A DNA stretch of 64,000 nucleotides from an uncultured Methanosarcinales archaeon (lineage in GTDB: Archaea > Nanobdellota > Nanobdellia > Woesearchaeales > CAZYIM01): contig CAZYIM010000002.1 of the NCBI GenBank assembly GCA_964647565.1, positions 1 to 64,000 of the forward strand, read 5' to 3'. Position 1 is the first letter of the stretch; each line of letters begins with the position of its first letter. Made by a program: the position numbers and the translations under genes. The notes beneath the pieces were generated by a model, which saw nothing but the letters and a program-made list of their open reading frames with translations, was not told where the DNA came from and did not search any database. Below are positions 1-64,000 of this stretch, one piece after another.

Positions 1-1880
1 TCGCCAGTTACTGCAACGATCTCGCCATTAGCTAAAAGGCTGCTGACTACGCGCATCTTATGCTCTGGGCTGACTCTTGCAAAGATTAACTCCTCTTTTT
101 CTACTATGTCCTTGAGTTTTGCATCAGTGATCTTGTTGAGTTCAATACCCGTGATGATCCTGGTCTTGTCATCTGCCATACCAAGCTCCATAGCAATGGC
201 TTTGGCAGTTATCCCGAAGTCTCCTGTGACAATAAAGGTTCTGATGCCAGCTTTTCTACATAACCTGACAGCTTCCTTGACCTCAGGCCTTGGAGGATCG
301 ATCATACCTATCAATCCCAGAAATATAAGATCCTTTTCGCATTCTTGCTTAAAGTCGTGGGAACATACCCTGTAAGCCACTCCCAGAACACGTAATGCAT
401 TATGCGCAAACTCTTTATCTTGTTTTTCAATAAGTTCAATTTGATCCTTTGTAAGCTTGGTTATCTTTCCATTGATATTAATGAACTTGCACTTCTTCAG
501 CATAACATCCGGAGCGCCCTTGACAAAAGACATTCGGCTCTTGTCCAGCATATGGACCGTGGTCATCATTTTCCTGGTCGAGTCAAAGGGAACCTCAAAA
601 ATCTTCTTTGACTTGGTTCTCAATTTCTCAACCTTGATATCGTACTTTTCAGCTGCAACCACAAGTGATCCTTCAGTGGGATCGCCAAGCACTTTCCAGC
701 CTTTCTTGCTTTCCAGGCTTGCTGCATTGCAAAGCGAAGAAGCCTTTAACAGAAGAGCAAGTGCATCGTTTCTGAACTCTTTTTTGCCTAAGAGAAATTT
801 TCCCTTAGGAAAGTATCCTGAGCCTGTTACATCTATGATATTATTATTGAGAAAGATCTTTTTGACTGTCATCTCATTTTTAGTAAGTGTTCCTGTCTTG
901 TCAGAACATATGACAGTTGTGCTTCCAAGCGTCTCCACAGATGGCATGTGTCTTATGATGGCTTTTTTCTTAGCCATCCTTTGCACACCTAATGCGAGTG
1001 CTATGGTTATTGTTGCGGGTAAACCTTCTGGCACAGCTGCTACTGCAAGTGCAACAGCAAATAGGAACATCTTCTGCCAGGGATGGCCCATCAACCATCC
1101 GAATGCAAATATAAAGATGCATATGACCATGATAGCCTTGGCAATGAACTTGCCTGCCTTGAAAAGCTCTTTTTTCAAAGGGGATGTTTCATCGTCTACT
1201 TCTGATGTGAGCTTGGCAATCTTTCCAAATTCAGTCTGCATTCCTGTTGAGGTGACAATCGCCAGACCGTGGCCGTGTGTGATATTGGTTCCCATAAAGA
1301 CTGTGTTGTCCATGTCTGCAGGCATCAGTTCTTTTTTATTGAGTTTTTCAATTATCTTGATCTGGGGTTCACTTTCTCCTGTAAGAGCTGCCTCATCACA
1401 TTTCAAGTCTACAACTTCAACAACCCTGCTGTCTGCAGGTATGGTTTCCCCTTCGCTCAATACTACCAAATCTCCTGGCACTAATTTTTCGACACCAATC
1501 TCTCTTTTCTTGCCGTCTCTTATTACAACTGCAATAGGCTTTACCATCTTTTTTAAGGCTTCAAGAGCCTGTTCAGCCTTGTATTCCTGAATAAAGCCGA
1601 TGACAGCATTGATGATTACAATTGAGAGGATGACAATCGGTTCTACATGTTCATGAGGATCAATGATAAAAGAAATGGCAGCTGCAATAATAAGGATCCA
1701 GACCATGATATCCTTGAACTGTTCCAGGATCATCTTAAGGATTGATGTTCCCTTCTCTGCCACGAGAACATTATGTCCGTACTTTAAAAGACGCTCTTTA
1801 GCTTCTGTTTCTGAGAGGCCTTTCATGCCGCTAGAGAACTCTTTAAACACTTCGTTGATCGACCGATTGAAATAATGCAT
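1..1880 (-). CDS. Cation-transporting P-type ATPase (type II, Ca2+/Na+/K+-like), 3' end outside window
   Basis: Read manually on the minus strand from ATG at 1880 (MHYFNRSINEVFKEF): contains LTGES, VAAVPEGLP, CSDKTGTLT, KGAP, VTGD and FARVSPEHK. Absent from the ORF track because it runs off the window edge. Confidence 0.95.
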   Translation of the reverse strand, partial: MHYFNRSINEVFKEFSSGMKGLSETEAKERLLKYGHNVLVAEKGTSILKMILEQFKDIMVWILIIAAAISFIIDPHEHVEPIVILSIVIINAVIGFIQEYKAEQALEALKKMVKPIAVVIRDGKKREIGVEKLVPGDLVVLSEGETIPADSRVVEVVDLKCDEAALTGESEPQIKIIEKLNKKELMPADMDNTVFMGTNITHGHGLAIVTSTGMQTEFGKIAKLTSEVDDETSPLKKELFKAGKFIAKAIMVICIFIFAFGWLMGHPWQKMFLFAVALAVAAVPEGLPATITIALALGVQRMAKKKAIIRHMPSVETLGSTTVICSDKTGTLTKNEMTVKKIFLNNNIIDVTGSGYFPKGKFLLGKKEFRNDALALLLKASSLCNAASLESKKGWKVLGDPTEGSLVVAAEKYDIKVEKLRTKSKKIFEVPFDSTRKMMTTVHMLDKSRMSFVKGAPDVMLKKCKFININGKITKLTKDQIELIEKQDKEFAHNALRVLGVAYRVCSHDFKQECEKDLIFLGLIGMIDPPRPEVKEAVRLCRKAGIRTFIVTGDFGITAKAIAMELGMADDKTRIITGIELNKITDAKLKDIVEKEELIFARVSPEHKMRVVSSLLANGEIVAVTG

Positions 1881-1919
1881 TAAACACAAGAGGTTTTGGA
1901 AGATTTAAAAATGTTTTTC

Positions 1920-3095
1920 TTAGAACAACAAGAATATTAGTGCAAAAGCACCTCCGAAATAGAATGCTGCATTAAAGTTAGTGCCAACAATGACAATCAG
2001 AAATAAAAAGAGCAAAATCCTGCCAGTTGCCAATGAAAATTCTTTGAAGGTTAAGAATTCCAGAGGGGATTGGGCTTTGTGCGATCTGTGATACAGATGC
2101 TCCTCGTAGGGTATGTCGAGTAAGATGCTTATGATTCCTGAGGCCAACGATAGATAGTAAAGCACTTCTGATTTCGCAAAATAACCAAAGACTAAGAAGA
2201 GAAGGGCGCTTAATACAGCACCAATCCTAATTAGTTTAGCTAATCCATGATTATCTATCAGTCTGCCAACATAAATAGTAAAAAAAGCACCAATAAAAGA
2301 GATCAGGGAAACAATAAGGCCAAGAGATACAGGATTTTGGGATGCAAAATAAAGTGCAAGAGGCAGGATAATATATAGTACAAATCCCTTGATGCCGTAT
2401 GAATTAAGTAAAACAACCTCTTTGATGTCAGTCCTGAAATTCTTGAATCTCTTAAAATTGAAATTTGGATGGTCTACATTTTTCTTAATAAAAGAAAGAG
2501 GTATCAAGGAAACAAAGAGTAAAACAGCCACAAGAATAAAGAGTGATATAAAACCAAATTGCAGAGCAATCAAACCGCCAATAAAAGGACCTATAATAGA
2601 CGCTAATTTTGGTAGACCTAAAAACTTCCCTACTTTAATGCCCTGGCTTTTTTCACCTAGGAATTTTGCAAACAACGATGTTATTGACAGGGTGTATAAT
2701 GCTCCTGAGAAACCGATCAGTACAGGTATGAAATAATAAAACTGCTGGATGAGCATGCTTGTTTTCATCAGGCTGAGCAATAAGAGGGCAGCCACATAAA
2801 TGGGTGTGCGTATATATATGATTTCTTTTAGGCCGATCTTATGGATGATCTTGGCATATAATGGTGATAAGAGGCCGAATGTGGCCCATTGGATCAATAG
2901 GAAGATGAAGACTGCAGTGATATTAAAACCTATGGTCAGTAGATAGATTGGTATGAAGATTGATATCAGTGAGACTGTGAATCCCTGTATAATCAGGTGC
3001 CAGTATATATGACTTAGCTTATCCTTGAGCAAGTGTACCTTGTCAAGATGATGATGGTGATTATTGGTGAACATTATCAAATCATTGTATGGCAT
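1920..3095 (-). CDS. MFS transporter
   Basis: About 12 hydrophobic segments, MFS motif A-like GRLIDNHG, His-rich N-terminus. Confidence 0.85.
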   Translation of the reverse strand: MPYNDLIMFTNNHHHHLDKVHLLKDKLSHIYWHLIIQGFTVSLISIFIPIYLLTIGFNITAVFIFLLIQWATFGLLSPLYAKIIHKIGLKEIIYIRTPIYVAALLLLSLMKTSMLIQQFYYFIPVLIGFSGALYTLSITSLFAKFLGEKSQGIKVGKFLGLPKLASIIGPFIGGLIALQFGFISLFILVAVLLFVSLIPLSFIKKNVDHPNFNFKRFKNFRTDIKEVVLLNSYGIKGFVLYIILPLALYFASQNPVSLGLIVSLISFIGAFFTIYVGRLIDNHGLAKLIRIGAVLSALLFLVFGYFAKSEVLYYLSLASGIISILLDIPYEEHLYHRSHKAQSPLEFLTFKEFSLATGRILLFLFLIVIVGTNFNAAFYFGGAFALIFLLF

Positions 3096-3154
3096 CTTTT
3101 TATAGGTTTTGGTTCATGAATAACTTTTTAAACACATTAAATTTTCAACTAGTC

Positions 3155-3724
3155 ATGAATCATATTCTTGAGGTGAGAAGACAGCTGTTCCATCTTATAT
3201 GCGGATTGGTGTTTTTCTTTTTGGTTGTACATCTTGATTTCCCATCATATCTGTATGTTGCAATTATCACAATGGTTGTTGGAGTTGTCCTAAAACTGTA
3301 TTATGATCATAATAAACCACACCTTATCTGGAAGATACTTTCGTTTTTTGACAGAATCAAGCCGAATGAATTCGCTGGCAAGGGATCATTTTATTTTATT
3401 ATTGGCATTATAATCTCAATGTTCTTTCCAAGGGATATAGCTCTGGCATGTATCTTGGTTGTTTCAATCTCAGATGCACTGTCCACCCTTATTGGCAAGA
3501 TCTTTGGCAGGACTAAGATGTTCAGCTGGTCATCAGCGACATTGTTAGGCACTGCAGCGTTCTTGATTTCAGCAATGATCATCCTGGTTTTCTTTGTTCC
3601 TTTTTGGAAAGCACTGGCTATTGCACTTATATTAAGTCTGATAGAAAGTTTTGACTATCATGGATTCATTCTCGATGATAATTGGATAGTGCCTTTGCTT
3701 TGCGGTGTTTTTATGCTGTTGTGA
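3155..3724 (+). CDS. Dolichol/phytol kinase-like (CTP_transf_1/SEC59 family) membrane protein
   Basis: EVRRQLFH start and SDALSTLIG..FG and DDN motifs; ATG 3155 preferred over the ORF-track start. Confidence 0.85.
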   Translation: MNHILEVRRQLFHLICGLVFFFLVVHLDFPSYLYVAIITMVVGVVLKLYYDHNKPHLIWKILSFFDRIKPNEFAGKGSFYFIIGIIISMFFPRDIALACILVVSISDALSTLIGKIFGRTKMFSWSSATLLGTAAFLISAMIILVFFVPFWKALAIALILSLIESFDYHGFILDDNWIVPLLCGVFMLL

Positions 3725-3725
3725 T

Positions 3726-4316
3726 TTAGATTTTCTTTACCAGTTTCTTCATCTTTGCTCCAATCAGCTTTAACCTCAAGAATATAACGAAGTGGCCTAT
3801 TGCATATCCTAGCATGATGCCAGCAACTACATCGCTGAAATAGTGCAGGTCCAGGTACATCCTGCTAAAAGCGATTAAAAGGCCCAGGCTTACCCAGAAC
3901 CATTTCAAGGCTTTATACTCTCTATCTAGGATGGGAATCAGGCAGAAGCAGAACATTGCATGGAAGCTTGGAAAAGAATAGTCCGGGATGCCAAGGATGA
4001 ACTGGGGTATCAATCTTGGTCTGGCAACAATAAACTTGATGATATAGCCTATGATGCCTGCGATAGCGACAGAGAACCACATCGGGATTATCCAGCCACG
4101 TTTCTTGTCTGCCCACATGAACAGTGTTGTTATTATCAATAGAAGCAAGACTACAAAGCCAGGATTGGTTATGTAGTGGAAAAAAGAGACTAAGGGTGGG
4201 GCTTGGATACTATGGATTAGATCCACAATGAAATCATCGATAAAGAAGCCGATTATAACAAGGACTGTCAGACTGATGATAATTATATTCTCCTTGCTAT
4301 TGAAGATGCGCTTCAT
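3726..4316 (-). CDS. PAP2-family membrane phosphatase
   Basis: KFIVARPR, SFPSFH and SRMYLDLHYFSDV motifs; the upstream ORF extension overlaps the tRNA, so start set at 4316. Confidence 0.9.
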   Translation of the reverse strand: MKRIFNSKENIIIISLTVLVIIGFFIDDFIVDLIHSIQAPPLVSFFHYITNPGFVVLLLLIITTLFMWADKKRGWIIPMWFSVAIAGIIGYIIKFIVARPRLIPQFILGIPDYSFPSFHAMFCFCLIPILDREYKALKWFWVSLGLLIAFSRMYLDLHYFSDVVAGIMLGYAIGHFVIFLRLKLIGAKMKKLVKKI

Positions 4317-4319
4317 GAA

Positions 4320-4478
4320 TGAGCCTGCGAGGAAATTCGTCTTGAAACGAAATCCTTGTGAACTTCGTTCCCAAGTATTCGAACCCCGGTCAACCGGTTT
4401 CATCAGATTTGTTCTTCCGAAGCCGGCCGCACTATTTGCCCAATCCGAGAATGGATTCCCAGACTATGCTACAGGCCC
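4320..4478 (-). tRNA. tRNA-Arg(TCG) with three introns (D-loop 4436-4458, 37/38 4399-4416, T-loop 59/60 4334-4377)
   Basis: Removing 23+18+44 nt gives a 74-nt cloverleaf: GGGCCTG/CAGGCTC acceptor, GCAT/GTGC D-stem, GCCGG-CTTCGGA-CCGGT anticodon arm, CGGGG-TTCGAAT-CCTCG T arm. Bulge-helix-bulge-like junctions (relaxed for the anticodon and T-loop introns). Confidence 0.9.
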
Positions 4479-4577
4479 TTGTTTAAAGTAAGTTTAATTA
4501 TCTCTTTTTTAAATATTTGTTTTTATAAGACAACATTTATATTATTAGATAGATTCCTTTGCATTTGGTGGCAATTG

Positions 4578-5573
4578 ATGGAGATTAACAATATCAGTCT
4601 TAACCGGCTCAAACTTGATAAGTGTCATGGTCTTGAAATAAGAGGTAGATGGAGGGCAGCTATTGAAGGCTATACCCAGATGGTTTCTATTCTAGATGAG
4701 CAGAATCCTATGTATGCAGAGATCCTGAATGGTCGTGGTATTGTCAAGAGGATGTTGGGATCTTTTGAACCTGCTTTATCTGATTTTATGCTGGCAGGGA
4801 AAAAAGCACAGGATGATGCACAGAAAGCCGCTGCTATGATCAATATTGCTGATCTGAATCGGGTTGGTTATGCTGATTATGTTTCGGCTCATGGGCATCT
4901 TGATGATGCAAAGGAGATTATCTCAGAACGAGAATTCTTGCTTCACGCCAGACTGGCAAATCAGCGTGGTCTGATTTATAGGGCCGAGAATGATATTGAG
5001 AAAGCCTTGACTGCACACATGAGTGCCAGAGACTACTCTGTTAAGCTTTTAACACAGGAGTCAGATCTGAAACCTGAGGACTCTAAAAACTATAATATGA
5101 TGAAGATATATGCAATGGCTTGTCAGAATATGGTAGGGGATAGCTTGTTGGGTGAACTCTTCTTGGATTTAGAGCATGTTGCAAAAGAAGCCATGGATGC
5201 TTTTTCATTGATTGGTGATAAGCAGGGTATGGTAAATTGTCTTTTAAACAAAGGTCATATATACAGGAGAAGGAAAGATAAGCTGGCAGCAATAGACAGT
5301 TTTGAGAGGGCCTCAGAGTTCGCAGATGATATTGATGGCAATGAGAGGACAAAAACAATCGTCAATCTTAACCTGGCAATATTATGTCTTCAGCAGAAAG
5401 ACGATACTCTGGCCACATATAATTTGAATCGGTTGGTCATAGGTGTTGCGACTGAAACCTTGTCTAGGCATGATAAGAATTCAGTTCTCCCATTGTTTGA
5501 TGAACTCAAAAAATTGTATTCGGATTCTTCCCTTAAGATTAAGGATTTTGAGAGGATCTCGGCTGTCTTCTGA
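4578..5573 (+). CDS. TPR-repeat protein
   Basis: LNGRGIVKRMLG and ANQRGLIYRAEN TPR-like helices; paralog of the next gene. Confidence 0.8.
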   Translation: MEINNISLNRLKLDKCHGLEIRGRWRAAIEGYTQMVSILDEQNPMYAEILNGRGIVKRMLGSFEPALSDFMLAGKKAQDDAQKAAAMINIADLNRVGYADYVSAHGHLDDAKEIISEREFLLHARLANQRGLIYRAENDIEKALTAHMSARDYSVKLLTQESDLKPEDSKNYNMMKIYAMACQNMVGDSLLGELFLDLEHVAKEAMDAFSLIGDKQGMVNCLLNKGHIYRRRKDKLAAIDSFERASEFADDIDGNERTKTIVNLNLAILCLQQKDDTLATYNLNRLVIGVATETLSRHDKNSVLPLFDELKKLYSDSSLKIKDFERISAVF

Positions 5574-5651
5574 GTATATAGTTTTAGTTGTATTAAAAGG
5601 AAATATTTATATCTATTTCTTGATTTCTTACCTTGATTATCAGGTGGAACT

Positions 5652-6683
5652 ATGAATAAAACTAATACAATTGAGGATCTTATTAACGAGGGCGCAGCCC
5701 TTGAGAAGTTAGGGAACTACAAGGAATCTGTCAGTATCTTGGATACAGCCTTTGACCGTGCTATAGCAGAGGATAGATCTATTATAGCTGCTATTCTGAA
5801 CCAGCGTGGCGTGGCAAAGAGAATGCTTCAGGATTATGAAGGTGCCATGAATGATTATACAGAAGTCTGGAATTACACTTCATCGGCCAGCGATTACCAA
5901 GAAATTCTCTCCAGAATCAATCTGGCAGACATTGAGAGAGTCTTTAGAACTGATTTCGAGGAAGCCCACGAATATCTTGATGGTGCAAAGGATCGGCTTG
6001 ATTATAAGACAGAGGATTGGAAAAATTATGAGCAAGAGGATCTTTTCCTAAAGATCAAGCTTGACAACCAAAGAGGCCTGGTCTATAGGGCTGAAAATAA
6101 GATGGATGAAGCGTTGGGAGCTCACAAGCGGACCAAGATAGCTGCCAGGAAATATCATGGCGGAGATTTTGATAAGGTTGAGGGTTTCAGGATGTTTGCA
6201 TCTGCCTGCCAGAACATTGCATCTGATGCCCTGATAATGACACCTCCTGATTATGATACTGCTGGTCGGGAAGCAGAGGAAGCGTATGTCACCTTTAAGA
6301 GCTTGGGTGACCAGCAAGGCATGTATAATTGTCTTGGTGCAATGGGCAACATTGCCAGGGTCCAGGGAGATTATGAAAAAGCTGAGATGTATTTTACAGA
6401 TACTATGATTCTTGCAGAAACCCTGAACTCAGGACGTGATATAACAGGTGCTGCATTGAATCTTGCTGAAATTTATCTGCTTGACGGTGCGCCTAATCTT
6501 GCCAAGGAAAACCTGATGCATTTTAGGGACGGCATCCTCAATGATAATGATTATACTGAACATGATATGGTATTAGCATACCTCAGGTTCAAGGAAGTGT
6601 ATCGTCTTTACTCAGATTCAGAGCTAAACATAAAGGACTTTGACAAGGTCAAGGAAAAGTTTGATTCTGTAATGAAGGCTTAG
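5652..6683 (+). CDS. TPR-repeat protein (tandem paralog)
   Basis: LNQRGVAKRMLQ, DNQRGLVYRAEN; shared C-terminus LYSDSxLxIKDF. Confidence 0.8.
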   Translation: MNKTNTIEDLINEGAALEKLGNYKESVSILDTAFDRAIAEDRSIIAAILNQRGVAKRMLQDYEGAMNDYTEVWNYTSSASDYQEILSRINLADIERVFRTDFEEAHEYLDGAKDRLDYKTEDWKNYEQEDLFLKIKLDNQRGLVYRAENKMDEALGAHKRTKIAARKYHGGDFDKVEGFRMFASACQNIASDALIMTPPDYDTAGREAEEAYVTFKSLGDQQGMYNCLGAMGNIARVQGDYEKAEMYFTDTMILAETLNSGRDITGAALNLAEIYLLDGAPNLAKENLMHFRDGILNDNDYTEHDMVLAYLRFKEVYRLYSDSELNIKDFDKVKEKFDSVMKA

Positions 6684-6696
6684 TTTCTGTTTTTTT

Positions 6697-6783
6697 TCAG
6701 CCATGGCGCTGGCGAGGGGAGGGACGGCTCCTACGGAGTCCCGAGCGAGGCTCGAAGAGCCGACAGCCGCCATGAATGGCTGG
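6697..6783. repeat. Structured GC-rich intergenic element, copy A
   Basis: CAGCCATGGCGCTG...CAGCCGCCATGAATGGCTG outer stem, cTACGg and cGAAg hairpins; homologous to 9561-9667. Confidence 0.75.
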
Positions 6784-6851
6784 ATTATTAGGATAGTAAG
6801 GTCTCATAAGAGAAATTTTTATATATAACCTTTATTATTGTTCTAATTAGT

Positions 6852-7496
6852 ATGTCCTTAAAAAAAGGAGGTGTGGTAGTAATATTTATATTAATATTAT
6901 TTTTATTCTCGTCGAGCGTCTTCGCTGCTTGCCAAGTCTCAATTGATAGGACCGTCTCTTCAGTAAAGAACAATCTTATCTTTGTTACAATCAAAGTCAA
7001 TGTTGAAGGAGATGCCAATAGCAATCTGGTTATTAGGGAGTTTTTCCCGAATGATTTTAAGGTGGCAGATACAACACCTCAAGCTGATATCAAGGCAAAT
7101 AGTATAATCTGGGAATTTGATGAAGCTGACGTAAATAGTCTTCCATTGATCAAGTATATTCTCATATTACCTCCGAGCTACCTGAAGAACGTTAGTGTCC
7201 ATGGAGAGTGGGAGACCAGCTATAGGGTTGAGAGGACACAATCGAGCTCCCTTTTCAAGAATGTTTCAGATGAATACTTGCCGGGGGATTCAAACAAGAA
7301 ACTTGGATCTTTTATTGATCGCTTTGTTGAGAGTGTTTTCCTGAATGTGAATCAGCCTTCGCCTGGCCAAGATTCCGCCTCCCAGACGCCTGGCTATGTT
7401 AAATTTCTTGTGATATTTGGAGTGCTCCTGGTTTTGGTATTTGTGTTTTTATTCGGAGTCATTTTTATTGATCTAGTCCTTAGAAGAAGATACTAA
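6852..7496 (+). CDS. Surface protein: signal peptide, beta-rich (Ig-like) domain, C-terminal TM anchor
   Basis: N-terminal hydrophobic stretch ending VFA; C-terminal TM followed by RRR. Confidence 0.7.
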   Translation: MSLKKGGVVVIFILILFLFSSSVFAACQVSIDRTVSSVKNNLIFVTIKVNVEGDANSNLVIREFFPNDFKVADTTPQADIKANSIIWEFDEADVNSLPLIKYILILPPSYLKNVSVHGEWETSYRVERTQSSSLFKNVSDEYLPGDSNKKLGSFIDRFVESVFLNVNQPSPGQDSASQTPGYVKFLVIFGVLLVLVFVFLFGVIFIDLVLRRRY

Positions 7497-7559
7497 AATT
7501 GTAACTTTGTGGTGTCAAGAAAAGGTTTTTATATGACCTGATGGTATGAGAGTTTCACA

Positions 7560-8090
7560 ATGAACTCTATAGATTTAGCCACAAGCCAATTTTATTCAAC
7601 AATTGACAACATTACAACATATGATGGACATATTGCAGAATACCTGGCCAAGAAATCAGGCCTTTTCGATCTTGGTGTCAAGTCCTTGGAGATGTATCTG
7701 CCTGCTGTTGTTTATCAGGTTGAAGGTGTAAATGGTTTTGATATCATGGTGCCACCTTTATCTACTTCAGAGGATGGCAGAAAGTATTGTGAATACCACA
7801 CTCATGATGACCTCTTTTGGCTGGCTTTTGGCATCCACAAAGGATCTGTAGAGTGGAAGGGGACAGGGTATTTTGCCAAGGAACCTGATGATCTGTGGAA
7901 TATATTGTTGCTTAGATATTTTGACCAGATTTGTATGACTGAAAAGCACATCCAGGATGTAGCTGACATGGTGGACTGCTATGATATTGAGAGGCTTTTC
8001 ATAACCACGCCAGATAAGTTCAGGCCGACAGGTAGAGTCTATATGCGTGAAGGTATATTTGATTTGAGAGATGATTTGCTAGAGCAATAA
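7560..8090 (+). CDS. Hypothetical protein
   Basis: 176-aa ORF filling the intergenic space; no motif recognised. Confidence 0.6.
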   Translation: MNSIDLATSQFYSTIDNITTYDGHIAEYLAKKSGLFDLGVKSLEMYLPAVVYQVEGVNGFDIMVPPLSTSEDGRKYCEYHTHDDLFWLAFGIHKGSVEWKGTGYFAKEPDDLWNILLLRYFDQICMTEKHIQDVADMVDCYDIERLFITTPDKFRPTGRVYMREGIFDLRDDLLEQ

Positions 8091-8142
8091 AAGCTAACGC
8101 TAGAAAAATATTAGTTACTCCCCCCAATAAAAAAAGAAATTC

Positions 8143-8430
8143 TTATTTCTTTATCAACACTATTTCAATTGTTGATACCCTGACTTCTCTTCCTTCCTTG
8201 TTTTGGAAAGTCTCTGAGTCTATCTTTATGTCTTTAACCTCGACTTGGTCTTTCATGAACCGTTTAGTGGCTACTTCTGAGACATCTACAGCCCTGGAGA
8301 TAAACTTCCCCCTCGCTTTAATTATTATCTCGTCGGCTCCTTTGGTCGTGAACTGGATTACAACACCAGTTACATAGTTCATGAAGGGCTTGGTTCCGAT
8401 AAAGATAGAATTGTCTTTATCCTCTGCCAT
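8143..8430 (-). CDS. albA: DNA/RNA-binding protein Alba
   Basis: IFIGTKPFMNYV, IKARGKFISRAVDV and VSTIEIVL match Alba. Confidence 0.97.
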   Translation of the reverse strand: MAEDKDNSIFIGTKPFMNYVTGVVIQFTTKGADEIIIKARGKFISRAVDVSEVATKRFMKDQVEVKDIKIDSETFQNKEGREVRVSTIEIVLIKK

Positions 8431-8435
8431 TCACA

Positions 8436-8627
8436 TCACCCGCTTGTTTTCTTCTTAAGTTTTGTTGCATATCCTGCGATAATATTTCTCAGTTTCTTTG
8501 ATTGTGTCTTAGTCAACTCATCAACAGTTCTCTTGTTCTCTTCAAAGTCAGTTGAAAATTTCTCTTCGTACTTTTCCATCAAATCTTCTGTATTCTTTTT
8601 CGCTAGTCTAGTCTTAATTCTGCCCAT
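8436..8627 (-). CDS. rps17e: 30S ribosomal protein S17e
   Basis: MGRIKT...FSTDFEENK...SKKLRNIIAGY. Confidence 0.97.
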   Translation of the reverse strand: MGRIKTRLAKKNTEDLMEKYEEKFSTDFEENKRTVDELTKTQSKKLRNIIAGYATKLKKKTSG

Positions 8628-8689
8628 ATTAGCCTCGAGAAACAATAGTGCCTTTTTAAATGTTGCTATTTCTGAGTTAATCGAGACGA

Positions 8690-9402
8690 CTATTTCTTCA
8701 CGTCTAGCATAGATCCATGGGCATACTCTCTTGCGATGTTACCGATGCGCCTATAGGTGATTAGGTCGATCTTTTTAGTATTGAGCAGGTGATCAGCACC
8801 ATCCAGCCACGTTGCAATCGCATCGTGCAGGGGATAGACAGTCAAGTCTCTTTCTACCTGGACCAACCAGGGCTCTGGTTTGTTGAACGGGTGGCTATAG
8901 AAGTTATGCATTATTATCTCTATCTGTCCATCTGTGGCTTTAGGTCTTTTCAAAGACTGACCTTTTTGCATCACAGCTTCCCAAAGCTCTGTCTTGGGCT
9001 GCCAGATAGGTAAGTAGCCGGGTCTTGGCGGTTCGAATGTAACTGCCACAAAACCATGTTTCACCATCCTTGCCTTGTAGCCAGGGAAACTGTTGTAAAG
9101 CTCAACAGCGTCCTTCTTGAGTTGTGTCCTTGGCAGCATGGCAGTGTCCTATTGAAACCGTCTGCCGCCGAAATCAGTACATCCACGTTGGTCACGATCA
9201 TCTCAAGCGCTGCAAGATTGGTGGGCTTGTAGTTTTCATCCACTTCCTTGACGACCAGGATGTCTTCTGGTTGAATCAGAAGATAGTTCTTATCTTCTTT
9301 TGAAGGATCTGGAACCCTGCCTTCAACTGTCTTTCTGCCGATCTCTATATCAAAGTAATGCGGCTGAGCCGTATTTAGAATCCATTTTTTCAAACTAACC
9401 AC
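8690..9402 (-). pseudogene. ASCH-domain protein split by a frameshift (ORFs 9061-9402 and 8690-9139)
   Basis: GRKTVEGR in the first frame and AVELYNSFPGY..GFVAV in the second; an imperfect 8-bp tandem duplication at 9129-9144 accounts for the shift. Confidence 0.7.
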
Positions 9403-9477
9403 CCCGTAAGTTGATGATGAACTTAGATTTAAACATTATTTAAGTTTTACTGTGGTGGAGGCGTTATTATATTTAAA

Positions 9478-9702
9478 GCAGCAACATCCTTGGCAGATAA
9501 AACGGTTTGCATAAGCAAACCTGGGCGTGAGACACGCCCTTTGCGCCATTGTTGCTGCACTAAAAGTCCAACCATGGCGCTGACAGGGGGGAGGGTTGTT
9601 CCTTCGGACACCCCCTGTAGAACGGGCGTAGCCTGTTCGTCAGCCGCCATGGTTGGTTGGACTTTTATCTTTATAATACATTATCTGCGCCATTGTTGCT
9701 GC
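9478..9702. repeat. Composite palindromic element: hairpin cassette 9478-9558, copy B of the structured repeat (9561-9667), and a 17-bp direct repeat
   Basis: TGCGCCATTGTTGCTGC at 9542-9558 and 9686-9702; perfect hairpins GGTTTGC-ATAA-GCAAACC and GGGCGTG-AGA-CACGCCC. Confidence 0.75.
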
Positions 9703-9753
9703 CTTTTTTACAATAAATATTTAAACTACTTATTTTTCTTTTGTTATGGTGTT

Positions 9754-10473
9754 ATGATGAATGAAGCTTTATACATGAAAGATTCTTATATGAAAGGATT
9801 TGAAGCAACAGTTTTGAAAGTTACTGACGGAAAGTTTGTAGTGCTTGATGAAACAGCCTTTTATCCAAACTCAGGTGGCCAGCCCAATGATGTAGGGAAT
9901 TTCATCAGATTATCTGATGGTAAAGATTTCAAGGTGGTCTTTGCAGGCAAGTTTGGAGGTCATATAAGTCACGAGGTAGATCCTGTGGGTCTTAAAGAGG
10001 GTGATAAGATTAAGGGTTCTATTGATTGGCAGAGGCGATTCAAGCTTATGAGATATCATACGGCAGCTCATGTCATCTCTGCTATCATGCACAAGGAGAT
10101 GGGAGCAACTATTACAGGCAACCAGCTCAATCTCGACAAGGCTAGAATTGATTTCTCTTTAGAAGAGTTTGACAGGGAGTATATAATCACAGTCATCCAA
10201 AAGGCTAACGAGATAGTGTGCAAGGCATATCCTGTTCATATCAAGTTTATTTCTAGAGACGAGGCCTTGGAAACTGAAGGCTTGATGAAACTTGCTAAAG
10301 GAATACCTGAAGGTATCAAGGTCATAAGGATTGTAGACATAGAGGATTTTGATGCCCAGGCCTGCGGTGGAACCCATGTCAAGAACACAAGTGAAATAGG
10401 TGCCATAAAGCTCCTAAAAATTGAAAACAAGGGAGCTAAAAACAGGCGCGTGTATTTCGAGTTGGCGAATTGA
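9754..10473 (+). CDS. alaXM: Alanyl-tRNA editing protein AlaX-M
   Basis: FYPNSGGQPND, HTAAH and CGGTH zinc motifs; no synthetase domain. Confidence 0.92.
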   Translation: MMNEALYMKDSYMKGFEATVLKVTDGKFVVLDETAFYPNSGGQPNDVGNFIRLSDGKDFKVVFAGKFGGHISHEVDPVGLKEGDKIKGSIDWQRRFKLMRYHTAAHVISAIMHKEMGATITGNQLNLDKARIDFSLEEFDREYIITVIQKANEIVCKAYPVHIKFISRDEALETEGLMKLAKGIPEGIKVIRIVDIEDFDAQACGGTHVKNTSEIGAIKLLKIENKGAKNRRVYFELAN

Positions 10474-10480
10474 GTGTTTT

Positions 10481-11181
10481 CTACTTGAAAAAATCAGGAT
10501 ATCTTTCTTTCATCTCATTAAATTCCTTGTCTGCATATGCTGTTATTGTTTCTGGTAATTGCATATATCTCATGCGTTCTGCATGTATTGAATAATAGGG
10601 TCCTAATGAATCAATTACCTTATAGTGTTTTTTAACACAATCGACAATTACTTTATCTCTTTTTTCTGTAGTTACACTTCCTCCAAATACGAGTGTGTCT
10701 TCAAGTGTGGGATTTTCAGTGTATTTTAGAGCTCTTGTTGAAGTATAACTTTCAAAATGGGGTGAATAAATGCGAGCAGTCATTTTTGAACCTGTCTTGT
10801 CTATTATTACTGCGGCTCGGGGTTTAGGTTTATCCGTTTGTGTATCTGCTGACTGACAAAAATAATGGAAAACATCAAAATCCGGATGAAACTCAATTTC
10901 TTGTTTCTTTTCTTTTTCTTGTTGTGGTTGAGGGTCTAATTCAATTGATGTGCCGTGATATACTTGGAAATGTCTTTTATCTTCCTCAGTTTTCTTTTTA
11001 ACCCAATCCCTATTTTTCCAGGGTACTTCTATTTGGGATACTCCTGGTCTAGTTTGTCCTTGGACTATGCTTTGTATTAGTATGAATTCATAAAGTTCTG
11101 TAGGTAAAAGTGTATTAATTACTGAATTAAAATCACTATATATTTCTGGGGAGTGGACTTTGACTGTTGCTTGGTATCTCA
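10481..11181 (-). CDS. Hypothetical protein
   Basis: ORF preceded by GAGGTGA RBS; part of a 3-gene AT-rich cluster. Confidence 0.6.
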
Positions 11182-11538
11182 TTTTCTCACCTCGCATCTA
11201 TATGCCTGACAAGAAAGTGTGATTGGAAATCTATTCTCCCAGAGGTATGTTTCCTTGCATTCGAAAGCATGCGTTATGCCTTTTTCCATAAGATCTTTTG
11301 GAAACTGTTCTTTTGCTGTTTTATAGTCATGTACTGAGCCAGGCACTCTTTGCTTTACAGTTTTTTTTGTTCTAAATAATCTGATCAATGGCCTGGTTTC
11401 TTCAATAATCTTTTCTTCGTATTGATGTGCGTATTCTATTTTTGTTTCGCCTAAGAACTCTATGCCTGGAAATAAATCAAGGCCTCCTGTTTCTAAGAAG
11501 CTTTTTGTTGTTGTTATAGTTTCATTCAAGTTTTTCAT
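11179..11538 (-). CDS. Hypothetical protein
   Basis: GGAGGTGA RBS before ATG (MKNLNET). Confidence 0.6.
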   Translation of the reverse strand: MKNLNETITTTKSFLETGGLDLFPGIEFLGETKIEYAHQYEEKIIEETRPLIRLFRTKKTVKQRVPGSVHDYKTAKEQFPKDLMEKGITHAFECKETYLWENRFPITLSCQAYRCEVRK

Positions 11539-11557
11539 TTTTTCACCTCCTAATAAT

Positions 11558-11935
11558 CTACAAATCTTCATATGGCGGAATCGATCTTTCGAATCCGTGT
11601 TTTTGTTCCAGTTGTCTTTGCGTATACCAAATATCGTTTAATGTCCGGGTTGTTCTTTGATACATTCGCCTAAGATCTTTTCCTTCTTCTGTGTCAGGAA
11701 ACTTAAATACAGAGGATCCCTGGCCAGAGAGAGCTTGCCCATGATTTACGATACCTTCATGTTCGAATTCAACCTGCCTATACCAGTCACAATGGTGCAT
11801 ATATCTGATAAGATCACGTTTGGTGCTTCTGTATTTATTGATGAATACTCCTGCTGTTGTTAACGGGATGGCAATTGATGCTAACCAGATTGCTAATGTG
11901 GCTCTTTCCAGGGTTTTCTTGCTTATAAATTCCAT
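11558..11935 (-). CDS. Hypothetical membrane-anchored protein
   Basis: GGAGG RBS; single N-terminal TM. Confidence 0.6.
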   Translation of the reverse strand: MEFISKKTLERATLAIWLASIAIPLTTAGVFINKYRSTKRDLIRYMHHCDWYRQVEFEHEGIVNHGQALSGQGSSVFKFPDTEEGKDLRRMYQRTTRTLNDIWYTQRQLEQKHGFERSIPPYEDL

Positions 11936-12064
11936 ATTGTTAACCTCCTTTTTATCTATCATTTAGTAGTATCAAATGGAAATATAAGCTTTTTCTTGAT
12001 ATAAAGCATATCTATATGCTAAAAATGAAAAATTATTTAAATAATAAAGCATATATGGGGTTTT

Positions 12065-12967
12065 ATGATAAGAAAACTGGTCCAACATGGGCCGACAACG
12101 CTTATAACCTCGCTACCCTCGAAATGGGTAAAAAAATACAATCTGAAAAAGGGTGATGAGATTGAAATGGTTGAAGAGGGCAACAAGCTTATTCTTTCTG
12201 CATCAAAGCAGGAGGAACTAAACTCTACGACCATAGATCTGCACAAGACAAAATTTCTGAAGCGATTCATCACTATTATTTACAACCTTGGCTATGATGA
12301 ACTGGTCGTAACCTATTCTGATTCAACTGTCATAAAGGAAATCAAGAGTGCTCTGGATAATCTGCTTGGCTTTGAGATAGTTGACCAGGCCAAGAACAGT
12401 GTCACAATAAGAGCCATCTCCAAGGCCTCTGAAGATGTGGCAGTAGTGCTAAGACGAACATTTCACATAACCCTTGCTATGGCCAGGGACAGTTTAGGCC
12501 CAATAAAGAAACAGGTTTACAAGGAGCTGTCAGATATTGCACAACTAGAGGAGATGCAGAACAAGTTCTGTAATTTCCTTCACAGGATGATCAATAAGAG
12601 AGGGTACAAGGATGACCTACTCTCTTCCTATATTCAATTTATAATCGGTCAATTGGAACAGATTGCTGATGAATATAGAGATTTGTTGTTGCATATAGCA
12701 AAAAAGCAACTAAAATTATCAGAAGAGCTATATGAAATGCTGCAAAAAACAGCAGACTACTTTGATGCTCTTGTCAGGCAATTCTATAAGATGGATTTAG
12801 CAGATCAGCCAAAGCTTAAAGATCAAAGGAATGGCCTTTTTGATGAACTCGATACGCTATTAGCTCAATTAAATCATTCAGAACTAACCATTGCAATCAA
12901 TCTAGGAGCTATATTACGATTGCTCAAACATATAGAAACAACAATGATGTATCGCTGGGAGAACTAA
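12065..12967 (+). CDS. AbrB/MazE-PhoU phosphate uptake regulator-like protein
   Basis: RKLVQHGPTTLITSLPSKWVK N-terminus; helical PhoU-like C-terminus with LEQIADE. Confidence 0.9.
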   Translation: MIRKLVQHGPTTLITSLPSKWVKKYNLKKGDEIEMVEEGNKLILSASKQEELNSTTIDLHKTKFLKRFITIIYNLGYDELVVTYSDSTVIKEIKSALDNLLGFEIVDQAKNSVTIRAISKASEDVAVVLRRTFHITLAMARDSLGPIKKQVYKELSDIAQLEEMQNKFCNFLHRMINKRGYKDDLLSSYIQFIIGQLEQIADEYRDLLLHIAKKQLKLSEELYEMLQKTADYFDALVRQFYKMDLADQPKLKDQRNGLFDELDTLLAQLNHSELTIAINLGAILRLLKHIETTMMYRWEN

Positions 12968-14187
12968 GTATAGCACTTTTGGGTTTTAGGGACTGAATTT
13001 GTAATTGCGAGAGTACTAAGAGTTAACAAGGCAGCAATACTATTAGGGTGGATATAGTATCTTTTAGAGGGTGGAACATTCAATTTTAAGCCAAAATCGG
13101 TTGCTTCAATAAAATTCTCAAAAACAACAAGATCATCTCCTTCAAGACTGTTTCTCATCTGCGCATAGTATGAAACTGACCTTTTTCTCATAGAAGGATT
13201 GTCATTGTAATGTTTGACAAAATGCCTAAGGCCGTCTGCACAGGCCTTTACTTTCATGATTGCATATCGTTCCTCCATCATTTCAGGTGTTATATGCAGA
13301 TAAGATGAACTTTCCTGAGCTTCTTCATTGAAAGAATTTCTGAAATGAGCTTTAAGATCAAATTCATACTCTTCTTCTCTGCCTTCTAGCGTTTCATGAT
13401 ATCTTGGATTTGAGATCATCCTAGTGATAAACTTGGACAGATCATCCTATGGTACTGTCCAGGAATGATTATAGTCGAATGTTGCAACACCGTCCAGATA
13501 TTGTGGATTGAGATTGTCAAACCTTATATTGGCTCGATTATCTGGCATGAAATTTTCATCATGGGCATCTCCGTGGCCGATAATATTGTGGGCATATCGA
13601 AGAATCATCTGGGTCTTATTTTCAAGCACCGATGCAAATTGCTGCTTGGCATCTGCATGAGTATAAGTAAATCTGTTGTTCTGGAAAAGCTTTGGTGTAA
13701 AGAAATCCGAGTCATATTCTCTATGTGGTTTACTGGAAAATCCCCTATTGGCATATTCTTCTGTTAAAATGACCTGAATCCTGGCCAGTTTTGCAACAGC
13801 TTTTAAAGAGAAGTCCAGCAGCTGTTCGTATGTCTTTAGTTCATCACCCTGGCACTTGTGGTAGAGGGTGGCTTGGGTAGTAGGATTTAATGAAACAGAA
13901 TGCATGACTGGTGTTGAAGCAATGTTGTGCTTTTGTTCAAGCAAATTTCCAGTGTGCTCAGGCTCGCCAAGTTTTACAGTTGTGCAATATTGTACTAGTG
14001 GCTCCTCAGGGAATGTCTTGTTTCGCATGAAATCAACATGAAGAACATCTTTGTGGCCCGGAACAGGGTTTACTGATCTGATCTCGCCAGGGAACTGATC
14101 CAGTTCAAGAAGATTGGTCAGGTCAGAATTATCTATTTTATATGGATTATTATTGTATTTGTCCTTAAATAGGTCGCTGATTGACAT
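12964..14187 (-). pseudogene. APH/choline-kinase-like phosphotransferase interrupted by one in-frame TAG (13447-13449)
   Basis: HGDAHDEN and FDY motifs; the frame continues TVP*DDLSKFITRMISNP into ORF 12964-13419. Confidence 0.7.
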
Positions 14188-14199
14188 CTTTTTAGATTA

Positions 14200-15135
14200 T
14201 TAGTACGTTGGTCGTATCTCTTCATGCATATATTTTCTCATTGCGTGAGCCGTCTTGTCTATATCCCAAAATTTGGCTCTGGCTAGTTTTGGAAGACAGG
14301 ATACAGGATCCTTTCCGAGTAGAGCCATCGAATATAACACTGTCGGGATTAAAGTCTCATAATCTTTCTTATAGAAGTCTGTTGAATTTGAACCCCAGAA
14401 CCGTCTTGCAAGATCGCCTGGCAATCTTGTATCTTCAGGATTTGGATCTGTATCACTCTTGTTATTATATTTTCGTTTCCATTCTGCACTTCTCCATTGC
14501 CAATGGTTAAGAAACATACCTAGGGCAATCTCTGGAGAACTCATATTATCTATGCAGGTGTCCAAGTATTTCGTGACATCTTTTTCTGTGTAAAAAACAC
14601 TATTTTTTGGTGGTTTGATAAATGTGAAATAGAAATCAATTGCTCCTGGCACTGATTCTGCAGCGCTTATATTTGAAACCAGGGTATCTACGGGCAGCTC
14701 TTCATATTTGACCATGTTGGGATTGTAAACTTTATCTTTGCCATCAATATGGGGTGGCAATGCCAATTCTGTTTTGATTGTACTGTCTGCGATATCGTTG
14801 ACGTGAATCGCTGCAGGGATTGGATTTTTTCCAAACTGCACTTTTACTATATTGTTATCCATCTGTGTTATTCCCGCATCAGAAGGTAGGTTTATGTCTT
14901 TGACAATTGGTTCGCCATCATCAATACTTCTCAGAATAAGTATGCTGCCTTCTTTTGGTTTGTCACCTCGTAAAGCATACATATCTGGCCTTTCTAACTC
15001 TTTTACTCTCTCGGCAAACCAGTTGTTATGTGTTGTTCTTGCCGGGACGCGCGCATGAGATAAGACATATTCAAGGAACTCTACACCTGATCCTGGCAAG
15101 GTAGTGGTTTCAACAATAGGATATTCTTGTGGCAT
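14200..15135 (-). CDS. Hypothetical protein
   Basis: 311-aa ORF, no recognised motif. Confidence 0.65.
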   Translation of the reverse strand: MPQEYPIVETTTLPGSGVEFLEYVLSHARVPARTTHNNWFAERVKELERPDMYALRGDKPKEGSILILRSIDDGEPIVKDINLPSDAGITQMDNNIVKVQFGKNPIPAAIHVNDIADSTIKTELALPPHIDGKDKVYNPNMVKYEELPVDTLVSNISAAESVPGAIDFYFTFIKPPKNSVFYTEKDVTKYLDTCIDNMSSPEIALGMFLNHWQWRSAEWKRKYNNKSDTDPNPEDTRLPGDLARRFWGSNSTDFYKKDYETLIPTVLYSMALLGKDPVSCLPKLARAKFWDIDKTAHAMRKYMHEEIRPTY

Positions 15136-15198
15136 ATGCTTGAGATAGTTAACTCGTTTTTAAATTTTTCGGTTTTTTTACCACTGAATGGTAGTTAT

Positions 15199-16605
15199 TT
15201 AGAAATAAACCTTATTTGCCATTCTTTCTGAAATAGTTTTCAGATAATCAAGATAATCCCTGTTGTGTTTTAACCAAGCCTTGACAATGCCTCTTCCAAA
15301 GAACTTGGCAAAAGAGGGCTTTAAGGAAGGGAAATGCGCTCTGCTGTAAAGGTTCTTTACTGCTGCAATTCCTGTGTCTGCAAATGTGTTTAAAGCATTG
15401 TTGATGGCATTGGTGTAAGAGTAAAAATCACTGAAACAATCAAGCATACCTGCCTGCAGCTCTTCAGGTGTCATGTGAATTGGTTTGAAGACTGCGTGAA
15501 GGCCGTCATAGACATCCCAGTTCTTGTGCAATAGTCTGTTTTCCTGTTCTAGTTTGTGGAATGTTCTGGTGCCTGGCAGAGGTGTTAGCACAGCATATTG
15601 TACAGTGTCGATCTCTGCGTCATGCACAAAGTCAGATGTGTTCCTAAAGACACTCTTAGTGTCTGAGTCATTGCCGAACATGAACATGCCGTGGACCATG
15701 ATGCCGTTGTCGTGAAACACTCTCATTGCTCTTTTGATGTCCTCGACTGTCTGGCTCTTTTGCATCTCGATAAGGCTTTTTGGATTGATGGATTCGATGC
15801 CGACATAGACTGTGCTGCAGTTGGCCTTTTTCATTTTGGCTACAAGTTTTGGGAACTTGGTTATGTCTGTTCTTACCTGTGTTGACCAGGGTAGATTAAA
15901 GTCTGATTTCAACATCTTGTCCAGAAGCTCATTAGTCCTTTTTCGATTGGCCGCAAAGTTGTCATCGCAAAAAAAGATATCCTTGACATGCCTGTTGCTG
16001 ATCTCGTTCATTACATTATCTGTGCTCATCATCCTGTAACCTTTACCAAACATTTCAGTAACAGAGCAGAAGTTGCAGTCAAAAGGGCAACCCCTGGATG
16101 TCATTACAGGCAAAGTGTGCATCTTTTTCCAGTCCTTGATCAAAGTGAAATCAGGTTTGGGCATTTGATCCATATCAGTAGGGATTTTATTATGGACGAT
16201 CTTGTCCTTTATCTTGCCTGATAAAATACCAAGAAGGATGTTTTCACCTTCTCCAACTATTACCTGGTCAAAATTATTGACAACATCTGCAGGCACCATA
16301 CTTGCATGTATGCCTCCAAGAATGGTGTGGCCTTGAGGGTAATAGGATTTGTAGGTTCTTGCGATTTCTTTTCCCCTGTTAACATTAGTGGTCAAACAGG
16401 TCAGGCAAAGGATATCGCAGTCAAGCTCCTCAGGTCTTACATCTCTTTTGAGAATATTTTCATTCAGGATTTGAACATCGAAACCCGCTTCCTTGGCGAT
16501 GGTGCCAAGATATACTGGACCTAAAAGAGGGATAGTCATGAATTTATCAAAGACATTTGAACGTGCACCTCTTGGTTCAACAAATATTACCCTCTTTTTG
16601 TTCAT
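15199..16605 (-). CDS. B12-binding radical SAM protein
   Basis: ILGGIHAS cobalamin-binding segment, SRGCPFDCNFC (CxxxCxxC), TPLPGT. Confidence 0.95.
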   Translation of the reverse strand: MNKKRVIFVEPRGARSNVFDKFMTIPLLGPVYLGTIAKEAGFDVQILNENILKRDVRPEELDCDILCLTCLTTNVNRGKEIARTYKSYYPQGHTILGGIHASMVPADVVNNFDQVIVGEGENILLGILSGKIKDKIVHNKIPTDMDQMPKPDFTLIKDWKKMHTLPVMTSRGCPFDCNFCSVTEMFGKGYRMMSTDNVMNEISNRHVKDIFFCDDNFAANRKRTNELLDKMLKSDFNLPWSTQVRTDITKFPKLVAKMKKANCSTVYVGIESINPKSLIEMQKSQTVEDIKRAMRVFHDNGIMVHGMFMFGNDSDTKSVFRNTSDFVHDAEIDTVQYAVLTPLPGTRTFHKLEQENRLLHKNWDVYDGLHAVFKPIHMTPEELQAGMLDCFSDFYSYTNAINNALNTFADTGIAAVKNLYSRAHFPSLKPSFAKFFGRGIVKAWLKHNRDYLDYLKTISERMANKVYF

Positions 16606-17084
16606 TTTATTCTCTTATTGAAATAATCTATGATATATAAACTTATTCCAAAAAATACCAGAGAAAGAGGCCAAGTTCTGGCTGACACCGCAAAGATTAG
16701 ATAAAATGTAAGAAAGAGCATCACAAAGGCAACAGCCATAATTGTGAAAACCTTTAATCTTATGAAAAAGGTGGTGGTGCTGAATGCCAGGCCGATTATC
16801 AAAAGGAAGAACGGCCATTGTGTTGCCAGGTTAGTCCAGGAAGTGTAGTTAAGATAAAAAAAGAAAACACTTAGGAATGAGATAAAGCTTCCGATCCATA
16901 TCAGGCCTGCTTCTTTTTTCTTAGAATGATGGAACAAGAGAATGAATCCTGCCCCTACTATCAACGGAAAGATAGGCCAGAGCCTGCTTAGACCCTCAAG
17001 TATGTCAAAATTCTCCAGAGTTACTATTATTCCTGCAAGTATGAAGAAGATTGAAAGGAATACAAGACTTGCGTTTTTTCTCAT
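16602..17084 (-). CDS. Membrane protein with repeated WP-motif helices (LiaF/DUF5668-like)
   Basis: Three LWP/QWP/TWP repeats in TM hairpins. Confidence 0.65.
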   Translation of the reverse strand: MRKNASLVFLSIFFILAGIIVTLENFDILEGLSRLWPIFPLIVGAGFILLFHHSKKKEAGLIWIGSFISFLSVFFFYLNYTSWTNLATQWPFFLLIIGLAFSTTTFFIRLKVFTIMAVAFVMLFLTFYLIFAVSARTWPLSLVFFGISLYIIDYFNKRIK

Positions 17085-17121
17085 TGTTTTAAGATGCGTG
17101 GATTTGTTTATTTAAATCTTC

Positions 17122-17979
17122 TTAATTGTCTGGTTTGCAGAGGCTCAGCACTACTTGATGCACTGCCTTGTATCTTTGGCTGAGATCTTTTTTTGAGTTT
17201 TCAGAGATCTTTGTATTGCCTATGCTTTTGAATATGCTCTCTGTAAGCACCAGGCATTTATTCATTGTCTTGATGGTTGATCTATCTTTCCATTTCATCT
17301 GGTTCTGCTCGAGTATCTTTATCAGCTCTACAAACCTTTCCAGAGATTGCAGTATGCTGTTGAGCAGCAGTTCCGTATTTGTGGTATCTATTGTTTTGGA
17401 ATACCCTGACCTGCCTCTCTTGAGGACGAGGTCTCTTATCTCCTTTAAGGTTTCCTCAAATGAATCTGCATAGAGTTCTATGTCCCTGATCTTGGTTCGT
17501 CTCATGGTGCCTTCTTCTACACCAAATATCAGGTTGCTTATGTTCTGCCTGAACAGCAGAAGGGATGATCTTAGCCTGTTGACTTTCTCGTTGAATGATA
17601 TCTCATACAGCTCGCTGAGTATGGCGTGCTGCCTGATGGATACTAGTTTTGAGGTCACTACTGCCAGCAATATCAGCCCTAGTATGACTTCGATGATTGC
17701 TATGAACCTATAGAATCCGAATGGGATGATATCCCCAAAACCAGTTGTTGTGGCTGTGACAAAGCTGAAGTAGATGGTGTTTAAGATGCCGGGTCTTGTG
17801 TTTTGATCTGCTGTAGTCAGTAGATATGTGTTTGGGCTGTCTAAGGAATGATAGAGGATTCCGAAGATTATGATTATGGATATCCATATCAAGAAGATCA
17901 ATGGGAAGCTTAATCTGTCCAGCCAGTCAGATACTTTTGTTGATCGCATGGACTTTATCAGGCCGGACTTTTTTTGCAT
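17122..17979 (-). CDS. 2-TM potassium channel family protein
   Basis: YFSFVTATTTGFGD selectivity filter between two TM helices. Confidence 0.9.
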   Translation of the reverse strand: MQKKSGLIKSMRSTKVSDWLDRLSFPLIFLIWISIIIIFGILYHSLDSPNTYLLTTADQNTRPGILNTIYFSFVTATTTGFGDIIPFGFYRFIAIIEVILGLILLAVVTSKLVSIRQHAILSELYEISFNEKVNRLRSSLLLFRQNISNLIFGVEEGTMRRTKIRDIELYADSFEETLKEIRDLVLKRGRSGYSKTIDTTNTELLLNSILQSLERFVELIKILEQNQMKWKDRSTIKTMNKCLVLTESIFKSIGNTKISENSKKDLSQRYKAVHQVVLSLCKPDN

Positions 17980-18080
17980 GGTTTTTTGCTTGTTTTTGGT
18001 TTTTAAATATCTTTTGAAAATAGTGCGGAATAGCTTATTTTGAATAACGTACTAAAACAAACTTTATATATGGTAACCAC

Positions 18081-21000
18081 TTGCCAATAACAACTATGAT
18101 TGGTGAACAAGAATCTCTGCTGGAACAAGTCATCCTTGAGAACAGGAGGATCTTCAAGTCTATCAAGAAAAAGATAGATTGGCGACAATCGGTTTTAGGA
18201 GATGCGCCTACTCAAAGGGACATCAAGGAGTACAGGAAAAGAAGACGGAATCAAAAAGACGGGACTCCTTATAGTATAATCAATCCTAAATTCTATGATC
18301 AGATTGTTGAGATCTTGAAAAAAAAATATGCTGAACCTGAAGCTCTTGATAAACATTTAAAGAATATATTGACAACATTCCCGATCTGGCAGAGGAACAG
18401 CAAGGGATTTGGTTTCAGTGACTATAATGTGGTTGATTTTGTTCGGAAATATTCAATTGTAGATGCTTTGGACAGGAGTGAGCTTCTTAAGCTGACCAAC
18501 CTTGTTACAGCTAGGATAAAAGCTGATGATTCTTATATGGGCTCAGACATAATCCGCAAAACCCTTCCCTCATTCATGAAGATAAAAATAGAGGGCACTC
18601 ATTATGAGACCATACTCAAACTTGCTGGGCGGGCAACAGGCAAGCATAGCGGGCTGATAGTTGAGCATTTTGACAAGGTCAAGTCTGAGTTTGAACAAAG
18701 GAAACTAACTAGAAGAATGCCTAAACTCTTGGAGTTGCATAGTTTCCTCGAAGAAAATAATACTCATCTGATCAGTATCAGCCACGGATCATTAAGTCAC
18801 CATCTTGATACCTTTGTCAAGCTTGATAAACATGACAAGTTCTTTGACAAGACAATCGACCTTATAATACGTACAAAAACCACCAACCATTACTTTGGAT
18901 ATGATTCTATTGTCGAGTCTGTTGTTGGTTATAGGAAACGATTGATAAATCCTGAAAAAAGGGGCTGGTTTGACACTGCGATCAAGCTTGCAGACGCAGG
19001 TGTTGACCATGTTGATTATCTGAAGCATATCAGGAAGGTCAGAAGAAAATTTCCAAAGCTTGAGAAGATGTATTCTAAGTTCGCACTCTCTCTTGGAGAA
19101 CACAGCAAAGACGCTGCAAGAAACCATCTCAATAATCCTGCAGCATTAAGATTGATTGGCGGTGAACATGGCTATAGGTTCATAAGGACCGGACTTGGAC
19201 TTGTCAAGGATTATGGGGACAGGGCTGCCGGTTATTTCAATGAGGCAGAGCATATTCTCAAAGAGATGCCTGAACAATTTGATGATTGGATCACGACGGG
19301 CAGAGATTTTAGTGGAAAAGATGGACAGGACATGTTCTACTATATCAGCCATTCGCCCTTTGCAATGAAGAATGGTTTTCTGAATGATTATATCGGATGC
19401 TATAAAGATTTAAAGGAAAGACACAATAAATTTCTGCGTTCAGAAAAGAAGATAGTTAGAGATGAATGGTTTGCATCTGATGATTATAATTTTTATATTG
19501 AGAATGGGGATGATCCAAAAGATATTAAGAAGTGGGGGGATAGCTGGATCGAGAGTACGCTTAAAGAAAGGATACGCCATCATGGTTTTAGCAGCCTGAT
19601 GCACCATTTTACCTCGTTTATAACTGCGCATGAGCATGGTATTCCTGTAGATTTCTGGTCTGAATTGTCCTGGAGCCTTTTCAACAAGAAAAAAGATACT
19701 TATGGTGATAATGTCCATAAGTTTTTCAATATGGTTAAGCAGGGATTTGAATACAAGAAACTAACTGAGGTATTTTTTGATTTGGTGGATTTCAATCTCT
19801 TTAACCATTACATGGACGATGATGTCGAAGAAAAAGCCAGGATGATGACAGTCATCAATTCAGATATCCATCTGACTCTGAAATCAGAGAAACTCTATAA
19901 CTTTTCAATATTAAAAAAAGTTGAAGGGGTTCCTGGTCCTACACTTGATGACAGCTGGCTGGACGGAATTGAACAGCATGTGAATTCAGCATTCAGGAGT
20001 ATATGGAAAACCAGCCCTAAAGGACTGACTCTTAATGAGAAGATGAAAATGCTGATGCTTGATGGCCATGATGATGATTTCAGGATCCAGTACCTGCTAA
20101 AGTTAAGGAAGAAAAATAAGATGCCAGAGAAGGACTTTGAACTTGGCAAGGAATACGGGCAGGTTCTTCTTTCAGGATTAAAAGCCTATGAGAATCCTAC
20201 ACAGATGGCTTTGTATCTTATCCAGGGACTTGTGGGTCGTGATGAAAAGGATAGGAAAAATGCAGAATCATATTTTGAGCCTAAATTTCTGGAAACTGCC
20301 AGGGGATATGTCGAGCTGCCTTTCTTATTCCCTAAAATAAGAGACTATATGTCATCATTGCGATCAGGCGATGAGCATGCTGCCAAAAAAGTGCTTCATG
20401 TACTAAAGGAAACATATCATTCCAAACATCACCTGCTTCGTCTTGTTTCAGGAATCGAGGGTATGTTCAGTCAGACTTTTGTCTACGATGCATTGTCAAT
20501 CAGGATGCAGAATCATGATCTTTCAGATATGTTTGACAATCGTAGGATTAAGAGTTGCGTCTTCTATCCGCGAGGTGAGTGCCATGAAAAGGCCCCTACT
20601 CACGCGCTTGACAGGGACTATGGGATTCTCCAGATCAAGCCAGTATATCAGGCGAACTTTCTTGATCCTATAGGTGCTGCACTTGCTCTTAACTGTGCTG
20701 ATCAAAAAACCAAGGAGAAAGTACTTTTTGTGAGTAGTGTAGAAGGGGGTACTGCGCTGCGAAGAATTAAAAAGAAGCACTGGATTCCGATGGTACATAC
20801 AGGCTTATTATCTGCTGCTGCTGACAACCATGCAGCAAAACTTGCATATCATTTAGATCCTGGCAATATGACTGCAAAATATTTTATCAACAACCTGGGC
20901 AAGATAGGGGGTGTAAGGACAAAGCTGGATCTGATGAAATGTCATGGCGATGATTGCCTGATGGGGCATAAGAAGATAATCTCCTCTATGAGGGGTGCAA

Positions 21001-21128
21001 AAGACGACAATAGTGTTAGAAGACTTGATGATGGTGTCTATATCAAGGCCTTTAGTCATGCTCAGTATGGTGGTAAGTATGATCCTGGGGGCACAGCTAA
21101 CGCTATTGTATTTGATATAAAAAAATAG
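18081..21128 (+). CDS. Large hypothetical protein (about 1010 aa)
   Basis: Long uninterrupted ORF, mostly helical, with an alpha/beta C-terminal region. Confidence 0.8.
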   Translation: MPITTMIGEQESLLEQVILENRRIFKSIKKKIDWRQSVLGDAPTQRDIKEYRKRRRNQKDGTPYSIINPKFYDQIVEILKKKYAEPEALDKHLKNILTTFPIWQRNSKGFGFSDYNVVDFVRKYSIVDALDRSELLKLTNLVTARIKADDSYMGSDIIRKTLPSFMKIKIEGTHYETILKLAGRATGKHSGLIVEHFDKVKSEFEQRKLTRRMPKLLELHSFLEENNTHLISISHGSLSHHLDTFVKLDKHDKFFDKTIDLIIRTKTTNHYFGYDSIVESVVGYRKRLINPEKRGWFDTAIKLADAGVDHVDYLKHIRKVRRKFPKLEKMYSKFALSLGEHSKDAARNHLNNPAALRLIGGEHGYRFIRTGLGLVKDYGDRAAGYFNEAEHILKEMPEQFDDWITTGRDFSGKDGQDMFYYISHSPFAMKNGFLNDYIGCYKDLKERHNKFLRSEKKIVRDEWFASDDYNFYIENGDDPKDIKKWGDSWIESTLKERIRHHGFSSLMHHFTSFITAHEHGIPVDFWSELSWSLFNKKKDTYGDNVHKFFNMVKQGFEYKKLTEVFFDLVDFNLFNHYMDDDVEEKARMMTVINSDIHLTLKSEKLYNFSILKKVEGVPGPTLDDSWLDGIEQHVNSAFRSIWKTSPKGLTLNEKMKMLMLDGHDDDFRIQYLLKLRKKNKMPEKDFELGKEYGQVLLSGLKAYENPTQMALYLIQGLVGRDEKDRKNAESYFEPKFLETARGYVELPFLFPKIRDYMSSLRSGDEHAAKKVLHVLKETYHSKHHLLRLVSGIEGMFSQTFVYDALSIRMQNHDLSDMFDNRRIKSCVFYPRGECHEKAPTHALDRDYGILQIKPVYQANFLDPIGAALALNCADQKTKEKVLFVSSVEGGTALRRIKKKHWIPMVHTGLLSAAADNHAAKLAYHLDPGNMTAKYFINNLGKIGGVRTKLDLMKCHGDDCLMGHKKIISSMRGAKDDNSVRRLDDGVYIKAFSHAQYGGKYDPGGTANAIVFDIKK

Positions 21129-21139
21129 AATAACTTTTT

Positions 21140-21227
21140 TTGCCGCGCTCCGTCCACATAGTTATTCACTTCTGTCGCCGATTTATTTGACATCGAGTGA
21201 TTATCCTTGGACTTCGCTTGGCGGCAA
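21140..21227. repeat. Long bulged palindrome between convergent genes
   Basis: TTGCCGC/GCGGCAA, GTCCA/TGGAC, CACT/AGTG and TGTCG/TGACA stems separated by roughly 3-nt bulges. Confidence 0.6.
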
Positions 21228-21243
21228 TGTAAAAGTAAACAAT

Positions 21244-22158
21244 CTAATAATAATCCTGCTGTCTTACCTTGCCTGCTGTAATATCCACGCCTTTCTTTAT
21301 GCCGCCTAGTAATGTACGTGAGGCATATTCTTTTACAGGTCTTAGATTGACCTGGTCCAGGCTCTGGATAAGGCAGTAATGGTCTGCATTTGGTAATGGA
21401 AGGTCGTGCTGGTCATTCAGGACTCTCAACAACATCTCAGCTGGCTTGACTCCCTGATAGTCCATCAGGTCCTTGAATTTGATCATTACACCTTCTGGCA
21501 TCTTTTTGACATCAGTAATAAACATGTTGTATCTTTTGTCTCCCTTGTTATATACTATGTCTGCTACCCTGTCTCCCTGCTTTAGAATATCTAAAGGTGC
21601 TGCCTCTGGATTTGAGACAATAGCCTTGTAGAGCTTGTCAACATTGGCTTCGTGATCTTCAGAGACCTCTAGTCTTAGCTTCCTTTGCATTGGTATCTTG
21701 TACACTCTTACATTTTCTTGGCTTTCGTTCTCTCCAAGAAAATCCTTGACTTCATTTGTCAAAAGACCGAATAGATTTTTAGCAATCTTGACGCCAGTCT
21801 CCGCAATCTCGCGGACTTCATGCTTCAGCTTTGGCTTGTGGACTGTTATGCTGGACAGGTTTGGGTTGAAAATCTTTACTGGAGTCTCCTTTAGGCCCCT
21901 GTGATGGTATCCCTCGATGACAATGCCCTGTACTTCGCCTTCGACTGCGTAATCTGAGAGCTTCCTGGTGTCATCATCGCCAGAATAATGAGTAGATCCT
22001 AAGCTGGCTTTCACCACTTTAAGACCTTTGATATTGGGCTTGGCGAAAGGATTCTGCCTGTTGTTGACATCTACCAGAAGATCTCTTTCTGTATTGTTTA
22101 GTATGTTTAAGAAATAATCTATTGTTTCTTTGCTTAATCTTTGTAACATGGGTATCAC
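21244..22158 (-). CDS. Hypothetical protein
   Basis: 304-aa ORF, no recognised motif. Confidence 0.65.
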   Translation of the reverse strand: MIPMLQRLSKETIDYFLNILNNTERDLLVDVNNRQNPFAKPNIKGLKVVKASLGSTHYSGDDDTRKLSDYAVEGEVQGIVIEGYHHRGLKETPVKIFNPNLSSITVHKPKLKHEVREIAETGVKIAKNLFGLLTNEVKDFLGENESQENVRVYKIPMQRKLRLEVSEDHEANVDKLYKAIVSNPEAAPLDILKQGDRVADIVYNKGDKRYNMFITDVKKMPEGVMIKFKDLMDYQGVKPAEMLLRVLNDQHDLPLPNADHYCLIQSLDQVNLRPVKEYASRTLLGGIKKGVDITAGKVRQQDYY

Positions 22159-22313
22159 CTGAACTGGTTTTAATTAGGGGAATGTAAATTAGTTTTTAAT
22201 TCTTTCGATGGATTGCTACTCTTGAGTGATTATGAATTAGAACGCTGTTAAAATGTCCAAATAAAACTAATTAGGAAATTTAGAGCTGAATATTAAAAAA
22301 ATAAAAAAAAGAA

Positions 22314-22949
22314 TTATTCCTGTATCACCTTGATTGTTGGCCTCATTATATAGTTTTCTCCTGCCTTATGGACAGATTTTTCTGCATCGAAGTCAAGGGT
22401 TAGAGTAGTTGTCTGATTTGCAACTATATCGAAGTTCTTGACTAACTTTATCTTTTCACTAGGTATAGTCAATGAAGCCTCTTCACCGCTCAGGAAAAGC
22501 TTGGCAGAGTCAACACTTAGGCGTATTTGGGTGTATTTGCCTGCCTCAAACTCCTTAGATCCTAAGAACTCTTTAACATCCTTGATCTGGATAAGATCAT
22601 AAGTGACAGGACCCTCAACCACTGTACTCCAACCTGCCTCATCAGTCACATTTTCGCATGTCTCGACCAATTGGCTTACATTTTCACAGATAGTAGTATC
22701 ATTATTGCATATCTCTTCAATAACTGTTTCGTTGGTACATACTAATTCTAAGTTGCCGCCAGCTGTATGAACCTGTATATTTGAAATGATCACTTCAAGT
22801 GCTGTTATGTTCAGGGTTTCAGGTTTTGCATCTGTTATCTGCAAGTTCAAAGTACCTGTACTATCTATGGTTTCAGGGGTTGGCGTATTACAACCGTTCA
22901 CCAGAAATAATGTTATAACCAAAATGGATATAATAAAAACAGTTCTCAT
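22314..22949 (-). CDS. DUF4382-domain lipoprotein
   Basis: Lipobox-like VNGC, GTLNLQITDA, GKYTQIRL, LTLDFDAEKSV, YIMRPTI. Confidence 0.85.
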   Translation of the reverse strand: MRTVFIISILVITLFLVNGCNTPTPETIDSTGTLNLQITDAKPETLNITALEVIISNIQVHTAGGNLELVCTNETVIEEICNNDTTICENVSQLVETCENVTDEAGWSTVVEGPVTYDLIQIKDVKEFLGSKEFEAGKYTQIRLSVDSAKLFLSGEEASLTIPSEKIKLVKNFDIVANQTTTLTLDFDAEKSVHKAGENYIMRPTIKVIQE

Positions 22950-23049
22950 AAATATCACCCTCTTTTATTTTTATGAATCTTAAAGTTCTTATAGTTTATA
23001 AAATTTTATTTTTTATTAACCTTCTAGGTAAAAAATAGATAGAAAAAAG

Positions 23050-23208
23050 CGCCAAGGCCCAGACTTTCAGGTTGGTGCCCGCAATTGGTCACCGACTGTT
23101 TGAACTGGGAATTCCATACGGAACAAGCTATCCTGCAAATGGATTCCAGGCTTGCGCAATATCCCGCCAGATAATTTCTCATCCAGTACCGGGTTATGCG
23201 ACCTTGGC
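23050..23208 (-). tRNA. tRNA-Ser(GGA) with three introns (D-loop 23161-23187, 37/38 23130-23143, T-loop 59/60 23064-23098)
   Basis: Removing 27+14+35 nt gives an 83-nt cloverleaf: GCCAAGG/CCTTGGC acceptor, CAAGC-CTGGAAA-GCTTG anticodon arm, long variable arm TTCC-GTAT-GGAA, CCCAG-TTCAAAT-CTGGG T arm, discriminator G. Clear BHB for the D- and T-loop introns. Confidence 0.9.
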
Positions 23209-23283
23209 GTGAACGTGAGTGAATGCCATTGGCGCGACCAGCAAACTTTTTTTTTGTTTGCTCTGTATGCGACCTTGGCGTGA
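23195..23283. repeat. 18-bp direct repeat duplicating the tRNA-Ser 5' end
   Basis: TATGCGACCTTGGCGTGA at 23195-23212 and 23266-23283. Confidence 0.9.
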
Positions 23284-23307
23284 GCGTTAAGAATGAATTT
23301 CAGTTCC

Positions 23308-23315
23308 TTTATAAA
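23308..23315 (-). promoter_or_regulatory. TATA box for the tRNA-Ser locus
   Basis: TTTATAAA about 30 nt upstream of the duplicated tRNA 5' end. Confidence 0.55.
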
Positions 23316-23317
23316 AA

Positions 23318-23731
23318 TTATTGTTTAGAAAGCGCGTCCATTGCATCTGTTACTCTTTGTTGCATCCAATCTGGGTAGTCTCCTTCTAATATCTCTTCTG
23401 GCGTAACCCAGGTGTGGTGCGTGTGCTCGTCGCTTAGTTTGACATCACCACTTTTGTATTTGCAATAGAATGTGGTTCCGACTATCTGTGTATTCTCGTC
23501 AAACATAAAACTCCATGAACTGGTGGGCTTTACTATCTCTACTTCAAGACCGGTTTCCTCTTCTATCTCCCTCTTCAAGCCTTGTTTTGGGCTTTCTCCA
23601 AATTCCAGCTTGCCTCCAGGAAAGTCCAGCTCGTTAGGATTAAACTTTTCTTTTTCGCTTCGGGATATTAGAAGGATTTTTCCCTCTTTTTGTATGATTC
23701 CTTTTGCTGCAACTCGTGTCTTTTGTTCCAT
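23318..23731 (-). CDS. NUDIX hydrolase
   Basis: Nudix box PGGKLEFGESPKQGLKREIEEETG. Confidence 0.95.
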   Translation of the reverse strand: MEQKTRVAAKGIIQKEGKILLISRSEKEKFNPNELDFPGGKLEFGESPKQGLKREIEEETGLEVEIVKPTSSWSFMFDENTQIVGTTFYCKYKSGDVKLSDEHTHHTWVTPEEILEGDYPDWMQQRVTDAMDALSKQ

Positions 23732-23836
23732 GACCAAAAGTTGTCCAGTTTTCGTTTATAAGTGTTGCTCTTTGTAACCGAAATCTATATATAGTTAGGA
23801 AATCAATATTAGTGTTTAATCTAGGAGGGTGGCACT

Positions 23837-24622
23837 ATGGATATGAAAAAACTGTCGATAGGAATATTGTTAGCATTGGGCGTAACGTTTGGATCAACAA
23901 AAGCTTTGGCGCAGAAGAAGGTATATCCTCGTACAACTTTTCAGGCAGAGCAGGTTGTGGCATATCTGGAATCTGATGCGGATACACTGAGTCATGCCGA
24001 GCATGTTATGCTTGGAGACTCAATTAAACCAAAAAAAGATTATCCTAAGGTTATCCTGCTTGGGGAGACTGATAAGGGATACCTGAAAGCAGAATTCTCA
24101 ATGGGCAGTTCTCTTAATACACTTTATACTGAGGAACTTCCAGAAAAATGGGAAGATAGATATGGATATGCAATCATAGATGGAAAAAAAAGAATAATAG
24201 AATACCTTCATCCAAAGCCAGTGCTACAACATCTGACTAAAACATGCAATAATCTCAATTTACATCTTTATGCTGAGACTGGTGAAGAAGTGTTCTGGCT
24301 TATGGATAAAGGTCCTGTCCTTCCGACAGCTGCGCCAGGTCACGGGCCTTTTGAATATGGAACGATTGACGAGGCAATAAATCGTAATTACCCTCGGGGC
24401 TGGGATATAGAAAATGTTAAGCCAATGACGCCTCTTTATGATAAGTTACTTGCTATAGTGTCTGGTCATCTGGCTGATACAAAAAGTTATCCGATACCCC
24501 AGATTCCTCTAAAGAAGGAAAAGATTTCTGACTCTCCTGACAAGGAACTTATTGAGAAGTTCTACAATGTTGATTGGAAGGTTTATCAGAAAGTAAATGT
24601 AATAGATCTTGGTAAACCCTGA
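23837..24622 (+). CDS. Secreted hypothetical protein
   Basis: GGAGG RBS; Sec-type signal ending ALA. Confidence 0.65.
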   Translation: MDMKKLSIGILLALGVTFGSTKALAQKKVYPRTTFQAEQVVAYLESDADTLSHAEHVMLGDSIKPKKDYPKVILLGETDKGYLKAEFSMGSSLNTLYTEELPEKWEDRYGYAIIDGKKRIIEYLHPKPVLQHLTKTCNNLNLHLYAETGEEVFWLMDKGPVLPTAAPGHGPFEYGTIDEAINRNYPRGWDIENVKPMTPLYDKLLAIVSGHLADTKSYPIPQIPLKKEKISDSPDKELIEKFYNVDWKVYQKVNVIDLGKP

Positions 24623-24770
24623 TCAGAATGAAACATAACCCTGTCGCTGTGTTCCTTATTTATACTTATTTAAGATACCTAAACTTACTGATTTCAAAAG
24701 AATTCAGACGTTTTGAAATAGTGAACCTATTTCAATAACTTTTTAAATAAATCCTTTTTCTCAAGGCATC

Positions 24771-25025
24771 ATGGAAGGAACTATAGCTAATTTCGTACAG
24801 GGAAGACATCATACCAAAGGCAACCATATGATTATTGTTGTCAATGGAGTGGATTCTAGAGACAAGGCTAAAGGATTAGTCGGTAAGAAAGTAGTTTTCA
24901 ATACAGGAAAAAAGGATATTTCTGGTAAAGTGGCATCTGCCCATGGCAACTCTGGTGCTATAAGGGTCATCTTTGAGACAGGTATGCCAGGCCAGAGCCT
25001 AGCTCAGAAAGTAAAAATAGAATAA
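24771..25025 (+). CDS. rpl35ae: 50S ribosomal protein L35Ae (eL33)
   Basis: GKVASAHGNSGAIRVIFETGMPGQ. Confidence 0.95.
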   Translation: MEGTIANFVQGRHHTKGNHMIIVVNGVDSRDKAKGLVGKKVVFNTGKKDISGKVASAHGNSGAIRVIFETGMPGQSLAQKVKIE

Positions 25026-25036
25026 AAATTCTTTTT

Positions 25037-25255
25037 CTAGAATTGTCGTATCATAAGAGCATCTATAATTAGAAAGATACCACCAATAGCGAGCAAGACA
25101 TGTAATATCAAAGCAGGGATGGCGGGAAGAGTTATCTGAACTAAGCCCAACTGTACAACTGCCAAGAATATCATGATAAGTCCAAGTAATATGCTGATTG
25201 CCTTAATGCCGTTTTTGCCACCGCCCATACCTTGTGCCAATTTATTATTAAACAT
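25037..25255 (-). CDS. Small membrane protein
   Basis: Two TM helices; AGGTGA RBS. Confidence 0.65.
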   Translation of the reverse strand: MFNNKLAQGMGGGKNGIKAISILLGLIMIFLAVVQLGLVQITLPAIPALILHVLLAIGGIFLIIDALMIRQF

Positions 25256-25570
25256 GATTTCACCTACTTTACACTTACTCTGATAAACACACTATTTAAA
25301 TGTTTCTCTTTTATATGTCAGAGATAAATCACAGTTTAGATTGTGGACGAAGTCCCTTTCAAATTATTGAATATTCTTTATCTCTGATCATGATCAAGAA
25401 CCATCTAGTTAAATTGTCAAGAAGATTGTTTCATTAATGCCACTTGTTAGTAATTAGTGGTTCTTGACAAAAGAACAATAATTTTATAAAGGAAATAATA
25501 ATTCCTAAGCAGGAAGGAGAAACAAAGACGCAGAAAGGGGTGCCTGATTTCTCTATTATATATAGCAAAA

Positions 25571-25930
25571 ATGACTAAATTAAAACCCTTATTACCTACA
25601 TTAAAAGAGAAGAAAAGATATCTTGTTTTTGAGATTATCAGTCAAAAACCATTAGTTAGAGATATATCCAAAGAGTTAGTTACAAAAGTTCAACGTATTT
25701 TGGGAGTATTCGATGCTGCGAAAGCAGGACTCATGAGTATAAGGTATAATGTGAATACGCAGAGGGGTGTGATGAAGGTGAGTAACAAATATGTTGAGAA
25801 GTTGAAGGTGAGTTTAATGCTGACCAACATGCTGGAAAACCAGGATGTGTTGGTACAATCTCTTGGGGTGTCAGGTGTTCTGAAAAAAACTGAGAAGTTT
25901 CTGAAGATTCCTAACAAACTAGCAGGATAA
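25571..25930 (+). CDS. rnp2: RNase P protein component Pop5/Rpp14
   Basis: LKPLLPTLKEKKRYLVFEI...VSGVLKK; position before psmA. Confidence 0.92.
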   Translation: MTKLKPLLPTLKEKKRYLVFEIISQKPLVRDISKELVTKVQRILGVFDAAKAGLMSIRYNVNTQRGVMKVSNKYVEKLKVSLMLTNMLENQDVLVQSLGVSGVLKKTEKFLKIPNKLAG

Positions 25931-25989
25931 AGATAAAAAAAAGGAAATAATTTAAAAGATAATATATCGAGGTATTGAGGTTAAAAAAA

Positions 25990-26706
25990 ATGGAACCATT
26001 ACAACACCAAATGATGGGATATGATAGGGCTATAACCATGTTTAGTCCTGATGGACGACTGCTGCAGGTAGAATACGCAAAGAAGACAGTTCGCTTAGGC
26101 AACACAGCTATTGGTATGGTTTGTACTGACGGTGTCATCCTTGTGACTGATAAGAGAATAGTGGACAAACTTGTTGTATCTGAAGCAATAGAGAAGATAT
26201 TCCAGATTGATGATCATTTAATGGCTACAGCTGCAGGTATTATCAGTGATGCAAGAATCCTGGTTGAAAGAGCTCAACTTAAGGCTCAGCAGCACATGGT
26301 AACATATGACAGCCCAATCGATAGTATTAGTATTGTCAGGGACATCTGTAATCTTAAACAGATGTGTACCCAGTCTGGTGGATTGAGGCCGTTTGGTGTG
26401 TCACTTTTGATTGCAGGAGTAGATGAAAGCGGTATGAAGCTCTTTGAGACGGATCCCACAGGCATATACTATCAGTATAGAGCCTCAGCAATCGGGGAAG
26501 GAGAGCCAGAGATAGAAGAAATCCTCCAAAAGGAGTACAAGGATTCAATGACAGTGGAAGAAGGACTAAAGCTTTGCATTAAGGCCTTAAAAAAAGTGCT
26601 TGATTCCAACTTCAATCATGAGAGGATCGATGCTGCATTCATATCTGAGAAGAATAAGAAAATGCAGAAATTCCCCAGAACAACCATTGCTAAGATATTA
26701 AAATAA
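25990..26706 (+). CDS. psmA: Proteasome alpha subunit
   Basis: GYDRAITMFSPDGRLLQVEYA, RPFGVSLL. Confidence 0.98.
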   Translation: MEPLQHQMMGYDRAITMFSPDGRLLQVEYAKKTVRLGNTAIGMVCTDGVILVTDKRIVDKLVVSEAIEKIFQIDDHLMATAAGIISDARILVERAQLKAQQHMVTYDSPIDSISIVRDICNLKQMCTQSGGLRPFGVSLLIAGVDESGMKLFETDPTGIYYQYRASAIGEGEPEIEEILQKEYKDSMTVEEGLKLCIKALKKVLDSNFNHERIDAAFISEKNKKMQKFPRTTIAKILK

Positions 26707-26718
26707 AGGTGAAAAATT

Positions 26719-27438
26719 ATGAAAGGATTTCAAACATTTGATCGTGAAAGGGTCTCATTTAACCTGGCTAAACTTAAGAAAGGCGGGGAAACATTTGAGA
26801 TAGCAATAGACCCGGATCTTGCAATAGATCTAAAACATGGTAAGGATGTTGATATGAGAGACGTATTAAAGTCTGAAGATATTTTTTCAGACGCAAAAAA
26901 AGGTACTCTTGCATCAGAAAGTAAGATGCATGAGTTATTTAACACTTCTGATCCTCTGAAAGTGGCCGAAGCCATCATTAATGATGGCCAGATTCAGCTC
27001 TCTTCAGAGTATCGAGAAAAACTTAGAGAGGAAAAAAAGAATAAAATAGTCAATATCATTCATCGAAATGCTATTGATCCGAAAACTAATCTACCACACC
27101 CTCCACAAAGAATCGAAAATGCATTCAAGGAGGCAAAGGTACATATTGATGAGTTCAAAAAAGCAGAAGAACAGGTAGAAGATATTGTAGATAAACTAAG
27201 ACCTATAATCCCAATCAAATTTGCTACTAGAAAGATTGAAGTTCATATTGGTTCTGAATATGCTGCCAAATTATACGGCACAATTCAGTCCTTTGGCAAG
27301 ATTTCTAAAGATAATTGGTTAGGAGATGGTTCTTGGAGTGCAATTGTAGAAATTCCTGCCGGACTTCAAACAGATTTCTTTGAAGAGCTCAACAACAAGA
27401 CACACGGATCAGTACAGGTGAAGATATTAGAAGAATAG
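26719..27438 (+). CDS. Ribosome maturation factor SBDS/Sdo1
   Basis: IFSDAKKG and IDPKTNLPHPPQRIE motifs. Confidence 0.96.
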   Translation: MKGFQTFDRERVSFNLAKLKKGGETFEIAIDPDLAIDLKHGKDVDMRDVLKSEDIFSDAKKGTLASESKMHELFNTSDPLKVAEAIINDGQIQLSSEYREKLREEKKNKIVNIIHRNAIDPKTNLPHPPQRIENAFKEAKVHIDEFKKAEEQVEDIVDKLRPIIPIKFATRKIEVHIGSEYAAKLYGTIQSFGKISKDNWLGDGSWSAIVEIPAGLQTDFFEELNNKTHGSVQVKILEE

Positions 27439-27458
27439 AATACATATAGGTGATTTAC

Positions 27459-28256
27459 ATGAGTGAATTATTAGTAAAAAATAAAGATGTTGTTGCACCT
27501 GGACAAGTTCTTGCCGTTGGCATGGATTACTTGCCCAGTAATGGAACATATAGATTAGATGATAAGATACTAGCAAACAGGCTCGGTCTTATCACAGTAG
27601 ATGGAAAAGTAATAAAGTCGATTCCGCTTGCAGGTAGATATATGCCTAAGCCAAAGGATATTATAATTGGCAGGGTTAAAGATATCTTAATGACTGGTTG
27701 GAGAATGGACATAAGCAGTCCTTATTCAGCTGTTCTTTCTGTTAGAGATACCAGAGAGTTCATAAGGAATACAGATGATCTTTCTAGGGCATATGCACTT
27801 GATGACTGGGTTGTTGTGATGATAACTAAGGTAACAAGCCAGAATCTTGTAGATGTGTCGATGAAAGGCCCTGGAGGCTTAAGAAAGCTGAGAGGTGGCA
27901 GAATAATCAAGGTAAATACCCATAAGGTCCCAAGGATAATTGGAAAGAAGGGATCAATGGTGTCCATGATTAAATTGGCAACAGATTGTCAGATAACTGT
28001 CGGCCAGAATGGTAATGTGTGGATTTCAGGAAACGATCCAAATAAGGAGCTAGTGGCTGTTTTAGCAATACAGATGATTGAAGAACAATCACACGTTTCT
28101 GGATTGACCAATATTATCAAGAAGTTCTTGGAGGAAAAGACAGGAGCCAAGATTCCTGATGCTCCGATGAATGAGGACAACCACCAAAGCCAACATGGTG
28201 ATAATCATCAACATGGTGATAACCACCAACAACATTCCAGGGAGGGATCACAATGA
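27459..28256 (+). CDS. rrp4: Exosome subunit Rrp4
   Basis: S1 and KH domains (VPRIIGKKGSM, GQNGNVW); short HGDNHQ repeat tail. Confidence 0.96.
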   Translation: MSELLVKNKDVVAPGQVLAVGMDYLPSNGTYRLDDKILANRLGLITVDGKVIKSIPLAGRYMPKPKDIIIGRVKDILMTGWRMDISSPYSAVLSVRDTREFIRNTDDLSRAYALDDWVVVMITKVTSQNLVDVSMKGPGGLRKLRGGRIIKVNTHKVPRIIGKKGSMVSMIKLATDCQITVGQNGNVWISGNDPNKELVAVLAIQMIEEQSHVSGLTNIIKKFLEEKTGAKIPDAPMNEDNHQSQHGDNHQHGDNHQQHSREGSQ

Positions 28257-28975
28257 CTGACCAAAAACGACCAGACGGAAGAGCCATGGATGAACCCCGA
28301 CCTATGGAGGCTAAAGCAGGAGTTATCAAGAAAGCAGACGGATCTGCATACTTTAGAATTGGTAGGACCTTTGCTTATGCAGCAGTTTATGGACCCAGGG
28401 AACTTCATCCAAGATCCATGCAGGATCCTAAAAGAGGCTTGTTGAGAGTTAACTACAACATGATGCCTTTCTCAGGTGATGGTGATAGGGTAAGGCCAGG
28501 ACCAAGCAGGCGTTCAAAGGAAATATCACAGGTTACAGCATTGGCATTTCTGCCAGTAGTTGATCTTGAAGATTATCCTAATGCAGTTGTTGATGTATTT
28601 ATTGAGCTGCCAGAAACAAATGCAGGTTCACGATGTGCAGGCATATGTGCAGCTTCAATAGCTCTGGCCGATGCAGGCATAACCATGAAGGACATGGTGG
28701 CATCTGTATCTGGTGGTAAGGTAGGCGATTCCCTTAGGATTGATTTGGATGGAGAAGAAGAACATATCGACGATGTTGATGTTGCCGACATACCAATTGC
28801 AGTGGTGCCAAGTACTGGCGAGATAACTCTATTGCAGATGGATGGTTTTATCAAAAAAGATGAACTCCTTAGTGTTATGGAGACTGTGAAAAAGAAATGT
28901 GCAGAGATTGCAGAGGTGCAGAGGCAGGCGATAAGAGACCGGTTTGCAGTTACAGCAGGTGATAAAAATGAATGA
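28253..28975 (+). CDS. rrp41: Exosome subunit Rrp41
   Basis: RPDGR..EPRP, ADGSAY, VYGPRE, LLQMDG. Confidence 0.96.
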   Translation: MTDQKRPDGRAMDEPRPMEAKAGVIKKADGSAYFRIGRTFAYAAVYGPRELHPRSMQDPKRGLLRVNYNMMPFSGDGDRVRPGPSRRSKEISQVTALAFLPVVDLEDYPNAVVDVFIELPETNAGSRCAGICAASIALADAGITMKDMVASVSGGKVGDSLRIDLDGEEEHIDDVDVADIPIAVVPSTGEITLLQMDGFIKKDELLSVMETVKKKCAEIAEVQRQAIRDRFAVTAGDKNE

Positions 28976-29759
28976 AGATGTAAAAAAGCACATCAGTGAT
29001 TGCCTGTTGAAAGGTATAAGGCTAGATGGTCGAAAAAAGAATGAATTTAGAGATATTGAAATTCAGACTGGTGTCAGTTCAACTGCAGAAGGCTCGGCAA
29101 GAGTCAAGTGCGGCGATACTGAAGTGATTGCAGGAGTCAAGATGGCAGTTGGAGTACCATATCCTGACAGCCCAGACGATGGTGTGTTAATGGTTGGAGC
29201 AGAACTTCTTCCGTTATCAAATCCTGAATTTGAGTCCGGACCTCCAAGGTTTGCGTCAATCGAGATTGCCAGGGTTATTGACCGAGGCATAAGAGAGAGT
29301 AAGACCATAGATACAAAATCACTTTGTATTGAACCAGGCAAGAAAGTATGGATGGTCCAGGTAGATATTTGCCCTATTAACTCAGATGGAAACTTAATAG
29401 ACATAGGTTCAATTGCAGCTCTTGCAGCTCTTAAGACAGCAAAGTTCCCTTCATATGATGAGAAACTTGAAAAAGTAGACTATCATACTAAAACAGACAA
29501 AAAGCTTCCGCTTTCAAAGAATCCCATACCTGTGACTGTTATCAAGATAGGTGATAATCTTCTGGTCGATCCTCTTGAAGCTGAAGAGAAGGCATTGGAT
29601 GCCAGGTTGACAGTTACTCATATTGACGATGGTAAGATATGTTCTCTGCAGAAAGGTGGAGAGGCGTCCTTGACTGTTGAGGATATTGATGCTATGGTTG
29701 CTCTTGCAGATGAGAACAGCAAAAAGTTAAGGGAGCAGATAAATAAAGTTGAAGGGTGA
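28968..29759 (+). CDS. rrp42: Exosome subunit Rrp42
   Basis: RLDGR, AEGSARVK, FESGPP, RVIDRGIRES, LQKGG. Confidence 0.96.
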   Translation: MNEDVKKHISDCLLKGIRLDGRKKNEFRDIEIQTGVSSTAEGSARVKCGDTEVIAGVKMAVGVPYPDSPDDGVLMVGAELLPLSNPEFESGPPRFASIEIARVIDRGIRESKTIDTKSLCIEPGKKVWMVQVDICPINSDGNLIDIGSIAALAALKTAKFPSYDEKLEKVDYHTKTDKKLPLSKNPIPVTVIKIGDNLLVDPLEAEEKALDARLTVTHIDDGKICSLQKGGEASLTVEDIDAMVALADENSKKLREQINKVEG

Positions 29760-29818
29760 GAAAATGCTTAAAAATCGTTACACAATTTTTAGCATATTTA
29801 AAACCGGAGGTTTTAAAC

Positions 29819-30061
29819 ATGAAGTCGAAGCTTGAAGAAGGCGAATTCACCAAATATGAAAAAGCCCGGATGATTGGCAGCAGGGCGCTCCAGATATCTA
29901 TGGGCGCTCCTTTCCTCGTAAAATTAAATCAGAAGCAGCTTGAGGAACTCAATTTCAATCCTGTTGAGATTGCCAAGCGAGAGTTCGAAGCAGGTGTCAT
30001 TCCAATTGAAGTCAAAAGGACCCTGCCCAGGCTCGAGGAAGAAGAAGCCAAAGCTGAGTAA
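29819..30061 (+). CDS. rpoK: RNA polymerase subunit K (Rpo6)
   Basis: TKYEKARMIGSRALQISMGAP. Confidence 0.96.
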   Translation: MKSKLEEGEFTKYEKARMIGSRALQISMGAPFLVKLNQKQLEELNFNPVEIAKREFEAGVIPIEVKRTLPRLEEEEAKAE

Positions 30062-30124
30062 TTTTTTATTTTATTTCTTTTTTTTATATTTACAAGTAGT
30101 TGACAAGTTATGAGAACTGCTTGA

Positions 30125-30448
30125 TCATATTGTTTTCTTTATGAACGGCTTCATCAAGAGAGCCAGAATGAATAAGAATATTGCGCTTGCCAATCCCCAA
30201 GCCCAGTTCTGCAATGCAAGTGTTGCCAGCACCAGGGTTATTATGATCACTATTATCATCGGAGGACCATAGAAAAAAAAATCAATAACATAGATCCCTG
30301 CGAGCACTATGAAAAATATCAGGCTTAGGTGGGTGAGTATACTTATGTGTCCAAAACCTATGATTGTAGGATCTATGAAGCCAAAGAAAAGAGCTCCTAC
30401 AAAAGCCAATGAGATGATGTCAGTGATAAGCCTGGGAATGTAAACCAT
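30125..30448 (-). CDS. Small membrane protein
   Basis: Four hydrophobic segments. Confidence 0.6.
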   Translation of the reverse strand: MVYIPRLITDIISLAFVGALFFGFIDPTIIGFGHISILTHLSLIFFIVLAGIYVIDFFFYGPPMIIVIIITLVLATLALQNWAWGLASAIFLFILALLMKPFIKKTI

Positions 30449-30577
30449 GATTGATTCTTTGAGAATTAGGTATTTAAATATTTCGATGGGATATTTTACT
30501 ACTTATTAGTGGTTAATAAACGAAAGATTTATAAAGGATTAGTATATAATGATACCATTGAGATAAGAGGTGATCTA

Positions 30578-31402
30578 ATGAATACCTTTGAAATGTTGAA
30601 TGTTATTTTGAATGCAAGTCCGTACAAAGCTGAAAAAGAGCATAACGAGCAAATTGAACAGGCAAATAAGAGCCTTCGAGATGCTGAAAAATCAGAAAAG
30701 TATCTGGGTGAAACAGTCCGGAGATTAACTGGATACATTGAAGCTGCAAAACAGTCAAAAACCTTCGATGCATCCGATGATTATTTCTTAAGAGGTAAGA
30801 TGGGCGGTGAAGATATATACTATAAACCTATACATGAAAGGAATGGTACACCTGATGAATACCCTTCAGATTATTTCTTAGAGCATATAGCTGAACAATT
30901 TGAAAACTATAAAACATCCTTTGAAATTGCTCAACAAAAAGTTATTGAACTTAAACAAGCTGATGGACCAAAAGCACCTGATTTTAAGAAATTAAAAGAC
31001 GAATATGATCAGACTATATCTGAATTCAACAAGAAATTCGATGGTGTTGTTAACGTGACTTTGGTCAAACAAAAATTCAATGAGGTTCCTGCTTGTCCTC
31101 TTATATACTTGACAGAAGATGCATCAACTCTTCGAGGAGATATGCAAACTTTTGTAGAAAGTAATATTGATGAGCTGGATGTTGAGGCAGTCCATCCAAC
31201 AGAAGGTGAGGTTGCTCCGGTTCTGAATGTCTTTCCCAAACAAGGGATGGGTACTGGTTGGATTGATTTCTTCCGAAGTGATCAAGTATATATTGATCCA
31301 AAAAAGATACCTAAAGGGGTGGTTATGTCTGCCTCAAGTCTAGATCAGGATAGTTTTATGACTCGAATTCTATCGAGTTATCTTGACTCCAAGCTAAGTT
31401 GA
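30578..31402 (+). CDS. Hypothetical protein (coiled-coil N-terminus)
   Basis: GAGGTGA RBS before ATG 30578. Confidence 0.65.
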   Translation: MNTFEMLNVILNASPYKAEKEHNEQIEQANKSLRDAEKSEKYLGETVRRLTGYIEAAKQSKTFDASDDYFLRGKMGGEDIYYKPIHERNGTPDEYPSDYFLEHIAEQFENYKTSFEIAQQKVIELKQADGPKAPDFKKLKDEYDQTISEFNKKFDGVVNVTLVKQKFNEVPACPLIYLTEDASTLRGDMQTFVESNIDELDVEAVHPTEGEVAPVLNVFPKQGMGTGWIDFFRSDQVYIDPKKIPKGVVMSASSLDQDSFMTRILSSYLDSKLS

Positions 31403-31523
31403 TTTCTTATTTTATTTTTTCCCTTTCTTTTCATAAACTTACAAGATTTTAGAAAATTTTGAAGTTAAGAAATATCAAAATATTTCATAAACTTTTTAAA
31501 ACCTTCTTCTTCTCTTGTGTACT

Positions 31524-32984
31524 ATGTCACAACAACTTGGAATCACGGTAAAGAAGAAGGATGATTTTTCCGAATGGTACTCTCAGCTGGTGCAGAAAGC
31601 TGAACTTGGCGACCTTAGATATAATGTTAAAGGTTTCCTGGTTTACCTGCCCTGGGCTACCCGTACAATCCGGAAGATGTATAGCAAGTATGAGGCTGAG
31701 ATGGATGCAACAGGCCATGAGCCGCTTACTATGCCGTCCTTGATTCCAGAGAGAAACTTCAATCTGGAGAAAGATCATGTAGAGGGCTTCACACCAGAGG
31801 TGTTTTGGGTTACAGAACATGGTCAAGGTGAGAAGTTCGAGGAAAGGTTGGCACTCAGGCCTACGTCTGAGACTGCTCTTTACCCTATGTATTCATTATG
31901 GATACGAAGCTATAAGGATCTTCCATTCAAGAGATACCAATCCTGCCAGGTCTGGAGATGTGAGGGTAAGATGACCCGGCCTTTTTTCAGGGCCAGGGAA
32001 TTCCATTGGATCGAGAGCCATAATGTTTATGCTACGCATGAAGAAGCTCTTGCTCAGGTAAAAGAAGACATGGAAATAACTCTTAAGCTGCTTCAAGATG
32101 AGTTTGCAATCCCTGCCATCTTCTTCAAGAGGCCGCAATGGGATAAGTTTGCAGGAGCCCTGAATACCTATGCTGCAGATGCTTTGATGGATTCAGGAAA
32201 GGTGCTTCAATTGCCTTCCACCCATGATCTTGGTCAGAACTTTGCCAAGGCTTTTGGTGTTAAGTTTGTGGATAAGGATGGTAGTGAAAAGCACGGTTGG
32301 ATTACATGTTATGGCCCTGCTATCAGCAGGATCTATGGTGCTATGATAGCCCTTCTTGGAGATGATAACGGGTTAGTGTTACCTTTTGACCTGGCACCTT
32401 TGCAGGCTGTGATTGTTCCTATTCTATTTGATAAGAGTTCGGATGCTGTTTTGAAGAGATGTAATGAGGTGAAGAAGCAGCTGGAGAAGCTTGGCCTTAG
32501 TGCCAAGGTTGATACTCGTGATGAGAAACCTGGCTTTAAGTTCCATCATTGGGAGCTAAAAGGCGTGCCTATAAGGATTGAGGTCGGCCCGAAGGACCTG
32601 GAAAATAAGCAGGTTGTGTTATGCAGACGGGATATAGGTGAGAAGACTGCAGTAGCTGACAAGGATTTTGATAATGTTGTCAAGGATATTAAGGCGGGCT
32701 TTACAGATAATATCAAGAAAAAACATTTCAAGAAGTTTGAGGACAGGATGGTTAATGCAAAAAACACTGCTGACATCAAGAAGGGTCTTGATTCTGGTAA
32801 GATAGTTCGTTGCGAATTCTGTTCAGATGGTCTTGACGGCGTTCCTTGCGCAGAGGTTGTTGAGAAAGAATGCGGCGGCTTTGTAAGAGGTACAAGAGCA
32901 GACAAGGAAGAGGAACCAAAAGGCTATTGTGCTATCTGTGAGAAGGAATCCAAAGAAATTGTCTATATTGCTAAGAGCTATTAA
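31524..32984 (+). CDS. proS: Proline--tRNA ligase (archaeal/eukaryotic type)
   Basis: DFSEWY, LRPTSET, RAREFHW, LGQNF, WELKGVPIR, C-terminal AKSY. Confidence 0.98.
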   Translation: MSQQLGITVKKKDDFSEWYSQLVQKAELGDLRYNVKGFLVYLPWATRTIRKMYSKYEAEMDATGHEPLTMPSLIPERNFNLEKDHVEGFTPEVFWVTEHGQGEKFEERLALRPTSETALYPMYSLWIRSYKDLPFKRYQSCQVWRCEGKMTRPFFRAREFHWIESHNVYATHEEALAQVKEDMEITLKLLQDEFAIPAIFFKRPQWDKFAGALNTYAADALMDSGKVLQLPSTHDLGQNFAKAFGVKFVDKDGSEKHGWITCYGPAISRIYGAMIALLGDDNGLVLPFDLAPLQAVIVPILFDKSSDAVLKRCNEVKKQLEKLGLSAKVDTRDEKPGFKFHHWELKGVPIRIEVGPKDLENKQVVLCRRDIGEKTAVADKDFDNVVKDIKAGFTDNIKKKHFKKFEDRMVNAKNTADIKKGLDSGKIVRCEFCSDGLDGVPCAEVVEKECGGFVRGTRADKEEEPKGYCAICEKESKEIVYIAKSY

Positions 32985-33166
32985 AGGATTATTTCTTTTT
33001 TAAGTATGTCAACTTCTAGCTCTCTTTTTTCTATTGAGAAGTTAGCCTGTAATATGAATGTGACTAATATCACATTCTCTATCTCACCATTGTTCTCTTT
33101 AATTATGGTGATAGTCTGCTCTGCCTCAAACTCCGGCAGTTTCTCTAGTTCTTGGAGTTCATTCAT
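32981..33166 (-). CDS. Short hypothetical protein
   Basis: 61-aa ORF with an upstream TATA-like sequence. Confidence 0.35.
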   Translation of the reverse strand: MNELQELEKLPEFEAEQTITIIKENNGEIENVILVTFILQANFSIEKRELEVDILKKEIIL

Positions 33167-33423
33167 TCTATATAGGTATACTTATTTGTATACTTATATA
33201 TAAATGTTTCGAAAATATTAATTTTCAAAGCCTCAAAATCTTCGATTTTTTATGTTTCGATTGTTTGTTGTTGGTATATTCGTGCTTACAAATCTATAAT
33301 TTTTCGTTACTTTTTAGTAGTAAAATAACCGAAAGTTTTATAAATGGAGACATAACCTGGGAATTGATTTTAATTTTTTTTTTTTATTCAGGTTAAATAT
33401 AAACTAGAATATGAGGCGAGAAA

Positions 33424-34095
33424 ATGAAAGAAGATGATTTTTTGATGAAAATATATAAAGACGTACTTGAGATAAGCAGTGGCAATGAGATTGATGAAAA
33501 CTCATTCAACATGCTGAACTCCCTTGGATTGGCAGGACATGTTGATGCTGCTCATTATGAAAAAGGAAAACAAATGAGGTTCCCACATCTGGGTGCTCAG
33601 AAAAATCTATGGTTGAATCCAGAAGGTGCTGCTAAGACTGAAGAAGGCGACAAGTTCACAATAGTAGATAAAACCAATACTGAAGACTTGAAGCTCATTG
33701 TTGAATCTGCAGCTCTTGAATTTGATATGTGTGAATGTAGGGACGGTAAAGACTCTTATCAGGGAATAACACAAGAGTATGGCGCTTTATTGCTTAAGGT
33801 GCAAGATGCATTATTCAATACATTCCGACAGGAAGCAGGCGATGATTGTCCCAGTTTTGCAGGTTTTAGTGAGTTTAAAGAACGCGCATATGATATCATT
33901 GATAGGATGGATCTTGATGATCATAGTACAATGCGCATCAAGTTTGGCGGTATGATCATGCCCACTATGACTGTAAAGACAGTCAGTGATTTTGCTGGGG
34001 AAAGCGTACACAGCAAGTTCACCAAGGCTGTATATGAGAAGCGGCTTGATGGTATGGTTGACAGGATACAAACTGCTTACCAGAATCTAGATTAA
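33424..34095 (+). CDS. Hypothetical protein
   Basis: GAGG RBS; poly-T terminator follows. Confidence 0.65.
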   Translation: MKEDDFLMKIYKDVLEISSGNEIDENSFNMLNSLGLAGHVDAAHYEKGKQMRFPHLGAQKNLWLNPEGAAKTEEGDKFTIVDKTNTEDLKLIVESAALEFDMCECRDGKDSYQGITQEYGALLLKVQDALFNTFRQEAGDDCPSFAGFSEFKERAYDIIDRMDLDDHSTMRIKFGGMIMPTMTVKTVSDFAGESVHSKFTKAVYEKRLDGMVDRIQTAYQNLD

Positions 34096-34171
34096 TTCTT
34101 TTCTTCTTTTTTTCTTTTTCTTTTTATTACCGTAATATTTTAATAATAGTTAGTTCAGGATTTGTTTTAGG

Positions 34172-35614
34172 TTGAAAGAGAAGAGGTTTGTTAGTTTTTT
34201 GTTAGTTGTAGTTTTATCTATGGCTTTGGCTCTTGTTTTTTTGGATTTTGTTCCTTCTGGTGGTTTGGCGGGTGTTGGTTTGAGTTGTGATTCTGTTTGT
34301 TTTGATGGTGGTTATAGTCGTGGTTTTTGTTTGCCTGAGAGTGCGGGTTGTGTTATTGAGGGTAGTGTTCATGAGGGTGTTGGTGATGTTTTTTGTTCTG
34401 AGCGGTTGTCTGTTGATTCTTTTTGTTGCTGTTTGGGTATTAGTCAGGATACTGATGGGGACCGAAATGTTTTGACTAAGTCTGTTGGTGTTGAGTTTGT
34501 TTATGCGGTTGGTCAGAGGGTTGCGAAGGTTGAGGGTGAGGATGTTTTCTTTTTTGTGAATGATCATTTGGGTAGTCCTAGGCGGGTTTTGGATGTTGGT
34601 GGTGCTGTTGTTTCTGAGTTGGATTTTTTGCCGTTTGGTGGTGAGATGACTGCTAGTGGTGAGGATTTTAAGTATACTGGCAAGGAGTTGGATTTTGATT
34701 CTGGTTTGCATTATTATGGTGCTCGTTTTTATGATTCTGTTCTTGGCAGGTTTGTTACGCCGGATATTGTTGAAAAGTTTCCTAATCCTTATGTCTATGT
34801 TGCGAATAATCCTATGAGAAATATCGATCCTACAGGTGAGCAGGTTGTGAATCTTGCTGGCCGGCAAAAACAATTAGCAGCCGTAACTAGTTGGACCAAA
34901 AAACACATGCCTGAGCCTGTCTATAATGTCCTGAATTTTGTTTTAGGATTCGATGAGTCTATGGAGACTAGAATGAAGAATTCACTGACAGATATGCTCC
35001 TGCCTATGTCTTCAGTTGAAAAGGTTGCTAAGAAGGGGGGTAGCAAGATACTTGACAAGGTGGGATCCTGGTTTCGGAAAAAGTTCAGATCTGCGCCAGT
35101 TAAGCAATATGGTCCTCATTCTAACAGGGAATTCGGAAGGATATACAACCAATTGCGAGAGTGGGGTGCTGATTGGGAGGCGGACGATTTTCTTAAGCTT
35201 CACCAGGCAGACCAGGTTCAATACGGAGATCTGGGATTTAATGTGTTTGTAAGCAAGAATCCGACTGGAGGATACTGGAAGTCCAGTGATATATTTACTG
35301 ACAGGCTAGGTGGTCGAATCAATCTGGGACCTGAGCTTGGTGTCACAATAATGGATATGCCGCGAGTCCCTTACTTTTGGGGGTTTGGTAGAAAACGAAT
35401 GAAAGATGCCACTGCCTTTGAGGCTTCGGTTGTGATGCACGAACTTCAGCATAAGATGAATCCTGGTATGTCTGAAAAAGGAGTGGTTTGGCAGACCATT
35501 CGTCGAAAGCTAGGGTTGGATGTGGACTACATGCGGCCTAGCGAGGATTTTGTGCTGATTAATAACAGGTTAAGTGATAATTATCTAGACATGGCTAAGA
35601 ACGGTATCAAATGA
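34172..35614 (+). CDS. Rhs core+payload module 1: N-terminal TM, 8-Cys module, Rhs-associated core, HExxH C-terminal domain
   Basis: DHLGSPR, YTGKELD.DSGLHYYGARFYD..GRF, NPMRNIDPTG (ends 34837); payload contains VVMHELQH. Confidence 0.9.
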   Translation: MKEKRFVSFLLVVVLSMALALVFLDFVPSGGLAGVGLSCDSVCFDGGYSRGFCLPESAGCVIEGSVHEGVGDVFCSERLSVDSFCCCLGISQDTDGDRNVLTKSVGVEFVYAVGQRVAKVEGEDVFFFVNDHLGSPRRVLDVGGAVVSELDFLPFGGEMTASGEDFKYTGKELDFDSGLHYYGARFYDSVLGRFVTPDIVEKFPNPYVYVANNPMRNIDPTGEQVVNLAGRQKQLAAVTSWTKKHMPEPVYNVLNFVLGFDESMETRMKNSLTDMLLPMSSVEKVAKKGGSKILDKVGSWFRKKFRSAPVKQYGPHSNREFGRIYNQLREWGADWEADDFLKLHQADQVQYGDLGFNVFVSKNPTGGYWKSSDIFTDRLGGRINLGPELGVTIMDMPRVPYFWGFGRKRMKDATAFEASVVMHELQHKMNPGMSEKGVVWQTIRRKLGLDVDYMRPSEDFVLINNRLSDNYLDMAKNGIK

Positions 35615-35771
35615 AATACATTTTCAAAAACTCACAAAACTTGAGGTTTTGCAAGGCTTTTTATTGCGAAAACTAGCAAAACTTTTTGGTGCGTTTTGAA
35701 GTTTTCCCATCTTTGCGATGCGAAAACTATTTAAATAATTTCATCAAGAGGAATATCGAAGAGGGATACTC

Positions 35772-38700
35772 ATAAAAAAAGTAGGTTGGGTTTTAGTTGT
35801 TATTGCATTACTGCTTCTTAGTTCTATCTTCATCTATGCAGATGGTGATGAGGGTGAAGGAGAGGAGAATGAGAATCCTACTGACTTAAACAAGGTCATC
35901 GGCACTCCTGATGACAGGTTTGAGGTTGTGCCTACCAATTTCCAGAACATAGATCTTTTTTCTGGGGAGATTAGCGAGTCAATCCCGCTTTTTAGTTTGT
36001 CTGGCAGATCAGGCATGGGATTTTCGCTCGCTGCAAGCTATACCTCGAATTATGATGCTGAGAAAGAGAACAGCGAGCAGCCTGCTGGCTGGCTTGGACT
36101 TGGCTGGAACTTTGGATTTGGGGCTGTTACTGCGAATACAAAGGGAACCGCTAATTTTGAGGATGACACCTTCTATCTTAATAATGAGAAGCTTATCAAG
36201 ATCCCTGGAACAGAGAACCAGTACAAGCTGAAGAATTATCGTTATGTCAAGATCTTTCGGGTGGTAAAAGACAGCAAGATCAACTATTGGGTTGTCTATA
36301 ATGAGGATGGTTCGATGACCATCTTTGGCCAGGTGCCCAATGCTATTTCATATATGATCGGCAAGGGCGACTGGGTTGGCAATGTCTTTGAGGGTGATAC
36401 TGAGCTTACGCCCACTGCTTGGCATCTCTACCGGCAGTCTGATGGCTTTGGTAATAAAGTGACTTATCAGTATCAGAAGACCGATGAATATCTTAAGTCT
36501 GACAGTTGGCAGTCCAAGTATCCATATACAAAAGCCATCTATCCTAAAAAGGTGATAGATACAATTGGGAGGGAGATTGTGTTTAATCTTGCTAACAAGG
36601 AAATTGATGAATATTACGATCCTTATCCATTTCCAGAGCCAGATTCCTATATAGAGTTTTATGAAGATAAATATCTGGACAACATTGTTGTCTATAATCC
36701 AGATAAGACTCAGTCACAATCTGTGACATTTGAATATGAGCTGGTTGGAAGTGGTCAGTTCAAGAAGAGGCTTTTAAAATCAATAACCAAGTCTATATAT
36801 AATGGCGGCCAATGGAATCCGCTTCCAAAGACAGTCTTTAACTATAATGCTGTTTCTGAGTTAAAGCCTGCGGCTCTTAAGAAGATCGAGCATCCTACAG
36901 GCGGTTCGACAGAGTACCAATATAAGGAACAGGAGTTGGCTTACACCAAGCTTGACGGTTCGCTTCAACAAGATCAGACTCAGGTCGGTTATCTTGGCAA
37001 CAACTATATGGTTGTCAAGCATGGTTCTGTTAAAAGCAATAACTATTATTTCCTTGGGAAATATTCTGTTGCCAGAGACATCAGTGTGTATAACTGGGAT
37101 GGCCATAAGTGGGCGGACAAGCAGGATTTTGCAATTAGCACTGACAAGAGGAATCTTCACATCCATTCAGGCCCTGATTATTTCCTTGTAAGGCCTGTCC
37201 AGTCTGACGAGTTTACTATGTTCCAACGGCATGGGGATAAATGGGAAAAGGAGACAACTATTAAGTTTGATCACCAGTTTGAGATAAGTGGAAACCTTGA
37301 TCTTGCTGAACAGACCTATGTTACAGAGAAAGAGATTTCAGTCTATCCGATGCAGGACAATCTTTTCTTGGTCTATGGTAGGAATCATCATAAGGTCAAG
37401 GCATATCATAAGAAGCTGAATGCTCAGAACAGAGTTGAATGGAGTCAGGTTACTCTTCCTAAGCATCAGTTCTCTGGTTATGTCAGAGTCTGGCCAAGCA
37501 ATAATTTCTTTGTGCTCAGACATGGTTCTGAAGGAAAGAAGATTGATGTCTATAACTGGGAGAATGACAAATGGATCAGGAAGAACAATGCAATGAATAT
37601 CGGTGCTGGAGTCATGGATGTTACTGTCGGAGATGATTTCTTCATAATAACAGATGCAGACAAGAAACTGCATATCTATGAGTTCAAGGGTGATTCATGG
37701 GTTGAGGTCCAAAATAAAAATTTGGCTAATAGCCATCTGGCCAAGGTCTCTGCTGGAAATAACTTTTTTGTATTGGGATATTTTAACGGGGATAATGTAA
37801 AGCTCTTTGAGAGGATTAACAATCATCAGTGGCAGATAGAGTCCTCTGCAAAAACCCTTTTTACATCTTCAAGTGGTCATAAGATCTTTGATGTCTTTGC
37901 TAATAATAAATATATAGCTATTGTCACGAGAAAGAAAACAGATCACAGCCACACATATTATTTTACTGTCTTCAATAAGATCAATAACCAGTGGGTGCAG
38001 AAAAAGACCAATGAGAAAATCGGCAAGGTATTTACTCAGGGTCAGTATCAACTCCAGGAGAACAACTGGAGATATAGCGATATATCTGCCCAGGTCTCTT
38101 TTGGTAAGGATCTGTTGACAGTTTCATTATTGGACACCACGTATCAACAGACAGAGAGTTTTGATGTTATAGCTCCTGATAATCCGATTAATCCTAATTA
38201 TCAGGCTTATCAGAGATGTAATGCTAATTACCAGGCCTGCCTGACACCTTGTGAATCATATAACACCAATTCATATGGTGGTCAGTTCCCATTGCAGGAA
38301 TGCCAGCTTGATTGCGGTTCGTGGAACAATAATACCTTTTGTTTCTCTGTCAATGAATTATACAGCAGTGTTTGTGAAAGTTTTAAGAGCTGCCTGACTG
38401 GATTTGCCAGTTCATGGTCTAATAAGTTATTGAGTTGCCAGAGCCAATGCAAGAGTGATTGCAGCACTGCAGAATCCAACTATGTTCCTGCTGCTAACTA
38501 TCAATATGACCAGTGCAGAAGGGGTTGTGCTGATGCATATGAGTATAACCGGGACGGTTTTAGCTGTGCCAAATGTTTTTGGTCTGATTTAGGTGAAATA
38601 TGTAATTTTGGTGAATGCAGTTGGGATAAATTGGGTGGTGGCGTTAGTGCTGCCAGATGTCATAAGGACCACTATGAGTATCCTCTTTCCAAATATTTGT

Positions 38701-39617
38701 TTAATGTTGGTGGAAGCAAGAAAGCCTATTATTTTGATGGCACTGATTGGCAGGTCCTTGATGACAGTGAGGAGGACATGGCCTTGCAGTTTGAAATAGA
38801 CCAACGGCAAGGAACTTCTGTAGGTTTCTTTGATTCCAGGGTCCTTGAATATGACTATGGTTTTGCTACACCTGAACTTTATTATGATACTATTGCATTG
38901 GCTGGTCCTAAAGTGGATAAGAACAACCTGCCTAAGATGACCAAGTTCTACAAGTCTGCTAAGAACAGGGCAAAGGGCAATGCAGTGACTTATCCAATAC
39001 AATCCAAGATTGTGGATGATGGTATTGGCCAGAAGATTACATATAGTTTTGACTTTGCAGAGGGCAAGCATGACTCAACCTTAAATACTGTTCAGTTCCA
39101 TAAGGCCACTGTTAACATGCCTGCAAATTCAGGTAGGATTGTAAATTATTTCTACAATGGATTGAGCAAGGAGGATGGCAGCCAGTTCCCTGACAAGGTT
39201 GGAGGTCTTAATTTTGAAAAACTAAATGGTCTCACATACAAGTCTGAGACTCTGGCAGCAGACAGCAGCAAGGTTGGAGAGTCCTATAACCAATATGAAA
39301 TTATCAACAAGGGCCACTCGTCTTTCCTTGTACGCGGAACAAAATCAGAGACCAGTGTTGATGGAGTTACTTTGTTTACTGAATACGAGTTTAATGAACT
39401 TAATGGCATGCCTAAGAAGACCATTGTCTATGACGCAAAGAATCCATCTAAGAAGCTCATCACTGAATCAAGATTTGCATTTGAGCAATATCCTGAAATG
39501 AAGGTTTACAATATGCTTACACAGCCCTTTGAGACCAAGACATATATTAATACACAGCTTGTCAGGGTCAATAAGGTTGCATATAAAAATTGGAAAATCA
39601 GCGGAGGCGGTAACTAG
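35772..39617 (+). CDS. TcB/SpvB-like Rhs shell, N-terminal part: signal peptide, propeller-like repeats, Cys-rich insertion
   Basis: SIPLFSLSGRSG..LAASY..GWLGLGW, WHL..SDGFGNKVTYQY, VYNWDGxKW repeats; the frame extends upstream of the GTG at 35928 to an ATA-started signal peptide. Confidence 0.85.
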   Translation: MKKVGWVLVVIALLLLSSIFIYADGDEGEGEENENPTDLNKVIGTPDDRFEVVPTNFQNIDLFSGEISESIPLFSLSGRSGMGFSLAASYTSNYDAEKENSEQPAGWLGLGWNFGFGAVTANTKGTANFEDDTFYLNNEKLIKIPGTENQYKLKNYRYVKIFRVVKDSKINYWVVYNEDGSMTIFGQVPNAISYMIGKGDWVGNVFEGDTELTPTAWHLYRQSDGFGNKVTYQYQKTDEYLKSDSWQSKYPYTKAIYPKKVIDTIGREIVFNLANKEIDEYYDPYPFPEPDSYIEFYEDKYLDNIVVYNPDKTQSQSVTFEYELVGSGQFKKRLLKSITKSIYNGGQWNPLPKTVFNYNAVSELKPAALKKIEHPTGGSTEYQYKEQELAYTKLDGSLQQDQTQVGYLGNNYMVVKHGSVKSNNYYFLGKYSVARDISVYNWDGHKWADKQDFAISTDKRNLHIHSGPDYFLVRPVQSDEFTMFQRHGDKWEKETTIKFDHQFEISGNLDLAEQTYVTEKEISVYPMQDNLFLVYGRNHHKVKAYHKKLNAQNRVEWSQVTLPKHQFSGYVRVWPSNNFFVLRHGSEGKKIDVYNWENDKWIRKNNAMNIGAGVMDVTVGDDFFIITDADKKLHIYEFKGDSWVEVQNKNLANSHLAKVSAGNNFFVLGYFNGDNVKLFERINNHQWQIESSAKTLFTSSSGHKIFDVFANNKYIAIVTRKKTDHSHTYYFTVFNKINNQWVQKKTNEKIGKVFTQGQYQLQENNWRYSDISAQVSFGKDLLTVSLLDTTYQQTESFDVIAPDNPINPNYQAYQRCNANYQACLTPCESYNTNSYGGQFPLQECQLDCGSWNNNTFCFSVNELYSSVCESFKSCLTGFASSWSNKLLSCQSQCKSDCSTAESNYVPAANYQYDQCRRGCADAYEYNRDGFSCAKCFWSDLGEICNFGECSWDKLGGGVSAARCHKDHYEYPLSKYLFNVGGSKKAYYFDGTDWQVLDDSEEDMALQFEIDQRQGTSVGFFDSRVLEYDYGFATPELYYDTIALAGPKVDKNNLPKMTKFYKSAKNRAKGNAVTYPIQSKIVDDGIGQKITYSFDFAEGKHDSTLNTVQFHKATVNMPANSGRIVNYFYNGLSKEDGSQFPDKVGGLNFEKLNGLTYKSETLAADSSKVGESYNQYEIINKGHSSFLVRGTKSETSVDGVTLFTEYEFNELNGMPKKTIVYDAKNPSKKLITESRFAFEQYPEMKVYNMLTQPFETKTYINTQLVRVNKVAYKNWKISGGGN

Positions 39618-49542: not shown

Positions 49543-49701
49543 CCATTAGGGACTCTGTTCTGAACAGGGGATTTATCCCGCCTAGCGTAGTCAAGTGTTC
49601 AGGATCTGATTAAAATAGAATCGGTTTGCAGTCGATAACATGAGGAGTGCAAAGCGCGGGAAAATTCTCTGCGTAAGCATTCTGGACAGAGCCCCATTAG
49701 G
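49543..49701. mobile_element. 143-bp MITE (49551-49693) with 8-bp target-site duplication
   Basis: CCATTAGG at 49543-49550 and 49694-49701; imperfect 14-bp terminal inverted repeats GACTCTGTTCTGAA / GGCTCTGTCCAGAA. Confidence 0.8.
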
Positions 49702-49759
49702 AAAACATTTTTAAATAATATTTATCTCGTTATTTTAACATTTTGAGGGGTGATATTAT

Positions 49760-49978
49760 ATGAAAAAAGAAGTTCTAGAAAAGCTTGCAGCTCTTTTAAC
49801 AGCTGCGTTTGGACTTGTTGCTGCTCTGGCTTGGAATGGTGCGATAAAGGCTATCTTTATTGAGCTATTCGGCACAGCAGATACAATTCTTGGAATGCTT
49901 ATCTATGCTGTTGTTGTTACTATAATCGCTGTTTTAGTGGTTATCCAGATCGGCAAAGCAACCGGAGAAGCAAAATAG
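49760..49978 (+). CDS. DUF5654-like small membrane protein
   Basis: LLTAAFGLVAALAWN..YAVVVTIIAV. Confidence 0.8.
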   Translation: MKKEVLEKLAALLTAAFGLVAALAWNGAIKAIFIELFGTADTILGMLIYAVVVTIIAVLVVIQIGKATGEAK

Positions 49979-50004
49979 ACTTTTTTTATTTTTTTTTTAA
50001 TTTC

Positions 50005-52278
50005 TTATGCTAATCCTTTTGCAATTATAGCTAAATTGATATCATCATAGAGTTCTCGAATGGCATTGTATATGTTAGCCTTTTCAGCACCTTCGAGCTC
50101 GCTGATCACAAAGAGCTGTTTCATATCCAAATACATGGCCTTTGCATCCTCGATCTTGCCGTTTTCAAGCAGGTCTCTACAAAGCCGGACCATCTCCTCA
50201 AACTTGGAATGCTTGTCCTTGGGCAGGTGAGCCTTGTCAAGAGGAACATCCTTATGAGGGCTAAGTTGTTTGAGCTTTTCATTGAGATAAACTTCGAAAC
50301 CCTTTTCCTCAATAGCCTCTTTCTTCTTCTCTAGTTTTTTCTCTGCAGATGCCATTTTCCTGGCTATTCTCTTAGATTCCGCGTAGTCGTGGCTTACTTG
50401 TTTCTTCCTTTCTTCAAATTTCGTAAGCTTTTCTTCGTACTTATTCTCATCTCTCTCGAGCTTATGTTGATCGATCAATAGTTGTTTAGCCTGTTTCTCA
50501 AGCGCTTTCTCCCTTTCCTTTAAGAGAACATATCTTCTTTTTACATCAGTTTCCAGATCCATTACTTCAGTACCTACCTTTGAGAGCATCTTTTCATCAT
50601 GCTTGACCTCTTTTTCAAGGGCACGCTCAGCTTCAAGTCTAAGTGATAGCTTTTTTGACAATCTGGTGAATTCTGCCTTCTTCCTACCTGCTTCCTTCAC
50701 CTTTTGGTCACAAACAAGCTTTAATTTATCTGCCTCTTCTTTCATGGCCTTTATGGTTTCAGCCTGTTTGAGTAGTTTGCTTGCAGCCTTTTTGTCTTTA
50801 TTGAAGGTGGCTAGCTCTTCATCATATTGTGCCTTTAGTTGATCATACTCAGCGATCTTCTTGTCCCTGAGCGCAGTTTTCCTGGCAAGTAGCTCTTTTT
50901 GATTGGCCAATTTTATAGCGAGTTCCTTCTTAACCTTTTCATTTATTGTTATGTTTAACCTCTTATTCCTCTTGACCAGTTCCTTCATCTTCTTATTGAA
51001 TCGAAGTGTAAGTTCCTTGAATTTTTTATTGTATCTTGCATTGAGTTCCTTATTCTTTTTCGCATATTTGGCTCTAACATTCTTATTGACGACATTATCG
51101 AATTTTTTCCTCTCAAGAGCCAGCTTGTTCTCACCTTGAGTAAGAGCTCTCTTTTTCTTGGCCAACTCCCTTTTGAGCTTCTGGATATCATCTAATGCAA
51201 CCTCCAGATCCCTTTCGACATTAGGATCAAAAGGCATATCGTATGATTCGTTTAAGACCTTTTTTATATCCTCAGAATAATCCTTAGGAATAAGATCCTG
51301 GACAGCTACATCAGGTTTAGGAGGTTCAGGTATCTCGTGTTCTTTAATTGGTGGTGGAGGCAAATCAATTTTTTTAGGTTTTATTGCCTTTTTGAGTTTG
51401 TGTAATACACCTTTTTTCTCAGGTTCTGGTGGTGGAGGCGGAGGAGGCATAGGCATATTGGATTGAGGTTCTGGGGGTTCACTGATTGTTTCTCCTGTAG
51501 CATCAAAAAGTTCATTTTGCAGGTCGGATTTCTCTTTTTCCAAGTCATCAAAATGTTCTTCTGGAGCTTTTTCCTTTTCTTCTGCCACCTTTACTTCTTC
51601 CTTATGATTAAAATCAGCCCACCCACTATCTTTATTGGATGAGGTCGTATCTGCTTCAATCCAAACATTCTTTTTTGAGGTTTTTTTCTTTCCTTTGGTT
51701 TTTGTTTTAGCTTTTTTGACCTCTTTTTTCTTTTCAATAGGTTTAGCTTGCGCAATTGACTGTTGGCTGAAATCATCTGCAGGTTCAGAGAAATCTATAT
51801 CCTCTGCCATAGGAGCTGGTTCTTCTGGTAAAGGAGGTTCTTTAGTATCTGGAACATCAGATTTTTCTTCTTCAGGCTTAAAATCCTGATCCTTATCAGG
51901 CAGTCTCCTGAATTCGTCAAAACCAGTGAATACATCATCCATTGAATCTGGCAATACAGTATCCTTTGAGGGGTCCTTAGGTTCGTCTGCTATTGAATCA
52001 AGGATAGAATCATCTATCGGTTCTTTAGGCTGTTTGCTCTCTTCCTCTATGGGGATGTCAAGTTTTGCTCTAAGTTCTGCCAAGTCAGGATCTATTGGTG
52101 GTCCTATATCCTTCTCAGCCTTAGAAACCGCTTCGCTTTTCTTCTCTTTTTTACTAAAAAGCTTAGAAAATATACTTTTTTTGTCCTCTTCTTTTTTCTT
52201 TAATTGTTCACCTAATGATTCACCCGCACTTATTTGTGGTGGCGTAGGTGGCAAAATACCCTCGTCAACCATCGTCAC
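50005..52278 (-). CDS. Large Pro/acid-rich and coiled-coil protein
   Basis: Poly-Pro tracts, long K/E coiled coil, short helical C-terminal bundle. Confidence 0.8.
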   Translation of the reverse strand: MTMVDEGILPPTPPQISAGESLGEQLKKKEEDKKSIFSKLFSKKEKKSEAVSKAEKDIGPPIDPDLAELRAKLDIPIEEESKQPKEPIDDSILDSIADEPKDPSKDTVLPDSMDDVFTGFDEFRRLPDKDQDFKPEEEKSDVPDTKEPPLPEEPAPMAEDIDFSEPADDFSQQSIAQAKPIEKKKEVKKAKTKTKGKKKTSKKNVWIEADTTSSNKDSGWADFNHKEEVKVAEEKEKAPEEHFDDLEKEKSDLQNELFDATGETISEPPEPQSNMPMPPPPPPPEPEKKGVLHKLKKAIKPKKIDLPPPPIKEHEIPEPPKPDVAVQDLIPKDYSEDIKKVLNESYDMPFDPNVERDLEVALDDIQKLKRELAKKKRALTQGENKLALERKKFDNVVNKNVRAKYAKKNKELNARYNKKFKELTLRFNKKMKELVKRNKRLNITINEKVKKELAIKLANQKELLARKTALRDKKIAEYDQLKAQYDEELATFNKDKKAASKLLKQAETIKAMKEEADKLKLVCDQKVKEAGRKKAEFTRLSKKLSLRLEAERALEKEVKHDEKMLSKVGTEVMDLETDVKRRYVLLKEREKALEKQAKQLLIDQHKLERDENKYEEKLTKFEERKKQVSHDYAESKRIARKMASAEKKLEKKKEAIEEKGFEVYLNEKLKQLSPHKDVPLDKAHLPKDKHSKFEEMVRLCRDLLENGKIEDAKAMYLDMKQLFVISELEGAEKANIYNAIRELYDDINLAIIAKGLA

Positions 52279-52402
52279 TCCCCCTTTTTTTCTTTATAAT
52301 TAAGAATTAGAATGAATTTATATTATCACCTATAAAAATCTTTTGTTTTTATTATTGTGAACTTTAATAAAATTTATATAATGGTAACTCTATTTCTTAA
52401 TT

Positions 52403-52765
52403 ATGAAAGGGCCTGTTCTTACTGATCTTCAGATTTATTTTGATAGGATAGAGGGAAGAATCTCTGTTTTGGAAGCAGATTCTTTGACCATTGAGAATGA
52501 GATGGCAAGCAGGGATGAACGACTTTTGGAGCATTATGAAAATACATCTGCTAAACTTAACAGGATTCGTGGGGAAATTGCCAATCTGAACTCAGATATT
52601 AAGAACATGATGCATACTATTAAGATTGTGATTGGTAGCCTGAAGCAGACTGTTAAAAAAGATGTATTTAATGCATTTCAAGAAAAAGTTGATGACTGGA
52701 GTCCAGAAACATTTATTTCACGCGAAACCGCCAAGAGAATGATCAAAGAAGCTAAGAACGATTAA
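52403..52765 (+). CDS. Coiled-coil hypothetical protein
   Basis: Heptad pattern; W.PE.FI tail. Confidence 0.65.
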   Translation: MKGPVLTDLQIYFDRIEGRISVLEADSLTIENEMASRDERLLEHYENTSAKLNRIRGEIANLNSDIKNMMHTIKIVIGSLKQTVKKDVFNAFQEKVDDWSPETFISRETAKRMIKEAKND

Positions 52766-53641
52766 CTATAAGATCTTTTCTTTCTTTAGGACAGCTTTCA
52801 ATGATGTTAGTGCAACTTCTATTTGCTTATCATCTGGCGGATTGGTTGTTAAACTCTGTAGCCAGAGCCCTGGTGCTGCTATTATCCTGAAGAGCAGAAA
52901 ATGGTGAAATTTACTTGTTAGCTTCATGAATTCGTACGAGACTCCCATGATTACAGGCAATAATAGGATTCTGAGCAGATATTTCTGCCAAAAGCTGACT
53001 GTGAATGGGATGAAGATATAGATGATTATGCTCAAGACCAATACGCTTAAGATAAAGGTTGTTCCGCACCTTGTGTGTGCTGTAGAATATTTCTTTACGT
53101 TTTTCACATTGAGCTCTTTACCTGTTTCAAAACAATGGATTGTCTTATGTTCTGCTCCATGATATGCAAATATGCGTTTCATATCTTTAAGTTTGGAGAT
53201 TATGGCTAGGTAAAGTACGAAGATGGTAGCTTTTATGATGCCATCAATCAGATTGTATAGGAGATTGTTCACTCCTAACCCTTTTTTAAAGAGTTCGGCA
53301 ATACCTAGGGGCAATAGCTTAAACATGACCAAAGCAAAAAGTACTGCAAGCGCTAATGATATTACGAGCTCCCATGTTGAGAATTTATCATCTGATTCGT
53401 CTAAAGCCTGGTTGCTTGACCAGGTAAGTGATTTTAAGCCTGTGGAGAGCATCTCGATCATTGAGACCACACCTCTTATGAATGGCCATTTGAGCACTGG
53501 TTTTTTGGTCCAGGAAACATGTTTTTTTACTGTTGTAATGATTTTGCCATTGGGTTTTCTAACAGATGTTGCAATGTAATTAGGGCTTTTCATCATAACT
53601 CCCTCAATTACAGCTTGGCCGCCAACAAGGATCTTCTTCAT
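52766..53641 (-). CDS. DUF1385 family membrane protein
   Basis: GGQAVIEGVMM, YHGAEHK, HTRCGT. Confidence 0.92.
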   Translation of the reverse strand: MKKILVGGQAVIEGVMMKSPNYIATSVRKPNGKIITTVKKHVSWTKKPVLKWPFIRGVVSMIEMLSTGLKSLTWSSNQALDESDDKFSTWELVISLALAVLFALVMFKLLPLGIAELFKKGLGVNNLLYNLIDGIIKATIFVLYLAIISKLKDMKRIFAYHGAEHKTIHCFETGKELNVKNVKKYSTAHTRCGTTFILSVLVLSIIIYIFIPFTVSFWQKYLLRILLLPVIMGVSYEFMKLTSKFHHFLLFRIIAAPGLWLQSLTTNPPDDKQIEVALTSLKAVLKKEKIL

Positions 53642-53738
53642 AGCAAAATAATTTTATTATTCTTTTTATAAATTTTGTGGGTATAGAACAAGTATATGTT
53701 ATGAATGAAAAATAAAAAAAATAAAAAAAGGAAAAGAT

Positions 53739-54224
53739 TTACGATGCTTTTCCTGCAATGCTTCCAAGGGCTTTGTTGGGTAATCCGTTTTCAAGATTCT
53801 TATATAAAACCTGCATCTCTCCCTTGAATCTTCCTGCTGTAATGCCGTTAGAACAGTTAAAACGTATTGTTACTTTTTCATTGTTGGCAATTGTTACAGG
53901 TACAGCAGCTAATGTACAGCCTGCGCCAGCACATGCAGCGATTCCGCTTGTTGTACAGTCGTCACCAGTCACATCTTCATAGCCTGTTATGTTTATTGAG
54001 GCACCGTTGTTGTTGGTTAATACAACTGATACTGTGTTTGAGTCTGCTGCTACAGATGCCTTACCTACGCAGTCCATTCCAGAAGGAAATGCACATCTTT
54101 CTGGAAGCAGGCTTGCCGTATCTAATACTCCGAAATAAGCCAGAGCGCCTATGGCTGCTAATACTACTAGAATAGCCCATCCATAGGTCATAAGAAATTC
54201 CATTGCGGCTTGACCTTTTCTCAT
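53739..54224 (-). CDS. Archaeal type IV pilin (class III signal peptide)
   Basis: MRKG/QAAMEFLMTYGWAILVV. Confidence 0.9.
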   Translation of the reverse strand: MRKGQAAMEFLMTYGWAILVVLAAIGALAYFGVLDTASLLPERCAFPSGMDCVGKASVAADSNTVSVVLTNNNGASINITGYEDVTGDDCTTSGIAACAGAGCTLAAVPVTIANNEKVTIRFNCSNGITAGRFKGEMQVLYKNLENGLPNKALGSIAGKAS

Positions 54225-54425
54225 ACTTACACCTCTTTTATTTTTTTATTATTAATATACTTTTTTATATATTAGTTGCCTTTAATATATAAAGCTTTCG
54301 GTTTTTATATAATGAAAGTCGAAACTTGGCAGACTCTGCTGCGCTACGTCTCTCAGGTTCAATTTTTTAAAAAATTAACTTCGAGGAACGGTTTTTTTGT
54401 GAGAAATCTAAGATTTGTCTCTTAC

Positions 54426-56126
54426 TCATAGGAAAACACTCAATAGGCCTCCAATTAAGGCATTTGAGACAAAGTATAGAAGGACAGTGACAATTATGAA
54501 AACAGGGATAAATTTGATGCCCTGCTTGATATTGCCCTTCTTGATTGTAGCGATTATGCAGGAAGAGAAAAATGAGGTTATTGTCAGTGAAACAATAGCA
54601 AATATGGTCAATGATTGTATACTTATAGAATCTCCTGACATGTTCAGGCTGATCAGGCTACCGCTCGTGGGTAATGTACTCATATCAATACCACCGACAA
54701 TCTGGGTTATGATAGCTACCAATTGGGTTGCAAGGCCTAATAAGACAGGCGCACCTACAATAGTTGCAAAACCAATGAAGATTACATAAGTGGTGACATT
54801 GGCAGCCATCTCCTTTTTTAGCAACCTGGTTTCTTGGATGTCTGTCGCGATCTTTGAAAGGAGCTCAGCAAGCTCTCCTCCTGCTTCCAGACCCTCTAAT
54901 AATATGTTGATAGATCGTTTTAAAACCTTTGAATCAAACTTATTAGCAAAATTACGTAGTGCATTCTGCAGGTTCTCTCCTGCAATAGTGGCTTTGGCCA
55001 CCTCTTGTATCTCAAGGGCCAGTATGCCAAATCGAGGCCTTACAGCCGCCCACATTGCCTTTTCAATGGTCATGCCTGCGCTGATATTTGCAGATGTTAG
55101 CTGGAGGAAATCTGGCAGCACATCTTCAACCTGCAGTCTTCTGTGGAATATACGAAGGTCTACAACTACATAAATAAATAACCATGTAATGAGCAGTAAA
55201 AACACAAATACAAAGGTCCATAAAATAACAATAAACAACAATACCTTTAGAACATTAGTGTTATTTAGTCCGAAAATGACTAGGAAGAACGCTGTTGCTG
55301 CAAGGCAAAGTATGAGTGCGATCTTGAATGTCTTGGCCTTAAGGGAGGTTTCATCTGTTTGAGTAAGACCTGCCTTTTGGAAATATTCTTTGACAATCTT
55401 CTTTTTCACAGACTTTTTTTGGTGTTTGAGCTCATCTTTGGACTTTACAGCTTTTTCTATTTTATACGATTTGTTCTTTCTTAATATAGTTCTGACTCTG
55501 ATATCAACAAATAAATAAAACAAGCCCCATCCCACTAAAAAGATTAATGCAAAGACCAGAGTCCAAAGGAGTCCGATGAATATCAGTAGCTTCATTACCG
55601 AATTGTGGGAGATGGCAGAACTTATCAGGGAAACTATAGATATGATTAAGCATATTGTTACTGATATCCTGAAAATCAATCTTTGCATAGACTGCTCGTT
55701 TAAATGTCTGAGACCTGCTTTCTCAGCATAGTTTTTGAAAATAAGCTGCTCCTTATGCAAAAGCCGTTCAAACAGGTTTACTGGTTTTTTCAAGGGGAGG
55801 TGATGCTTTTCATGCTTTTTTTCTTTTATGGTGGGAGTTTTTGTTTCGAGTGGTTTCTCTTCTTTTTGTTCTGGTTGGCTTAGTTTTAGCTTCTTTAATC
55901 TAAAACTTGGTCTGGAAGGGCGGATTTTAGAGAATAATGTGCTTAAATGTTCTTTTATATTAAAGGAAGGTCTTGTCTTTTTTGGTTCTGGAGTTTTTGT
56001 ATCTGTCTTTGGAACTTTTTGTTTCTGAGGTTTAGCAGGGCTCTTCTTTTCTGTAACCGCCTGCACATTATCTTCACCCATAATTTTATCATAATCATCC
56101 AGCATGTCTTTGATGTCTTTTGTCAT
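54426..56126 (-). CDS. Pilus platform protein (TadC/T2SS-F-like) with duplicated N-terminal TM module
   Basis: VEDVLPDFLQLTSANISAGM..FGIL..E T2SSF domain. Confidence 0.9.
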   Translation of the reverse strand: MTKDIKDMLDDYDKIMGEDNVQAVTEKKSPAKPQKQKVPKTDTKTPEPKKTRPSFNIKEHLSTLFSKIRPSRPSFRLKKLKLSQPEQKEEKPLETKTPTIKEKKHEKHHLPLKKPVNLFERLLHKEQLIFKNYAEKAGLRHLNEQSMQRLIFRISVTICLIISIVSLISSAISHNSVMKLLIFIGLLWTLVFALIFLVGWGLFYLFVDIRVRTILRKNKSYKIEKAVKSKDELKHQKKSVKKKIVKEYFQKAGLTQTDETSLKAKTFKIALILCLAATAFFLVIFGLNNTNVLKVLLFIVILWTFVFVFLLLITWLFIYVVVDLRIFHRRLQVEDVLPDFLQLTSANISAGMTIEKAMWAAVRPRFGILALEIQEVAKATIAGENLQNALRNFANKFDSKVLKRSINILLEGLEAGGELAELLSKIATDIQETRLLKKEMAANVTTYVIFIGFATIVGAPVLLGLATQLVAIITQIVGGIDMSTLPTSGSLISLNMSGDSISIQSLTIFAIVSLTITSFFSSCIIATIKKGNIKQGIKFIPVFIIVTVLLYFVSNALIGGLLSVFL

Positions 56127-56129
56127 TTT

Positions 56130-56936
56130 TTACATTTCCATAGGAGGTCTTGATGACTTGATTATCGAGAGGAACATGAACTGCACAAAGCCCAGGAATC
56201 CTGCAAATAACAGTAATACTGTAAGGGATATCTTAATTCCGATAAAGAGGGACATGACAACCATAAAGGCTGTGCCTAATGAGGGAACAATGACTGCGAT
56301 CATCATGTAGAACATAGCTAATGGGTTAAGTTTTCTTCCATATTCCTTGACAGCGATCTGCTGCTGTCTGATAACCTGTGAAATGACTGTGTTTAAAGAG
56401 TTTGCAACATTGGCGCCAGTTCTCATGGAGTTGAGGATCTGCCACAAGATCTTTCTGAAGTTGGTTGAAGATGTGGTTGTGATCATCTCATTCAATGCAT
56501 CTTCAAGAGGTGTTCCAAGATCAACCTTCTGTACTACCTCATTGAAATATGGGCCGACAATATCATAGTTCTTGGCCAGGTTCTTGAATACCTGGTATAG
56601 CGGTACTCCTGATTCCAGCTCGATTATAAGGAATCTGCCTGCAAAGACCAACTCCTGGTCAATCTGCATATTGATCTTATCTATCTTAACATCTGCATAC
56701 CTAAGGAAGTACATGAATGCTATAAAGAAGACTATGGGCACGAAGAAGATCACCCCTATAGACTTTAAGAATGTGAAGAAGATGATAAGCAGTCCTACTG
56801 AAAGAAAAAGGGAGCTCATAAAGGTTCTTCTGACATATTGTTCAGGTGTATATGGCAGCCTTGCCTGTTCAAGTTTCAGGGCTAATCCTGGAATCTTCCT
56901 GGCAATATTTTTATAGAGCAGCATTTTAAAAATCAA
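56130..56936 (-). CDS. Pilus platform protein (TadB/T2SS-F-like)
   Basis: ELESGVPL, GTPLEDAL, YMMIAVIVPSLG. Confidence 0.88.
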   Translation of the reverse strand: MIFKMLLYKNIARKIPGLALKLEQARLPYTPEQYVRRTFMSSLFLSVGLLIIFFTFLKSIGVIFFVPIVFFIAFMYFLRYADVKIDKINMQIDQELVFAGRFLIIELESGVPLYQVFKNLAKNYDIVGPYFNEVVQKVDLGTPLEDALNEMITTTSSTNFRKILWQILNSMRTGANVANSLNTVISQVIRQQQIAVKEYGRKLNPLAMFYMMIAVIVPSLGTAFMVVMSLFIGIKISLTVLLLFAGFLGFVQFMFLSIIKSSRPPMEM

Positions 56937-58497
56937 AGGGTTTGTTGTTTTTCACATATTCCATCAGATTTTCCCTGTCTGTGTAGTATTCTGCCATGAT
57001 TCTTCCAACAGCATCAACATTTTCAATATTTTGGTTCACGAGATATCTTAGAATTTGTTCCTTATCCTTGATGTGTGAATCAATCTCTTTGACAGAATAT
57101 CCTGTGTATAAAGAAAGGTTCTTGTACAGGTTCATAGATGGAAAGAGCTTGACCAGTTTATCCTGTTTTGCATTATACTGCATAAGTACATTTACTTTAG
57201 CGTCTGCAAGCACCTCAGCTACCTGGAAGGTTCTCCTTGTGCCAGTTCTTCTGTTTCTGAACTGTACGATGATTAAGGAGATTGCAGGTACCAGGATCTC
57301 AGGAACATCAATAGGAGGATTGGTCAGTCGTTTTATTGTCTCATCAGCAGTATTGGCGTGGATGGTTGCGTAGACTGAATGGCCTGTGTGGATAGCCTCG
57401 AACAAGGTTTCAGATTCCCTTTTCCTCCTGACTTCTCCAACAATGATTCGGTCAGGCCTCATTCTTAGTGAGTTTACCAGCAGGTCTCCCATGGTGATCT
57501 CGCCCCTGCCTTCAGGATTTGGCAGACGGGTGGTCATGGGCACCCAATGCAGAAACTTTGGTAGGGTTATCTCTCTTGTGTCCTCTATTGAGATGATTCT
57601 TTGGTTAGGCGGGAAAAAGTTGGTCAATACATTGAGCATGGAAGTCTTTCCAGATGCAGTTCCTCCTGCGATTAGGATACTCATCTCATACTGTATTGCC
57701 ATCCAAATTAAGGCTGCTGCGGCAAATGAGATAGATCCTGCTTTCAAGAAACGGGTGATGGTCCAGGGGTCTCTTGAGAATTTTCTGATGGTGAATGTGT
57801 TGCCTGCTGTTGAGATCGGCATGATAGTTGCATTCACTCTGTCTCCCTCAGCAAGGTGGGCGTCAAGCAGGGGCTGGAGCACAGTGATCTGCCTTCCTAC
57901 TCTCCTGGCAACAATACTTGCATAATGCCGGGTCTGGTCTTCATTTAGGATGTTGACATTGGTTTTCACCCAACCGAAATTCTTATGGTATACCCAGATA
58001 GGCTCATCCACGCCATTGATGACTATCTCCTCAAGATTCACATCAGCATTCAGGATCTCTATGCTTCCAAGTCCCAGGCTTTTCTCAACCAGATAACTGG
58101 TCAGAAAACCCTTGGTCTTTTCATCCTCGTCGGGGAAGTACTTTCGTATAAGTACAGCAATAGTCTCCTTGAATCTTTCCTCCACTACATCCTTTTTCTT
58201 CACAGTGGTCAGGTCTATCATCTCAAGCTTGGATTTCTTGATAAGTTCCTGGCGTATCTTTTCAAGGATAAACTCTGTTGTTGTGCTTAATTTGGAGATA
58301 TTAACTTCATAGATAGGCACAAACTCCCCTTTTTTCATCGAGATCTTGACATGGATAGGAATATCTCCTGCATCATAATCATAACTGTCCAGGATTTTTT
58401 CCCGGGATTTAACCTTAGGTACTATTGCGGGCTTTTTATTAATGATTTGAGTCTTAGAACTGTCTTTAGATACCTTTTTTTTACGGCTTTTCAACAA
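56926..58497 (-). CDS. Pilus assembly ATPase (CpaF/VirB11/ArlI family)
   Basis: GGTASGKT, IEDTRE, LRMRPDRIIVGEVR, HTGH..TIHA. Confidence 0.96.
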   Translation of the reverse strand: MLKSRKKKVSKDSSKTQIINKKPAIVPKVKSREKILDSYDYDAGDIPIHVKISMKKGEFVPIYEVNISKLSTTTEFILEKIRQELIKKSKLEMIDLTTVKKKDVVEERFKETIAVLIRKYFPDEDEKTKGFLTSYLVEKSLGLGSIEILNADVNLEEIVINGVDEPIWVYHKNFGWVKTNVNILNEDQTRHYASIVARRVGRQITVLQPLLDAHLAEGDRVNATIMPISTAGNTFTIRKFSRDPWTITRFLKAGSISFAAAALIWMAIQYEMSILIAGGTASGKTSMLNVLTNFFPPNQRIISIEDTREITLPKFLHWVPMTTRLPNPEGRGEITMGDLLVNSLRMRPDRIIVGEVRRKRESETLFEAIHTGHSVYATIHANTADETIKRLTNPPIDVPEILVPAISLIIVQFRNRRTGTRRTFQVAEVLADAKVNVLMQYNAKQDKLVKLFPSMNLYKNLSLYTGYSVKEIDSHIKDKEQILRYLVNQNIENVDAVGRIMAEYYTDRENLMEYVKNNKPFDF

Positions 58498-58580
58498 AAT
58501 ACACCTCTTTTTTTAAATGTGCCAATCCCTTCTTCTAGATAATTCATGCTTGACTATTTAAATATTGCGTAAGAAATTAG

Positions 58581-59726
58581 TTAGTCTTTAAGAAAACTCA
58601 ATAAGTCAAAGATTTTCTTTCTTAAAAAAGTCTTTTTCTTTTCCAGAGAATCCATGTGTGTCTTGAGATCAGACATCTGCTTGTTGATTGTTGCGGATTT
58701 AGAAATGATATTGAATCCCTTTGCACTCTCTATTAATTCTTTGAATTCCTTCTCCAGGTTTAGCCTCAGATCATCTATGTCATCAAGTTTTTTCTCGATA
58801 TTGGTCTTATAGTTCAGGAACTTCTCAAAGTTCTTTATGATGTGTTTGCTTTCCTCTGTGTATTTCTCAACAGATTCCTTTTTTTTGCTGATATTCTTGA
58901 GCATACTTTTCTGGAGTTCCTCAATTTTTTTCTTGTGTTGTGCACTTTTCTCAATCAAGGGGTTTAGGAAGCTCTTTTTGTTGCTAAGATCGGTCTCAAT
59001 CCTTTCCGCCAGATTTTTCAACTCATCCATTCTGACTTTTGAGAGATCTACGTCTTTTTCTTCTTCAGCTATCTTATCCTCAATTAGTTCGAGCTCTTCC
59101 ACAAGTTTATTGATTCTTGATTTGACCTTGTCCTCGTCAGAAAGCAATTTCTTGATCTCGTCAGTTTCCTTGGAGATGTTTTCCCTTTCAATCTTGATGT
59201 CTGAAATCATGGATGCGTACTTCTGCTCATGTTCCTTTATCTATAGTGCTGCTTTTTCAACGAGATCTTCATATTCTTTCTTCTGGTTCTCAATCTCTGT
59301 CCTGAGATTCTTCTGAGCATCCTGATATTCATGGATTTTCTTAAGATCATCTTTCATGTCTGAGATTTCAGGGCCCATTCTTGACTGCAGGTTCTTGAAC
59401 TCATCCTTGATTGTATTAAATGATTCAGTCTCGCTGTCTAAAACCCTGATTGCAGATTCTACTTTCCTGATAAATGCATCTTTTTTGGATGAGTACTCTG
59501 TCTGTTTTACTGCTATCTCTTTCTTGCTCAACCTTCTTTCAACCAGGAAAACCTTTGAAAGAGAGTATTCGATGCTTATCAGACCCTGTTCTTCAAGAAA
59601 GTTAGCCCATTCCTGGACTACCATTGGGCTGACGTTTAGCTCTTTAGCAGCTACATTGAGTTCAAGCTTCTTTTCCTTGGCTACCAGAGCAACAAGCCTG
59701 TCCACACCCGTTTCAATCTTATCCAT
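58581..59726 (-). pseudogene. wHTH plus coiled-coil protein interrupted by one in-frame TAG (59241-59243)
   Basis: IETGVDRLV..AAKELNV..EWANFLEEQGLI; the frame continues KAAL*IKEHEQKYASMISD. Confidence 0.7.
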
Positions 59727-59809
59727 AGTTATTCTGAAGAATGAGCAGTATAAAAAGATTTCTATTTGATGATGCTGCATTAAAGATAGAAAATAAGTAT
59801 TCATCTCTG

Positions 59810-60004
59810 GCACAGATGGACTTTCTGCGAAAGTCCTACCCTCCCAAGGGTTACGCCCCTTGAGGACGTGTGCGGCTTTCGCCTTTGGCTCAGTCCCACT
59901 CTTTAACTAGCCCTTCGGGAATGCATATTGTCGGCTCGCCCGGCCATGGTTCGCAAGCCTCTTTGCGAACCCGAGAACGAACGAAGTGAAGTGACCATGA
60001 ATGC
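59810..60004. repeat. GC-rich multi-hairpin intergenic element, including copy C-like segment 59942-60004
   Basis: GGACTTTC-TGC-GAAAGTCC, CAAGGG/CCCTTG, GTTCGCAA/TTGCGAAC; GCCATGG...CCATGAATG ends like copy A. Confidence 0.6.
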
Positions 60005-60030
60005 TTATTTTATGATACTAGAACTTGTCT

Positions 60031-60987
60031 TCAACAACTTGTGTAGTTCAGTTGGTTGATCTCGTAATCATTTATATGTGCGTCATCTATCTTGAACCAG
60101 TCTGGCATGGTGTCTATTTCGCAGTTGAGGTTGGTAGTGGTGTTGCCGAAGTATAGGTAGTCTACAACACTCAGTTCTGTGTCGATGTCAATGTCCTGGC
60201 TTTGGAGCAGATCAAGATCCACAAAGCTCTCAATACCGTTCGGATTATCTGAGAAGTTGCCTGAGAATCGCATAATGAAACTAGGTGCCTTATCTGAGCT
60301 CTTATAGTAGGATTGATTCTGGAATAGCTGCAGGTTGCTTGAGTCCTTAGTGACATTATCTACAAAGTCAGTTGTGTTGAATTGGCTTATTGGATTTTTT
60401 AATCTTCCGAGAGTTCCTACACTATAGAGAGGATCAAATAGATTGTCTATTGGGACAAACGTATCGTAGTCTTGGATAAAATCCCATCTGGCACTGTTAG
60501 ATGCATCTGTGAGATTCACTTCGAGGGTGATGACAACCTTTACAATCCAGGGGGTTTCTTGTGTGAAGTTGATCGAACTTACTGATAACTCAGTTTGCAT
60601 GTTCCGTCTGTTTGCGTTTTGGTTTACCCTGTTTAGGTATTCCTCCAGACTAGCATTTTCCATTATAGATTGAGATGTTCCATTGATAGTGCCGTTATAG
60701 ATTATCTCTGTGAACATGCTTTCGAGGTTGGGCAGGTAGCTTCCTTGCTCAACGATATGGTTTTCAAGAGCTAAAAATGTCCTGAAGGTAGCGATGAATA
60801 CAGCACGATCCAGGTCCCTGTCAAAGTCATCGAGAAAATCATTCATAGCCATAACCCTTGATACAACTACCTCTTTGTTGTTGCCTATAAACTTGGTCTT
60901 TTCAGAGGCGTAGATTGAGAAAAGCACAGCTATAAGAAGTATGACGATGAATGTGTACATGAATCCTTTCTTGCTGCCTAATACCAT
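60031..60987 (-). CDS. Minor pilin-like protein (class III signal)
   Basis: SKKG/FMYTFIVILL; many NxS/T sequons. Confidence 0.75.
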   Translation of the reverse strand: MVLGSKKGFMYTFIVILLIAVLFSIYASEKTKFIGNNKEVVVSRVMAMNDFLDDFDRDLDRAVFIATFRTFLALENHIVEQGSYLPNLESMFTEIIYNGTINGTSQSIMENASLEEYLNRVNQNANRRNMQTELSVSSINFTQETPWIVKVVITLEVNLTDASNSARWDFIQDYDTFVPIDNLFDPLYSVGTLGRLKNPISQFNTTDFVDNVTKDSSNLQLFQNQSYYKSSDKAPSFIMRFSGNFSDNPNGIESFVDLDLLQSQDIDIDTELSVVDYLYFGNTTTNLNCEIDTMPDWFKIDDAHINDYEINQLNYTSC

Positions 60988-63674
60988 ACATTCACCTCTG
61001 TTAGTGATGGCCCCCAAAGGTATGGCACACCAGGTACAACCACAACCACAACCTCTAAGTCTGCCTGGTTTATGTTGATGAGCAGTCTTCCATCATTATC
61101 ATAGTCAAACTGGCTAATCAAGGAATATACCGCAAAGTCATATGCATCATCACTATCGTAGCTGATGCTTGCTGCTGTGTATTCACAGTTGTCGCTTCCG
61201 CTGTAAGTTTGTGGGATTGTGAAGTTGAGGAAATCTCCGTCTTCGAATTCAACCCTCCAATGACAGCCAATGGCAGTTGGTTTGACGTCTGTGAACACAG
61301 TTGAGGAATTGGCAAGTGCTGTGTATATGACTGAGTTGTTCATTGAACAACCTGTTATGTTATCAGGCGTGTCTGCAGTATTGAATGTTATGTTGTTGAT
61401 GCCATGGATCAAGAGGTTGACTGGTATCTGGACATAGAAGGGATCTCCTAGTCTTGGATAGGGCACTAGGTATTCTGACATGTTGAAGACTGTGATGTTG
61501 TTTACAACCAAGGTATTGGTCCAATGGGAGCCAGAATATGAAGTGAGTTTAGCATCAACAACCCTAAGGCCTTCGAATACCTCAAAGTTGGTGTCGCAGG
61601 AGTCAAAGGTGTTTGTCTGGAAGACAAGGGATATCTCTCCGGATTCAGGAGGATCTACAATAGGCGTATAGTTGAACTCGATAAAGGAGTCGTCATAGAG
61701 CATAGCAGGTGTGTAATCTCCCTGGACATTAATCAGCTGGCTTGATTGGTTGATTCGTGTTAGGATGTCGTATGCTATCTCTTCATAGATCTCTTTTAGT
61801 CTTGTTGTATTGCTGCTGTTCATGTATGTGCCGTTGCCAATAGTTGCAACCTGCTCTAAGAGGGCGACTGCGCTTGAGCATTCTGAAATAAGGCCGAATC
61901 CTACAGAGAAGACTGTTGTATTGAGATCGTCTACAGCTCTTTGGACGCTGAAGATGGTGTGGTTGATTGCCTCTTCACAGGCATTATCATTGCAGCCCTC
62001 AAAATCACATGATCCCCCTCCTCCCTGGGTATCGCAATACCCTTCACAGATTTCAGGTGTTAAGTAGTCATCAGATGTGCCTGAGGTACAGTTGTCCTCT
62101 GCGCAGTGAGTAGGCACGCCATCTGTCATGAACACGATGAATTTTGCCCTTGATGAATTGCTGAATGAATCAAGGATATCATATGCTCTGTTGACTGCAC
62201 ATGAAAGGCAGGTCTGGTCTTTTCCCTGGGGACCGAAATTGGAAATATAGCTCTTGATTGCATCTTTATCAGAAGGATTATTGTACCATTCGATTTCGTC
62301 TGAATGCAAAAAGACAGGCCAAATACGATTGCCTGTATAATTCATGACTATATCTACTAGTTCATTGTCAACGCATCTTGCCAGGTGGCTCTTCCTGGCA
62401 TCATCATATCCGTAAAGTTCATCACAATCTTTCACTCCTGTTCCAAGAGCAGTATTGTCGCTGACTGCCTTTTTCATGCTTCCTGAGAAGTCTGTTATTA
62501 AGACGATATCTGCATTGCCTCCTGTAACAATCTCTGATGTGTAGTTGTATGATGCGAACCTGATCGGGATGGTCTTGTTGCTCAGGAAGACATAGTCCAG
62601 GTTCTGCGGTGCTTGTTGAAGATAGGTGCTGTTTAGATATGCTTCGATGTCTGTTCCATTGGCAACATGTTGATATGCTGTCTTCTCACCAATCGTGATA
62701 TATGTTGTTGAGTTGGAGTTGTAATGCAGGTAGATGCCCATGCTGTTTAGGGTTCCTGGAATGTAAAAGGAATCATAGAGATTAGGTATACCCTCGATCC
62801 TGGGGAAATAATAGCGCAGGGTTCCTGGTGTTGAAGCATCCTGTATCTGTTCTGTATGATAAGTGAGCTTAACATATCCTCCTGCGATGTATGAATTGTT
62901 GATACCTTCAAAGACAAAAGTAAAATTGTTCTGCCCGGGTATTATTGAGCTATTGCATCCTGTTATATCCCATCTGTCTGCGCTCATGTTGAAATGAGCA
63001 GGTTCAAATTCGCTGTTGCATTGATCGCCATTGATGTACAAGGTGAAGTTAGATGCGACATCTAGCTCCAGTATGAGTTCCTGGATGGATGAGCTGTTTA
63101 CATCGTCAGGTATATCCCGAATTGAGCCTGTGATATTGCCTTGGCCTACAAAGCCCCCGAAATATAGGTAGGATGAGAACGGTTTGTTCCTGATCTTCCT
63201 AAGATAAGCTGAGGATGCGGATCCGGTTGTAGGAAGGCCTTGGGCAATTCCCGATATCATTCGCCTTGCAGTGACCAGGTTGTTGACATTTGTTATGTTC
63301 TTGCTGTATACTGTCTCATCACCTATCTTGAAGCTGAATCCAAAACGATCTGGAAGGGAGTCGTTAACCACTATATCTAACAATCGGTCGATGTAGACAT
63401 AATTGCCATTCACCCAGTAGTTTCCTACTTGTACAAGTATTGAAACGTTTGGATCTGATATGCTGCCGTTGGATATTTGTGCCTGTACCCAGCTATTGTT
63501 GAGTTCGTTTATCTTTATCTCGCTTATTGCATTTGTTATGTCCTTTGAGACATAGTCTATCTGCCTGATATCTGGTTTGGAGTCAGTAAACTGGAAGATC
63601 ATGTAAGCTGCTGTTATCAATAGCACTGAAGCTAGGAATGCGTCAATGCTGAAATATAGTGCTTTCCTGTTCAT
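60978..63674 (-). CDS. Large pilin-like adhesin with vWA domain
   Basis: NRKA/LYFSIDAFLA class III-like signal; MIDAS DFSGSM, FMTDG, VFSVGFG; Cys-rich inserts. Confidence 0.85.
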   Translation of the reverse strand: MNRKALYFSIDAFLASVLLITAAYMIFQFTDSKPDIRQIDYVSKDITNAISEIKINELNNSWVQAQISNGSISDPNVSILVQVGNYWVNGNYVYIDRLLDIVVNDSLPDRFGFSFKIGDETVYSKNITNVNNLVTARRMISGIAQGLPTTGSASSAYLRKIRNKPFSSYLYFGGFVGQGNITGSIRDIPDDVNSSSIQELILELDVASNFTLYINGDQCNSEFEPAHFNMSADRWDITGCNSSIIPGQNNFTFVFEGINNSYIAGGYVKLTYHTEQIQDASTPGTLRYYFPRIEGIPNLYDSFYIPGTLNSMGIYLHYNSNSTTYITIGEKTAYQHVANGTDIEAYLNSTYLQQAPQNLDYVFLSNKTIPIRFASYNYTSEIVTGGNADIVLITDFSGSMKKAVSDNTALGTGVKDCDELYGYDDARKSHLARCVDNELVDIVMNYTGNRIWPVFLHSDEIEWYNNPSDKDAIKSYISNFGPQGKDQTCLSCAVNRAYDILDSFSNSSRAKFIVFMTDGVPTHCAEDNCTSGTSDDYLTPEICEGYCDTQGGGGSCDFEGCNDNACEEAINHTIFSVQRAVDDLNTTVFSVGFGLISECSSAVALLEQVATIGNGTYMNSSNTTRLKEIYEEIAYDILTRINQSSQLINVQGDYTPAMLYDDSFIEFNYTPIVDPPESGEISLVFQTNTFDSCDTNFEVFEGLRVVDAKLTSYSGSHWTNTLVVNNITVFNMSEYLVPYPRLGDPFYVQIPVNLLIHGINNITFNTADTPDNITGCSMNNSVIYTALANSSTVFTDVKPTAIGCHWRVEFEDGDFLNFTIPQTYSGSDNCEYTAASISYDSDDAYDFAVYSLISQFDYDNDGRLLININQADLEVVVVVVPGVPYLWGPSLTEVNVWY

Positions 63675-63675
63675 C

Positions 63676-64000
63676 TTAGTCCCAAACATATAGGATCATA
63701 GACACGATGGTCGCATCATGTACAACAAACCTTTCAATCTTGATTAAGTTCTTATATGTCTCTGTGATATTCACTGAGTTATTGGTTATTGATGCTGCGG
63801 GATGTCCTTGGCCCAGTTCGCCGCTTATGTTCAATATGCTGTCATTCTTAGTGAAAAAGTAAAAATAGTCGGATTTGATGCCCAATAGGCCTTTTGACCT
63901 GTCGTAGCTAATCTTCCTGAATTCGTCAAGTTTGGTAAGATTCAGTCTTGAGCTGTCAACAATACCTGGAGTGAAGACTGAGCTGTTGGTCCAGTTCCTT
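63676..64000 (-). CDS. Pilin-like protein, 5' end outside window
   Basis: The frame stays open to the window edge; C-terminus LYVWD resembles the neighbour's EVNVWY. Confidence 0.6.
   Translation of the reverse strand, partial: RNWTNSSVFTPGIVDSSRLNLTKLDEFRKISYDRSKGLLGIKSDYFYFFTKNDSILNISGELGQGHPAASITNNSVNITETYKNLIKIERFVVHDATIVSMILYVWD

What the first reader, a model, noticed from the sequence alone, without database searches (positions are those of the whole stretch)
34172..34775. Extreme G+T skew confined to the conserved part of Rhs module 1
Seen: this stretch is strongly depleted of A and C (52 of 60 bases are G/T in 34261-34320, versus 44 of 60 in the roughly equivalent paralog stretch 42241-42300). 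Relative to the paralog, third positions are nearly all T/G and replacements trend to Val/Gly/Phe/Leu (CAT>TTT, GCA>GTT, ACT>GTT, TAC>TTT). Cysteines and core motifs are kept, and the skew fades near the end of the core, before the payload. Inference: prolonged strand-asymmetric mutation (C>T and A>G, as on exposed ssDNA) under purifying selection, or import from a strongly skewed replicon. In either case a more recently swapped payload would explain the boundary.
Basis: partly seen in the sequence, partly recalled or inferred. Interest (0 to 1): 0.72.

Follow-up and report, generated by a model that had tools for sequence, protein, structure and literature searches.

The report
G/T-only codon islands in archaea
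About 700 bases of an archaeal Rhs toxin gene use almost only codons ending in G or T, and the same sharply bounded pattern recurs in duplicated parts of large surface-protein genes in this and related archaea, which points to an undescribed strand-specific force linked to gene conversion.

Summary
Bases 34172-34864 are 75% G+T, and 93% of third codon positions are G/T (K3 = share of third positions that are G or T). This is the most keto-skewed 300-nt stretch among 2.65 million windows of the 2.68-Mb archaeal genome.

It is not a one-off. At least 8 in-frame "K3 islands", always on the coding strand and with borders 1-3 codons wide, lie in 5 genes of this genome (Rhs modules and giant secreted proteins). 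Three of 20 relatives sampled have them too.

Between two congeneric relatives the islands sit at the same borders. Third positions differ about 10-fold less than in the flanks (0.045 vs 0.43), while positions 1 and 2 diverge normally. The islands are therefore old and actively maintained.

They often coincide with near-identical intragenomic duplicates (three pairs at 99.2-99.9% in one relative). Here the island matches the tract shared with a paralogue on another contig (34134-34836).

Pure C>T/A>G deamination does not fit: A>T equals A>G, and four-fold sites go to T while G stays at host level. No reverse transcriptase was found, so a DGR is unlikely. Island composition tracks each host, which argues against import from a common donor.

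Best reading: a tract-limited, coding-strand-specific, recombination-linked drive against A and C. The mechanism is unresolved.

The parts
34134..34171 (+). Non-coding leader and promoter-like AT-rich stretch. It already belongs to the tract shared with paralogue m3 on contig C8.
   Evidence: blastn places m1/m3 homology at 34134-34836 (87.8% over 707 nt) and 34134-34830 (88.2% over 703 nt). Sequence read.
34172..35614 (+). Gene m1: a small Rhs-type polymorphic-toxin-like protein of 480 aa. It has an N-terminal hydrophobic segment, a Cys-rich region, an RHS repeat-associated core domain and a variable C-terminal domain.
   Evidence: ORF, translation. TIGR03696 Rhs_assc_core scores 70.7 bits (cut-off 32.5) at aa 154-222.
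34172..34864 (+). K3 island: third codon positions 93% G/T, overall 74.6% G+T, GC .413.
   Evidence: A strict segment of 200 codons at 96% K3 spans 34217-34816.
34631..34837 (+). RHS repeat-associated core domain (aa 154-222), ending in the DPxG motif. It is the last conserved part before the variable domain.
34865..35611 (+). Variable C-terminal (payload) domain with ordinary composition (K3 .63). It matches no known family and contains an HExxH-like motif.
   Evidence: for composition. Pfam finds 0 families at E up to 1. The motif is seen in the translation.
34214..34873 (-). Antisense ORF of 219 aa. It is a by-product: with G/T at every sense third position, the codon-aligned antisense frame cannot contain a stop.
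   Evidence: Listed; the reason is inferred from the genetic code.
42111..42797 (+). Core part of paralogue m2 (gene 42111-43520), with a weaker skew (K3 .75, keto .623).
   Evidence: TIGR03696 scores 78.1 bits.
39617..42127 (+). Large YD/RHS-repeat protein upstream of m2, not skewed (K3 .65).
   Evidence: Pfam RHS_repeat at 6.8e-44; composition.

Best explanation
The skewed stretch is one member of a class of "K3 islands". These are sharply bounded tracts inside genes for secreted or giant surface proteins, including Rhs modules. In them a long-lasting, coding-strand-specific drive has removed A and C from every site where the protein tolerates the change.

Shown here: the drive acts in place, it is old, and it is still maintained. 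The tract is frequently the unit that is kept near-identical between paralogous genes, that is, the unit of gene conversion.

Inferred mechanism: a recombination-linked, strand-asymmetric process acts on the strand of coding polarity. Two forms are possible. One is damage to A and C while that strand is single-stranded in recombination or R-loop intermediates. The other is keto-biased processing of heteroduplex mismatches. In either case protein-level purifying selection filters positions 1 and 2.

For m1, the island ends where homology with the paralogues ends, because the C-terminal payloads are unrelated and are swapped independently.
For: (1) Recurrence. There are 8 coding islands in 5 genes of this genome. 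The strict scan that requires 40 open codons on either side found 17 island copies, all on the coding strand: 6 in G000, 9 in relative G078 and 2 in relative G306. No comparably pure A/C-third-position island exists; the lowest K3 in any 100-codon window is .12.

(2) The process acts in place.
- Homologous Rhs cores in 14 loci of 7 relatives have K3 of .30-.61.
- Island G at four-fold sites stays near the host value while A and C are replaced by T. G306: G .03 to .01, T .97. G000: G .13 to .18, T .78. G047: G .37 to .42, T .46.

(3) The islands are old and maintained. Orthologous genes in G306 and G078 carry the island at the same borders.
- Island B (220 codons): differences at positions 1/2/3 are .15/.141/.045. 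Flanks give .18-.245/.13-.145/.43.
- Island A: position 3 differs by 0-.10 per 30-codon bin inside the island (up to .20 in the bin at its 3' edge), against .36-.63 in the flank.

(4) Link to gene conversion.
- G078 has three island pairs at 99.84% (1246 nt), 99.87% (747 nt) and 99.2% (261 nt). Their flanks are diverged or unalignable, and the identity tract starts exactly at the 5' border of the island.
- G306's second copy is 98.3% identical to its own island but 91% to G078's, which is concerted evolution.
- Keto-skewed tracts make up 4 of 11 repeats in G078 and 2 of 6 in G000. Only .9% and .08% of 300-nt windows are that skewed.
- m1 and m3 share 34134-34836.

(5) The force acts at nucleotide level, not wobble level.
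- Leu is TTG 86% against CTG 5% in G000 islands, compared with 18% and 17% in the background.
- Conservative replacements shift from A to G: Val 13.4 vs 6.1%, Ile 2.3 vs 6.3%.

(6) Repair background.
- NucS/EndoMS is present in 4 of 4 island genomes. The archaeal enzyme prefers G/T, G/G and T/T mismatches and cleaves A/A, A/C and C/C poorly (PMC4838380, passage read).
- UDG was not detected in 3 of 4.

(7) As single-stranded DNA the island strand is almost structure-free. Predicted energy is -0.9 to -6.6 kcal per 200 nt, against -16.3 +/- 5.0 for the genome.
Against: - Not all islands have a second copy. The G047 island (about 1830 codons by my estimate; K3 mostly 80-95% per 20-codon bin; the 4275 nt searched are single-copy) has none. 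Several G000 islands (C26 18484-19107 and 20983-21354, C62, C4) have none at 80% identity or more.
- Near-identity could be a consequence of frozen silent sites, which makes paralogues similar enough to recombine. It need not be the cause.
- C at second positions is not depleted (.24 vs .25).
- In G047, C at first positions is not depleted either (.14 vs .13).
- In island B, 60 of 64 differences at positions 1 and 2 involve an A or C, while position 3 is almost frozen. A purely mutational bias explains this poorly unless paralogue swapping contributes.
- A mirror-image A/C-rich signature 3' of the islands, expected from a fixed break with resection, was not found: 47 vs 49 of 128 codons, p = .68.
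- Nothing here explains why the coding strand is always the G/T-rich one.
- No step of the proposed mechanism was observed directly.
Confidence: 0.42

Rival explanations
1. Selection on the sense strand itself. The mRNA, or the single-stranded coding strand, must be poor in A and C. Possible reasons are a U/G-rich signal on mRNAs of secreted proteins, protection from A/C-dependent RNases, or a structure-free GT-rich substrate preferred by the recombinase. Near-identical paralogous copies then follow, because frozen silent sites keep the DNA similar enough to recombine.
For: - Coding-strand specificity holds in 17 of 17 island copies.
- The genes involved encode large membrane-anchored or secreted proteins.
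- Borders are conserved, and position 3 is frozen while positions 1 and 2 evolve as in the flanks.
- Second-position C is unchanged.
- The single-stranded island is nearly structure-free.
Against: - It needs effective selection at hundreds to thousands of individual silent sites to reach 97-100% purity.
- As RNA the island is only mildly less structured (-32 to -43 against about -50 kcal per 200 nt).
- In G047 the island's T:G ratio (.46.42) fits C>T conversion of the host's C3 better than a free choice between T and G under host bias (.11.37).
- No RNA or expression data exist for these genes.
Confidence: 0.27
2. The non-template strand undergoes ordinary transcription- or replication-associated deamination (C>T and A>G) while single-stranded, under purifying selection, with no link to recombination.
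For: - The skew lies on the coding (non-template) strand.
- At two-fold sites C>T and A>G are saturated: NNT 97.7%, NNG 96.1%.
- In G047 the pyrimidine:purine ratio at four-fold sites is preserved (.56.44 to .54.46), as transitions alone predict.
- UDG was not detected in 3 of 4 island genomes.
Against: - A>T equals A>G between paralogues (30 vs 30).
- Four-fold sites in G306 go from A .58 to T .97 with G at .01, and in G000 to T .78 / G .18, where transitions alone predict about .55/.45.
- Borders are 1-3 codons wide, lie inside transcription units, start up to about 1160 codons into an ORF, and are conserved between species. A diffuse exposure gradient would not give this.
Confidence: 0.12
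3. The segments were imported by recombination from a replicon with extreme strand skew, such as a single-stranded or rolling-circle element whose genes all lie on one strand.
For: - Razor-sharp mosaic borders are typical of recombination junctions.
- Island A is about 97% identical between two species whose flanking silent sites are saturated.
- T-rich third positions in single-stranded DNA viruses are a known tendency (recalled).
Against: - Island G3 and GC3 track each host.
- In island B amino-acid divergence between species equals that of the flanks, so it is not a recent transfer.
- No donor turned up. A genome-contig scan found no relative of the module and a metagenome scan found one distant locus with normal K3.
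- No known replicon has K3 near 100% (recalled).
Confidence: 0.1
4. Diversity-generating retroelement or other reverse-transcription-based rewriting of the tract.
For: - Borders are sharp and conserved.
- A short unskewed tail of 6-25 codons lies inside the identity tract at the 3' end. Its resemblance to a homing signal is from recall.
- DGR targets are typically surface proteins (recalled).
Against: - No RVT_1 match in 4 of 4 island genomes. Two of them are 98-100% complete, and the control search fired in 3 reference genomes.
- Paired copies are 99.2-99.9% identical rather than differing at adenines.
- C is removed as well as A.
Confidence: 0.03
5. Assembly or sequencing artefact.
For: The genomes are metagenome assemblies. 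Coverage of the window stretch is only about 4x.
Against: - The sequence and both borders are reproduced in independent contigs of 4 runs.
- The same pattern occurs in frame in 4 separate genome assemblies and is conserved between two species.
- The protein is homologous to normal Rhs cores.
Confidence: 0.02

Closest known systems
Composition break between the rhs core and the C-terminal tip in enterobacterial rhs genes (C-terminal displacement)
   Same: A conserved core fragment attached to a variable tip. The core fragment is the homology used for recombination, and its limits show as a composition change. In Jackson et al. 2009 dissociated tips were delimited by a GC peak plus core homology (PMC2935791, passages read).
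   Different: Here GC content does not change (.413 against about .40-.44). The change is keto against amino on one strand, and it reaches 93-100% at third positions. The modules are small complete genes with their own hydrophobic N-terminus. The same pattern also occurs in non-Rhs giant proteins.
GC-biased gene conversion
   Same: A composition shift confined to tracts that undergo conversion. It acts like selection on silent sites and is opposed by protein-level selection.
   Different: Known biased conversion favours G:C pairs and is symmetric between strands. Here GC is unchanged and the bias is G/T on the coding strand. No keto-biased conversion has been described in the papers listed by searches.
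Strand asymmetry from single-stranded exposure (mitochondrial heavy strand, single-stranded DNA viruses, transcription-associated mutation, strand-coordinated mutation clusters); recalled, not read here
   Same: Loss of C and A from the exposed strand, with G+T enrichment that is strongest at silent sites.
   Different: Known cases are genome-, replicon- or gene-wide gradients of modest size. The clustered cases are one-off mutation clusters. Here the tracts run from 55 to about 1800 codons, have borders 1-3 codons wide, are nearly 100% pure and are conserved between species.
Diversity-generating retroelements
   Same: Sharply bounded, directionally rewritten tracts in surface-protein genes.
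   Different: No reverse transcriptase was found and there is no template/variable pair differing at adenines. Third positions are frozen rather than diversified.
Repeat-induced point mutation of fungi (recalled)
   Same: A mutational tract whose limits equal the limits of a duplication.
   Different: RIP hits both strands, makes the copies diverge and destroys reading frames. Here the copies stay 99% identical and the frames stay open.

Membership tests
Rhs / YD-repeat polymorphic toxin module | RHS repeat-associated core domain ending in a DPxG-type motif | tested here: met
   TIGR03696 scores 70.7, 78.1 and 73.7 bits (cut-off 32.5) in m1, m2 and m3. The motif is visible.
Rhs / YD-repeat polymorphic toxin module | Long YD-repeat shell upstream of the core in the same protein | tested here: not met
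   m1 has only the last repeats: Pfam RHS at 16.8 bits, below the cut-off. Instead it has a hydrophobic N-terminus and a Cys-rich region. A separate YD-repeat protein lies at 39617-42127.
Rhs / YD-repeat polymorphic toxin module | Variable C-terminal toxin domain with a cognate immunity gene downstream | tested here: inconclusive
   The C-termini of m1, m2 and m3 are unrelated to each other. No toxin family matched. The immunity gene was not examined.
Diversity-generating retroelement | Reverse transcriptase in the genome | tested here: not met
   PF00078 gave 0 matches in G000, G078, G306 and G047.
Diversity-generating retroelement | Template and variable repeats that differ at adenines | tested here: not met
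   Paired copies are 99.2-99.9% identical.
Replication-associated strand skew | Skew extends over a replichore and affects all genes on that strand | tested here: not met
   Only .08% of 300-nt windows are this skewed. Neighbouring genes on the same strand are ordinary, with K3 .57-.65.
GC-biased gene conversion | Raised GC in conversion tracts | tested here: not met
   Island GC is .413, against .442 in the rest of the gene and .40 in the window.
Concerted evolution by gene conversion | Paralogues within a species more alike than orthologues between species, over a delimited tract | tested here: met
   In the relatives, G306's second copy is 98.3% identical to its own island and 91% to G078's, and G078's pair is 99.87% identical against 88% between species. 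For m1/m3 in this genome the tract is 88% identical, with the first 84 codons identical. No orthologue is available to test m1 itself.

The most novel reading that the evidence does not exclude
Keto-biased gene conversion. In these archaea, heteroduplexes formed during conversion between paralogous (or genome-copy) tracts are processed asymmetrically. The mismatch endonuclease NucS/EndoMS sees keto-keto mismatches (G/T, G/G, T/T) but not amino-amino ones (A/A, A/C, C/C). If strand invasion has a fixed polarity tied to transcription, G/T alleles are then driven to fixation on the coding strand at every tolerated site. This would be a new, strand-asymmetric kind of biased gene conversion. It writes a near-pure NNK codon pattern and, by freezing silent sites, perpetuates the very homology that conversion needs.
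Probability: 0.2. Interest if true: 0.92.

Novelty: new variant of a known kind. Interest (0 to 1): 0.78.

Why it matters
Silent sites are normally the fastest-evolving part of a gene. Here hundreds of consecutive silent sites are pinned to G/T on one strand, with borders a codon or two wide, for longer than it takes neighbouring silent sites to saturate.

If the cause is recombination-linked, it would be a new force shaping coding sequences. It would matter in four ways:
- It can mimic selection or horizontal transfer in composition-based screens.
- It shifts amino-acid content (Ile to Val; Lys depleted).
- It keeps paralogous cassettes recombinogenic. That bears on how Rhs toxins swap payloads and how small-genome archaea vary their giant surface proteins.
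- It gives a simple sequence signature (in-frame NNK runs) by which such tracts can be found in any genome.

Tried and rejected
- DGR or other retro-mechanism: no RVT_1 in 4 of 4 genomes. Rejected.
- Fixed break with resection leaving a mirror A/C-rich stretch 3' of islands: 47 vs 49 of 128 codons, Wilcoxon p = .68. Rejected, despite suggestive single cases.
- Duplicate copy as a necessary condition: rejected. G047's island and 4 G000 islands are single-copy in their assemblies.
- Wobble or tRNA-level codon selection: rejected by the Leu TTG-versus-CTG choice and by amino-acid shifts.
- Overlapping antisense gene: the antisense ORF is an automatic by-product. Constraint at positions 1 and 2 is the same as in the flanks.
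- Read-level variation: only contigs at about 4x were available. The variants seen are the paralogue m3, so ongoing mutation cannot be judged. No RNA holder was listed.
- Close relatives of the module: genome contigs gave none, and metagenome contigs gave one distant locus. No outgroup for the G078/G306 gene was found in their family, where 2 of 6 genomes have it.
- The search of earlier findings was not open.
- The C7:56475-56955 GT-rich stretch is the antisense of a Thr/Asn-rich lipoprotein-like gene, which is a different thing.
- Most other keto-extreme windows in G078 are A-rich Lys/Glu-rich coding or non-coding DNA, not islands.
- Literature searches listed no description of such islands. 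I read listings and abstracts only, apart from passages of PMC2935791 and PMC4838380.
Full report
**What is at the coordinates**

The window is the first 64 kb of contig C2 of a 2.68-Mb, 86-contig archaeal genome that is 87% complete. Exosome subunit genes and an archaeal-type ProRS lie just upstream. The only relatives held are of the same order. They have small genomes of 0.6-2.1 Mb, from which I infer a DPANN-like lineage; I did not check the taxonomy. Runs that hold the stretch are labelled marine or seawater metagenomes.

ORF 34172-35614 encodes a 480-aa protein, which I call m1. It has a hydrophobic N-terminus, a Cys-rich region, an RHS repeat-associated core domain (TIGR03696, 70.7 bits against a cut-off of 32.5, aa 154-222) and a C-terminal domain that matches no family.

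There are two paralogues with the same build but unrelated C-termini. One, m2, is at 42111-43520, 67% identical over the first 215 aa. The other, m3, is on contig C8 at 45834-47213, 87% identical.

The stretch has A .142 and C .084. It contains the most keto-rich 300-nt window of 2.65 million in the genome (.813 against .498 +/- .048).

The skew is mostly at third codon positions. K1/K2/K3 are .72/.58/.93 in 34172-34864, against .49/.49/.63 in the rest of the gene. GC content does not change.

Contigs from four public runs reproduce the sequence and bridge both borders.

**It is one of a class**

A genome-wide scan found the same in-frame pattern, which I call a K3 island, in 8 coding tracts of 5 genes. 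These are m1, m3, four tracts of a 5050-aa protein on C26 (K3 .98-1.00 over 100 codons), an Rhs-like 1993-aa protein on C62, and a 3178-aa protein on C4.

The giant proteins carry Laminin_G_3, RCC1, FG-GAP, PKD, DUF2341 and RHS domains. Borders are one to three codons wide. Averaged over islands, K3 jumps from .58 to 1.00 and falls from .99 to .59 within one 10-codon bin.

The G/T-rich strand is always the coding strand. The lowest K3 in any 100-codon window is .12, so there is no mirror class.

**Relatives**

The homologous Rhs cores of 14 loci in 7 relatives have normal K3 (.30-.61). The protein family does not require the skew.

Islands do exist in relatives, however. Of 20 giant-gene regions from 20 genomes, 3 hold an island with K3 = 1.00 over 60 codons. 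These are G306 and G078, which share a genus, and G047, which is in another family.

In the fully fetched G078 genome there are 6 distinct coding islands (9 copies), all on the coding strand.

**Age and maintenance**

G306 and G078 have saturated silent sites in ordinary sequence: third positions differ at .43. Yet their orthologous giant gene carries the island at the same borders in both.

| Region | pos 1 | pos 2 | pos 3 |
|---|---|---|---|
| Island B (220 codons) | .15 | .141 | .045 |
| Flanks | .18-.245 | .13-.145 | .43 |

A second island, of about 400 codons, shows third-position differences of 0-.10 per 30-codon bin inside the island (up to .20 in the bin at its 3' edge), against .36-.63 in its flank.

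A single past event followed by neutral decay is therefore excluded. Something keeps silent sites at G/T.

**Link to gene conversion**

In G078 three islands are present twice, at 99.84% (1246 nt), 99.87% (747 nt) and 99.2% (261 nt). Each pair sits in paralogous genes or repeats whose flanks are diverged or unalignable.

The identity tract begins exactly at the island's 5' border. It ends 6-25 codons after the skew ends.

In G306 the orthologous second copies lie at contig ends. One of them is 98.3% identical to G306's own island but 91% to G078's. That is the signature of concerted evolution within each species.

Skewed tracts are 4 of 11 repeats in G078 and 2 of 6 in G000, although only .9% and .08% of windows are that skewed. 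By my own arithmetic that is chance of about 1e-5 or less in each genome.

For the finding itself, the tract shared by m1 and m3 is 34134-34836, almost the island. The first 84 codons are identical. Further on, m3 is a mosaic with two clusters of keto-to-amino changes that look like patches from an unskewed copy.

The link is not universal. The G047 island and four G000 islands are single-copy in their assemblies. G047's runs about 1830 codons by my estimate. It starts about 1160 codons into its ORF.

**What the force does**

- At two-fold sites it takes C to T and A to G (97.7% NNT, 96.1% NNG).
- At four-fold sites it takes both A and C to T and leaves G near the host value. This holds in three hosts of very different GC3.
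- Between m2 and m1, A>T, A>G and C>T are equally common, 30 each.
- It reaches synonymous first positions: Leu is TTG 86% against CTG 5% in G000 islands.
- It shifts conservative replacements from A to G at first positions (Ile to Val, Thr to Ala, Asn to Asp).
- Second positions, including C, are untouched.

So this is a nucleotide-level force filtered by protein function. It is not a tRNA-level preference and not simple deamination.

**Mechanism**

No reverse transcriptase is found in any of the four genomes. Because island composition tracks each host, import from a common skewed donor is unlikely.

The features that need explaining together are these:
- strict coding-strand polarity
- borders a codon or two wide that are conserved between species
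- persistence over long divergence
- frequent coincidence with conversion tracts

I favour a recombination-linked, strand-asymmetric process, in one of two forms:
- Damage to A and C on the strand that is single-stranded in recombination or R-loop intermediates. UDG was not detected in 3 of 4 genomes.
- Keto-biased heteroduplex processing. NucS/EndoMS is present in 4 of 4. The characterised enzyme prefers G/T, G/G and T/T mismatches and cuts A/A, A/C and C/C poorly (PMC4838380).

Either form would be confined to the homology tract. Freezing silent sites would in turn preserve the homology.

Selection on the sense strand is a serious rival. Under it the conversion link becomes a consequence of frozen silent sites rather than their cause. 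The island strand is almost structure-free as single-stranded DNA.

Evidence against a purely mutational drive includes the undepleted second-position C, the many A/C-involving differences at positions 1 and 2 in island B, the single-copy islands, and the failed mirror-signature test. None of the mechanistic steps was observed.

**Comparison with what is known**

The nearest described thing for this locus is the composition break that delimits core fragments attached to dissociated rhs tips in enterobacteria (PMC2935791). Here the break is in keto skew, not GC.

Strand asymmetries from single-strand exposure and GC-biased gene conversion are known kinds. Near-pure, sharply bounded, conserved G/T-third-position tracts tied to concerted evolution were not described in anything my searches listed.

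I rate this a new variant of a known kind. There is a 0.2 chance that it reflects a genuinely new keto-biased conversion mechanism.

Noticed in passing
window 34214-34873 (-): A 219-aa antisense ORF spans the island. G/T at every sense third position makes stops impossible in the codon-aligned antisense frame, so gene callers may report spurious antisense genes over such islands.
   Followed up: partly
window 55692-56137: Third-highest keto stretch of the window (up to .71 G+T on the + strand). It overlaps the start of a 566-aa ORF on the minus strand. Its nature was not examined.
   Followed up: no
G000:C33:27556-29247 (+), G000:C22:42457-43749 (+), N-terminus of G000:C62 ORF 2652-8630 (-): Weaker patches of the opposite sign (K3 .10-.20 over about 100 codons). 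They occur in a P-loop ATPase-like gene, in a gene whose translation looks integrase-like (neither was run against a family library), and in the multi-pass membrane N-terminus of the Rhs-like giant protein. Possibly mobile-element DNA.
   Followed up: partly
G000:C7:56475-56955 (L130 1091-1486 +): The extreme GT-rich strand here is the antisense of a small lipoprotein-like gene made of Thr/Asn-rich 22-aa tandem repeats. The skew is driven by amino-acid content, not a K3 island.
   Followed up: yes
window 34865-35611: The payload domain of m1 matches no Pfam or NCBIfam family but contains an HExxH-like motif, suggesting a zinc-dependent hydrolase. The payloads of m2 and m3 are unrelated to it and to each other.
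   Followed up: partly
window 42111-42127: The start of m2 overlaps the end of the 836-aa YD-repeat ORF (39617-42127) by 17 nt. The large Rhs-like protein lacks its own core end, so m2 may act as its displaced or alternative tip even though it has its own hydrophobic N-terminus.
   Followed up: no
whole genomes G078, G306, G047: No family UDG (PF03167) was detected in three small-genome relatives that are 92-100% complete, while NucS is present in all.
   Followed up: partly
G000 whole genome: At 2.68 Mb (87% complete) this genome is larger than all 40 same-order relatives listed (0.6-2.1 Mb). It is also the only member of its family and genus in the collection.
   Followed up: no
window 34230-34245 and 34545-34560: The island holds runs of 6-7 T on the coding strand. 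From recall, such runs can act as archaeal terminator signals. Whether transcripts read through is unknown.
   Followed up: no
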